Shown here: in pieces, positions 1-44,786 of the stretch
Layout of the letters: each line of letters starts with the position of its first letter
How positions within the stretch are numbered: position 1 is the stretch's first letter
IMG/VR virus record: IMGVR_UViG_3300013829_000018
Span: 1-44,786 of that record
Direction: 5' to 3' (one strand)
Source of the DNA: a virus
Taxonomy: Duplodnaviria; Caudoviricetes
DNA length: 44,786 bases
The notes under the pieces: generated by a model
What the model saw: only the letters and a program-made list of their open reading frames with translations
Told to the model about the DNA's origin: nothing
Database searches by the model: none
Position numbers and translations under genes: made by a program

Positions 1-608
<608 letters not shown>

Positions 609-656
609 GAGATTGTCACCTAATGATTTGCATACTATGAGCCATGCGAGGTGGAT

Positions 657-1103
657 ATGGCAAAGCGGAAAACAGGGTTGAGTGAAGTTCAATATGAATT
701 TGTTAGTTCCACGCTTGGGGATGCATGTCGTGTGGTATATGATATAACTATTGATATTATAGTTTATTATGGTCCAGAAAGTTTCCTGGCGAAAATATCA
801 AGAAAAGTTTTTTGGTCATTGCTAGATGTTCTTCGGAATATCCCTGTTTTTACTGATTACGGTGATTCAAATGTAGATACTGATAATGTATTAAGATATC
901 ATGCTGTAAGGCGTAGGGTTGTCTTTGATTATAATAAGCATTGTGATGTTGGTATGAGCTTAAATGTTTTGTTTGGAAAAATGTGTGTTGTTGAGAGGTG
1001 TCTTGGTTTTGCATATGCAAAAAGTAATGTTATCAATAAAAAGTTTAACTTGTACATTAAGAATTTTGTGCGACTAACTAGTGCTTTGGGATTTCCGCTT
1101 TAA
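657..1103 (+). CDS. Hypothetical protein, low-GC orphan
   Basis: Open frame of about 150 codons in an AT-rich patch; GAGG precedes ATG 657 (alternative GTG start at 651); no recognisable motif. Confidence 0.45.
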   Translation: MAKRKTGLSEVQYEFVSSTLGDACRVVYDITIDIIVYYGPESFLAKISRKVFWSLLDVLRNIPVFTDYGDSNVDTDNVLRYHAVRRRVVFDYNKHCDVGMSLNVLFGKMCVVERCLGFAYAKSNVINKKFNLYIKNFVRLTSALGFPL

Positions 1104-1210
1104 AAGCGATTATCCAAGTGGATATAGTGTTGAATCGTCACCTTACTCTCTGTGAGTTAAGCGTAAGAATGAGTGGGTGAAGTGCATTGGCGAATCTTAG
1201 GAGTTTCTTG

Positions 1211-2308
1211 ATGTCTGCTATTGATGGAATGCACGACCGCGCCGCCGGAGCGCTGATGGGCGCGTGGGTAGGCGATGCGCTGGGCTTAGGCCCGCACTGG
1301 TACTATGATCTCGCCGAACTGCGGCGCGACTACGGCCCGTGGATCAGCGGGTACACCGACCCCAAACCGGGCCGCTACCACGACGGCATGAAGGCCGGGC
1401 AGTTGTCGCAGGCGGGGTTCATCCTGAAGCTGACGGTGCGTTCCTTGGTGGAGCGCGGCGACTACGACCAGGCCGATTTCTGCCGCCGCATGGACGAGGA
1501 ACTGTTTCCGCAGCTCAACGGCCAGCCGGTAAGCGGGCCGGGCAACTACACCAGCCAGTCCATTCGCGAGGCGTGGCGACGCAGGGTGGAGCAGGGGCTT
1601 CCATGGGGGCAGGCCGCTGGCCATGCAGACACCACCGAAGCCATCGAACGCACCCTGGCCATTGCCGTGCGCCATGCCGCCCAGCCCGCGCGGCTGGCCG
1701 CCGCCGTCAGCGCCAATGCGGCGCTCACCCAATCCGACGACGTGGTGCTGTCGCTTACCGTGGCGTATGGCGCGGTGCTGGCCTTGCTGGTGCAGGGGCA
1801 CCAGCTGGATGCCTCCATTTCCGGAACGTTGATGCAACAGGTTAAGGATGGCACGTTGCCGTTCCATGCCGTGACGCGCGACGGCCTGCAGGCCCCGCAC
1901 CCCGGCGACCCGGACCCGCCGCGCGCCGGGCGCTTTGCCTCGCCGGACGCGCTGCTCTCGCCCGGCTACATGGCGGCGGCTGCGGCAGACCCGGACATCC
2001 GCATTGAACCGGCGTGGAAGGTGTCGCTGGTGTACGGCATGCCCTGCGCCATCTACCACATGCTGCCGGCGGCCTACTATCTGGCGGCGCGCTTTCACGA
2101 CGACTTCGAGTCTGCCGTGCTGCACGCGGTGAACGGGGGCGGGCAGAACCAGGTGCGTGCCATTCTCACCGGGGCGCTGGTGGGCGCGCAGGTTGGCCTG
2201 TCCGGCATTCCGCCGCGGTTCATTGATGGCCTGGAGGAAGGCGCGGAACTGCGCACGCTGGCGGAACGGCTGGCCGCGCAGGCGACGGGCGGGCAAGCCC
2301 GTGCGTGA
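1211..2308 (+). CDS. ADP-ribosylglycohydrolase (DraG/ARH) family protein, atypical active site
   Basis: N-terminal DRAAGALMGAWVGDALG and C-terminal AVLHAVNGGG..RAILTGALVGA..G.SGIP.RFI match the ARH fold; GGAG SD before ATG 1211. Confidence 0.85.
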   Translation: MSAIDGMHDRAAGALMGAWVGDALGLGPHWYYDLAELRRDYGPWISGYTDPKPGRYHDGMKAGQLSQAGFILKLTVRSLVERGDYDQADFCRRMDEELFPQLNGQPVSGPGNYTSQSIREAWRRRVEQGLPWGQAAGHADTTEAIERTLAIAVRHAAQPARLAAAVSANAALTQSDDVVLSLTVAYGAVLALLVQGHQLDASISGTLMQQVKDGTLPFHAVTRDGLQAPHPGDPDPPRAGRFASPDALLSPGYMAAAAADPDIRIEPAWKVSLVYGMPCAIYHMLPAAYYLAARFHDDFESAVLHAVNGGGQNQVRAILTGALVGAQVGLSGIPPRFIDGLEEGAELRTLAERLAAQATGGQARA

Positions 2309-2312
2309 TGTA

Positions 2313-2349
2313 GGAGAGAGCGATAGCCTCCTAAGCTCTAGGCCACAGG
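2313..2349 (+). repeat. Degenerate internal copy of tRNA-Arg (D-arm 3' side, anticodon arm, start of T-stem)
   Basis: 35/37 identity to 2453-2489, offset exactly 140 bp. Confidence 0.85.
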
Positions 2350-2393
2350 GGCTCTCCACCCTTGCGGGAAGCCGTGTTCCACCGGCGTTGACC

Positions 2394-2423
2394 TTGACAA
2401 TGCGCCGCGCCATCGTCTAGAGA
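2394..2423 (+). promoter_or_regulatory. Probable sigma70 promoter of tRNA-Arg
   Basis: TTGACA at 2394-2399; weak -10 TAGAGA at 2418-2423, 12 nt before the tRNA. Confidence 0.45.
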
Positions 2424-2435
2424 CCATCGATTCCT

Positions 2436-2512
2436 GCGCCCGTAGCTCAGTCGGATAGAGCGATAGCCTCCTAAGCTGTAGGCCACAGGTTCGATTCCTG
2501 TCGGGCGCACCA
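2436..2512 (+). tRNA. tRNA-Arg (anticodon CCT, reads AGG)
   Basis: 77-nt cloverleaf: acceptor stem GCGCCCG/CGGGCGC, TAGCTCAG D-arm, anticodon loop CTCCTAA, GGTTCGATTCC T-loop, encoded CCA. Confidence 0.98.
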
Positions 2513-2517
2513 GAAAA
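2468..2517 (+). repeat. attL core (3' half of tRNA-Arg, from the anticodon loop)
   Basis: Identical to 40914-40963. Confidence 0.96.
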
Positions 2518-2520
2518 AAC

Positions 2521-2554
2521 AAGAGGATACGTTGCAACTGCAACGTGTCCTCTT
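2521..2554 (+). terminator. Hairpin terminator after the tRNA (phage-supplied copy)
   Basis: AAGAGGATACGTTGC-aact-GCAACGTGTCCTCTT followed by CGTGTTTT. Confidence 0.75.
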
Positions 2555-2578
2555 CGTGTTTTCAGCGCATTGCCCCTC

Positions 2579-2645
2579 CATGGTGCCCATATGGTGCCCA
2601 CTCTCCGGGAAACGCAGGGAATGGGGGAGGGGCTTGGGCACCATG
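2579..2645. promoter_or_regulatory. Integrase arm-type sites, left arm
   Basis: Tandem ATGGTGCCCA(T/C) inside a 32-bp block identical to 40785-40816; inverted copy TGGGCACCATG at 2635-2645. Confidence 0.75.
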
Positions 2646-2879
2646 CCGCTTTCGCGCTTCACACCCCCTGGACTGCATCTGTCGGTGCTGCCGTCGGTGC
2701 GGTCGCTTACGCTTTCCCCAAGCGTACCCAGTGCCCTGCGGCCAACGAGCCGACGGCAGCCACCGCTTGCCCGCGCGCCAGCGCGGGCTCCGGGGGGGCC
2801 GCTCCCCGCTCCCCCCTTCCCCCCTCTCCCAGAGGACAGGCCAGAAGCTCCCACGCCGACGCCCGGTCGGTGGCCTCGC

Positions 2880-2935
2880 ACGGGTCCTTCCCCCATGCCC
2901 AACGGCGTGAGGCTACTGGCGACCCCACGGTTTGG
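2880..2935 (+). other. Lambda-like cos site (cosQ plus cosN-like)
   Basis: ACGGGTCCTT (lambda cosQ is GGGTCCT), then after 29 nt GGCGACCCCACGGTTT (lambda: 27 nt, then GGCGACCTCGCGGGTTTT); the phage encodes a gpA-type terminase. Confidence 0.7.
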
Positions 2936-3038
2936 CCGCGATGCATGGAACAAAAACCGTGGAAAAATGGAAAGCCCCTCGCGTGCGCATACCTTGTGCA
3001 TACGTGCGTGATGATTCGTGTTACCGCTGGGGGCTGTC

Positions 3039-4700
3039 ATGGGTAGCGAGCTGGACGACATCCGCGCCCAGGTGACCGAACGGGTGGAGGAGGAGCGGGC
3101 GGCCATGCCCGACGACGCCCAGGGCAAACCGGCTGCCCCCCCCAAGTTGGGGCCCGACTACGTGATGAAGTGCCTGCGCGCGAACCGGGTAGGCGACGCG
3201 ATGATCTACAACGCGTTGCACCGGGGCAAGTACGTCTACGTCAAGCGATGGGGCCGCTTCCTGCGCTGGGCCGGGCACCACTGGGAAGAGGACATCATGG
3301 AGACGGCCACCGCACGCGCCGAGGCCGTGTGTGAAGTCTACTTGGCGCAGGCAGCCAAGCTCGGAAAGGACGCGGAGCAGCTGGTGGGCGACGACAAGGC
3401 GGGGCTGGAGCGCCAGCGCGAGGAACTGCTGAAGCGCGTCAGCCAGCTCCGCGCGCCGCACGGTCGTGACCAACTACTGCGCTGCACCCACACCATTGCC
3501 GATCCGCTGGCCATAACGGGCGACGAGCTGGACCAGCAGCCCTACCTGCTGGCGTGCCGCAACGGCGTGATCGACCTCCGCACCGGAGAGTTCCGCGACG
3601 GTCGCCCTGAAGACTACGTGATGAATGCCTGCCCCATCGACTGGCAGGGCCTTGACGCCAAGTGCCCTGAATTCGAGAAATTCATGTGGTCGTGCCACGA
3701 GAACCAGGACGTGGTGGACTTCCTGCAGCGCGCCTTGGGCTACGGCATCATGGGAGCGCGGGAGGATCACGTCTGGTTTGTCTTCTACGGGGCGCGGGGG
3801 CGGAACGGCAAAGACACTCTCTTCAAGGTACTGACGGCCATCCTCGGCAAGGACCTCGCGGGCCAGATCGAAACGGCCATGCTGCTGGCCACCAACCTGC
3901 CGCGCAACAGCGGGGGGCCGCAGCCCGACCTTCTGGCTCTGCGCGGGAAGCGCATTGCCTTCGCCACCGAGGCGGAAGATGGCCAGAAATTCGCCATGGC
4001 CAAAATCAAATGGCTGACCGGCGGCAGTGAACTAAGCGCGCGCGGCCTACAGGACAAGCTGTACTCCTGCTGGATGCAGACGCACCTGCTCTTCCTGCTG
4101 ACCAACGAGATCCCGCGTGCGAAGGCAGACGACGACGCCTTCTGGTCCCGCACCATCGCTGTACCGTGGAAGCTGCGTTTCGTGGACAACCCCGTCACGC
4201 CCGACGAACGCCCGCGCGACCCCAAGATGGAAGGAAAGCTCATGCGCGAGCTGCCCGGCATCCTGGCCTGGCTGGTGCGGGGCTGCCTGGAATACCAGCG
4301 GCAGGGCCTGAATCTGCCGGAGGAAATCCTTGCCTGCACCCGTGAGCGCCGGAACGAGTTCGACGACGTGGGCCGCTTTCTCACTGAGTGCTGCATCATC
4401 GAGGAAACCCCCGCCGGGGAAAAACCGCGTAATCGGATGTCAGCAGCCAACCTGTTGGATTACTTCAACTGGTGGTTGCACAAGAACGTGGACTCTACCT
4501 ACAGCTACAGCCCCAAACGGCTTGGCATAATCCTGGTCAAGAAGGGGTTCGAGAAGATCAAGTCCAGCGGCTTCCACTACCTGGGAATCTCCATGCAGCC
4601 GGAAGTAGTGGAAGAGTACGAGCAGGACGTCGAGGCGGGCAACCAAAAGGGCAACCAAAACACCCCCAAGGACGCCAAGAGGAGGAACCTCTTTGGGTGA
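3039..4700 (+). CDS. P4-family/D5-like primase-helicase (SF3 ATPase)
   Basis: D5_N-like LLACRNGVIDLRTGEFR, Walker A-like YGARGRNGKDT, IKWLTGG, DDDAFWSR..VPW. Confidence 0.9.
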   Translation: MGSELDDIRAQVTERVEEERAAMPDDAQGKPAAPPKLGPDYVMKCLRANRVGDAMIYNALHRGKYVYVKRWGRFLRWAGHHWEEDIMETATARAEAVCEVYLAQAAKLGKDAEQLVGDDKAGLERQREELLKRVSQLRAPHGRDQLLRCTHTIADPLAITGDELDQQPYLLACRNGVIDLRTGEFRDGRPEDYVMNACPIDWQGLDAKCPEFEKFMWSCHENQDVVDFLQRALGYGIMGAREDHVWFVFYGARGRNGKDTLFKVLTAILGKDLAGQIETAMLLATNLPRNSGGPQPDLLALRGKRIAFATEAEDGQKFAMAKIKWLTGGSELSARGLQDKLYSCWMQTHLLFLLTNEIPRAKADDDAFWSRTIAVPWKLRFVDNPVTPDERPRDPKMEGKLMRELPGILAWLVRGCLEYQRQGLNLPEEILACTRERRNEFDDVGRFLTECCIIEETPAGEKPRNRMSAANLLDYFNWWLHKNVDSTYSYSPKRLGIILVKKGFEKIKSSGFHYLGISMQPEVVEEYEQDVEAGNQKGNQNTPKDAKRRNLFG

Positions 4701-4714
4701 CGCTGTACGCAATC

Positions 4715-4957
4715 ATCCCGCACGCTCCCACGGTTTCCGCACAGTGAGAGCAAGTAACCATCCGAAAGGACAGGGTAAGACAGGTGCGTGGGATGTTGGG
4801 AGGATTGATAGCAGTTCTTTGCCACAGGCGCGCGCGTCATGCAGAGGTGCAGATTACCTACGTGCGTCGCTCCCATCATCCCACACTCTATTTATTCTTA
4901 ATGAAAAAGGATGGTTAAATAGAAAATGAAAATGGGAGGATTCGGGATGTTGGGAGG
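4715..4957. repeat. Putative phage replication origin (iterons plus AT-rich segment)
   Basis: GGGATGWTGGGAG at 4790 (+), 4870-4884 (-) and 4944 (+), a variant at 4715-4730 (-); AT-rich stretch 4887-4932; lies between the two replication genes. Confidence 0.6.
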
Positions 4958-4966
4958 TTCGCGGTC

Positions 4967-6430
4967 ATGAGCGCCCCCCTGCTGGACATGCTCCGCTCTC
5001 GTGGCCTGGAGCCGAAGCACGTGGCCAACACCCACGGCGGCGAATGGGCGTGCCCGTGCCCCAGCTGCGGCGGGCGCGACCGTTTCCGCATCTGGCCGGA
5101 ACAGCAGGGTGGCCCGGCCTGCGAGAAGGCCGGGGTGACCGGCACGTGGTTCTGCCGCCACGAACAGGTGGGCGGCGATGCGCTGGAATTCCTCACCCGC
5201 TTCGAGCGCCTGGGCTGGGCCGACGCCTGCAAGGCCCTGCGCATTGACTACACCTCCACCCCTGGCCGCCTGCCCCAGCTGCCCAAAGCCGACCGGCCCA
5301 TGGTCTTCACCCCGCGTGACTGGGCCATCCCCTCGGACAAGTGGCGCGAGCGCGCGGCCAAGGTGATGGACGACGCCCACGCCGCCTTGCTGGCCGCACC
5401 CAACGCCATGGCCTGGCTTGCCAGGCGCGGCCTGCCGGAAGAGGCCGTGCGCCGCTACCACCTGGGCCTGTTCCGGGGCGAAAACGGCAGAGGCGGCACG
5501 TTCCGCCCGCGCACGGTGTGGGACTTGCCGCCCAAGCCCGCCCGCCCGGCCAAGGACGGCCAGCCCGCCAAGCGCGAAAGCCACACCCTGTTCATCCCGC
5601 GTGGCATCGCCATCCCCTGTTACGGGCCATCCGGTCAGTCCGAACCGCCCATCCGGATCCGGATCCGCCGCCCCAACGCCGACGTGGAACAGTGGGGCGA
5701 CAAGTATATGCTGGTGGAAGGCAGCTGCGGCGGCGCCACCATGCTGCTGGACGGAGACCCGCGCGTTGGCGTGGTGGTGGAGACCGAGCTTGATGCGGAG
5801 ATGGTCCACCACATCGCCGGGGACATCGCAACGGTGGTGTCCGTGCTGACCAACTGCGGCAAGCCGGATGTCCGTGCCCACGAGGTCCTGCGGCGGTGCG
5901 CGGTGATCCTGTGCGCGCTGGATTTCGACAAGCCCGGCGCCAACGGCTGGGCGTGGTGGCGGCAGACCTACCAAGCCGCCAGGCGCTGGCCGACGCCCAA
6001 GGGCAAGGACGCTGGCGAGGCATTCGAGCTGGGCGTGGACATCCGCGCGTGGATCCTTGCCGGGCTGCCGCCTGCGTTGACCATGCCGCCCGTGCAGCGC
6101 GCCAGCCTGCCGTCCGTGTCTGCCGCGCTGGGAGCATCGCGGCTTGGTCAGGTGGCTGCCGGGGCGGGGGGTAGTGACGACGTGCTGCCGTGCCCGCCCG
6201 CGCTGCTGCCGGTGCTGGACTTGTGGCGGACCATGCCGGTGAGCCTGGCCGTGCAGGGCGACGGCAGCACCACCTGGACGTTCCCACCAGTGTGGGCAGC
6301 CCAGAACCGCGACGATTTGCATGCCTTCCTTTCCCTAGCCAACGCCACCCCCGAACTGTGGGCCATCATCGACCACCACCCCGACGCGGTGATCAACGCT
6401 CGCAACTTGCTCCGGAGGCCCCATGCCTAG
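4967..6430 (+). CDS. Zn-finger/TOPRIM-type DNA primase-like protein
   Basis: EWACPCPSCGGRDRF and WFCR zinc-binding region, AWLARRGL, VVVETELDA, ALDFDKPG, GKDAGE. Confidence 0.8.
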   Translation: MSAPLLDMLRSRGLEPKHVANTHGGEWACPCPSCGGRDRFRIWPEQQGGPACEKAGVTGTWFCRHEQVGGDALEFLTRFERLGWADACKALRIDYTSTPGRLPQLPKADRPMVFTPRDWAIPSDKWRERAAKVMDDAHAALLAAPNAMAWLARRGLPEEAVRRYHLGLFRGENGRGGTFRPRTVWDLPPKPARPAKDGQPAKRESHTLFIPRGIAIPCYGPSGQSEPPIRIRIRRPNADVEQWGDKYMLVEGSCGGATMLLDGDPRVGVVVETELDAEMVHHIAGDIATVVSVLTNCGKPDVRAHEVLRRCAVILCALDFDKPGANGWAWWRQTYQAARRWPTPKGKDAGEAFELGVDIRAWILAGLPPALTMPPVQRASLPSVSAALGASRLGQVAAGAGGSDDVLPCPPALLPVLDLWRTMPVSLAVQGDGSTTWTFPPVWAAQNRDDLHAFLSLANATPELWAIIDHHPDAVINARNLLRRPHA

Positions 6431-6677
6431 TGCCCTGTCTCTTGTGGAGTTTGCCGCCACCATGCTGGTGCTGTTCGGCGTCCGCCTTATCGGGCGGCTG
6501 GACATCCGGGGGCAACAGCTGATGCTGGCCGCCCAGGCGGCATGGGTTATCGCCTCCGTGGCGCGTGGGCAGTGGTGGCTGCTGGTGCAAAGCGTGGTGC
6601 TGTTCGTGCTGACGTGGCGCGCCATCCGGTATTGGCGGCTTGAGCTACGGCGGCGGGAGAGGGTGGGCCATGCCTAA
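6423..6677 (+). CDS. Small multi-TM membrane protein
   Basis: GGAGG SD; 84 aa with three hydrophobic segments; overlaps both neighbours. Confidence 0.7.
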   Translation: MPSALSLVEFAATMLVLFGVRLIGRLDIRGQQLMLAAQAAWVIASVARGQWWLLVQSVVLFVLTWRAIRYWRLELRRRERVGHA

Positions 6678-7254
6678 CCCCGCATCTCTCCCAGACCTCG
6701 CCGCCGTCCTGGCCCACCTCGTCGCTGAAGGCCGGAAGATCGGCAAGTCCAAGCTGTACAACGACGTGGGCCGGGGCCTGCTGCGCCGCCAGGAGGACGG
6801 CAGCTTTGCCCACAAGGACGTCAAGGCCTACGCCGCCCGGCTGCCCCTGGTGGCCATGCCGGAGAAAAAGGCCTCCGAGCTGCAGGGCTTCGCGGAGCGC
6901 AAGGCCAAGGCGGAAGCCGAAAAGCTGGAGGCCCAGGCCGAGGCCGAACGCTTCCGCAACCAGGTGCGCGCGGGCAAGTACGTACTCCGCAACGACGTGG
7001 AGGTAGAGCTTGCCGTCCGGGCCGGGGTGTTCGCCACCGGGCTGCGCACCATGTTCGAGACCTCGCTGCTGGACTTCATCCACTTGGTCAACGGAGATCC
7101 GCGGGCCGCTCAAACGCTGCTGGCGGCATACGAGCAGCGGCTAGACGCGGCGATCAACGAGTACGCGCGGCCCATGGAATACGAAGCGGAGCTGATCGAC
7201 GATGCAGACCACACCGAAGACGATACCGACGACGCTGCCGATGCAGGGGCTTGA
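6670..7254 (+). CDS. Probable terminase small subunit
   Basis: Directly upstream of and overlapping the large terminase; N-terminal HTH-like region, coiled coil AERKAKAEAEKLE..GKYV, acidic tail. Confidence 0.65.
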   Translation: MPNPASLPDLAAVLAHLVAEGRKIGKSKLYNDVGRGLLRRQEDGSFAHKDVKAYAARLPLVAMPEKKASELQGFAERKAKAEAEKLEAQAEAERFRNQVRAGKYVLRNDVEVELAVRAGVFATGLRTMFETSLLDFIHLVNGDPRAAQTLLAAYEQRLDAAINEYARPMEYEAELIDDADHTEDDTDDAADAGA

Positions 7255-9274
7255 TGCCCCATCCGTGCAGCGGGTGCCCATCCGGTTGCCCTCCGGCATG
7301 GCCCCGGCCATGCGGGCGCGGGTGGCCGCGCGGCTGGCCCTGACGGGCGGCAAGTGGCGGCTGACGTTCTCGCGCGGGGAACGGGCCGTGTTGCGCCGCC
7401 GTGCGCCCATGCCGGTCAGCAAGTGGGCGGAAAAACACCGCGTGCTTACCACGTCGTCCATCCCTGGCCGGTGGCACAACGAGATCACGCCGTACAGCAA
7501 GGGCATCATGGATGCATCGTTCTTCCCCGGCGTGGAGAAGATCATCATCGAAAAGTCGCCGCAGACGGGACTTTCGGAGGCCATCCACAACTGCATCGGC
7601 TACGCCATCGACCGCGCGCCCGCGCCGGTCATCTACGTCTACCCGGACGAGCTGACCGCGCGCGACAACGCCAAAGACCGCATCATTCCCATGCTGGAAA
7701 GCAGCCCCCGGTTGCGGTCGTACCTAATCGGGACAGCGGACTCCAAGTCGTCGCTCCGGGTGGACCTGGCGCACATGACCATCCACATGGCGTGGGCAGG
7801 TTCCGCGTCCCGAATGTCCAACAAGCCCGGTTGCTACATTGTTCTAGACGAATCTAACAAATACCCGCAGCACAAAAAAGAAACGACTGCCCAGAAGCAG
7901 GCAGAGTGGCGCGCTACCACCTACAAGGGCCGTCGCAAGATTTGGGAGATTTCCACCCCCACCGACGTCAATGGCGCTATCACCGTCGCCATGCGCAAGG
8001 AAGCGCAGGCCGTCTTCGACTACCACGTGGTCTGCCCGCACTGCGGGCGTGAGCAGCTGATGACCTTCGACGGCATCCGCTGGGCCAAAGGCGAACGGGA
8101 CGCGGAGAAGGTGCAGTCCCAGCGGCTGGCCTGGTACCAGTGCGAGAACGAGCATTGCGGAACCGTCTGGAGCGATGGCGACCGCGACCGCGCCGTGCGT
8201 CTGGGCCAGTGGCGGGAACGCACCACCGGGCTGGAGCTTTTCGCGCACCTGGGCACGTACAAGCCCGCCAAGATCGGATTCCACGTGCCCTCGTGGCTGT
8301 CCTACTTCGTCTCGCTTTCCGAGGTGGCCGCCGCCTTTCTGCGCTGGAATGCGGTGAAGGGCACGCCGGAAGCCCTGGAGCTGCTGAAGGATTTTTGCAA
8401 CCGCTTCAAGGGCGAGGCGTGGGTACACCACCGGGCAGAGCGCAAGGAAGACGGCATCCTCGCCCTGGCCGACGACCGCCCGCGCGGCGTGGTGCCCGGC
8501 CCGCTGCCGGAATCGCCCAAGGTGCCGCGCGTGGCCGCGCTGGTGGCGGGCATCGACACCCAGGGGGCGACAGAAGACAAGGCGTACTACCGCTATGTCA
8601 TCCGTGCCTTTGGCTGGGGAGAGGAGGAGGAAAGCTGGCTGGTGCAGTGCGGCACCGTTCCCACCTTGAAATCCCTGGGCGAGGTGCTGTGGCGAAGCGT
8701 GTACCGCGACAGCCAGGGCAACGAGTATCGCGTGCGCCTTGCCATGCAAGACGCCATGGGGCGGCTGACCAAGCAGGTGTATGCCTTTTGCGCGGCCAAC
8801 AAGGGGCGCATCCTGCCCACCCAGGGCAAGCGCAGCCAGGCCGCGCCCATCATCTACGCCCCGCAGGAATACTATCCCGGCACCACAAAGCGCATCCCCG
8901 GCGGCATCCGCCTTGCCAAGCTGGACACCACCTTTTTCAAGAACGACCTGTCGGCCAAGCTGGCCATCGCCCCGGAAGATCCCGGCGCATTCCACCTGCA
9001 CCACGGCACGCCCATGGAGTACGCACGCGAAATGGTGGCAGAGTACTACGACGAAGGCGAGCAGGCGTGGCTTTGCCCCAAGGGCGTGGATAACCACTAC
9101 TGGGACTGCGAGATGTTGGCCCTGGCCGGTGCCCATGCCCTGAACATCAGCAAGTGGGCGCGCCCTGATGAGGAAGCCGCCCAGCAGAAGCCGCCACCCC
9201 AGCAGGCGCGCCCCGCGCCGCCCCCAGCTCATCACCCCGCTGCACGCCCCAACTGGTTCGGAGGAGGCCGCTAA
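7241..9274 (+). CDS. Terminase large subunit, lambda GpA family
   Basis: VSKWAEKHR, TPY, KSPQTGLSE (Walker A), IVLDE (Walker B), ISTPT, CPHCG, AGIDTQ and NHYWDC nuclease motifs; start could be 7202. Confidence 0.95.
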   Translation: MQGLDAPSVQRVPIRLPSGMAPAMRARVAARLALTGGKWRLTFSRGERAVLRRRAPMPVSKWAEKHRVLTTSSIPGRWHNEITPYSKGIMDASFFPGVEKIIIEKSPQTGLSEAIHNCIGYAIDRAPAPVIYVYPDELTARDNAKDRIIPMLESSPRLRSYLIGTADSKSSLRVDLAHMTIHMAWAGSASRMSNKPGCYIVLDESNKYPQHKKETTAQKQAEWRATTYKGRRKIWEISTPTDVNGAITVAMRKEAQAVFDYHVVCPHCGREQLMTFDGIRWAKGERDAEKVQSQRLAWYQCENEHCGTVWSDGDRDRAVRLGQWRERTTGLELFAHLGTYKPAKIGFHVPSWLSYFVSLSEVAAAFLRWNAVKGTPEALELLKDFCNRFKGEAWVHHRAERKEDGILALADDRPRGVVPGPLPESPKVPRVAALVAGIDTQGATEDKAYYRYVIRAFGWGEEEESWLVQCGTVPTLKSLGEVLWRSVYRDSQGNEYRVRLAMQDAMGRLTKQVYAFCAANKGRILPTQGKRSQAAPIIYAPQEYYPGTTKRIPGGIRLAKLDTTFFKNDLSAKLAIAPEDPGAFHLHHGTPMEYAREMVAEYYDEGEQAWLCPKGVDNHYWDCEMLALAGAHALNISKWARPDEEAAQQKPPPQQARPAPPPAHHPAARPNWFGGGR

Positions 9275-9498
9275 TGACCACGGAACGCACGCTCAACTGG
9301 AGACAGACTTGCGCCCTGCTGGGGTGCAGCCGCAGCCAGTTTTACAACCTTATAAATTCCGGCGAGTTGCCGTCTCACCGTAACGGCAGGGTCAAGGGCA
9401 TCCGCGTGCGCGAGGTAGATGCGCTGGCCTTCATGGCGCGCGGCGGGACCGAGGGGGCGGAAAGTGTTGCCCCGGAAACGATGCAAAAGCATGTCTGA
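9274..9498 (+). CDS. Small excisionase/MerR-like winged-HTH DNA-binding protein
   Basis: LNWRQTCALLGCSRSQFYNLINSGELP..GIRV pattern; GGAGG SD. Confidence 0.82.
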   Translation: MTTERTLNWRQTCALLGCSRSQFYNLINSGELPSHRNGRVKGIRVREVDALAFMARGGTEGAESVAPETMQKHV

Positions 9499-9907
9499 AA
9501 AACGCAAATCCTGCGCGTCGATTTGCCTTAAAACCAAGGCAAGTGCGCCGCACAAGTGGGAGCTGTTCGCCGCAGATCTGTGGGCGGACGGGCAACCCCA
9601 TCTGTACCGCGTGCGCGCGGGCGGCTGCTGGATGGAGGGCTACCACTCTGCGGCGGACATAGGCGAGGGCGTGGCCCGGCTGATAGGGCAGGGTGACGTC
9701 CCGGCCCCGCCGCCCCAGCTGCCGCGCGGCACCCGCGTGCGCGTGCCCAACGGGCGCATCCGCTTTGGCCGGATGATGCACGACCTTACCCACGTGGTCA
9801 CGGATGCCCCCCTGCGCGACCCGGCAGGCCGGTGGTGGGTGGGCGTGCAGCACCCCGGCGGGGGCGTCCGGCTGGTGCCGGTAGAGGATGTAACCCCCAC
9901 CGGATGA
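9491..9907 (+). CDS. Hypothetical phage protein
   Basis: ATG overlaps the upstream stop; phage-like codon usage. Confidence 0.6.
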   Translation: MSEKRKSCASICLKTKASAPHKWELFAADLWADGQPHLYRVRAGGCWMEGYHSAADIGEGVARLIGQGDVPAPPPQLPRGTRVRVPNGRIRFGRMMHDLTHVVTDAPLRDPAGRWWVGVQHPGGGVRLVPVEDVTPTG

Positions 9908-9935
9908 GAATTCGCCCCCCATTTTCTCAACGTTT

Positions 9936-10007
9936 CGTCCACCACGTCCACTACGTCCACCACGTCCACGACAAGCATGCCCGCAGCCCCGTAGGTTGCG
10001 GGCATGT
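9936..10007 (+). promoter_or_regulatory. Four 9-bp tandem repeats plus hairpin before the head operon (putative late promoter)
   Basis: CGTCCAC(C/T/C/G)A x4 at 9936-9971; 14-bp stem 9975-9988/9994-10007 contains ATG 10004; TAGGTT at 9992-9997. Confidence 0.65.
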
Positions 10008-10255
10008 CTGTCTGGACTCTTGAAGAACTCGACGCGCAGATTGCGACGTGGAAGGAGGCTCTCAATGCAGTAGCCACCGGCCGCTTCTATTCCGTGGGCG
10101 GCCAGTCCGTGTCGCACTACTCGCTGCAGGACATTCAGGACCAACTGGCCTACCTGGACGCGGAGCGCAACAAGCTGCTGGCCGCACAGTCCGGCAGGCC
10201 GCGTCGCCCAGGCCCCGTGGCCGTGCGGCCCGTCATCCTGCGGGGGCGGTGGTAG
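10004..10255 (+). CDS. Head-tail joining protein (gpW-like)
   Basis: 83 aa, EALNAVATGRFYSVGGQSV..LQDI, immediately before the portal as in lambda. Confidence 0.8.
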   Translation: MSVWTLEELDAQIATWKEALNAVATGRFYSVGGQSVSHYSLQDIQDQLAYLDAERNKLLAAQSGRPRRPGPVAVRPVILRGRW

Positions 10256-10258
10256 CCC

Positions 10259-11938
10259 ATGGCCATGCCCCGCGCCGTCCGCCCCATTCCCCACGGCAAC
10301 ATGCGCCGCGCGCGCCAGATGGCAGGCCAAATGCCCGCCATGCGCGCGGAAGGCCCGGTGGTACCGGGCGTGGTGCCCCGCGTCTCGCGCGATGCCGGAT
10401 CCTTCCGGGGGGCGCTGTCCAACTGGCTGCCCGGCCGCCCCGCGCCCGCCGCCATGTGGCGCGAACGTCAGGTGGCATCCACCCGCAGCGAAGACCTTAC
10501 CGCCAACGACTGGGCGGCCTCTTCCCTCGTCAGCAACATTACGCTCAACGCGGTGGGGGCCAACGGCCTCATGCCGTCCGCGTGCATCCCGGCAAAGATG
10601 CTGGGCATTGACGAAGACCTTGCCCGCGAGATCGGCAACGCCATGGAGGATGCATGGTGGCTGTGGTCCGAACGCGCCGGATATGACGGCCAGCCGTTCG
10701 CGGAATTGCAGTACATGGGCATGCATTCCGCACTGGTGCATGGCGAAATGGTGCATGTGCCGGTGATGGTGGACCCCGCCAGTGACGGTGGCTTCCTTGG
10801 CCTGCGCATCCAGCCCGTACACCCGCAGCGCATGTGTACGCCAGCCGACAAGCGCGGCCTGTCCACCTTCCGCGACGGCGTGGAACTGGACGCCCACGGG
10901 CGCAGCTTCGCGGGCTGGATCGCCGAGCCAAACCCCAGCCTGTACACCGGCATGCACGGGTGGGACGCGCTGGGGTCCGGTTCGTTCCGGCGCATTCCCT
11001 ATCGCGTCGGGCACCGTGTGGGCCTTTTCCACTGCTTCCGCCACACGAGCGAGGAGCAGTACCGGGGCGAGCCGGTCATCACCCCCGCGCTGAAGCTGTT
11101 CCGCCACCTTGCCGACAGCCTGGAATACGAACTCATCGGTCAGATCGTGGCCGCGTCGTTCCCGCTGGTGTTCACCAGCGGGCGCAAGGGCGGCAGCACG
11201 GACGAGATGGACGCCTTCTTCCGCAACGGCGGTGGTGCCCACGGGCCGCACGAGGAACAGGGCAACGGCAGGGAGCCCATCTACCACCAGTCGTACGCGC
11301 CAGGCCAGGTGCTCTACACCAACGAAGGCGAGGACGTGAAAGTCCCCTCCAGCGACCGGCCCGGCGCCAACTGGAACAGCTTCGTCACGTTCATCGTGCG
11401 CGCCATGGGCGCTTCGGCGGGCCTGCCGTACGAAGCCGTACTGAAAGACTTTTCCAAGACCAACTATTCCAGCGCCCGCGCGGCCCTGCTGGAAGCGTGG
11501 CGCGTGTACATGATGTGGCGCCAGTGGCAGGCCCGCCGGTACTGCCACCCCCTGTGGCGCATGGTGCAGGAAGAAGCCTTTCTGCGCGGCCACATCAAGC
11601 TGCCCCCCAACGCCCCCGGCTTTTACGAGGCCTTGCCCCTTTGGACGGCGGCCAACTGGATCGGCCCCGGTCGCGGATACGTGGACCCGGTGAAGGAAGC
11701 CGATGCCGCCATCACCATGCTGGACAACGGGCTTGCCACGTACAGCGAAATTCTTGGCGAACGCGGGCTGGACGTCGAGGACGTCTGGACCTTGCGCGGG
11801 CACGAGGACCGCATGCTGCACCGCCTTGCGCCGGAGCTGGCCGACCGCATCAATTCGCGCACCGGGGCAACTGCCCAGCGCGGCCCGTACCCCTCCGATC
11901 CCCCCGCCCAAACGCAGGAGCAGGGCCATGCCCAATAG
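10259..11938 (+). CDS. Portal protein, lambda family
   Basis: RSEDLTAN, QYRGEP, GLPYE..KDFSKTNYSSARAALLE, WIGPGRGYVDPVKEADA. Confidence 0.96.
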   Translation: MAMPRAVRPIPHGNMRRARQMAGQMPAMRAEGPVVPGVVPRVSRDAGSFRGALSNWLPGRPAPAAMWRERQVASTRSEDLTANDWAASSLVSNITLNAVGANGLMPSACIPAKMLGIDEDLAREIGNAMEDAWWLWSERAGYDGQPFAELQYMGMHSALVHGEMVHVPVMVDPASDGGFLGLRIQPVHPQRMCTPADKRGLSTFRDGVELDAHGRSFAGWIAEPNPSLYTGMHGWDALGSGSFRRIPYRVGHRVGLFHCFRHTSEEQYRGEPVITPALKLFRHLADSLEYELIGQIVAASFPLVFTSGRKGGSTDEMDAFFRNGGGAHGPHEEQGNGREPIYHQSYAPGQVLYTNEGEDVKVPSSDRPGANWNSFVTFIVRAMGASAGLPYEAVLKDFSKTNYSSARAALLEAWRVYMMWRQWQARRYCHPLWRMVQEEAFLRGHIKLPPNAPGFYEALPLWTAANWIGPGRGYVDPVKEADAAITMLDNGLATYSEILGERGLDVEDVWTLRGHEDRMLHRLAPELADRINSRTGATAQRGPYPSDPPAQTQEQGHAQ

Positions 11939-13280
11939 CCTGTTTTCCGAGCGCCTGTGGGCCATCCAGCCCGACGCCCTTGCCCCGTTCCTGTCGCACG
12001 TGCGCGGCATGATCCTTTCCCGGCCCGCCAGCCCCCCCGACAAGCTGGCGCGGCACGAACCCTCCGGCGAGTCCGCCTTGCCGCCCGCCGGAGGGTTTAC
12101 CCCGCACGCCGCCTTCGCCCTGGGGGGCGACGTGCTGCAGGACAGGCCGTACGCGGTGGTCAACGGCGTGGCCGTGCTGTCCATCCGGGGCGTGCTGTCG
12201 CAGTTCGCCGTCCGCACCTGGTGGGGCGAACTGGTGGCCACCGGCATGCTCAACCAGATTCGCCCGGCCATTGCCACCGCCCTTGCGGACAACGCCGTGA
12301 GCGCGGTGCTGCTGGACATCAACAGTCCGGGCGGCACCGTGGCGGGCATGAAGGAATTGTCCGACTTCATCGCCAGCGCGGGCAAGGCATCGGGCAAGCC
12401 CATGGCGGCATACGCCAACGGCACCATGGCTAGCGCAGCTTATTCCATTGGCGCGGCCACGGGGCGGGTGTTCGCCCCGGCCACGGCGTCTGTCGGGTCC
12501 ATCGGCATCATCAGCGTGCTGCCCAACTATGCGGGCTGGAACGAAAAGATGGGCGTTTCCTACGCCTACCTTACCGCAGGCGCGTGGAAAGCCGTGGGCA
12601 ATGAAGACAACCCGCTGACCGACCAGGAACGCGCCTACATCCAGGCGCGACTGGACACCCTTTACCAGCATTTCACCGACGGGGTGGCGTCCGGCATGGG
12701 GCTGGACGTCGCGGCCCTGGGCACGTGGGCCGATGGGCAAATCTTCATCGCGTCCGCAGCACCGCAGGGCCTCGTCACCGCCATCGTGGCCGACCTTGAA
12801 ACGGCCATCGCAACCCTTGCAAAGGAGACAACCATGGACAAGGCGACCCTTGCCGCCCAGCACCCGGAAGTGCTGGCGTCCATCACCCGCGAGGCCGCCG
12901 AACAGGCCACGGCCCAGGCCGCCACGCAACACGCCGCCCAGCTCAAGGACCGCACCGACGCCTGCGTTGCCGCCGTGCGCGCCACGGCTGGCGAAGAAGC
13001 GGCCACCCGCGTGCAGGCCCTGCTGGACCAGAACCTGACCGCCGCGCAGATCGCCGCCGTGGCCGGGCTGATGCCCGCACCCAAGCAGCCCGAAGCCGCC
13101 GCCCAGCAGGAGGGCACCGCCTCTGCCGCGCCCGCTGCCCCTGTCGCCAAATCCGAGGCGGACAAGATCCTTGAGGGCCTGGCTGGCGCACACGCTGCCC
13201 CCTTGGCCGGAGCCCCCGGCAAGCCCGGTGCCGAAACCCCCGCCCAGTTCGGCAAGCGCATGGCCGCGCTGGCCAGCTAA
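11928..13280 (+). CDS. S49 family head-maturation protease (gpC-like) with C-terminal scaffold
   Basis: LLDINSPGG, MASAAYSI, VGSIGII; Ala-rich C-terminus; SD AGGAG. Confidence 0.92.
   Translation: MPNSLFSERLWAIQPDALAPFLSHVRGMILSRPASPPDKLARHEPSGESALPPAGGFTPHAAFALGGDVLQDRPYAVVNGVAVLSIRGVLSQFAVRTWWGELVATGMLNQIRPAIATALADNAVSAVLLDINSPGGTVAGMKELSDFIASAGKASGKPMAAYANGTMASAAYSIGAATGRVFAPATASVGSIGIISVLPNYAGWNEKMGVSYAYLTAGAWKAVGNEDNPLTDQERAYIQARLDTLYQHFTDGVASGMGLDVAALGTWADGQIFIASAAPQGLVTAIVADLETAIATLAKETTMDKATLAAQHPEVLASITREAAEQATAQAATQHAAQLKDRTDACVAAVRATAGEEAATRVQALLDQNLTAAQIAAVAGLMPAPKQPEAAAQQEGTASAAPAAPVAKSEADKILEGLAGAHAAPLAGAPGKPGAETPAQFGKRMAALAS
12834..13280 (+). CDS. Nested in-frame scaffolding protein (Nu3-like)
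   Basis: AAGGAG (12822-12827) 6 nt before in-frame ATG 12834 (MDKATLAAQHPE), same layout as lambda C/Nu3. Confidence 0.7.
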   Translation: MDKATLAAQHPEVLASITREAAEQATAQAATQHAAQLKDRTDACVAAVRATAGEEAATRVQALLDQNLTAAQIAAVAGLMPAPKQPEAAAQQEGTASAAPAAPVAKSEADKILEGLAGAHAAPLAGAPGKPGAETPAQFGKRMAALAS

Positions 13281-13292
13281 CAGGAGGCCATC

Positions 13293-13685
13293 ATGGCGAA
13301 TTCCGCCGTTACCACCACCGAAGATTACGCCTTCATCCCCTTTCTGGGCGCTCATCCGCCCGTGCTGGAAGTGATCACCCTGGCGTCCACGGGCGCGCAG
13401 GTGGACATCCCTGCCGGTACGGTGCTGGGCACCGTCACCGCCAGCAACAAGCAGGTGAAGCTGGCCCCCGGCGCGTCCGACGGCAGCCAGACCCCCACCC
13501 ACATCCTGGCCGAAGACACCACCGTGCCCGCCGCTGGCGACGCCGTTTCGCGTGGCTACGTGCACGGCACGGTGCTGGACCGGGGCCTTACCTGGCCGGG
13601 CGGCATCACCGCACCGCAGAAGGCCGCCGCCATCGCCGCCCTGCGCGATGCGGGCATTTACGTCACCCTCAAGCAGCCCGCGTAG
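13293..13685 (+). CDS. Head decoration protein (gpD-like)
   Basis: AGTVLG..DGSQTP..ILAED..AIAALRDAGI; between protease and capsid genes. Confidence 0.88.
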   Translation: MANSAVTTTEDYAFIPFLGAHPPVLEVITLASTGAQVDIPAGTVLGTVTASNKQVKLAPGASDGSQTPTHILAEDTTVPAAGDAVSRGYVHGTVLDRGLTWPGGITAPQKAAAIAALRDAGIYVTLKQPA

Positions 13686-13694
13686 GAGGTCGCC

Positions 13695-14717
13695 ATGTCT
13701 ACCGCTCCCGGCTTCTGGGATTTCCGATACCTGTCCGAGGCCATTCAGGCCATGCCCGGACAGCCGAGTCTGTTGCAGCGGACCCTGTTCCGCAACCGCA
13801 ACAGCAATCCCACGACGTTCATCGAATTCCATACCGAAAAGTACAAGAACAAGGTCGTGCCCTACACCACGTCCATTGCCGGTGGCACGATCATCGACGG
13901 CACGCGCAAGAGCGCCACCACCATGAAGTGCCCCAAGCTGCGCCCCAAGATGGAGCTGAACCCGGAACAGCTCATCTCCCGGCCCTCCGGGTTCGTCCAG
14001 TACATCGTGGGCGGCCAAAGCCCGGAGCAGGCTGCGGAAAAGAACCTGGCCACGGCGCTGCGAAGCATGCGCTTCCGGCTGGACATGACCATCGAAAAGG
14101 CCTGCGCGGACATCCTGCAGGGGTCCATGACCGTTCCGGAACTGGGGCTGGTCTATGACTACGGCATGCCCGCCGGGAACAAGATCACCCTGACCGGCGG
14201 CGACCTGTGGTCCGACGACACAGCGGACATCCCCGCCCAGTTGGAAGCCTTCTGCAAGAAGGCCAAGGACCAGACCGGGTACAGTCCCAACGTGATGATT
14301 CTGGGCACCAGCGCCGCCTCGCGCATTGTCAGTCACCCCAAGATCCAGAAGGAACTGGACACCAAGCGCATGGAGTCCGGCATGCTGGCTCCGGAGTTCG
14401 GGGCCGATTTCATCGGCACGTATCGGGGCCTGCAACTGTACAAGTACGGCGGCTCGTACCTGGACGAGAACGACGTGCCCCAGGAAGTGTGGCCCGCCAA
14501 CAAGATCGCCCTCTACTCCACCATGGCCGAAGCCGTACTGGAATTCGGCCTGATTCAGGACCTGGCGGGCGGCATCGGCGGCGTGCAGGGGGAATTCTTT
14601 GGCAAGATCTACCTTGAGAATGACCCCTCGACCATGTGGCTGCTGGGTGAAACCAACCCGCTGCCCGTTATCAAGCAGCCCGCGTCCGTGGTCACGGTCG
14701 TGGTCATGAACGGCTAG
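13695..14717 (+). CDS. Major capsid protein (lambda gpE family)
   Basis: 340 aa; LQRTLF, RLDMTIEKACADIL, YDYG, DPSTMWLLGETNPLP; synteny. Confidence 0.92.
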   Translation: MSTAPGFWDFRYLSEAIQAMPGQPSLLQRTLFRNRNSNPTTFIEFHTEKYKNKVVPYTTSIAGGTIIDGTRKSATTMKCPKLRPKMELNPEQLISRPSGFVQYIVGGQSPEQAAEKNLATALRSMRFRLDMTIEKACADILQGSMTVPELGLVYDYGMPAGNKITLTGGDLWSDDTADIPAQLEAFCKKAKDQTGYSPNVMILGTSAASRIVSHPKIQKELDTKRMESGMLAPEFGADFIGTYRGLQLYKYGGSYLDENDVPQEVWPANKIALYSTMAEAVLEFGLIQDLAGGIGGVQGEFFGKIYLENDPSTMWLLGETNPLPVIKQPASVVTVVVMNG

Positions 14718-14725
14718 GAGGCCTC

Positions 14726-14965
14726 ATGGCTGCCAAGAAAGTACGCGTCCGTCTGCTGGGCGAACTGTGGGACCGCGACGCCAAGGGCGTGCGCGTCGTG
14801 CATCAGCCCAACTCCGTCATCTCCGTCCCCGCCGAAATGGCGGAACGGCTCATCACCAGCAAGTCCGCCGAACTGTACGCGGACCCGTCTGCCACCAAGG
14901 TTGCCGAGGTGGGCGACGATTCCGCCCCGCAGGCGGACGCCGCCGGGACCACCGGGCAGGGCTAG
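14726..14965 (+). CDS. Small head-associated protein (gpFI-like position)
   Basis: AGGAGG SD; directly after the capsid gene. Confidence 0.65.
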   Translation: MAAKKVRVRLLGELWDRDAKGVRVVHQPNSVISVPAEMAERLITSKSAELYADPSATKVAEVGDDSAPQADAAGTTGQG

Positions 14966-14979
14966 GCAGGGGGGAGGGC

Positions 14980-15249
14980 ATGCTGACGTTCACCCCGCTG
15001 GAACTGCTGCTGCTGACCGCGTTCGTGTCCTCCCTCACCGCCGTGTCCGTGCGCATCTGGTTGGGCAGCAAGTTCGTGCCGCGCGACCAGTGCCGCCTGC
15101 GGCACGAGGCCAGCGAGGATTCGCTCGACGGGGTGAACGCCAAGTTGACCATCCTGTTCCGCATGCTCCGCGCCCTTGTTGTCCACAGCGACATACCCAA
15201 GGACACCCAGGCGCAGATCCTGAACACCCGCGCCGACGACAAGGAGTGA
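14980..15249 (+). CDS. Single-TM membrane protein, putative holin/lysis accessory
   Basis: GGAGG SD; N-terminal TM helix then coiled coil; precedes the endolysin. Confidence 0.6.
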   Translation: MLTFTPLELLLLTAFVSSLTAVSVRIWLGSKFVPRDQCRLRHEASEDSLDGVNAKLTILFRMLRALVVHSDIPKDTQAQILNTRADDKE

Positions 15250-15251
15250 CC

Positions 15252-15746
15252 ATGGACCCCAAACAGCTCACCCAACTGATCAACGACGCGGCCACCCGCC
15301 ATGGCCTGCCGCCCGAACTGGTGGCGGCCATGGTGCGGGTGGAGAGCACGGAGAACCCCTGGGCCACCCGCTACGAACCGGGCTTCTACGCCCGCTACGT
15401 GGAAAAGAGCCCCGACGTGAAGGCCGTTTCGCCCTGTTCGCTGGATACCGAACGCCGCCTGCGCGCCACCTCCTTTGGCCTGCTTCAGGTGATGGGCCAG
15501 GTTGCGCGCGAACGGGGCTTCAAGGGGGCCTACCTCACCGAGCTGTGCGACCCGGCCACCGGGCTGGACATCGGTTGCAAGCATCTGGCCGCCTTCGCCG
15601 CCCGGTTCAAGGAGCCGTTCGGGTGGTCCGCCGTGTGCGCGGCCTACAACGGCGGTGCTGGCGCGGTGAAGGGGCACAACAACTATACCAACCCGGAATA
15701 CCCGGCCAAGGTGCTGCGCGCCCTTGGCGGCACGTGGCCCGCGTAA
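15252..15746 (+). CDS. Endolysin, lytic transglycosylase (SLT domain)
   Basis: LVAAMVRVES (catalytic Glu), SFGLLQVM, AAYNGG; AAGGAG SD. Confidence 0.92.
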   Translation: MDPKQLTQLINDAATRHGLPPELVAAMVRVESTENPWATRYEPGFYARYVEKSPDVKAVSPCSLDTERRLRATSFGLLQVMGQVARERGFKGAYLTELCDPATGLDIGCKHLAAFAARFKEPFGWSAVCAAYNGGAGAVKGHNNYTNPEYPAKVLRALGGTWPA

Positions 15747-15766
15747 CCGGGCCGAAGGGAGTACCC

Positions 15767-16366
15767 ATGTTCGACACCGAAACCATGAAGCCGCTGCTGG
15801 CCTCGCGCACCGTGTGGGGCGGCATCGTTTCCCTGCTGGTGGCCGTGCTGGCCCTGTGCGGCATCAGCCTTGACGCGGACATGCAGACCCAGCTGGTGGA
15901 CGCGGCCCTCGGCATCGGCGCGGCCATTGCCGGTGGCCTGACCATCTGGGGCCGCATCAAGGCCAAGACCGCCATCAAGCCCGTGACCATGAAGGGCGCA
16001 AATCTGTTGCTGCTGCTTGCGCTGCTGCTGCCGGTGCTGTCCCTGACCACCGGCTGCGCGCTGAAGAACCTGCAGCCCCATGAACAGGCCATGGCCGTGG
16101 GCGAGGAACTGCGCATCACCTACGTGGCCTTGCATCAGGAATATGAGCAGCTGCACGCGGCCCTGCCCGACGCCCGGCCCACGCTGGAAGCAAAGGTGGC
16201 CCCGCTGCTGGACAAGGCCAAGCTGGCCGTCATCGCCCTGCGCGAAGGGGCGGGCGCCTACGCCCGTACCAAGACCGCGCCGGGCGACTGGCTGGCCCTG
16301 AAAACCAACGCCATGCGCCTGCTGGGTGACGCCGCGGCACTTCTCGCGGCCTTCAAGGAGAGCTGA
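15767..16366 (+). CDS. Holin-like membrane domain fused to a lipoprotein-like domain (putative holin/spanin)
   Basis: Two TM helices (SRTVWGG...WGRIKA), then MKGANLLLLLALLLPVLSLTTG-C lipobox-like signal and a helical C-terminus. Confidence 0.65.
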   Translation: MFDTETMKPLLASRTVWGGIVSLLVAVLALCGISLDADMQTQLVDAALGIGAAIAGGLTIWGRIKAKTAIKPVTMKGANLLLLLALLLPVLSLTTGCALKNLQPHEQAMAVGEELRITYVALHQEYEQLHAALPDARPTLEAKVAPLLDKAKLAVIALREGAGAYARTKTAPGDWLALKTNAMRLLGDAAALLAAFKES

Positions 16367-16368
16367 CC

Positions 16369-16572
16369 ATGACGCCCGTTGAACTCATCGCGCTGCTCGA
16401 ATCCGGCCTTCGCCTTGGCCTGACCGCTGCCGAAATGGCCCAGCGCCTGTGCACGGAGCAGGGCGGCTACACCCTGCCCACCATCGAAGAGTACGAGGCC
16501 GCCACGCAGGAGCTGCGCGACATGCCCAACCTGACGCCCGCCCGCCCCGTGGGCACGGACAGCAAGGACTAG
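16369..16572 (+). CDS. Small hypothetical protein (lysis-cassette associated)
   Basis: AAGGAG SD; tightly coupled to neighbours. Confidence 0.65.
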   Translation: MTPVELIALLESGLRLGLTAAEMAQRLCTEQGGYTLPTIEEYEAATQELRDMPNLTPARPVGTDSKD

Positions 16573-16576
16573 CCCC

Positions 16577-17164
16577 ATGGCCGACAAGCGCCTCGTCCGT
16601 CTCGACAGCCACCACGCCGCCCAGGTGATGGGCGAACTGGCCGGTCGGGTGGGTTCGCTCCCGCGCGGGATGGACCTTGTGGTGGTGCGCGCCCTTAACC
16701 GGGCCGTCACCGCCTCGCGCGACGAGTCGTCCAAGGCCATCCGCATCGAGTACGCCGTGCCCGCCCGCGACGTGAAGAACACCATGTACGTGCGCAAGGC
16801 CACCCGCGCCTACAAGGTGGCCATCCTGTACGCCCTCGGGCGCATGTCCATCCCGCTCATTCGCTGGGGCGCACGCCAGACCAAGAAGGCGGTGACCGTG
16901 CTCATCCGCAAGGGCGGCGGGCGCAAGCGGGTGGTCAGCAAGGACGGCCAGAAACTGCCCGGCGTGTTCATTGCCAAGGGCGAAGTGTACGCCCGCCAGA
17001 CCACCAAGCGCACCCCCATCCGCCGTCTGTATGGGCCGTCGTTCCTGGCTTACTTCGGCAAGCCGGATGTCATCGCGGCCCAGCAGGCGCGGGCGGTGGA
17101 TGTGTTCAACACCCGCGTCATCGCAGAGGGCAATTACCTGCTGTCCAAGGAGCTTGCCGTATGA
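16577..17164 (+). CDS. Tail completion/minor tail protein (gpZ-like)
   Basis: Basic protein, RALNRA..IRIEYAV..R.PIRRLYGPS. Confidence 0.8.
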   Translation: MADKRLVRLDSHHAAQVMGELAGRVGSLPRGMDLVVVRALNRAVTASRDESSKAIRIEYAVPARDVKNTMYVRKATRAYKVAILYALGRMSIPLIRWGARQTKKAVTVLIRKGGGRKRVVSKDGQKLPGVFIAKGEVYARQTTKRTPIRRLYGPSFLAYFGKPDVIAAQQARAVDVFNTRVIAEGNYLLSKELAV

Positions 17165-17487
17165 GCCTGCGCGCCCGCGTACGCGCCGACAGCGCGCGCA
17201 TCTTCGCCGGGGGCTTCGCCGATCCGATCACCTTTCTGCCCCTGGGCGGCGACCCCATTACCGTGCGCGGCATTTGGAAGGATGGCGAGCAGCTGGTGGA
17301 CGCGGGCGACTACATGCACGTGAGCAGTGCGGCGATCACCGTCACCGTGCTGCGCACGTCGCTGCCGCAGGAGCTGGTGATCGAAGAAGACCGCGTGCAG
17401 TTCGAGGGGGCGGAATACACCGTGGCCGAGGTGTCGCCCAAGCATCCCAACATGTGGGAAGTGCGCCTGCACCGGAGGCCCGCGTGA
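17161..17487 (+). CDS. Head-tail joining protein (gpFII-like)
   Basis: 108 aa beta-rich, F..PITF..G..ITVRGI; ATGA overlap. Confidence 0.65.
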   Translation: MSLRARVRADSARIFAGGFADPITFLPLGGDPITVRGIWKDGEQLVDAGDYMHVSSAAITVTVLRTSLPQELVIEEDRVQFEGAEYTVAEVSPKHPNMWEVRLHRRPA

Positions 17488-18017
17488 GCACCCGCCAGCA
17501 GATCGTCACGGCCGTGGCCGCCATGCTGCGCACCTCGCTGCCCGCCGTGGAAGGGCGCGTGTACGCCAGCCGGGTGCGGCACATCCAAAGCGCGCGGCTG
17601 CCCTCCATCGGCGTCTACGGGCTGAAGGAAACCCCGGACGACGAAGGCACCTCGCCCCGCCGCTACACCCGCGATCTGACCTTGGCCGTGGAGGTGGTGG
17701 CCAGCGGCGAAACCATGGACGCCACGCTCAACGCCCTGTCCGACGCGGTGGAGGATACCCTTGAGGCAGACCCCACCCTGGGCGGCCTGGTCCAGGACCT
17801 GGAACTGCGCGGGGTGGAAATTTCACTGGCCGAGAAGGGCGACGAACTTGTCGGCTGCGCCCGCGTTGATGCGGGCGTGTGGTACGAGCGGCCCCGCCAG
17901 CAGCCCGAACTGGAAGACTTTGCAACCGGCGGCGTGCGCTGGGACCTGGCCCCGCAGGACGGCGCCACAGACGCCGAAGACATCATTCATCCCGAACAGC
18001 ATCCCGAACAGGAGTGA
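17484..18017 (+). CDS. Tail terminator-like protein
   Basis: RQQIV.AV..L, LPSIGVY, ADPTLGGLV; GTGA overlap with GGAGG SD. Confidence 0.7.
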   Translation: MSTRQQIVTAVAAMLRTSLPAVEGRVYASRVRHIQSARLPSIGVYGLKETPDDEGTSPRRYTRDLTLAVEVVASGETMDATLNALSDAVEDTLEADPTLGGLVQDLELRGVEISLAEKGDELVGCARVDAGVWYERPRQQPELEDFATGGVRWDLAPQDGATDAEDIIHPEQHPEQE

Positions 18018-18019
18018 CC

Positions 18020-18217
18020 ATGGCCAAGCCCGCCCCCGAAATGATCACGGTGTACCCCGTGGACGGCATCAAGGTGCGCGACCCGCAGACCAGCCAGCAC
18101 GTGCCCGATGAAGGGCTGTCCGTGGTCCGCAGCACCTACTGGTTGCGGCGCATCAACGAGGGCGACGTGACCCTCGAAAAGCCCACGGCCAAACCGGCCA
18201 AGACCGCCAAGGAGTAA
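18020..18217 (+). CDS. DUF2635/Mu gp38-like small tail protein
   Basis: P..GIKVRDP..VPDEG..V.STYWLRRI.EGDV, directly before the sheath. Confidence 0.85.
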   Translation: MAKPAPEMITVYPVDGIKVRDPQTSQHVPDEGLSVVRSTYWLRRINEGDVTLEKPTAKPAKTAKE

Positions 18218-18220
18218 GCC

Positions 18221-19684
18221 ATGGCCATCGGATTTGATGCCGTCCCGCGCAACCTGCGCGTGCCGTTCGTGTACGCGGAATTCGACAACAGCAACGCCGT
18301 CAGCGGCGCGGCCCTCATGGCCTACCGCACCCTGGCCTGCGGGCAGAAGCTGGCCGGTGGCACCGCCACCCCCCTTGTGCCCGTGCGCGTGACCAGCGCG
18401 GCCCAAGCCAAGACCCTGTTCGGCACGGGCAGCATGCTGGCGCAGATCTGCGCCACCTACCTGGACGGCGACCCCATGACCGAGCTGTGGGCCATGCCCG
18501 TGGCCGACAACGCGGCCGGGCAGGCGGCCACCTGCACGGTTACCCTTACCGGCGCGGCCACCGAGGGCGGCACCCTGGTGCTGTACGTGGGCGGGCGCGC
18601 CGTCAGCTGCGGGGTAACGGCGGGCCAGCAGGCCAGCGCCGTGGCCACCGCCCTTGCCGCCGCCGTCAGCGCCGTGGCCGACAGCCCGTGCACGGCGGCC
18701 GCAGCCGGGGCCGTGGTTACCCTGACCGCCCGGCACAAGGGCCTTGCCGCCAACGGGCTGGACGTGCGCCTGAACTACTACGGCGAATCCACCCCGGCGG
18801 GCCTTGCCGTGGTCATCACGGCCATGGCCGGGGGCACCGCCAACCCGGATGTGGCTCCCATCATCGCCGCGCTGGGCGACGAGCACTACAACGTCATTGT
18901 CTGGCCGTGGACCGACGCCGCCAGCTTGGTGGCCGTGGAGGCGGAACTGTTGGACCGTTGGGGCCCCCTGCGCATGATCGAGGGCGTGGCCATCGCGGCG
19001 GCCACCGGCAGCCACGGCGCGCTCGGCACCCTGGGCGACAGCCGCAACAGCCAGCACCTGTGCATTGCCCATGCCCACGGCGTGCCCAACCCGGTGTGGG
19101 AGGTGGCCGCCGCCTACGCAGCCGTTGCCGCCTACTACGGCAACATCGATCCCGCCCGGCCTTTCCAGACGCTGCCGCTGGCCGGCATCCTCGCCCCGGC
19201 CGAGGTGGACCGGTTCACCCTGCAGGAAAACAACCTGCTGCTCTACGACGGCATCTCCACCCTGTACGTGGACGCCGGGGGCACCGTGCGCGTGCAACGG
19301 CTCATCACCACCTACAAGACCAGCCCCAACGGCGCGGAAGACCCCAGCTACCTGGACCTCAACACCATCCTGACGCTGGGCTACATCCGCTACGACTTCC
19401 GCAACTACATCCTGCGCAAGTACCCGCGCCACAAGCTGGCCGACGACGGCAACAACTTCGGCGTCGGCCAGCCCATCATCACGCCCAAGGTAGGCAAGGC
19501 GGAAGCCGTTGCCCGCGCCCGGGTGTGGGAAGAGATCGGCCTTGTCGAAAACGTGGACACCTTTGCCGCCAACGTGATCTGCGAGCGCAACCCCAGCGAC
19601 CGCAACCGCCTGGACTGGCTGCTGCCGCCCGACCTGGTGAACCAGTTCGTGGTGGGCGGCGTGAAGATCCAGTTCATTCTCTAA
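18221..19684 (+). CDS. Tail sheath protein (Mu gpL-like)
   Basis: LRVPFVYAEFDNS, FGTGSML, DPARPFQTL, NLLLYDGIST, PPDLVNQ. Confidence 0.96.
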   Translation: MAIGFDAVPRNLRVPFVYAEFDNSNAVSGAALMAYRTLACGQKLAGGTATPLVPVRVTSAAQAKTLFGTGSMLAQICATYLDGDPMTELWAMPVADNAAGQAATCTVTLTGAATEGGTLVLYVGGRAVSCGVTAGQQASAVATALAAAVSAVADSPCTAAAAGAVVTLTARHKGLAANGLDVRLNYYGESTPAGLAVVITAMAGGTANPDVAPIIAALGDEHYNVIVWPWTDAASLVAVEAELLDRWGPLRMIEGVAIAAATGSHGALGTLGDSRNSQHLCIAHAHGVPNPVWEVAAAYAAVAAYYGNIDPARPFQTLPLAGILAPAEVDRFTLQENNLLLYDGISTLYVDAGGTVRVQRLITTYKTSPNGAEDPSYLDLNTILTLGYIRYDFRNYILRKYPRHKLADDGNNFGVGQPIITPKVGKAEAVARARVWEEIGLVENVDTFAANVICERNPSDRNRLDWLLPPDLVNQFVVGGVKIQFIL

Positions 19685-19708
19685 CCCGCCACAAAGGAGG
19701 GACCACAT

Positions 19709-20074
19709 ATGGCAACGGGCAACCGCCGCGCGGGCATCATCTACTTCAAGATCGACGGCGCGCTTCAGGAAGCCAAGGGCGAATTCACCTACAACCTCGG
19801 GCTGCCCAAGCGCGAGGGCATCGTGGGTGCGGACACCGTGCACGGCTACAAGGAAACGGTGCAGGTGCCTTTCATCGAAGGTGCCATCACCGACCGGGCC
19901 GACCTTTCGCTGAAGTCCTTGCAGACGCTGGACGGCGTTACGGTGACCCTGGAGCTGAACAACGGCAAGACCGTCACCATGCGTGACGCCTGGTACGCGG
20001 GCGACGGCAACGTGAAGACCGGCGAGGGTGAAATTGCGGTGCGGTTTGAAGGCAAGACCGCCGAGGAGGTGTAG
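19709..20074 (+). CDS. Tail tube protein (Mu gpM-like)
   Basis: AGIIYFKIDG, REGIVGADTVHGYKE..PFIEG, VRFEG. Confidence 0.92.
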   Translation: MATGNRRAGIIYFKIDGALQEAKGEFTYNLGLPKREGIVGADTVHGYKETVQVPFIEGAITDRADLSLKSLQTLDGVTVTLELNNGKTVTMRDAWYAGDGNVKTGEGEIAVRFEGKTAEEV

Positions 20075-20078
20075 GCGC

Positions 20079-20363
20079 ATGGAACCGAAAGTGCTGAAGC
20101 TCAAGCACCCCATCGGCAAGGGTGAGACGGCCATCACGGAACTGGTGTTCCAGGGGCCGCTGAAGGGCAAGCACATGAAAGGTGTGCCCATCGGCGGCAA
20201 CGCCATGTGCATGGAGCACATCCTCATGGTGGGTGGCCGCCTGTGCAACCAGCCGCCGTCGGTGATGGCGGAGCTGGAAAGCGAAGACCTGTTCGAGGCC
20301 CTGGCCATCACGTCCGGTTTTTTGCCGAGTGGCCCGTCGATTGGACAACAGCCGTCGGAGTAA
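20079..20363 (+). CDS. Tail assembly chaperone (Mu gp41/P2 gpE-like)
   Basis: LKLKHPI..ITELVF; between tube and tape measure genes. Confidence 0.85.
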   Translation: MEPKVLKLKHPIGKGETAITELVFQGPLKGKHMKGVPIGGNAMCMEHILMVGGRLCNQPPSVMAELESEDLFEALAITSGFLPSGPSIGQQPSE

Positions 20364-20470
20364 TCGCCGACGCCTTCCACTTCGGGCCTGTTGACTTGAT
20401 GGACATGGACGCCAGCGACCTGCGTTTCTGGCTGGACCGAGTGAACGAGCTGAACGCCGAACGGAGTTGA
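20318..20470 (+). CDS. -1 frameshift extension of the tail chaperone (P2 gpE+E'-like)
   Basis: T TTT TTG at 20318-20324; the -1 frame reads IADAFHFGPVDLMDMDASDLRFWL and stops 1 nt before the tape measure ATG. Confidence 0.8.
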   Translation, partial: FFAEWPVDWTTAVGVIADAFHFGPVDLMDMDASDLRFWLDRVNELNAERS

Positions 20471-20471
20471 C

Positions 20472-22061
20472 ATGGCTGGGCCGCGCGAAACCGGCGTAAC
20501 CTTCGTCCTTGGGGCACTGGACAGATTCAGTGCCCCATTCCGGGCGTTCAACGACAGGCTGGAGGCATCTACCACCAACTTGCGGCGCATGCACGATTCG
20601 TGGGGCGCCCTGAACAGGGAAGGCGGGCGGTTCGCCGGGCTGTCCGGCCTGTCGCGGTTTGCTTCCCTCGGCGGCAATGCGCGCGGCCATTTCGGCGAGG
20701 CAACGGCGGCTGCCCAGGATTTTGCCGCCAAGGCCACCGTTGCGGCGGGCGTGGCGGGGTTCGCCTTCAAGACACAGTTCCTCGACACGGCGGCGCAGTT
20801 CGAGCAGTTCGAGACGATCCTGACCACCCTGAATCGGGGGGACAAGGGCGCTGCCAAGGAGCAGCTGGCCTGGATAAGCGAGTTCGCCGCCAAGACCCCG
20901 TACGAGTTGGCCGGTGTGACCGACGCCTTCGTCAAGCTGCGGGCCTACGGCATGGACCCCATGAAGGGCCTGCTGAAGGTGTTGGGCGATACGGCGTCCT
21001 CCATGGGCAAGCCGCTGGAAACGGCGGTTGAAGCCATTGCCGATGCGGTGACAGGCGAGAACGAGCGCCTGAAGGAATTCGGCATCAAGGCCGCCAAGGA
21101 AGGCGGCAAGATCATCTACGAATACACCGACGCCGCAGGCAAGCAGTCCAAGTTGATGGCCAAGGCCAGCGACCGCGCCCAGATCCAGGCCACGCTGATG
21201 AAGATCTGGGCAGAGAAGTACGGCGGCGGCATGGAGGCTCAGTCCAAAAACTGGAACGGCATGTGGTCCAACATGATGGACGGATGGAGTCGCTTCAGCA
21301 ACATGATCATGCAGAACGGCGTGCTCGACTGGATGAAGGGCAAGCTGGGCGGGGTGCTGGCAGAGATAGACGTCATGTCCTCCGATGGCCGCCTGCAGGC
21401 GTGGGCAAAGGACATCGGCGAAAAGATGGTGCGCTTCTTCGATGCAGCGTGGGAAGTGCTGCCCAAGCTGTGGGACGGACTGCAAACCTTGGGCGACAAA
21501 CTGGCGTGGGTGGCCGATCTGCTGGGCGGCTGGGACAACCTGGCCATTGCGGCGGGAGCCCTGATGTCCGGGCTTGTCGGCCCCATCCTTGGGCTGGCAG
21601 CCGCATTTCTGCAATTGTCGCTGGCACTGGTGGCCACCCCCTTTGGTTGGGTGGTGCTGGCCATCGGCGGGGTAATCGCCGCCGTCACCGCCCTGTGGTT
21701 GAAGTGGGATGCCATCATCAAGTGGGCGAAGGAAGCCATGCCGGATTGGCTGGTGGACGGAGCATCCGCAGTGGGCGATTTCTTCGTTGGGCAGAAGGGC
21801 GTGTTCGCGCCTGCGGGCGCGTCGCCCGCGTCTCCGGAGACGGAAGGTGCACCGGCTCTTGCTGCCCGCCCCAGCCTTGGCGCGTCCGACACCATGCGTC
21901 GCGTGCAGGAACAGCGCTTTCAGTCGCTGGAACGCAAGGAAAGCCACTCCACCGTCACCATCAAGATGGAAGGCGTACCGCGCGGCACAGAGGTGCGCCA
22001 GACGGGCGAACCGGTGGACACGGACGTAACCTACATGGGCCTTGCCGCCCCGGCCCACTAG
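20472..22061 (+). CDS. Tail tape measure protein
   Basis: FAAKTPYEL..VTDAFVKLRAYG, GENERLKEFG, hydrophobic C-terminal segment; synteny. Confidence 0.9.
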   Translation: MAGPRETGVTFVLGALDRFSAPFRAFNDRLEASTTNLRRMHDSWGALNREGGRFAGLSGLSRFASLGGNARGHFGEATAAAQDFAAKATVAAGVAGFAFKTQFLDTAAQFEQFETILTTLNRGDKGAAKEQLAWISEFAAKTPYELAGVTDAFVKLRAYGMDPMKGLLKVLGDTASSMGKPLETAVEAIADAVTGENERLKEFGIKAAKEGGKIIYEYTDAAGKQSKLMAKASDRAQIQATLMKIWAEKYGGGMEAQSKNWNGMWSNMMDGWSRFSNMIMQNGVLDWMKGKLGGVLAEIDVMSSDGRLQAWAKDIGEKMVRFFDAAWEVLPKLWDGLQTLGDKLAWVADLLGGWDNLAIAAGALMSGLVGPILGLAAAFLQLSLALVATPFGWVVLAIGGVIAAVTALWLKWDAIIKWAKEAMPDWLVDGASAVGDFFVGQKGVFAPAGASPASPETEGAPALAARPSLGASDTMRRVQEQRFQSLERKESHSTVTIKMEGVPRGTEVRQTGEPVDTDVTYMGLAAPAH

Positions 22062-22070
22062 GAGCGCGCC

Positions 22071-23282
22071 ATGTCCATCAAGAGCACCGACGCCGCATGG
22101 CGGCGCAGCCTGCGCAAGGCATCCTTCCGGGGGGTGTCCTTCCATGTGGACACCAGCGACCGGGAAACCGGGCGCCGTGCCGTCACCCACGAATTTCCGG
22201 GGCGCGACGTGCCCTACACCGAAGACCTTGGCCGCAAGGCGCGCACCTACGCGGTGGAAGCCTACGTGCTGGGGCAGGACTACATGCCCGCCCGCGACGC
22301 CCTGCTGAAGGCCTGCGAAGAAGAAGGCCCCGGCCGCCTGGTTACACCATGGTCTGGCGAGGCGCTGGTGAACTGCACCGGCTGCCGCGTGCGCGAAAGC
22401 AAGACCGACGGCGGCATGGCCACCTTCAGCTTGACGTTTGCCGAAGCGGGCGAGGCGGCCAACCCCTCCGGATCCGCCAAGCCCGGCGCGCTGGCGTCGT
22501 CGCGGGCGGATGGAGCGTTCTCCAGCGCGGACGATGCCCTGGACCGTGACCTTGCCCTGGACGGCCAGCCGGAACCGGTGCTGCGTGACACCCTTTCCGC
22601 CGTGCGCGACATGGCGTCCGCAGCCAGGCGCGCCCGTTCTGTGGTGGCGGATCCGGAAGGGTTCGCCAGCAACCTTGCCCTCATCGAGGGCATGTCCGTG
22701 GCGCAACTGGCCAACGCCGTGCCCTCCGATCTGCTGCGCCCCATGTACGCCGACGGCGGCAACCTTTCCGCGTCGTCCCACACCAGCCGCGCGGGAGAGA
22801 TGCTGTCCCTTGCGGCCGCAGCCCCGGCCGTCACCGTGCCTGCTGGCGCGGGCACCATGCGCACCACTGCGGCGGAAAACCGCTCGGCCCTTTCGGCCTA
22901 TCAGCGCCGGGCCGCCACGGCAGAGGCCGCGCGCTCCGCCGCGCTGTCCGCCCCGGCATCGCGCGCGGATGCCGCCACCCTGCGCGAGAGCGTGACCGAT
23001 GCGGTGGACGCCGTACTCGATGCCGCCACCGACGACGCGGTGTTCACCGCCTTCACCGACCTTCAGGCCGCCACGGTAAAGGCCCTGGCCGACAGCGCGG
23101 GCAGCGCGCCGGACGTTGTGACAGTCCAGCAGCCCGTGGTTGCGCCTTCGCTGGTGGTGGCCCACCGCACCGTGGCCGACCGGGATGCGCCCGCCGTGGA
23201 GACGGAGATCCTTGCCCGCAACCGCGTGCGGCACCCCGGCTTCGTGCCGCCGGGCGAACTTGAGGTGCTGCGCAATGCCTAG
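22071..23282 (+). CDS. DNA circularisation/tail protein (Mu gpN-like)
   Basis: WRRSLRKASFRGVSF, GRRAVTHEFPGRD.PYTEDLG, RNRVRHPGFVP. Confidence 0.93.
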   Translation: MSIKSTDAAWRRSLRKASFRGVSFHVDTSDRETGRRAVTHEFPGRDVPYTEDLGRKARTYAVEAYVLGQDYMPARDALLKACEEEGPGRLVTPWSGEALVNCTGCRVRESKTDGGMATFSLTFAEAGEAANPSGSAKPGALASSRADGAFSSADDALDRDLALDGQPEPVLRDTLSAVRDMASAARRARSVVADPEGFASNLALIEGMSVAQLANAVPSDLLRPMYADGGNLSASSHTSRAGEMLSLAAAAPAVTVPAGAGTMRTTAAENRSALSAYQRRAATAEAARSAALSAPASRADAATLRESVTDAVDAVLDAATDDAVFTAFTDLQAATVKALADSAGSAPDVVTVQQPVVAPSLVVAHRTVADRDAPAVETEILARNRVRHPGFVPPGELEVLRNA

Positions 23283-24396
23283 CGAGATCGTGACGCTCGA
23301 AATAGACGGCGTGCGCTGGCTGGGGTGGGAAGAGGTTACCATCACCCGCGCCGTGGACGCCGTGTCCGGCGCGTTCAGCCTGCGCCTGTCAGACCGCTGG
23401 ACGCAAGGGTCTACGGCGTTGCCCATCGCGCCGGGCATGGCCTGCGTCATCACCGCAGGATCGGACACCCTGATCAAGGGGTGGATAGACTCCGTGAACG
23501 CGTCCTTCGGCTCCGGCGCGCACGCCATCACCGTGGCCGGGCGAGACGCCAGCGCCGACCTGGTGGACTGCGCCGCCATCCACAAGCCCGGCGAGTGGAA
23601 GTCCATCACCGTCAGCCGACTTGCCGCCATCCTTGCCGCGCCCTTTGGCGTGAAGGTGCGGTGCGAGGGCAACGAGGGCGTGCCCATTCCCACGCACAAG
23701 GTGGAGCCGGGCGAAACCGCGTGGGAATGCCTGGAACGGGGGTTGCGCCAGCGCGAGCTGATGGCCATGCCGGATGCGGCCGGGGGCATCGTCATCGTGG
23801 CCGTGGGGTCCGGCCGGGCGTCTACCTCCATCGTGCAGGGGCAGAACGTGCTGGAGGCCTCCGCGTCGTTCGACGCCAAGGACCGCTACAGCGAATACCG
23901 CGTGCTTGCCCAGAACAAGGGCAGCGACACCGCAAGCGGCGACAAGGCGGCGGCCGTGGTGGGCACCGCCAAGGATCCCGTCCTTGGCCGGTACCGCCCC
24001 CACGTCATCAGCGGCGAGGCCCCCAAGGACGCCGCCACGGCCAAGCGCCGGGCGGAGTGGGAAGCCAGCGTGCGCGCCGGGCGCAGTGCCTCCGTTGATG
24101 TCACCGTGCAGGGCTGGCGACAGGGCGATGGCACCCTGTGGCCGCTCAACGCCATGTGCCGGGTGCAACTGCCGTGGTTGCGCGTGGACAAGGACCTGAT
24201 GATCGGCCGCGTGGTGCACAAGCTGGGCAGCGGCGGCACCACCACCCAGCTCACCTTGCGCAGCCCGGCCGCCTTCGCCCAGGAATTCGAGAAGAAGCTG
24301 AAGAAGGAAAAGAAGGGCGACGGCGACTTGCTGGGCGACGCCAAGCAGCTTTCCAAGGAAGAGCAGCAGCGGATCCTGAACGGGGAGAACGGATAG
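23275..24396 (+). CDS. Baseplate hub (Mu gpP/gp44-like)
   Basis: GWEEVTITR, GRDASADLVDC, VEPGETAWE, DRYSEYRV, VQGWR..LW.LN. Confidence 0.93.
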   Translation: MPSEIVTLEIDGVRWLGWEEVTITRAVDAVSGAFSLRLSDRWTQGSTALPIAPGMACVITAGSDTLIKGWIDSVNASFGSGAHAITVAGRDASADLVDCAAIHKPGEWKSITVSRLAAILAAPFGVKVRCEGNEGVPIPTHKVEPGETAWECLERGLRQRELMAMPDAAGGIVIVAVGSGRASTSIVQGQNVLEASASFDAKDRYSEYRVLAQNKGSDTASGDKAAAVVGTAKDPVLGRYRPHVISGEAPKDAATAKRRAEWEASVRAGRSASVDVTVQGWRQGDGTLWPLNAMCRVQLPWLRVDKDLMIGRVVHKLGSGGTTTQLTLRSPAAFAQEFEKKLKKEKKGDGDLLGDAKQLSKEEQQRILNGENG

Positions 24397-25037
24397 TGGA
24401 CCAATCGACCTTTGGCCGCATGACCTCGCGGATAACGCGCGCCCTGCACGGCATGGTGGCCCGCGCCGTAGTGCGCCGGGTGGATGATGCCCCCAAGATG
24501 CAGGAGCTGCAGGTGGCCCTGCTGGCCGACGAACTGGCCGACGGGGTGGAGCGCTTCCAGAACTACGGCTTCACCGCGCACCCGCTGCCGGGCGCGGAGG
24601 GCATTGCCGTGTTCGTGGGTGCGGACCGCGCCCACGGCGTGGTCATTGCCGTGGACGACCGGCGCTTTCGGCTCGCCAGCCTGCAGCCCGGCGAGGTGGC
24701 CATCTACACGGACGAGGGCGACACCATCCACCTCATGCGCAACCGCACCATAAAGGTGACCACGCTGCACCTTCAGGTGGACGCGGAAGAGGATGTGACC
24801 ATGACGACGAAGCGGTACGAGGTGACGGCTACGGAATCCGCAGCAATCAACACCCCGTCCTTCACCGCGCGCGGGGTGGGCGAGGGCACGTGCGTTTCGA
24901 CCATGGAAGGCAGCCTGCACACCACCGGCAACGTGACCACCGATGCCGACGTCACGGCCGGGGCGGTCAGCCTGCGCACCCACGTGCACCCGGAAAACGA
25001 CGGCGGCGGGCCCACGTCGCCGCCGGTGGGGGGATAG
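24396..25037 (+). CDS. Baseplate spike (Mu gp45/P2 gpV-like)
   Basis: VERFQNYGFTAHPLPGAE, DDRRFR..LQPGEVAIY, C-terminal HVH metal site; GTG start with GGAG SD. Confidence 0.92.
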   Translation: MDQSTFGRMTSRITRALHGMVARAVVRRVDDAPKMQELQVALLADELADGVERFQNYGFTAHPLPGAEGIAVFVGADRAHGVVIAVDDRRFRLASLQPGEVAIYTDEGDTIHLMRNRTIKVTTLHLQVDAEEDVTMTTKRYEVTATESAAINTPSFTARGVGEGTCVSTMEGSLHTTGNVTTDADVTAGAVSLRTHVHPENDGGGPTSPPVGG

Positions 25038-25505
25038 ATGGACATCCTGCTGGCATTCGGCACGCCGGGCGCGGACCTGGCCGTGGCGTCCGGCGATCTG
25101 CTCACGGACAACGGCCTGCTCACGGCCGTGGTGGTCAGCCTGTTCACCAACCGCCAGGCGGAACCCGGCGACGAACTGCCCGCCGGGGAAACGGACCGTC
25201 AGGGTTGGTGGGCCGACGCCACCTTGCCCAGGCTTACCGGCGCTTCGGACAAGATAGGCTCTCGCCTGTGGCTGCTGCGGCGCGAAAAGCAGTTGCCGGA
25301 GGTGGTGGCCCGCGCCCGCGAATACGCCACGGAAGCCTTGCAATGGCTGCTCACCGAGCGCCGCGTGGACGGGCTGACGGTGACGGCCACGGTGCCGGAG
25401 CGGGGCCATCTGCAACTTCAGGTGGCGCTTGAGGTGGATGGCGCAACGCAACTTTCCGCGTTTGATTACAGCTACCTGACCGGCGCATACCGCCTGTCGG
25501 TCTAG
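25038..25505 (+). CDS. Baseplate protein (Mu gp46-like)
   Basis: LLTAVVVSLFT, GWWAD, IGSRLWLLRREK, EALQWL. Confidence 0.92.
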   Translation: MDILLAFGTPGADLAVASGDLLTDNGLLTAVVVSLFTNRQAEPGDELPAGETDRQGWWADATLPRLTGASDKIGSRLWLLRREKQLPEVVARAREYATEALQWLLTERRVDGLTVTATVPERGHLQLQVALEVDGATQLSAFDYSYLTGAYRLSV

Positions 25506-25520
25506 ACGCCAGGAGGCCCC

Positions 25521-26576
25521 ATGCCCTACGACCGCCCGTCCCTTGGCCAGCTTGTCTCCCGCGCGGAGACGGACCTTTCCGCCCGCCTGCTGGACGGTGA
25601 CGCCCCGTTGCGCCGGTCGGTGGTGGGCGTGCTGGCGCGCGTCACCGCCGGGCAGGCGCACATGCAGTACGGCTACCTCGAATGGCTGGCGCAACAGCCT
25701 TTCGTGGATACGGCAGAAGCCGAATACCTGGAGCGCCACGCCAGCATCTGGGACGTGCCGCGCAAGGTGGCCGTGGCCGCCACAGGCACGGTCGGCCTGC
25801 CCGGCACGAACGGGGCCGTCATCCCGGCCGGGACGGAGCTGCAACGCGCCGACGAGGCCCTGTTCATCAGCACTGCCGACGCCACTGTGACCGCCGGGGT
25901 GGCGGCCGTGCCTGTGGCCGCGCAGGCGGCCGGGGCCGCTGGCAACACGGCCGTCGGCATCACCCTTACGCTCACGTCGCCCGTGTCCGGGGTACAGGCA
26001 TCCGGCACGGTGGCCGCTGGCGGCATCACCGGCGGGGTGGACGCGGAGGATGACGCGGATCTGCGCGCCCGGGTGCTCCGCCGCATCCAGGAGCCGCCCC
26101 AGGGCGGCAAGGCCGAAGACTACGTGTCCTGGGCGCTGGAGGTGCCCGGCGTGACGCGCGCGTGGGTGTACCCGCTGCGCATGGGCGCGGGCACCGTGGG
26201 CGTGGCCGTGGTGGCGGACGATGCGGCGGACGGCCCCATACCCGGCGCAGAACTGGTGGCCGCAGTGCAGGCCTACCTGGATACGGTGCGCCCGGTTACG
26301 GCGGAGGTGACGGCCTTTGCCCCCACCCCTCTCGCGGTCAACATCACTCTGCGCGTGACGCCGGACACGGAGGCCGTGCGTGAGGCGGTCCGGGCGGAGC
26401 TGCGCGACCTGTTCGCGCGCGAGAGCGAGCCCGGCGCGACGCTGCTCATATCGCACGTGGACGAGGCCGTTTCGCTGGCCCCCGGCGAGCAGGATCACGC
26501 CGTGCTCTCCCCGGCGGCCGACGTGGTACCGGCATCGCACGAGATGCCGGTGCTCGGCTCCATCACCTTCGCATAG
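25521..26576 (+). CDS. Baseplate J/Mu gp47 protein
   Basis: PFVDTAE.EYLERHA, GGVDAEDDADLRAR, PPQGG..DYV.WALEVPGVTRAW. Confidence 0.94.
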   Translation: MPYDRPSLGQLVSRAETDLSARLLDGDAPLRRSVVGVLARVTAGQAHMQYGYLEWLAQQPFVDTAEAEYLERHASIWDVPRKVAVAATGTVGLPGTNGAVIPAGTELQRADEALFISTADATVTAGVAAVPVAAQAAGAAGNTAVGITLTLTSPVSGVQASGTVAAGGITGGVDAEDDADLRARVLRRIQEPPQGGKAEDYVSWALEVPGVTRAWVYPLRMGAGTVGVAVVADDAADGPIPGAELVAAVQAYLDTVRPVTAEVTAFAPTPLAVNITLRVTPDTEAVREAVRAELRDLFARESEPGATLLISHVDEAVSLAPGEQDHAVLSPAADVVPASHEMPVLGSITFA

Positions 26577-26587
26577 GGGGCGGGACC

Positions 26588-27184
26588 ATGAAGCCTTACA
26601 GCGCGGAGGACTACGCGGCGCAGGCCGCCCAACTGTTGCCCCCTGGTGCAGCATGGCCGCGCGAGCCAGGCAGCGTGCTGGACGAACTGTTGCATGCCAT
26701 GGCGCAGGAGCCCGCCCGGCTGGACGCCAACGCCCACCGCCTGCTGGCGGAGCTGGACCCGCCGAAGGCCCTGGCCCTGCTGGCGGAGTGGGAGCGCATG
26801 TGCGGCCTGCCGGACACCTGCACCCAGGGTGCGGAAACCATTGCCCAGCGCCGCGACGCCGTGGTGTTGAAGCTGACGGCGCGCGGGGCACAGACGCCCG
26901 CCTATTTCGAGGAACTGGCCACGCTGCTGGCCAATGCGCCCTGTACGGTCAAGGAGTACCGGCCGTTCCGCGTGGGCGTGTCGGCCGCCGGGGATGCCTT
27001 GTCCAACGGCGACTGGCCCCACACCTTCACCGTGCAGGCCCCCTCCGTGCCCATTCGCGCGTTCGCCGTTGGACAGGGGGCTGCGGGTGAGCCGTTGCGC
27101 AGCTGGGGCAATGAGCAGCTGGAGTGCGTCATCCGGGGCGAAAAGCCCGCCCACACCATCGTCACCTTCACTTACGGGGCCTAG
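26588..27184 (+). CDS. Mu gp48/YmfQ (DUF2313) tail protein
   Basis: LLPPGAAW, LLAEWERMCGLPD, LECVI..KPAHT. Confidence 0.92.
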   Translation: MKPYSAEDYAAQAAQLLPPGAAWPREPGSVLDELLHAMAQEPARLDANAHRLLAELDPPKALALLAEWERMCGLPDTCTQGAETIAQRRDAVVLKLTARGAQTPAYFEELATLLANAPCTVKEYRPFRVGVSAAGDALSNGDWPHTFTVQAPSVPIRAFAVGQGAAGEPLRSWGNEQLECVIRGEKPAHTIVTFTYGA

Positions 27185-27206
27185 CCCAGACAACCCAGGA
27201 GGAACC

Positions 27207-28241
27207 ATGCACAGAATAGACGGCCCCGGCGCGACCGAAGACAACCGCTTTACCGACGGCAACCCGGCATCGGGGATACCGCCCACCATAGTGACGGATG
27301 ATTGGGCCAACGCGGTACAGGAAGAGATCGTCGCCGTCATCACGGCGGCCGGGCTGACGCTGAACAAGGCGTACAACGGCCAGTTGAAGGACGCCATCGA
27401 GGCGCTGATAGTTGGCGCTGTTCCCATGGCAAGCACTGCCGAGTCCGGACTAGTGGAGCTTGCCACCAGCGCCGAAGCCGTGGCCGGCGTGGACGCCGAG
27501 CGCGCGGTTACCCCGGCGGGGCTTTCCGCTGCCCTTGCCAATGCCCTGATGCCCGTGGGCACCATCATCGACGTGGCCGGGAAGGTGGCCCCCACGGGTT
27601 TTCTGAAATGCAACGGCTCGCCCGTCAGCCGCACGACGTATGCCAGCCTTTTCGCCAAGCTGGTTACCGACCTGGGGTTCACATCGCAGACGTTTACGGT
27701 GAGCCTTGCGAGCCCTGCGGTCTGCACCAAGGCATCCCACGGGTTCACGGGCGGGGAGCGGCTGCGCCTGTCCACCACCGGGGCGCTGCCGACGGGCTTG
27801 TCCACCAGCGCCGACTACTTCGTCGAGGTGATCAACGCGAACACCTTCTACCTGCTGTCGGCCGAGGGCGGCAGCCGCGTGAACACCAGCGGAACCCAGT
27901 CCGGCACGCACAGCTATACCCAGTCGCTGTACGGACTGGGGGACGGTGCAACCACCTTCAACGTGCCGGACCTGCGCGGCGAGTTCCGGCGCGGCTGGGA
28001 CGACGGCCGGGGGGTTGACGCCGGGCGAGGCGCGGGTACGTGGCAGGCTGACGAATTCAAGCAGCACAACCATAACGATGGGTTCAATGCCGACAACACC
28101 ATGGGGGTCAAAACCGCCGACCTTGCGGGAAGCACGTACTCCATTGTGGTGGACAACCCGGTCACGCCTTACGACATCCGGCGCGGCGGCGCTGAAACCC
28201 GTCCCCGCAACCGTGCGCTCCTGGCGTGCATCAAGTACTAG
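27207..28241 (+). CDS. Tail fibre protein with collar domain
   Basis: MHRID..FTDGNP..T.VT.DW.NAVQEE N-terminus; collar PVGTII..GFLKCNG..PDLRGEFRRGWD; ETRPRN.A..CIKY end. Confidence 0.92.
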   Translation: MHRIDGPGATEDNRFTDGNPASGIPPTIVTDDWANAVQEEIVAVITAAGLTLNKAYNGQLKDAIEALIVGAVPMASTAESGLVELATSAEAVAGVDAERAVTPAGLSAALANALMPVGTIIDVAGKVAPTGFLKCNGSPVSRTTYASLFAKLVTDLGFTSQTFTVSLASPAVCTKASHGFTGGERLRLSTTGALPTGLSTSADYFVEVINANTFYLLSAEGGSRVNTSGTQSGTHSYTQSLYGLGDGATTFNVPDLRGEFRRGWDDGRGVDAGRGAGTWQADEFKQHNHNDGFNADNTMGVKTADLAGSTYSIVVDNPVTPYDIRRGGAETRPRNRALLACIKY

Positions 28242-28252
28242 GAGGCCTGTCC

Positions 28253-28930
28253 ATGGAAATCTTGCACTATGACCGCGTGACGCGCGAACTTCTGGGGCCG
28301 GGCGTCGCCGACCCCGACCCGTTGACCGATGGAGTTTGGCTGATTCCGGCGCACGCCGTTGCCGCTGATGCCGCGCCCCTGCCGCCTACCCGTGATGGGT
28401 ACGCCCGCGTGCTGAATGCCACGGGTGATGGCTGGGACTACATGGAAGACCACCGGGGTATGACTGGCTACGTCAATGGCGTGGCCGTGACCATCACCGA
28501 CATGGGACCGCTGCCCGAAGGGTGGAGCGGGGTAGAGCCCACCCAGCCGCAGGCCAGTGTCGCTGCCGCCAAGCAGGCGCAGATCCGCGACGGGGCAGAG
28601 GCCGTGCTCGCGCCCCTGAAGGCGGAATATGGCCCGACGGAAATCGCATCGTGGGACCAGCAGTACGAGGAAGCCAACGCCCTGGAGGCCAACCCCGACG
28701 CTCCCGCGCCCCTGGTACGCGCCATCGCGGCCGCGCGGGGCATGGACGCCGCCGCGCTGGCCGCGCGCATCCGGGCCAACCGCGCCGCGTGGGTGGCCAT
28801 CTCCGGCCACGTCGTCGGCCAGCGGCTGGCATATCAGGACGCCCTGGACGCGGCCGCAGCCCTGCCCGACGAGGACGAGGCCCGCGCGGCCATCATGGCC
28901 ATCGTGCCGGTGTACACGCTGCCGGGCTAG
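28253..28930 (+). CDS. Tail fibre assembly chaperone-like protein
   Basis: YD..T.E..G..DPDP..WLIPAHA, WDYMEDHRG, GPLPEGW; C-terminal EIASW.QQ..EA..APL..IAAARG domain. Confidence 0.85.
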   Translation: MEILHYDRVTRELLGPGVADPDPLTDGVWLIPAHAVAADAAPLPPTRDGYARVLNATGDGWDYMEDHRGMTGYVNGVAVTITDMGPLPEGWSGVEPTQPQASVAAAKQAQIRDGAEAVLAPLKAEYGPTEIASWDQQYEEANALEANPDAPAPLVRAIAAARGMDAAALAARIRANRAAWVAISGHVVGQRLAYQDALDAAAALPDEDEARAAIMAIVPVYTLPG

Positions 28931-28964
28931 GCCGAGACCTGACTGCACACGGCGATACCCCCTC

Positions 28965-28993
28965 AAGCCCCCGACCACTGTCGGGGGCTTTTT
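28965..28993 (+). terminator. Rho-independent terminator of the late operon
   Basis: AAGCCCCCGAC-cact-GTCGGGGGCTT-TTT. Confidence 0.88.
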
Positions 28994-29050
28994 ATGTATT
29001 GAATGCATATTTTTGTTGACGCCGCGCCAGGAAGTATATATTGAATACAC
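28994..29050 (+). promoter_or_regulatory. hicAB promoter with two imperfect palindromic operators
   Basis: TTGACG 29016-29021, TATATT 29037-29042; ATGTATT-G-AATGCAT (28994-29008) and ATATATT-G-AATACAC (29036-29050). Confidence 0.65.
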
Positions 29051-29236
29051 ATGGACAGCAGGGAAATACTCAAGCGGCTGAAGGCGGAAGGGTGGTACGA
29101 AATCGGACAACGCGGTTCCCATGTCCAGCTGAAGCACCCCGAACGGCCCGGCAAGGTCACGGTGCCCCACCCGCGAAAGGACGTCCCCCTGAAAACCCAA
29201 AGGAGCATAGAGCAGCAGTCGGGAACCAAGATGTGA
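29051..29236 (+). CDS. hicA: HicA family toxin (mRNA interferase)
   Basis: REILKRLKAEGW..RGSHVQLKHP..GKVTVPHPRKD. Confidence 0.96.
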   Translation: MDSREILKRLKAEGWYEIGQRGSHVQLKHPERPGKVTVPHPRKDVPLKTQRSIEQQSGTKM

Positions 29237-29293
29237 AGGGGAGGGGGGCAACCCCCTCCACCTTGCCCCGGCGCGCCAGCTCATGGAGGATAT

Positions 29294-29701
29294 ATGCGAT
29301 ACTACGTGGCATTTCTGGACCCGGAAGGAGACGGCAGCGCGTACAACGTGACCTTTCCGGACCTGCCCGGCTGCATCAGCTGCGGCGATACCGTGGACGA
29401 GGCCGTGGCCATGGCCACGGAGGCGTTGCCCCTGCACCTGGAAGGCATGCAGGCGGACGGGGACGCCATCCCCGATCCCACCCCCCTGGAACGCATCGCC
29501 CGCGCCCCGGAACTGGCCCAGGCCTTCGCCGTGCTTATCCCCGCGCCGGACATGGCCAAGCCCAAGCCGGTGCGCCTTTCCATCACCATGCGGGAGGACA
29601 TCTTGCACAAGGTGGACGCGGCGGCAGAGGCGGAGGGCATGACCAGATCCGGCTTTCTGGCGGCGGCCGCGCAGGACTTCATCCGGCGGCAGAGCGTGTA
29701 A
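29294..29701 (+). CDS. hicB: HicB family antitoxin with C-terminal RHH
   Basis: VTFPDLPGCISCGDT.DEA..MA.EAL, IPDPT, VRLSITM..L..VD..TRSGFL. Confidence 0.96.
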   Translation: MRYYVAFLDPEGDGSAYNVTFPDLPGCISCGDTVDEAVAMATEALPLHLEGMQADGDAIPDPTPLERIARAPELAQAFAVLIPAPDMAKPKPVRLSITMREDILHKVDAAAEAEGMTRSGFLAAAAQDFIRRQSV

Positions 29702-29809
29702 GGCAGGACGGGGTTGATGAAGTTATGGAAGGCGGAAGAAGTGGGTGATAACCAGTGTCCCGAGGTTATTTCCCGTTGACTTAAAGCAACCAGTTGGTAG
29801 AACCTCGAA

Positions 29810-29937
29810 ATGGAAGAAGCGCGAAGGTTCCAGCTTCGCGCTTCCTCGGGCCTAGTAGCTACTTTGCGGCACCGGCCCTGTCCTTCAGGACAACTTGGCG
29901 GCCTCCTTGCTCACGCGGGGAGGCTGTCCGCGTTTCA
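29810..29937 (+). ncRNA. Putative structured antisense/antitoxin sRNA (ends approximate)
   Basis: Upstream TTGACT-16-(TG)TAGAAC; hairpins at 29816-29844, 29848-29878, 29879-29892 and 29897-29928. Confidence 0.45.
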
Positions 29938-29945
29938 ATGTCCCG

Positions 29946-30020
29946 CTACCAGCGGGACAGCGCCCACATGACGATCACGTTGGTGATCTGCCATGCGAAC
30001 ATCAGGTCGGATTTGCTTAT
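29946..30020 (-). CDS. Putative 24-aa hydrophobic peptide (type I toxin-like), ATA start
   Basis: AAAGGAG 7 nt before ATA; (M)SKSDLMFAWQITNVIVMWALSRW*; GC3-rich codons. Confidence 0.5.
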   Translation of the reverse strand: MSKSDLMFAWQITNVIVMWALSRW

Positions 30021-30268
30021 AGTGCAACTCCTTTCGATGTCTGCGCTACTTGGTGCCGCGTTGAGAAGTGTATAGCCGAAAAACGACCGGGCCGGATGAT
30101 GGGACGTTCATCCGGACGCGGTATTTCAACGCAATTAAATGTAATAGTAGGATAAAAAAATTATTCTGCGGTGGCGAGGACGCGCGCTTGCTTGTCCCGT
30201 TGCGTTGAATACGATACCGACCAACGCGCCTATCTTCTCACCGTCCGGCCACGCGTTATGATGCGCCC

Positions 30269-30568
30269 ATGTCCGCCGATGATTCCCGCCTGTTCGACCC
30301 CTTGGCCTGGCTGCTGACCAACGGCTGCAAGCCGGAGGTGCTGCGCGACGCTGAAGGCCGCCCGCGCCGCCTGCTGTTGCACCACGATAGGCGCGGCATG
30401 GGCGTGCCGGAACGCATGGCCCGCGCCACCATGATGGCGGAGCGGTTCAAAGGGCTTATCCTGCTGCAGCTGGACGTGGAAAAGGGCCAGCGCCCGCGCT
30501 CCGTGCGCTGGCTGCTGGCCCATGGGATCATCGAGTTGCGGCGGGGACGGTACGTGCGGCGGGGCTGA
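30269..30568 (+). CDS. Hypothetical phage protein
   Basis: 99-aa ORF; TATGAT -10 box 6 nt before ATG; ends at a hairpin. Confidence 0.65.
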   Translation: MSADDSRLFDPLAWLLTNGCKPEVLRDAEGRPRRLLLHHDRRGMGVPERMARATMMAERFKGLILLQLDVEKGQRPRSVRWLLAHGIIELRRGRYVRRG

Positions 30569-30598
30569 CAGAAAGGCCGCCAGCGGGCGGCCTGTCAG
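30565..30598. terminator. Hairpin between convergent genes
   Basis: AGGCCGCC-agcg-GGCGGCCT with CTGAC/GTCAG extension; no clear U-tract. Confidence 0.5.
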
Positions 30599-30600
30599 GG

Positions 30601-30738
30601 TTACTTCTTCTTCGGCCCGGTGCGAACGCGCTCCTTCTCCGTCGTCGCTGGGTGCTTCTTGGCGTAATCCTCCGTGACGAACTGGCCGTCCTTCGAATCA
30701 CGATGCACCGTCTTCTTCGGCTCTTCCTTCTTGGCCAT
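30601..30738 (-). CDS. 45-aa basic small protein (not in the ORF track)
   Basis: GAGG SD; MAKKEEPKKTVHRDSKDGQFVTEDYAKKHPATTEKERVRTGPKKK*; strongly biased codons. Confidence 0.8.
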   Translation of the reverse strand: MAKKEEPKKTVHRDSKDGQFVTEDYAKKHPATTEKERVRTGPKKK

Positions 30739-30800
30739 GGTCACATCCTCACATCTCATCCGCTATGGATGGTTGCGCCCTCCCTTGGGCTTTGAGGGTG

Positions 30801-31118
30801 TCAACTTTCTTCCGGGGGCGAGTTGCCGCTTTCGGGGTCTGGCTTTCGCGTGGCCAGGTCCTTTGCATGAAAGGATGCCTCCCAGAAACGGCCCTCGACC
30901 TTTGAGAACTTGTCGCGCAACGTGAAGAGCGTGTCTTTTTGTACGACCAGTGCGTCAGCTATCAGTGCTGGCAGGACATTAACAGCACATTGCGTGCAGC
31001 AGTAGATGCGGGAATTGCCCTGCCAAAAGGCCGAGCTTCGGCTTCCGCAGAACGAACATCTAGTGTCCCCGTGCTTCTGTCCTTCATCGGCAATGCTTTC
31101 TGCTGTTAGGCGTGCCAT
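30801..31118 (-). CDS. Small C4 zinc-ribbon protein (ClpX-N-like CSFCG...C..C)
   Basis: GGAGG SD; CSFCG and CCTQC. Confidence 0.7.
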   Translation of the reverse strand: MARLTAESIADEGQKHGDTRCSFCGSRSSAFWQGNSRIYCCTQCAVNVLPALIADALVVQKDTLFTLRDKFSKVEGRFWEASFHAKDLATRKPDPESGNSPPEES

Positions 31119-31145
31119 GTTGCCCTCCGTTGCGCGAACCCTTGT

Positions 31146-31877
31146 TTACCGAGTCGTTACCTTGACGTGCCAGTAGTCCACGTTCTTCCCGGCAGGGAAG
31201 GCTTCCACGCTCCGGATGCCGTTGGCCCCATCCCACCGGATGGTCGCGGCGGACGCAAAGGCAGGGGCGGCGGGTATGCCGATGGCCTGTCCGCAGGCCG
31301 GGCCAAAAGGCACGGGCGCGTCCTTGCCGGGGGTTATCTCCAGCCAGTCGGCCTTGCCACCGATGAAGGTGATTTCCACGCTGCCGCCGTCCTTCAGGGC
31401 GTAGCGGCGCTTTTGCCCGTACTTGCTCTTGTCCTTCGCCACCGGTTTGCCCAGCAGCTTCGCCACGGCGGCCTCGTCCTTCCCGGCCAGCGTGGTCACG
31501 TCCACCAGCTGCGCGGCGGGTGTGGTTGCATCCCCCTTGGCCAGTTGGGGGCAGTCCGCCTTGCCCAGCTCCACCCATTTGCCCGCAGGCTGGTCTTCGT
31601 CCAGCACGTGGACGATGGCGCCGCCAACGCCCTTGGCGGCCAGCGTGCCGCATATCCCCCGCGCGAAGGCATCGAAAGTGCCCGGCTGTTTGCCCTGGCC
31701 GGTTACACCTACCAGCAAGGACGGAATGCTGCGATTGTTCCAGGCGGCGCTGCGCACGTCGGTGCGCGCCCTCACGGCCGACAGGGCAGCGTCAAGTTCC
31801 GGGCCGTCGGCCGCAGCCGCAGAAAGCGCGGCCAGTGGTGCCATAAGCAAGCATGCAACGATAACGAGATGTCTCAT
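31146..31877 (-). CDS. Secreted/periplasmic protein (lysogenic moron)
   Basis: AAGGAG SD; Sec-type signal MRHLVIVACLLMAPLAALSAAAA; 9 bp downstream of cI. Confidence 0.8.
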   Translation of the reverse strand: MRHLVIVACLLMAPLAALSAAAADGPELDAALSAVRARTDVRSAAWNNRSIPSLLVGVTGQGKQPGTFDAFARGICGTLAAKGVGGAIVHVLDEDQPAGKWVELGKADCPQLAKGDATTPAAQLVDVTTLAGKDEAAVAKLLGKPVAKDKSKYGQKRRYALKDGGSVEITFIGGKADWLEITPGKDAPVPFGPACGQAIGIPAAPAFASAATIRWDGANGIRSVEAFPAGKNVDYWHVKVTTR

Positions 31878-31886
31878 GCGGACTCC

Positions 31887-32537
31887 TTACAGACGCCTCC
31901 GCACGTAGATTACGGGGGCAATGATTTCGATATGTTCCTTGCTTTCATCAATATGAAAAGGTTTCCGTTCACCGTCCCGGTCGGGGTCCCCCCATCCCTT
32001 GAGCCGGACGTCGCCCGCCCGCTCTCCCACCCCTAGGAACAGCTTGACTGAAGCCAGCCCGTCTTTTCTGGCGACATACACCGCGTCGCCTGGCAGCGGG
32101 TCTTGGTCTGGATCCGCGTAGCAGACCTGGCCGGACGATATCCCGGCAGGCACCATGGACTCGCCGAAGGCGATAACAGCCACGGTTCTGGGCCCCACTA
32201 CGGGCAGCGTGGCGCTTACCGCCACCGGCATGACCTGGTTCCACCCTTGGATGCCGCACGAGGCAAGGCCCATCATGGGCACGGCGCGCAACTGCGTGTC
32301 GGGGGGCGTCGGCCGGTCGGACACCAGCATCTCGCCTTCGCCAAAGTACAGCCACTCCCGCGCTATTTCGGGGTAGATTTCCAAGATTTGCGGCAGCAAA
32401 GGCCACAAGTTGTCCTGGCGTTTGGCGTTCAGGTACCCCTGAAATCGGCTTTGCGCCATGCCAAGCCGTGCGGCAAGGCTTGTCTGCGACCCGGCGACCA
32501 AGGCGGCTATACGCCTAACGCGCTCGAATAATTCCAT
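31887..32537 (-). CDS. CI-like repressor (HTH plus S24 autopeptidase)
   Basis: SQTSLAARLGMAQSRF HTH, WLYFGEG, CG putative cleavage site, GESM (Ser) and VKLF (Lys); divergent from a cro-like gene. Confidence 0.9.
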   Translation of the reverse strand: MELFERVRRIAALVAGSQTSLAARLGMAQSRFQGYLNAKRQDNLWPLLPQILEIYPEIAREWLYFGEGEMLVSDRPTPPDTQLRAVPMMGLASCGIQGWNQVMPVAVSATLPVVGPRTVAVIAFGESMVPAGISSGQVCYADPDQDPLPGDAVYVARKDGLASVKLFLGVGERAGDVRLKGWGDPDRDGERKPFHIDESKEHIEIIAPVIYVRRRL

Positions 32538-32643
32538 AATATTATTCTTTTGGTAGAAAAACGAAAAACACATTGCGCTAACCTAGAATCTCGGTTAGCG
32601 TCGATTCCAACACATCCGGAAACCTCAAAAGCAGGTGGCGACC
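32538..32643. promoter_or_regulatory. Lysis/lysogeny switch region
   Basis: AT-rich divergent gap; TTGCGC(32573)-17-TAGCGT(32596); inverted repeat CGCTAACC/GGTTAGCG (32576-32600) over the promoter. Confidence 0.7.
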
Positions 32644-32940
32644 ATGCAATTAGGTATCGCGCCGACCCTAACCGAACTTTCCCGCCAAGAAAAGCTGCGC
32701 CTGTGGATGGAGCGCGCGGGGGTGACCTTCATCTCCCTTGCCCTGGGCGTGGGCATCAATCCCGCCGTGCTGGGGCGGCAGTGCAAGCAAGACACCATGC
32801 CCGCCCGAAACCACAGCGCGCTGCTGGCCCAAGGCGTGCCCGCTGAACTGCTGCCCGTTCCCCTGGACCAGCGGCCCGGCCCCAAGCCGCGCGCCCGCTG
32901 TGCGTCCGCGCACCCGGCACCGCACGCGGCCACGGCCTAG
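32644..32940 (+). CDS. Cro-like HTH protein
   Basis: First gene divergent from cI; LRLWMERAGVTFISLALGVGI. Confidence 0.65.
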   Translation: MQLGIAPTLTELSRQEKLRLWMERAGVTFISLALGVGINPAVLGRQCKQDTMPARNHSALLAQGVPAELLPVPLDQRPGPKPRARCASAHPAPHAATA

Positions 32941-33010
32941 CACGCCGCATCGTCTCCTTATTTTGCCATAACCGCGCGCCAGTAAATGAGAAAGGCAGGG
33001 CTAGTCTCTC

Positions 33011-33469
33011 ATGGATGACTCACTCCTCGACATCCTGCGCGAAGACGCAAAGCGCGCCCCCTCCGGGCGCAAGGCCGACCGTATCGCGGAGCTGCTGGGC
33101 AAGGGCTACTCCACGCTGATGAACGAACTGAACGGGTCCATACCCGGTCACAAGTTCGGCGTGATGCACCTCATTCCGTTCATGGAGGCAACCGGCTCCA
33201 TCCGCCCGTTGGACTACCTGGCCGGTGCTATGGGCGCGGTGGTTATCCGCCTGCCCAAGGCGGGGCAGGGCGGCTGCACGATGGAGCGCGATGCCGTGGC
33301 TACCGTGCGCGAGTTCGGCGAGTTGATGGGCACCGTGGGCGCGGCGCTGGACGATGGGCGCATCAGCCCCGACGAGCGCCGCCGCATAACCCGCGAGGGG
33401 TACGAGGCAATGCAGTCCATCATGACGCTGCTCAAGCGGGTGGAGGACGCGGACGATGAACGCTGCTGA
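33011..33469 (+). CDS. Phage regulatory CII family protein (186/P2-type)
   Basis: IAELLGKGYSTLMNELN..HKFG, EFGELM..ALDDGRISPDE. Confidence 0.85.
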   Translation: MDDSLLDILREDAKRAPSGRKADRIAELLGKGYSTLMNELNGSIPGHKFGVMHLIPFMEATGSIRPLDYLAGAMGAVVIRLPKAGQGGCTMERDAVATVREFGELMGTVGAALDDGRISPDERRRITREGYEAMQSIMTLLKRVEDADDERC

Positions 33470-33674
33470 CAGCCGCCATGCCGCACCCCGCGCCGAAGAG
33501 CGCCCGCCGACGCTGTTTGAGCGGTCGCTCGTCGCCCGCTGTCTGGGTGAAGAGTTGGTGATGCATGTGCTCAACCGGCGGTGGGAACAGGCCCGGGCGC
33601 AGGGCGCCCTGTTCGACATGAACCCGGCCCGGGGCACCGCCTGCGTGCGGCGGGTTGCCCGGGCGCGGCAGTAG
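33456..33674 (+). CDS. Hypothetical early protein
   Basis: GGAGG SD; overlaps the cII-like stop. Confidence 0.55.
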   Translation: MNAADSRHAAPRAEERPPTLFERSLVARCLGEELVMHVLNRRWEQARAQGALFDMNPARGTACVRRVARARQ

Positions 33675-33688
33675 CAGGGGGAAAGGTC

Positions 33689-34114
33689 ATGGCCGTGAAC
33701 GTGTTCTGCCAGCAATGCGGCAGGGAATTCAGCGTCAGCGGTGCCCGTTTCGCCCAAGGCCGTGGACGGTTCTGCAGCAAGGAATGCTTCGACCAGCACC
33801 GCAGAAAGGGCCGGTCCAGCCACTGCGCCCACTGCGGCAGGCCCATGCCGCAATCCGCCCGGCCGGAGACGCGGTACTGCTCGCGCGAATGCGTGACTGC
33901 GGGGCGCAAGGCCGGGGTAACGCGCACCTGCGTGGTGTGCGGGGCGACGTTCGTGTCCGTGCCTCCGTACGGTCACACTTGCAGCACCCTGTGCGAGGCG
34001 ATGCAGGGCGGCGTGCGCCCGGCGTTCGATGATCCGTGGGCCTGCGGCGACATTCCGCCCGATCGCTATGCGCGGGACCTGTACCGCGCGGCTGACCCTG
34101 TTCTTGGTTTTTAG
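33689..34114 (+). CDS. Multi zinc-finger protein
   Basis: Three CxxC...CSxxC units (CQQC/FCSKEC, CAHC/YCSREC, CVVC/TCSTLC). Confidence 0.75.
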   Translation: MAVNVFCQQCGREFSVSGARFAQGRGRFCSKECFDQHRRKGRSSHCAHCGRPMPQSARPETRYCSRECVTAGRKAGVTRTCVVCGATFVSVPPYGHTCSTLCEAMQGGVRPAFDDPWACGDIPPDRYARDLYRAADPVLGF

Positions 34115-34123
34115 GAGGCCGCC

Positions 34124-34381
34124 ATGTCCCGCCGCCTGCACCCCTCCGTGGTCATAGCCGAAGAAGCAAATCTGATGCTGCAACGGGCCGAAGCCTTCGC
34201 CGCCAGGCGCGACCTGCACCAGGCGGACAAGGCCAACCTGTGGCCGGTGCTGAAGGGCCTGCGCGAGATACGCAACCGCCACCGCGCCCAGCTGGGGCAG
34301 CTGTCCGACCTGGACGCTGCCGCCGCGACATCCACACCGGGCGACGCCGCAGGGCAGGGGGAACACCATGCCGATTTCTGA
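34124..34381 (+). CDS. Hypothetical early protein
   Basis: AGGAGG SD. Confidence 0.65.
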   Translation: MSRRLHPSVVIAEEANLMLQRAEAFAARRDLHQADKANLWPVLKGLREIRNRHRAQLGQLSDLDAAAATSTPGDAAGQGEHHADF

Positions 34382-34508
34382 CCCGTGGCTGTGGGGCCCC
34401 GCCGCCGTTCTGCTGGCGCTGGTCGCATTCAGCTTCCGCATGGCGGCCCGCGCGCGCCGCATCCACCGCGAAACGTCACCCATCCTCGTCCGTCGGGGGC
34501 GAGGCTAA
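34368..34508 (+). CDS. 46-aa single-TM protein (not in the ORF track)
   Basis: MPISDPWLWGPAAVLLALVAFSFRMAARARRIHRETSPILVRRGRG*; fills the operon gap; G-rich SD. Confidence 0.55.
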   Translation: MPISDPWLWGPAAVLLALVAFSFRMAARARRIHRETSPILVRRGRG

Positions 34509-34544
34509 CCGAGCCGCCCCGCAGGGGCACGCAAGGAGGCTCAC

Positions 34545-35018
34545 ATGACCAGGCTCACGACGACGCACACCGAGAGTTTCGAGGGGGCCTATGCCCGCAT
34601 CCGCGAGGCGCTAGGTATCCGCACCCAGATGCAGCTGGCGGAGGTGCTGGGCATTCGCCAGTCCAGCATCAGCGACGCCAAGCGGCGCGAATCCATCCCG
34701 TCGGACTGGCTGCTTACCCTGGCGCTTGACCACGGCCTGCACCCCACGTGGGTGCTCACCGGCACGGGCGGCAAGTTCATGATCGCGTCCGACCAGTCCA
34801 CGGGCATGCTGTTGGGCGACGAACTGGACCGCATCAAGGCGGACGCCGCCGAGCGCGCCCGGCAGGACGTCATAGACGGGCTGGGCGTGAGCGCGCTGCT
34901 GTCGCTGCTGCGGCAGGCCCTGCCCCAGGACGTGACCCTGCGCATGGAGATGCCCGGCGGGGCCAGCGGCATGGTCCGCATGGACGGCCGCGCACCCGCT
35001 GTCGTGGCGGCCGCATGA
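34545..35018 (+). CDS. Phage CI-type HTH DNA-binding protein
   Basis: RIREALGIRTQMQLAEVLGIRQSSISDAKRR.SIP.DWL..WVLTG.G; AAGGAGG SD. Confidence 0.85.
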   Translation: MTRLTTTHTESFEGAYARIREALGIRTQMQLAEVLGIRQSSISDAKRRESIPSDWLLTLALDHGLHPTWVLTGTGGKFMIASDQSTGMLLGDELDRIKADAAERARQDVIDGLGVSALLSLLRQALPQDVTLRMEMPGGASGMVRMDGRAPAVVAAA

Positions 35019-35464
35019 AACCCACGGTCGGCGCCGTCGTCATTGTCGGGGCGCTGCTGACGTTCGGATCCATGGCAACGCTGGTCGGCAGCTGCGGCAG
35101 GGAGGAGGCGAAGATGGAAGGCAAGAGCGAAGAGGCGATGATGGAAGAATCCCGGAAGGTCGTGCGGGAGCAACTGCATGAAGTCCTCTCCCAGGTTGAA
35201 TCGACCACGGGCGGGATATTCATTGCCGTGCTTCAGGATGCAGCGGGGGTGTCAATCAAGATGGCCGCCCTGGGCGCGATAGAAGATCCGCGCATGATGG
35301 CGGATGCGCTTCTCGAGGCGAACCGCGCAGCCATGAAGGCACTGCGGGCAGCAGACCCCTGCGATTGCCCGGACTGCCGGGCCAACAGGGCGGATACCTC
35401 GTCACCGTTCGTGGTGATTGGCACCGCCCCCGGCTCGGCCCACGGCCCCTTGAAGGACAACTGA
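35015..35464 (+). CDS. Hypothetical protein with N-terminal hydrophobic/lipoprotein-like signal
   Basis: ATGA overlap; MKPTVGAVVIVGALL..LVGSC; CDCPDC near the C-terminus; true start uncertain. Confidence 0.55.
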   Translation: MKPTVGAVVIVGALLTFGSMATLVGSCGREEAKMEGKSEEAMMEESRKVVREQLHEVLSQVESTTGGIFIAVLQDAAGVSIKMAALGAIEDPRMMADALLEANRAAMKALRAADPCDCPDCRANRADTSSPFVVIGTAPGSAHGPLKDN

Positions 35465-35465
35465 C

Positions 35466-36911
35466 ATGGACGCGCCGTGCACCGTGCTTGGCCGCAGGGC
35501 CAGCGACAGCGAGTGCAGCAGCACCGTGCTGGCCGCCACGCCGGACCAGATGGCGCGGTGCCGCGAGTGCGACCGGGGCCGCCTGTTGATGGATTCGGTA
35601 CGGCGCGGTCCGTTCGGGCTGCCCGCGTCGGCCGGATCCACCGGGCCCACGTCCACCGCGCGGGCCGTCGCCACCGAAGAAACCAGCCCCCGGGCGGCAC
35701 GACCCGCCACCCAGACGGACCAGATACCCGCCCAGAAGGCCAGAAAGGAGGCCCCCATGGCGACATACGGTACATGCAAGGCCTGCGGCACGAAAAACCG
35801 CGCGCTGCCCTGCCGCAGCCTGTGCAGCAGCTGCTACGCCGCGTTCCGCGAGCGCCGCAAGAAGTGGGTGGCGCTGGGCAATACCGGCGACCCCGCGCCG
35901 GATTTTACCGGCGAAGAAGCCGTACCCGACGTGACGCCCGAGGACGTCCCCATTCCCCCCCTTGGCCAGCCGGAAGGCCAGGAGCCGCAAGACGACGGTG
36001 ACCAGCTGCCCGGCAGCGAATGCACCGATGGCCAACCCCTTCCGGATCTGGACGCCCTGTCGCGCGTGCTGGGCGTGCCTGCGGGCGCGCTGGCGCAGGA
36101 GATGGGGATGGTGACGCCGGTACCTCTGGTGGAAACGGTCCGGGTGATCGTTGATGGCAAGGACGTGGGCACGCTTGCCCAGTGGAAAGAGCAGAATGAC
36201 GCTGCCGCCAAGGGAGACGCGGAAGGGGGCGCTGCGGTGCCCCCGGCGGAGGCCTGGGACCCCACATTTGGAGGGAGTCAAGTCCGCAAGTCGGACGTGG
36301 AAGCAGAAGGTAAGGCCGTTATGGACGCGCTGACGGCTGCAGCCGAGGAGGCCGCCGTTGCCGCAACCGTCACCGCCGCAGACGTCCCCGAACTGGAAGC
36401 GGCGCTTTCGTCCCTCACCGACAAGGTGGCCGCCAGAATGGCCGAACAGGGTCAACCCGCGCAGGCCCCCGCGCCCGATGGCGTGACCGGCAGTCCCACC
36501 CCTCATGCTGACGGACGCGTGATGATCGGCGGGCGGCTGTTCGTCCCGCTGCTGGCCAGCGGCCACGCGCGCAAGCCCAGCCTGACCGTCTACCGCAAAC
36601 GCTGCCGCCTCAACATTGCGGCCCTGCGCGCCCTGGGTGCCGAGGACCTGGAGCAGGGCTACGTGGCCCTGTACTGGAGCGAGGAGCAGGCCCAGTTGGC
36701 CCTGCGCATCCTGCCCGCCCAGGCGGACGGTACGCTGCATCTGCGCTTTGCCAAGCCACGCAACAAGGGCGCGGAGTTCTCCACGCCGGTCATCGCGCGC
36801 AAGTTCCCCTCGCTCGGAGACGAGAATGCCCGCTTCGACCTCGCGCTGCAGGACGGATTTCTGCTGGCCGGTGCGCCCGTGACGGGCGGCGGCGACTCGG
36901 TGGAGGGCTAG
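35466..36911 (+). CDS. Hypothetical protein (Cys clusters, low-complexity centre); likely second start at 35757
   Basis: AAGGA SD at 35453; strong AAGGAGG before in-frame ATG 35757. Confidence 0.7.
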   Translation: MDAPCTVLGRRASDSECSSTVLAATPDQMARCRECDRGRLLMDSVRRGPFGLPASAGSTGPTSTARAVATEETSPRAARPATQTDQIPAQKARKEAPMATYGTCKACGTKNRALPCRSLCSSCYAAFRERRKKWVALGNTGDPAPDFTGEEAVPDVTPEDVPIPPLGQPEGQEPQDDGDQLPGSECTDGQPLPDLDALSRVLGVPAGALAQEMGMVTPVPLVETVRVIVDGKDVGTLAQWKEQNDAAAKGDAEGGAAVPPAEAWDPTFGGSQVRKSDVEAEGKAVMDALTAAAEEAAVAATVTAADVPELEAALSSLTDKVAARMAEQGQPAQAPAPDGVTGSPTPHADGRVMIGGRLFVPLLASGHARKPSLTVYRKRCRLNIAALRALGAEDLEQGYVALYWSEEQAQLALRILPAQADGTLHLRFAKPRNKGAEFSTPVIARKFPSLGDENARFDLALQDGFLLAGAPVTGGGDSVEG

Positions 36912-36914
36912 GCC

Positions 36915-37241
36915 ATGACCCAGACAGACCCGTACCGGCAGGGTGACACCCTGTACCGCGCCTTCTTCCGCAAGGGCAGCGAAGGGCTAGAGATCGTGGA
37001 AGGCCACGTGACCATGGCCAGCGACACCCGCTTTTTGGTCAAGTGCCGGGGCAGCGAGGAAAGCCACGCCCAGACGGCCCCGGCCGGGTGGCGGCGCACC
37101 CGCCCCGAAGCACTGGACCACCTGCTGCGCGGCCTGCAGCTGACGCGCGGCCGCGTGGATGCAGACCTTCTGGTGCTGGAAGCCAAGATCAAGCACACCC
37201 GCGCACTGCGTGTGGAGCTTCAGCGAGAGGAGGTGGCCTAG
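36915..37241 (+). CDS. Hypothetical early protein
   Basis: GGAGG SD; tight coupling. Confidence 0.7.
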   Translation: MTQTDPYRQGDTLYRAFFRKGSEGLEIVEGHVTMASDTRFLVKCRGSEESHAQTAPAGWRRTRPEALDHLLRGLQLTRGRVDADLLVLEAKIKHTRALRVELQREEVA

Positions 37242-37243
37242 CC

Positions 37244-37861
37244 ATGCTCTGTCACTTTCTGCCGCAGTTGTTCGACGCGCCGGAAGTCGGCCCTTTGACC
37301 CCCGTCAGGGTGCTTGATTTCTCCTGCCCGAAGCTTGGGCTGCATATTGATGGCTCGCAGTTGGCTCTCCGCCGTCCGTATCCCAACAAGCGTTACCAGG
37401 TTGCCTGCCGCAATGTGGGCCGGAAGGCCTGTCTCGGTTTCTTTGCGGAGGTGCCCGACCAGTGCATGCTGCCAGAATTCTCGACGGTCACCCGCTGGGG
37501 ATTGGGGGAGCGCATCCTGGTCCACAAGGTCAACCACCTGATCCTTGACCGCGAGTTGGACGCCATCACCTGGGATCCCGTCATCTGGGGGGGGCTGCAT
37601 GAGTGGCCGTCACGCAGGCCGTCCATGGTGCCTGCCGAATGGGCACCATCGAAATACCGTCCGCGCATGGATGTGTGGGCCTTCGAAGAAAGACAGGGTT
37701 TTTCCATTATCGACCGGGCGGAAGACCATCTGCTGGTGGAACGGACGGAAACGCTCTTCCTGCACACCGTGGAGCGCGCAAGGGTGATCGGATTCTGGAA
37801 GCGTATGCCGCTGCTTGAGCATGCCTTCCGTGTCGCCGGAGCTGTGGAGGAGGGGCAGTAG
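37244..37861 (+). CDS. Hypothetical protein
   Basis: AGGAGG SD; lower GC3 than neighbours. Confidence 0.65.
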   Translation: MLCHFLPQLFDAPEVGPLTPVRVLDFSCPKLGLHIDGSQLALRRPYPNKRYQVACRNVGRKACLGFFAEVPDQCMLPEFSTVTRWGLGERILVHKVNHLILDRELDAITWDPVIWGGLHEWPSRRPSMVPAEWAPSKYRPRMDVWAFEERQGFSIIDRAEDHLLVERTETLFLHTVERARVIGFWKRMPLLEHAFRVAGAVEEGQ

Positions 37862-37863
37862 CC

Positions 37864-38538
37864 ATGGCCGAATACCCCATCTCCTTCAAGCCGAGTATGG
37901 TCCGCGCTATCCTGGCGGGCCACAAAACCGAGACTCGCCGCATCGTCCGCCCGCCGTTTGAGCTACATCCCAACGGATTTCTCACCCGCCCGCGCAAGAA
38001 CGAGCGGCTGGCCCCGTACCCCTGTCCTTACGGCAAGCCCGGCGATACCCTTTGGGTGCGCGAGCGGTGGTACTACGAAGAGCACATGCACGACCGTACC
38101 GAAGGCACGCCTGACCTTCCCGGCGGGCTGTTTTCCAGCCGCCTGATATTCCATGCAGACTCCCCGGAATGGCCGGTCAACGAAGGCGTCGGTCGCCACG
38201 GCTGGCGGCCCTCTATCCATCTGCCAAAAACCCACAGCCGGATCCGGCTGACGGTTACCGGCTCCCGCCTTGAGCGCCTGCACGGCATCACCGAAGCCGG
38301 GGCCATGGCCGAGGGCGTCATCCCGCTGACCGAAAGCAGGGGCGGGCGTCACTTCACCGTGGAAGGCGACCACGGCTGGTACGAATCGCCCACCGCAATA
38401 GGGGCGTACCGTATGCTGTGGAACTCCATCGCTTACGAACGCACTCCCGCCAAGGAGGGCACCCCGTGCGATTGGGTAGCCAACCCCTTGGTCTGGGTGG
38501 TGCGGTTTGAGGTCAAGGAGGTGCGTGGTGGCCAATAG
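37864..38538 (+). CDS. ASCH/PUA-like conserved phage protein
   Basis: PISF..MVRAILAG.KTETRR, CPYGKPGD.LWVRE, WRPSIH.P, ERL..IT..A.AEG, NP.VWVV.F. Confidence 0.8.
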   Translation: MAEYPISFKPSMVRAILAGHKTETRRIVRPPFELHPNGFLTRPRKNERLAPYPCPYGKPGDTLWVRERWYYEEHMHDRTEGTPDLPGGLFSSRLIFHADSPEWPVNEGVGRHGWRPSIHLPKTHSRIRLTVTGSRLERLHGITEAGAMAEGVIPLTESRGGRHFTVEGDHGWYESPTAIGAYRMLWNSIAYERTPAKEGTPCDWVANPLVWVVRFEVKEVRGGQ

Positions 38539-38884
38539 TCCCGTCCGTGTCGCCGTTGACCGACTCGGGCCATCCGTACCGCGCAGGGCCCTCGCCGCCA
38601 TAACGCGGGTGCTGCTACGGCGCGCAAATGGCGAGATGGCCCGTGCCGACAACGCCGAACGCCAGCGCGACGTGCTGCTGCAGGCCCTGCACGGAGAGCT
38701 TCCGGACCGCCACGAGTTGCAGTGGTGGGGGGATGTTGACGCGCGCGTCGTGCGATGCCGGTACTGCCAGGCAGAGGGCAGGGTGCACTATTCCTTGGTC
38801 CACGCGCCCGGCTGCCCTGCGGCAGAGGCCCAGGCCCTGCTGGACGGCCACCGCGCCACGTTGCGGGCCGGGGAGGGCGGTTAG
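38528..38884 (+). CDS. Hypothetical protein with CxxC/H..C motif
   Basis: AAGGAGGT SD before GTG; CRYC..HAPGC. Confidence 0.6.
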   Translation: MANSPVRVAVDRLGPSVPRRALAAITRVLLRRANGEMARADNAERQRDVLLQALHGELPDRHELQWWGDVDARVVRCRYCQAEGRVHYSLVHAPGCPAAEAQALLDGHRATLRAGEGG

Positions 38885-38886
38885 CC

Positions 38887-39165
38887 ATGAGCACCCCCCC
38901 TCGCCGCTTCCCCGTCTCCCTGCGCCTGCCCAAAGCCGCGTTCAACGTCCTGGAGGCCAGGGCGCACGCCAAGAAGCAAACCGTGGATTCGCTGGCCGTA
39001 CAGTTAATCCTTCAAGCGTTGCTTGAAGATGGCGACGTGTGGATTTGCCCGGCCTGTGGCCATGTGCTGTCCGACCGCATCCCGGCAACGCCAGACCCCG
39101 AAAGCTGCTGGTCCATCTGTCCGGCGTGCGTGCAAAACGCGTCGGCCAACCCCCTTCCGGAGTAG
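38887..39165 (+). CDS. RHH-like plus zinc-ribbon small protein
   Basis: VSLRLP..L.ARA, CPAC...CPAC; GGAGG SD. Confidence 0.65.
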   Translation: MSTPPRRFPVSLRLPKAAFNVLEARAHAKKQTVDSLAVQLILQALLEDGDVWICPACGHVLSDRIPATPDPESCWSICPACVQNASANPLPE

Positions 39166-39169
39166 CCCC

Positions 39170-39439
39170 ATGAAGCCCGCTACCGACATCCCCCCCGCCC
39201 CCCAGCTGCACCACTTGGGCGGCTATCTGGATAAGCTCCCGCCCATGATCGCCCGCAAGGGGGTCAAGTACTTCACGGGCGGCCTCATCAGTCCCAAGAA
39301 GCTGGCCAACGACGATTCAGCGGGCAAGGGGCCGCTGGTGCGCCAGAAGATCGGCGAGGGCGTGGTGTACCCGACCCCCTATTTCCTGGCCTACCTGGAA
39401 GCGCAGGGCGTGCATGTCATTGCTGTTCCCCAGCTGTAG
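39170..39439 (+). CDS. Probable excisionase/recombination directionality factor
   Basis: Small wHTH-like ARK.V..FTGGLISPKKLAN.DS.GKGP..VVY; last early gene, convergent with int. Confidence 0.65.
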   Translation: MKPATDIPPAPQLHHLGGYLDKLPPMIARKGVKYFTGGLISPKKLANDDSAGKGPLVRQKIGEGVVYPTPYFLAYLEAQGVHVIAVPQL

Positions 39440-40787
39440 CCGCCGCCTGACCTCTGGCCAGCGTGAGGCGCGCAAGGGCGCGCTCCCGTTTGTTGCGGTC
39501 GCAATGGTGCAGGTAAATTTCGGTGGTGGTGACGCTGCGGTGCCCCAGCAGATCGCGCAGGGTGTAGATGTCCACTCCGTCCTCAAGCATGCGGGTGGCG
39601 TAGGTGTGGCGCAGGGTGTGCCACACAACGGTGTTTCGGGGGTCCGTAACGCCGTCGTTCAACCCAAGGGCCTTGGCTATGCGCCGCATGGCCCGGTTCA
39701 GGCCGTTGGCGTCGCGCATTTCGCCGTACATACCGGGGAAGAGATAGGGGCTGTTGGAAGGTACGGACAGCCGCTCGCGCAGCATGCGCAGGGCTTCGGG
39801 GAACAGGAGGCCCACCGGCACGATGCGGGTGCGTCCGCCTTTGGTAGACCGCTCGGATCGCCCCCCAAACATGATGCGCAGGGTGCCCGCCACCGGGTCC
39901 ACGGATTCACGTTGCAACGCCACCAACTCGCCAGCACGCGGACCCGTGTCCAGCGAAAGCAGCATCATGTCCCGCAACTCCGCGAGCTGGGTAACCCTGG
40001 TCCCCTCGAAGTTGAGCAACTGGGCAATTTCCTCGTCGTTGAGGGTGCGCAGGCGTCGGGCGTCGTACTTCGGCACCCGCACGCCACGCCCACGGGTTTT
40101 GAGTGTGGCGGGATTCACGCCGGTGAACAGCATCATGCCGGGTATTTCCAGCGACGGTGTCTCGCGGGCGAAATTGAACACCTCGCGGACGGCCTTCAGG
40201 ACGTGCAGCACGGTCTGGGGCGACAGGCGGGCATCGGCCTTGTTCTTGCCGCGCCCAGTCATGGGGCGCTTGGCGGCCACCTTCTTGCGCAACTGTTCGA
40301 TGTGATAGGGCGTAATGTCTTTTGCGCGCAGGGCACCCAATTCCGGCAGCACGTGCATGTCAAGCCAGACGCTCACCTGGGTGCTGCTTTGCCGGTTGTC
40401 CTCGCACCAGCCCTTGTACAGTTCGGCCAGCTCGCGGAAGGTGATGTCTTGCAGGGCTGCGCGCGCCGCCTCGCGGATGGCCTCCTGGCGTGCGGCTTCG
40501 GCGTTCTGACGCATGTCGCGCAAGGACTGCGGGCCTCGGCCGGTCTTCGCGTTCTGCTTCAGCTCCAGGAGCAGCGACTGTGCCTTGTCGGCTGTCCACC
40601 CTTCGGACGCCCAGCCCAGGGCCTCCAGCCTGCGCTTGCCGTCCCCGGAACGGTAGCGGATGCCGAAGTACCTGTCTGGCCTTCGCCCGTGCTTGCGTTC
40701 GGGGTGCTCTCGGAACAGCACGCCAGGCTTGTCCGGCATGCTCTGCCACGGCACCTCCATGAGGGGGGTAGCGGCCTTCGTTTTCAT
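39417..40787 (-). CDS. int: Tyrosine recombinase (phage integrase)
   Basis: Catalytic R (TGPRAGE), K (TKGG), HTLRH, LLGHRS and Y (TEIYLH); adjacent to attR; start 40787 or 40796. Confidence 0.96.
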   Translation of the reverse strand: MKTKAATPLMEVPWQSMPDKPGVLFREHPERKHGRRPDRYFGIRYRSGDGKRRLEALGWASEGWTADKAQSLLLELKQNAKTGRGPQSLRDMRQNAEAARQEAIREAARAALQDITFRELAELYKGWCEDNRQSSTQVSVWLDMHVLPELGALRAKDITPYHIEQLRKKVAAKRPMTGRGKNKADARLSPQTVLHVLKAVREVFNFARETPSLEIPGMMLFTGVNPATLKTRGRGVRVPKYDARRLRTLNDEEIAQLLNFEGTRVTQLAELRDMMLLSLDTGPRAGELVALQRESVDPVAGTLRIMFGGRSERSTKGGRTRIVPVGLLFPEALRMLRERLSVPSNSPYLFPGMYGEMRDANGLNRAMRRIAKALGLNDGVTDPRNTVVWHTLRHTYATRMLEDGVDIYTLRDLLGHRSVTTTEIYLHHCDRNKRERALARLTLARGQAAATAGEQQ

Positions 40788-40816
40788 GGTGCCCATATGG
40801 TGCCCACTCTCCGGGA
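40785..40816. promoter_or_regulatory. Integrase arm-type sites, right arm; overlap the int start
   Basis: 32-bp block identical to 2579-2610. Confidence 0.75.
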
Positions 40817-40839
40817 TTTGTCGGGAATCGCAGGGAACA

Positions 40840-40868
40840 TTGATATGGCATTCATTGCATTTTTTCAA
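40840..40868 (-). promoter_or_regulatory. Possible int promoter
   Basis: TTGAAA-17-TATCAA on the minus strand, inside attR. Confidence 0.4.
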
Positions 40869-40913
40869 GCTACTACAGACCACAAGGAACGCACGGGAAT
40901 GCATGCCGACTTT

Positions 40914-40963
40914 CTCCTAAGCTGTAGGCCACAGGTTCGATTCCTGTCGGGCGCACCAGAAAA
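40914..40963 (+). repeat. attR core (displaced 3' half of tRNA-Arg)
   Basis: Identical to 2468-2517; no tRNA 5' half upstream. Confidence 0.96.
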
Positions 40964-40965
40964 CC

Positions 40966-41000
40966 AAGAGGATACGAGATGAACGTCTCGTGTCCTCTTT
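40966..41000 (+). terminator. Original host tRNA terminator
   Basis: AAGAGGATACGAGAT-gaac-GTCTCGTGTCCTCTT-T. Confidence 0.75.
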
Positions 41001-41235
41001 GTCATTTCCTGGCCGCAACGGACCTGGTTGCCCTTTGGTTGTCCATCCGTTGCACTTCTCCTGCGCGCGTTTTCCTGCTCCTGAACAGGGTGTTGACGAT
41101 GTGTTGTTTTGTTGTTGTTTAATATGCATTACACTGATAACGCGTGAGATTAAATCTTTCGCCGCATAGGGTGTCGATGAGGTTTGCCTCCCCCCGTCCT
41201 TGACATTCGGGGCGGAAGGTGATGCCGGTACGGGC

Positions 41236-42351
41236 ATGCCGCTTCAGGATTCACCCACCACGCCGCACGAGGCCGCTGCCACGGCCTGTCCCGCAGGGCG
41301 TTCCGTCGCTGTCAGTTCCCAGCCGTCCGCCTCCACACCGGCGGGCCAGGTTCGGGGGCGGCTGGCCCCAAGCCCCACGGGGCGCATCCACCTCGGCAAT
41401 GCCAGCTCCTTTCTGATGGCCTGGCTGTGCGCCCGCGCTGCCGGCGGGAGCATGGTGCTGCGCATGGAGGATATCGACCCGGACCGCTCTCGCCCGGAAT
41501 TCGTGGAGGGCATGGTCCGCGATCTGCTGTGGCTGGGGCTGGACTGGGACGAGGGGCCGGAGTTTCCCGGTTTCGCCGATGTGCCCGCGCGTGGCGGGCC
41601 CTGCGGGCCGTACTCCCAGAGCGAACGCCTGGCTGCCTATGCGGATGCCCTGGCCCGGCTGGAGCGGGAAGGGCACGTCTACCCCTGCTTCTGCACCCGC
41701 AAGGAGTTACGTTCCCTGGCGTCCGCCCCGCATGCTGGCGAATGCGGCCCCGCCTACCCCGGCACCTGCCGCGCCCTTGGGCCGCAGGACCGCGCCCGGC
41801 GCATGGCCGAAGGCCGCCGCCCGGCCATGCGGGTGCAGTGTGGCGATGCGGACATCACCTTCACCGACCGCATTGCCGGTCCGCAGCGCATGTCGCTGGC
41901 CCAGTGCGGGGGCGATTTCGCGGTGCGGCGCTCCGATGGGGTGTTCGCCTACCAGTTGGCGGTGGTGGTGGACGACATCGCCATGGGCGTCACCCAGGTG
42001 GCGCGCGGCGACGACATACTTTCCAGCACGCCGCGCCAGATATGGCTGTACCGCCTGCTGGGCGCACCGTCGCCGGACTACGTGCATGTGCCGCTGCTGC
42101 TGGATCACGAGGGCGAGCGGCTGGCCAAGCGGCACGGCTCGCTGGCCGTGGCCGCCCTGCGCGAGGCGGGTGTGAAGCCGCAGGCCGTCACCGGATATCT
42201 TGCGTGGCGCTTGGGACTGCGCGATGCACCTGGCCTTGCCTTGCCGCGTGAACTGGTGGCTGGTTTCGATCTGGCCCGCGTGTCGCGCCAGCCGGTGATC
42301 CTGCCCGCCGATGTGGCGGACTTGCTGCACCGGATGAGCCGGGCAGGCTAG
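41236..42351 (+). CDS. gluQ: Glutamyl-Q tRNA(Asp) synthetase
   Basis: RLAPSPTG.IHLGN, LRMEDID, CFCTR..YPGTC, YQLAVVVDD, RGDD, RLAKR; no anticodon-binding domain; start uncertain. Confidence 0.92.
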   Translation: MPLQDSPTTPHEAAATACPAGRSVAVSSQPSASTPAGQVRGRLAPSPTGRIHLGNASSFLMAWLCARAAGGSMVLRMEDIDPDRSRPEFVEGMVRDLLWLGLDWDEGPEFPGFADVPARGGPCGPYSQSERLAAYADALARLEREGHVYPCFCTRKELRSLASAPHAGECGPAYPGTCRALGPQDRARRMAEGRRPAMRVQCGDADITFTDRIAGPQRMSLAQCGGDFAVRRSDGVFAYQLAVVVDDIAMGVTQVARGDDILSSTPRQIWLYRLLGAPSPDYVHVPLLLDHEGERLAKRHGSLAVAALREAGVKPQAVTGYLAWRLGLRDAPGLALPRELVAGFDLARVSRQPVILPADVADLLHRMSRAG

Positions 42352-42688
42352 GGGCCGGCGAACTGCGGCTGCGTTGCAGGTGTTCGGCCAAGGCTGGGAC
42401 GGATCGCCATCTTTACGCGCCGCGCTGCAGCCCGCCTTTTCGCGCCCACGGCCGTGCCGCACGCTGGTCCTTTCCCTGTAAGGGGCTTGCCTCGCCGCCC
42501 TGTGCGTGCTAGCCAGATTTTCCGCGAACTCCGGCAATGGCAAGGGGTTTCGTGGTCCCGGCCCGCCCGTGTCCACGGCATGTCCGCTTCACGTCCGGAC
42601 CGTGCGCGCCCCGGACCGTGCGCCATGTCCGTTCCGGCGGCCCTGTCTTCGCCCGACCCGCCCTATGCCGCGAAATGGGAGACCAGCG

Positions 42689-43078
42689 ATGCCCACTACC
42701 AGCAGCGAACGCATCTTCACCCCGCAACGGCTTGCCGCCCTGTTCCCGCCCGACCGGGCCAACGCCTTCTTCGACGCCCTTTACGGCGACGCGGAGGACG
42801 GGGCTTACGACATCGCCCTGGCCTTTGACGGCGAGCACGACAACGGCCTGGAATTCTCGTTCCGGCTCACCCAGCGGCCAGGCCACTGTCTGGCCTGCAA
42901 CCTTACCTACGGCTTGCCGCAGGTGTTCGAGCGGCATCCGGTTATTGACCTGCCCGGCGTGGTGGCCAATATCGCCAACGCCCTGGGCCGGACCGAAACC
43001 ACCCGGTGGCGTCTGCTGCCCACGCGCGAAATGTCACGCACGCTGCACGTCATTCCGCTGCTGGTGACCTTCGGCTGA
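42689..43078 (+). CDS. Conserved-looking hypothetical protein with CxxC
   Basis: GGGAG SD; FFDALYGDAEDGAYDI, CLACNLTYGLP.VF.RHP. Confidence 0.75.
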   Translation: MPTTSSERIFTPQRLAALFPPDRANAFFDALYGDAEDGAYDIALAFDGEHDNGLEFSFRLTQRPGHCLACNLTYGLPQVFERHPVIDLPGVVANIANALGRTETTRWRLLPTREMSRTLHVIPLLVTFG

Positions 43079-43300
43079 TTCGCGGCTGCTCCGCACGTGC
43101 GGTGCCGCGCATGGGCGGCGTACGAGGCTTTCTCGGCGAATCCCGGCATCAATCCATGGGGGCGTTCCGACACTCTTGGGCGCTTTTTCCCCTCGCCGGA
43201 ATTTTTAGGCCATGCGCAGCCCATCACGTTCCCTTGTGATCGTAAGCCGACTACGTTGGCGGGCCGAAATCATCCAGGTCCGGCCTGTGTCACCCTCGGC

Positions 43301-43338
43301 AAAAAGAAAACCGCCCCTTTCGGGGCGGTTTTCTTTTT
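43301..43338. terminator. Bidirectional rho-independent terminator
   Basis: AAAAAGAAAACCGCCCC-tttc-GGGGCGGTTTTCTTTTT between convergent genes. Confidence 0.9.
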
Positions 43339-43359
43339 GCGTGGCGTGATTCGCGCCTG

Positions 43360-43920
43360 CTAGGGGGCGATGCTGCGGGCGATGAAGCGAATGGCTTCCT
43401 CGTACAGATTCGGCGGGGCGTAGGGGGTGAGCAGGCGGGTACGGTTGACGCCGACCATCATGGAAATGATGACCTGCGCGGTTTCGTGTACCGGCAACTG
43501 GCGGATGGACCCGTCTTCCACGCCGCGGCGCAGCTGGCTTTCCAGTTCACGCGGGACCTGGTTGAACTTTTCGTACATCAGGTCGCGGTCGGTCTTGGTC
43601 TTCATGTCGCTGTACGGCACCAGCCAGTTGGACGTCTTGTCGATGGAGAAGTCCAGGTAGGCCGTGCAGAAGTTGAGTACCGACTCATGTCCGGTCTTGC
43701 CCTTGGCGGAAGCCTCGCGCAGCACGGCAAGAAACTGTTCGAGCACGTCGATGCCAGCGGCGAGAAACAGTTTTTCCTTGTTGCCATAATGGTGCGTGAG
43801 CAGCCCAAGGGCCACTCCGGCGCGTTCCGAAATCTTTTTGAAGGTGGTGTCGGCATAGCCGAATTCACCAAAAAGCTCTTTTGCCGCCTGAAGCAACGCT
43901 TCTTTCTTCGAGATGCTCAT
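43360..43920 (-). CDS. TetR/AcrR family transcriptional regulator
   Basis: KKEALLQAAKELFGEFGY..TTFKKISERAGVALGLL.HHYGNKE.LF. Confidence 0.92.
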   Translation of the reverse strand: MSISKKEALLQAAKELFGEFGYADTTFKKISERAGVALGLLTHHYGNKEKLFLAAGIDVLEQFLAVLREASAKGKTGHESVLNFCTAYLDFSIDKTSNWLVPYSDMKTKTDRDLMYEKFNQVPRELESQLRRGVEDGSIRQLPVHETAQVIISMMVGVNRTRLLTPYAPPNLYEEAIRFIARSIAP

Positions 43921-44271
43921 GTCAACGGCCCGTGGTAGTGCTTGAGGTGTGTATACAAGGGCTCCGCATCCGGCAAGGCGGATGCTCGTCGTGGAGCCGC
44001 ATAAGAACCGTCGGACCCGCACCCGACGGAACACCGGGAACACTTGTGCCTTCGGCGTCGGCCCGGCGAGGGGCCACGAAGGGCTGCACCTGTGTAGCTT
44101 ACATGCATGTGGCAGTCAACGCCGCCTGTGCGCACAGTGAAAATGTTGACGCGGGTTTTGTCAACTAGATTCCTCGGAAATGATGCAGAGTCGGCAACTC
44201 TCCGCATCACGCGCTGTTGAATGGTTGACCAATCCAATATGGATCGTGACTGTCGAGACAATACTGGCGTG

Positions 44272-44416
44272 TAAAAACGAAGACGGCCCCACAGTGGGGC
44301 CGTCTCGTGAGGAGTGTTCCGTTGCTCACCTTGCGCACCGAGAAAACCGACAAACCTGTCCGGGAAAGCGTGAAGGAGGCAGGCGGAGTGCGTCGGTCCG
44401 GCTTGTTTGGCCAAGC
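44272..44416 (-). ncRNA. Putative sRNA B (ends approximate)
   Basis: TTGACG(44446-51)-17-TAGCTT(44423-28) with TG extension; ends ACACTCCTC then an AGACGGCCCC hairpin and U-tract; no credible ORF. Confidence 0.6.
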
Positions 44417-44543
44417 AAACAAAAGCTAGCATCGCGGTGGCGGCGCGTCAAGGGGAGGTGGGTATGACGGCAGGGGCGGACGTGCTGCTTGGGTTGGAGA
44501 TAGCAGCACTGCGAAGACGCATGACATGGTGTTGGCTGTTTAA

Positions 44544-44683
44544 TCAAACAAGACGGCTCCCATGAAAAGGGAGCCGTCTCGGAGAGGAGTGTACTGATGC
44601 CAGGGGAGCTTGCCGGTAGGTGCATACCGGAGGGGGATGGTGCAGATCGCGCCCTGAAAGCTGACTGGGTAATCAATCAGTGC
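44544..44683 (-). ncRNA. Putative sRNA A (ends approximate)
   Basis: TTGACA(44713-18)-17-TATAGT(44690-95); ends ACACTCCTC then an AGACGGCTCCC hairpin and TGTTT; no credible ORF. Confidence 0.65.
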
Positions 44684-44786
44684 AAGAAAACTATAGTACC
44701 CCACCGTGGGGGTGTCAACACTTCAGCCCGCGTCAGGATGAAATGGCGCGAATTTCGTTGCGCCACTCTGCCAGGCACCCTTCGAT

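Follow-up and report, generated by a model that had tools for sequence, protein, structure and literature searches.

A conserved, unannotated module beside hicAB in a myophage-type genome: a possible type I toxin-antitoxin system with an ATA-initiated peptide

Results

The phage and its cargo slot

The window, by which we mean the whole 44.8-kb stretch of DNA that was analysed, coincides with its virus record, is 83% complete, and carries primase, terminase, portal, capsid, contractile-tail and baseplate genes as well as a repressor; it is a myophage-type genome. Its host is likely Nitratidesulfovibrio (Desulfovibrionaceae), a sulfate-reducing bacterium, since the product of a 102-aa ORF in the window has 77% identity to a protein whose name refers to Nitratidesulfovibrio sp. 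HK-II. The envelope of Nitratidesulfovibrio is Gram-negative. Directly 3' of hicAB and 5' of this ORF lies a module that extends from about 29776 to 30090 (a cassette of ~320 bp) and has features on both strands, which, together with the flanking genes, are as follows:

29051..29236, plus strand: hicA, type II toxin (PF07927, E 1.9e-19; phrog_353)
29294..29701, plus strand: hicB, type II antitoxin (PF15919, E 5e-33)
29776..29803, plus strand: candidate sigma70-type sRNA promoter read from the sequence, TTGACT (29776-29781), 16 nt, TGn-TAGAAC, with the -10 at 29798-29803
29807..29960, plus strand: predicted antisense sRNA of ~150 nt, 5' end near 29807-29809 (fold z -6.5)
29813-29847, 29848-29878, 29879-29892, 29897-29928 and 29939-29959, plus strand: predicted hairpins of the sRNA
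29805..30061, minus strand: predicted peptide mRNA of ~255 nt, with a 5'-3' helix, a multi-branch body and a terminator-like hairpin (fold z -5.4, pair probabilities)
29813..29847, minus strand: 14-bp hairpin, then a weak pyrimidine/U tail, likely the mRNA terminator (inverted repeat I1)
29851..29859, minus strand: 3' element of helix H2, which can pair with the leader at 30053-30045 (inverted repeat I21)
29866..29873, minus strand: 3' arm of helix H1, GGUGCCGC (pair probability 0.98)
29946..30020, minus strand: 24-codon ORF, (M)SKSDLMFAWQITNVIVMWALSRW, ATA start at 30020-30018, TAG stop at 29948-29946
30028..30033, minus strand: Shine-Dalgarno (SD) sequence AAGGAG, 7-nt spacer to the ATA
30052..30059, minus strand: 5' arm of helix H1, GCGGCACC (inverted repeat I17)
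30067..30090, minus strand: candidate mRNA promoter read from the sequence, -10-like TATACACT at 30074-30067, no recognisable -35
30260..30568, plus strand: 102-aa ORF that bounds the cargo slot on its far side (relatives in 6 viral loci)

Related genomes fill this position in other ways. A related provirus (L008) matches the window at 94% in hicAB and at 86% in the 102-aa ORF and has different genes in between; the module is missing from all six viral loci with the 102-aa ORF (five whole records and a sixth); and in L025 an AbiJ_NTD4/DUF7014 gene occupies the slot ahead of the 102-aa ORF homologue. Judged from these gene orders, the slot between hicAB and the 102-aa ORF is a variable cargo site.

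Several other features were observed in these sequences. The 102-aa ORF homologue of L025 (8001-8297) has, close to its start, a TAG in frame at a position that encodes Trp in the others, and the slot 3' of hicB in L008 (1081-1450) contains two near-identical, strong sigma70-like promoters, each preceding small ORFs. In the window, hicA is without an SD and promoter-like hexamers end right before its ATG (29016-29053), and it may be leaderless; the same layout is found in L008. Just 5' of the sRNA -35 box lies an 11-bp imperfect inverted repeat (29743-29774), largely retained in the related sequence X8, which could be the terminator of hicAB or an operator. Further away, a 45-aa, highly charged ORF on the minus strand (30601-30738) gives a weak PBCV_basic_adap match (E 0.011, under the cut-off); the early genes and primase are separated by a tRNA gene (2436-2509, plus strand; Rfam RF00005, 72 bits); and a perfect hairpin of G+C at about 43298-43335, flanked by A-rich and T-rich stretches and likely a bidirectional terminator, is enclosed by a 160-nt segment that folds at z -5.9.

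Motifs and predicted folds

The motifs and hairpins that the initial annotation had listed on both strands are all present, base for base. We also confirmed the positions of its two repeats, GCTACTT (repeat A, at 29858 and 30045) and CTCCTT (repeat B, at 29903 and 30028), and of the GCGGCACC/GGTGCCGC arms at 29866 and 30052, for which the proposed 5'-3' long-range helix is indeed predicted. Repeats of 6-7 nt are, by their length alone, attributable to chance, and an SD combined with a near-cognate start and a frame of 15-60 codons occurs at 4 of the 75 AGGAG sites across the window. The AAGGAG motif is identical to that of the phage sheath gene and similarly spaced, and the TAG stop sits within a perfect 9-bp hairpin (29939-29959). 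A consensus scan of the module called no promoter and no terminator, the sRNA promoter falling under the scan threshold, and the predicted 3' end of the sRNA is uncertain, as a U-tract is absent. The sRNA hairpin at 29848-29878 is weak, with its loop at 29860-29865. The putative mRNA terminator hairpin (29813-29847) is complementary to the sRNA 5' hairpin, and both of its listed variant sites lie in the loop.

Both strands are predicted to fold far more stably than shuffled sequences, with z -6.5 for 29805-29965 on the plus strand (0 of 200 shuffles as stable) and z -5.4 for 29790-30090 on the minus strand (0 of 100). When 112 plus-strand segments of 160 nt, one every 400 nt across the phage, were folded, just two, those of the tRNA and of a terminator, had a z under -5; by the same script, the plus-strand half of the module reached z -8.4. 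Furthermore, the 3' half of the module folds better as plus-strand RNA (-87.7 versus -76.5 kcal/mol on the minus strand), while the coding half folds better as minus-strand RNA (-37.0 versus -31.0 kcal/mol on the plus strand), an asymmetry that fits two convergent RNAs. Of 15 variant sites listed for related contigs and placed on the minus-strand fold, six are unpaired, four keep the pair and five break it; for the plus-strand RNA (eight sites) the corresponding counts are five, two and one. Variants that create G-U pairs at 29869 (in the 3' arm of helix H1), 29973 and 30040 agree with the minus-strand fold, and the variant at 29892 agrees with that of the plus strand. Rfam gave nothing for the module at gathering score, the best match (E 1.2) being to unrelated sRNAs.

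In the predicted mRNA the 5' arm GCGGCACC pairs with the 3' arm GGUGCCGC at a probability of 0.98, the GGA core of the SD is paired with codons 2-4 (probability at least 0.96), and the ATA lies in a loop. Opening the ribosome footprint at the ATA would cost 11.4 kcal/mol, as compared with 4.8-21.8 kcal/mol at 11 ordinary phage sites (one of them centred slightly off its start), and this cost is unaffected in silico by 3' truncation of the mRNA. Since the opening cost is ordinary and insensitive to truncation, the SD lock appears modest, with no sign of a hok-like switch activated by processing. Helix H2 (30053-30045 with 29859-29851) scores +4.4 kcal/mol as an alternative fold and leaves the predicted access to the ribosome site unchanged. 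A matching A-U to G-C change in this helix is spread across two unlinked records of X2; on modelling, H2 could be an alternative fold or a pseudoknot, which we offer as a lead only.

The initial annotation had proposed that the sRNA pairs with the mRNA leader and SD through the two repeats. Order, accessibility and comparison with shuffled sequences all speak against this: (i) the repeats run A,B...B,A along the module, so that colinear pairing is impossible; (ii) repeat A lies in an sRNA loop with a net energy of -0.4 kcal/mol, and repeat B is buried in a 14-bp stem with a net energy of +16.3 kcal/mol; and (iii) of 300 shuffled leaders, 75% form a duplex with the sRNA that is as good as that of the real leader or better. 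For a seed in cis, from the sRNA loop to the single-stranded stretch behind the long helix, the net energy is -2.9 kcal/mol.

Conservation in related contigs

A search of sequencing runs listed 13 runs, 11 of which, from six studies, hold part of the stretch; eight of ten holder runs were compared, and one further holder was set aside as a possible source of the window. The matching records are all assembled contigs, many of them short and unlinked, and several have a depth below 5, at which differences may be errors. No RNA run is among the listed holders, and the runs that carry an RNA label were judged to be probably DNA. X3 and X4 were counted once because they come from one study and have identical listed changes. 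For the X3/X4 contig 25 of 28 substitutions are listed, and they are unevenly distributed: 14 fall in 141 nt of hicB, seven (along with two deletions) in the 75-nt spacer, and four listed (at most seven) changes in the 317 nt of the module. The rates for module and hicB differ at a Fisher p of 4e-5, or 9e-4 with the three unlisted changes all placed in the module. This low divergence, as far as sequence comparison can tell, could reflect selection or a recent transfer of the module.

Similarity to related contigs stops at 30089-30092 in five records. In a more distant one (X2 record 4), the -35 hexamer TTGACT is in register and the spacer length is retained, while seven of the eight bases at 29783-29790 differ from the window; the state of the -10 is not visible there, as differences near record ends are unlisted. 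Repeat A is altered in this record. In X2 record 6, the SD is retained within a diverged leader.

Beyond these contigs, few matches were found. Three of five DNA patterns had no match among viral contigs, and the matches of the other two (six and four) were set aside as chance in view of their lack of further similarity. A codon-degenerate pattern found nothing among metagenome contigs, where an alignment of the peptide gave a single locus (L024) that proved to be a shadow frame of an unrelated gene. Searches with blastn and tblastn of GenBank phages and PLSDB plasmids gave nothing beyond E 0.4, and a search of the ESM Atlas gave no usable match. A peptide profile run against 401 genomes of each of two other phyla gave three and one matches (E 0.001-0.006 per genome), which were rejected as alternative frames of apparently ordinary enzyme genes, at about the number expected by chance. 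A resemblance of 29873-29896 (minus strand) to SrbA of P. aeruginosa (20 of 24 bases, E 1.2) was likewise treated as chance; the SrbA family was matched neither in five genomes nor in 14 controls, and the available text of PMC5542712 describes SrbA as non-coding. As an observation apart from the module, three viral contigs unrelated to it (L020, L021 and L022) share repeat units whose ends (GTCACACCAC ... CAGGTGTCGC) are conserved and whose middles vary.

The peptide

When the 30-codon frame was compared with 1.84 billion protein representatives, one protein, P0009, matched (E 4e-7), a singleton from a 1049-nt contig. From the Ile codon onwards 21 of 24 residues are identical, only F8L, I12L and I16L differing; upstream of the Ile start just one of six aligned residues is identical, and the SD is one base closer. 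At the site of the helix H1 5' arm, P0009 reads A-A-P, which is compatible with the arm. X2 record 6 shows the same two I-to-L changes, and on this similarity it may be of the same lineage as P0009.

All listed DNA variants in the ORF are I-to-L or silent, with no stop or frameshift among them, in what is a small sample. Only 21% of single-base non-synonymous changes are I/L/V/M/F swaps (35% are conservative by a looser, BLOSUM class), so that three conservative changes out of three in P0009 have a p of about 0.01 (0.04 by the looser class). Moreover, both I-to-L changes break the predicted hairpin of the coding sequence, and therefore fit coding over structure at those sites. From these substitution patterns we conclude that the 24-codon ORF is under coding constraint.

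The initial annotation held that ATG variants in homologues would support its reading. None was seen: of the six records that cover the start codon, three have ATA with certainty (X2 record 5, X7 and X9, for which every difference is listed), X3 and X4 probably have it and X2 record 6 is not readable there, and P0009 has Ile. Three other ways of reading the region were rejected. Initiation at an internal ATG (codon 7) would require a footprint opening of 20 versus 11 kcal/mol and has no suitably spaced SD; translational coupling through a 42-codon frame, whose TAA overlaps the ATA, is set aside as the start of that frame lies past the conserved edge; and the plus-strand ORFs (93 aa, 29794-30075, and 53 aa, 29810-29971) are frameshifted in X2 record 4 by deletions at 29862 and 29887. 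No protein relative of the 93-aa ORF was found, and neither plus-strand ORF matches Pfam.

The description of the product as a membrane peptide is a marginal one. GRAVY is 0.52, and the helix is marginal, with a best Kyte-Doolittle mean of 1.46 over 17 residues and 1.08 over 19, an unweighted sum of +6 on an insertion scale, and the polar residues Q11, T13 and N14 at mid-helix. The peptide has no match in Pfam or PHROGs.

Discussion

The module is real, conserved and unannotated. Of the earlier proposal of a peptide mRNA facing a convergent antisense RNA, the arrangement itself is supported by conservation, strand-specific folding and the homologous peptide, while the trans pairing with leader and SD is not supported. 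By analogy, we tentatively favour, at somewhat less than an even chance, a new type I toxin-antitoxin family that would act like bsrG/SR4 or txpA/RatA through a 3' overlap of ~150 nt. The 3' ends of the predicted RNAs overlap across 29807-29960, as those of BsrG/SR4 and TxpA/RatA do, and the predicted sizes (24 aa, an mRNA of ~255 nt and an sRNA of ~150 nt) lie within the ranges given for type I systems in the available text of PMC8594479 (ORF 20-60 aa, mRNA 150-400 nt, antisense RNA 60-200 nt).

The closest likeness is to bsrG/SR4 of the Bacillus subtilis prophage SPbeta, which is also prophage-borne and whose convergent RNAs overlap by ~120 nt at their 3' ends (excerpts of PMC4147584 and PMC3834814). 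The bsrG mRNA, as outlined in parts of PMC3834814, resembles the predicted mRNA in having a 5'-3' helix, a body with branches, a short stem that contains the SD, and a terminator behind the helix. However, the module has no sequence relation to bsrG/SR4 that we could find (Rfam and Pfam were empty), and differs in its likely diderm host, its ATA start and its shorter and less hydrophobic peptide; nor is a tightening of the SD stem predicted on duplex formation (10.0-11.4 versus 11.4 kcal/mol). In txpA/RatA of the B. subtilis skin element, the RNAs likewise overlap at the 3' end, complementarity to the initiation region is not needed, and control is by RNase III decay, as we propose here (excerpts of PMC4147584); TxpA has 59 aa and an overlap of ~75 nt, compared with 24 aa and ~150 nt for the module.

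Other families are more distant. Both hok and aapA have 5'-3' long-range pairing, as does the module, and hok/Sok, aapA/IsoA and ibs/Sib resemble it in encoding a small peptide. In these families the antisense RNA lies over the 5' region or the ORF (available text of PMC8594479), whereas the predicted one of the module covers the 3' UTR, and the module lacks a conserved leader ORF with a start codon. Hok/Sok and Ldr/Rdl have an antisense RNA that is 5' of the ORF and spans a leader ORF, and are activated through 3' processing; in the module the sRNA is 3' of the ORF, and 3' truncation leaves the SD closed in silico. The timP mRNA of timP/TimR has alternative folds and a pseudoknot, which H2 could likewise form with H1, but the timP pseudoknot is needed for translation, whereas H2 leaves predicted ribosome-site access unchanged (parts of PMC11228461).

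If the module works as a bsrG/SR4-like or txpA/RatA-like system, the following sequence of events may be envisaged. An mRNA of ~255 nt, running from ~30061 to the hairpin at 29847-29813, would be closed by the 5'-3' helix, and an sRNA of ~150 nt would start at ~29809 on the opposite strand. The sRNA loop at 29860-29865 would seed on the single-stranded stretch behind the long-range helix H1, and the sRNA, whose sequence includes the GCGGCACC of the mRNA 5' arm, would then invade that helix; the resulting duplex of ~150 bp would be cut by RNase III, by analogy with RatA and SR4. AUA would limit basal output to about 1-2% of that from AUG, a value taken from initiation in E. coli (excerpts of 10.1101/063800), and because of this low level, the second safety catch would be weak initiation, not an SD lock of unusual tightness. 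Loss of the sRNA would free the putative membrane-active peptide, and the likely job of the system, next to hicAB in the cargo slot, would be prophage addiction or abortive defence.

Several observations count against a type I system: the hydrophobicity is marginal, the mRNA has no -35, the sRNA no U-tract, and the scan no match; opening the ATA footprint costs no more than at ordinary phage sites; five of the 15 listed variants break a minus-strand pair and one of eight a plus-strand pair; only one homologous protein and some short, unlinked contigs, in part of low depth, are at hand, and P0009 and X2 record 6 may be one lineage; much of the coding sequence is under RNA-structural constraint; and transfer of the module could be recent. 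The coding and two-RNA evidence fits equally well a peptide that is made and antisense-controlled without being a toxin, such as a small phage protein associated with the membrane that would modulate one of the host's membrane proteins or prevent superinfection. The low hydrophobicity and the conserved W, Q, T and N would suit a specific partner surface, and the SD lock is unexceptional. We nevertheless regard this as improbable, given that a weak start, a long 5'-3' helix and full 3' antisense overlap amount to the layered damping typical of toxins (excerpts of PMC4147584 and PMC3834814) and that the module adjoins hicAB in the cargo slot.

One or both strands might instead yield non-coding structured RNA, the ORF being a by-product of structure or a toxin gene silenced long ago by an ATG-to-ATA change. 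Codons 2-8 and the stop lie within helices, the leader-coding sequence helix seems to covary (X7 has a G-U at 30040), F8L in P0009, given a CTN codon, would fit a G-C pair, and AUA is a poor start of which no ATG copy was seen. This explanation is in our view unlikely, since two replacements break the hairpin of the coding sequence but are conservative, the SD is held 6-7 nt from the Ile codon despite a shift in the leader, and the listed ORF variants include no stop or frameshift; a silenced relic should have decayed, and instead 21 of 24 residues are identical.

It is very improbable that there is no gene pair at all, only several terminators or hairpins grouped downstream of hicAB or a plus-strand ORF (93 aa or 53 aa) shadowed on the other strand. 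In favour of this are the high G+C content, a z of -5.9 for a plain terminator at another place in the window and the empty promoter scan; against it, ~300 nt form one conserved, sharply bounded block, and the plus-strand ORFs are frameshifted in X2 record 4 and without Pfam match, the 93-aa ORF also being without a protein relative. Control of the par (Fst/RNAII) or SprA1 type, with the sRNA occluding the ribosome site in trans via short repeats, is highly unlikely: par and SprA1/SprA1AS share with the module the convergent layout, an overlap mostly outside the ORF and short repeats (both present here, repeat A in an sRNA loop at a net -0.4 kcal/mol), and the overlap ends at about the stop codon as in Fst/RNAII (available text of PMC8594479), but the repeats are non-colinear (A,B...B,A) and cannot pair over the initiation region as DRa/DRb-type repeats do, repeat B costs +16.3 kcal/mol, the duplex does not outscore those of shuffled leaders, repeat A is changed in X2 record 4, no shared bidirectional terminator is evident, and the peptide, having neither P nor G, lacks the APXXXG motif of Fst/Ldr peptides (parts of PMC8309996).

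Returning to the type I reading, our literature search found no type I toxin-antitoxin system described for Desulfovibrio or Desulfobacterota, where supplementary tables of T1TAdb/Fozo could list such loci, and no report of a type I toxin with an AUA start codon. The available text of PMC12654330 names no type I system in Desulfobacterota, and the main text of the T1TAdb paper mentions neither Desulfovibrio nor Deltaproteobacteria (PMC8594479). According to the available part of PMC12390103, type I systems are reported only in Proteobacteria, Firmicutes and Tenericutes, along with one cyanobacterial candidate, a narrow range that the same source attributes to search bias. In T1TAdb, as the available text of PMC8594479 has it, the 3'-overlap layout occurs only in Gram-positive families.

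A more specific reading, which we consider doubtful, is that the module would represent the first type I family of the sulfate-reducing Desulfobacterota, with a tail-to-tail layout, AUA fixed as the start, output dependent on start stringency, and two interlocked 5'-3' helices that are perhaps a pseudoknot switch invaded by the antitoxin. If so, the fixed AUA would make toxin output dependent on start-codon stringency, the province of IF3, and not on mRNA processing. A type I family in Desulfovibrionaceae phages would, if true, widen the range of such systems and break the Gram-positive-only pattern of 3'-overlap systems drawn in the available texts of PMC8594479 and PMC4147584. It would also mean that near-cognate starts, which gene callers miss, can conceal such toxins.
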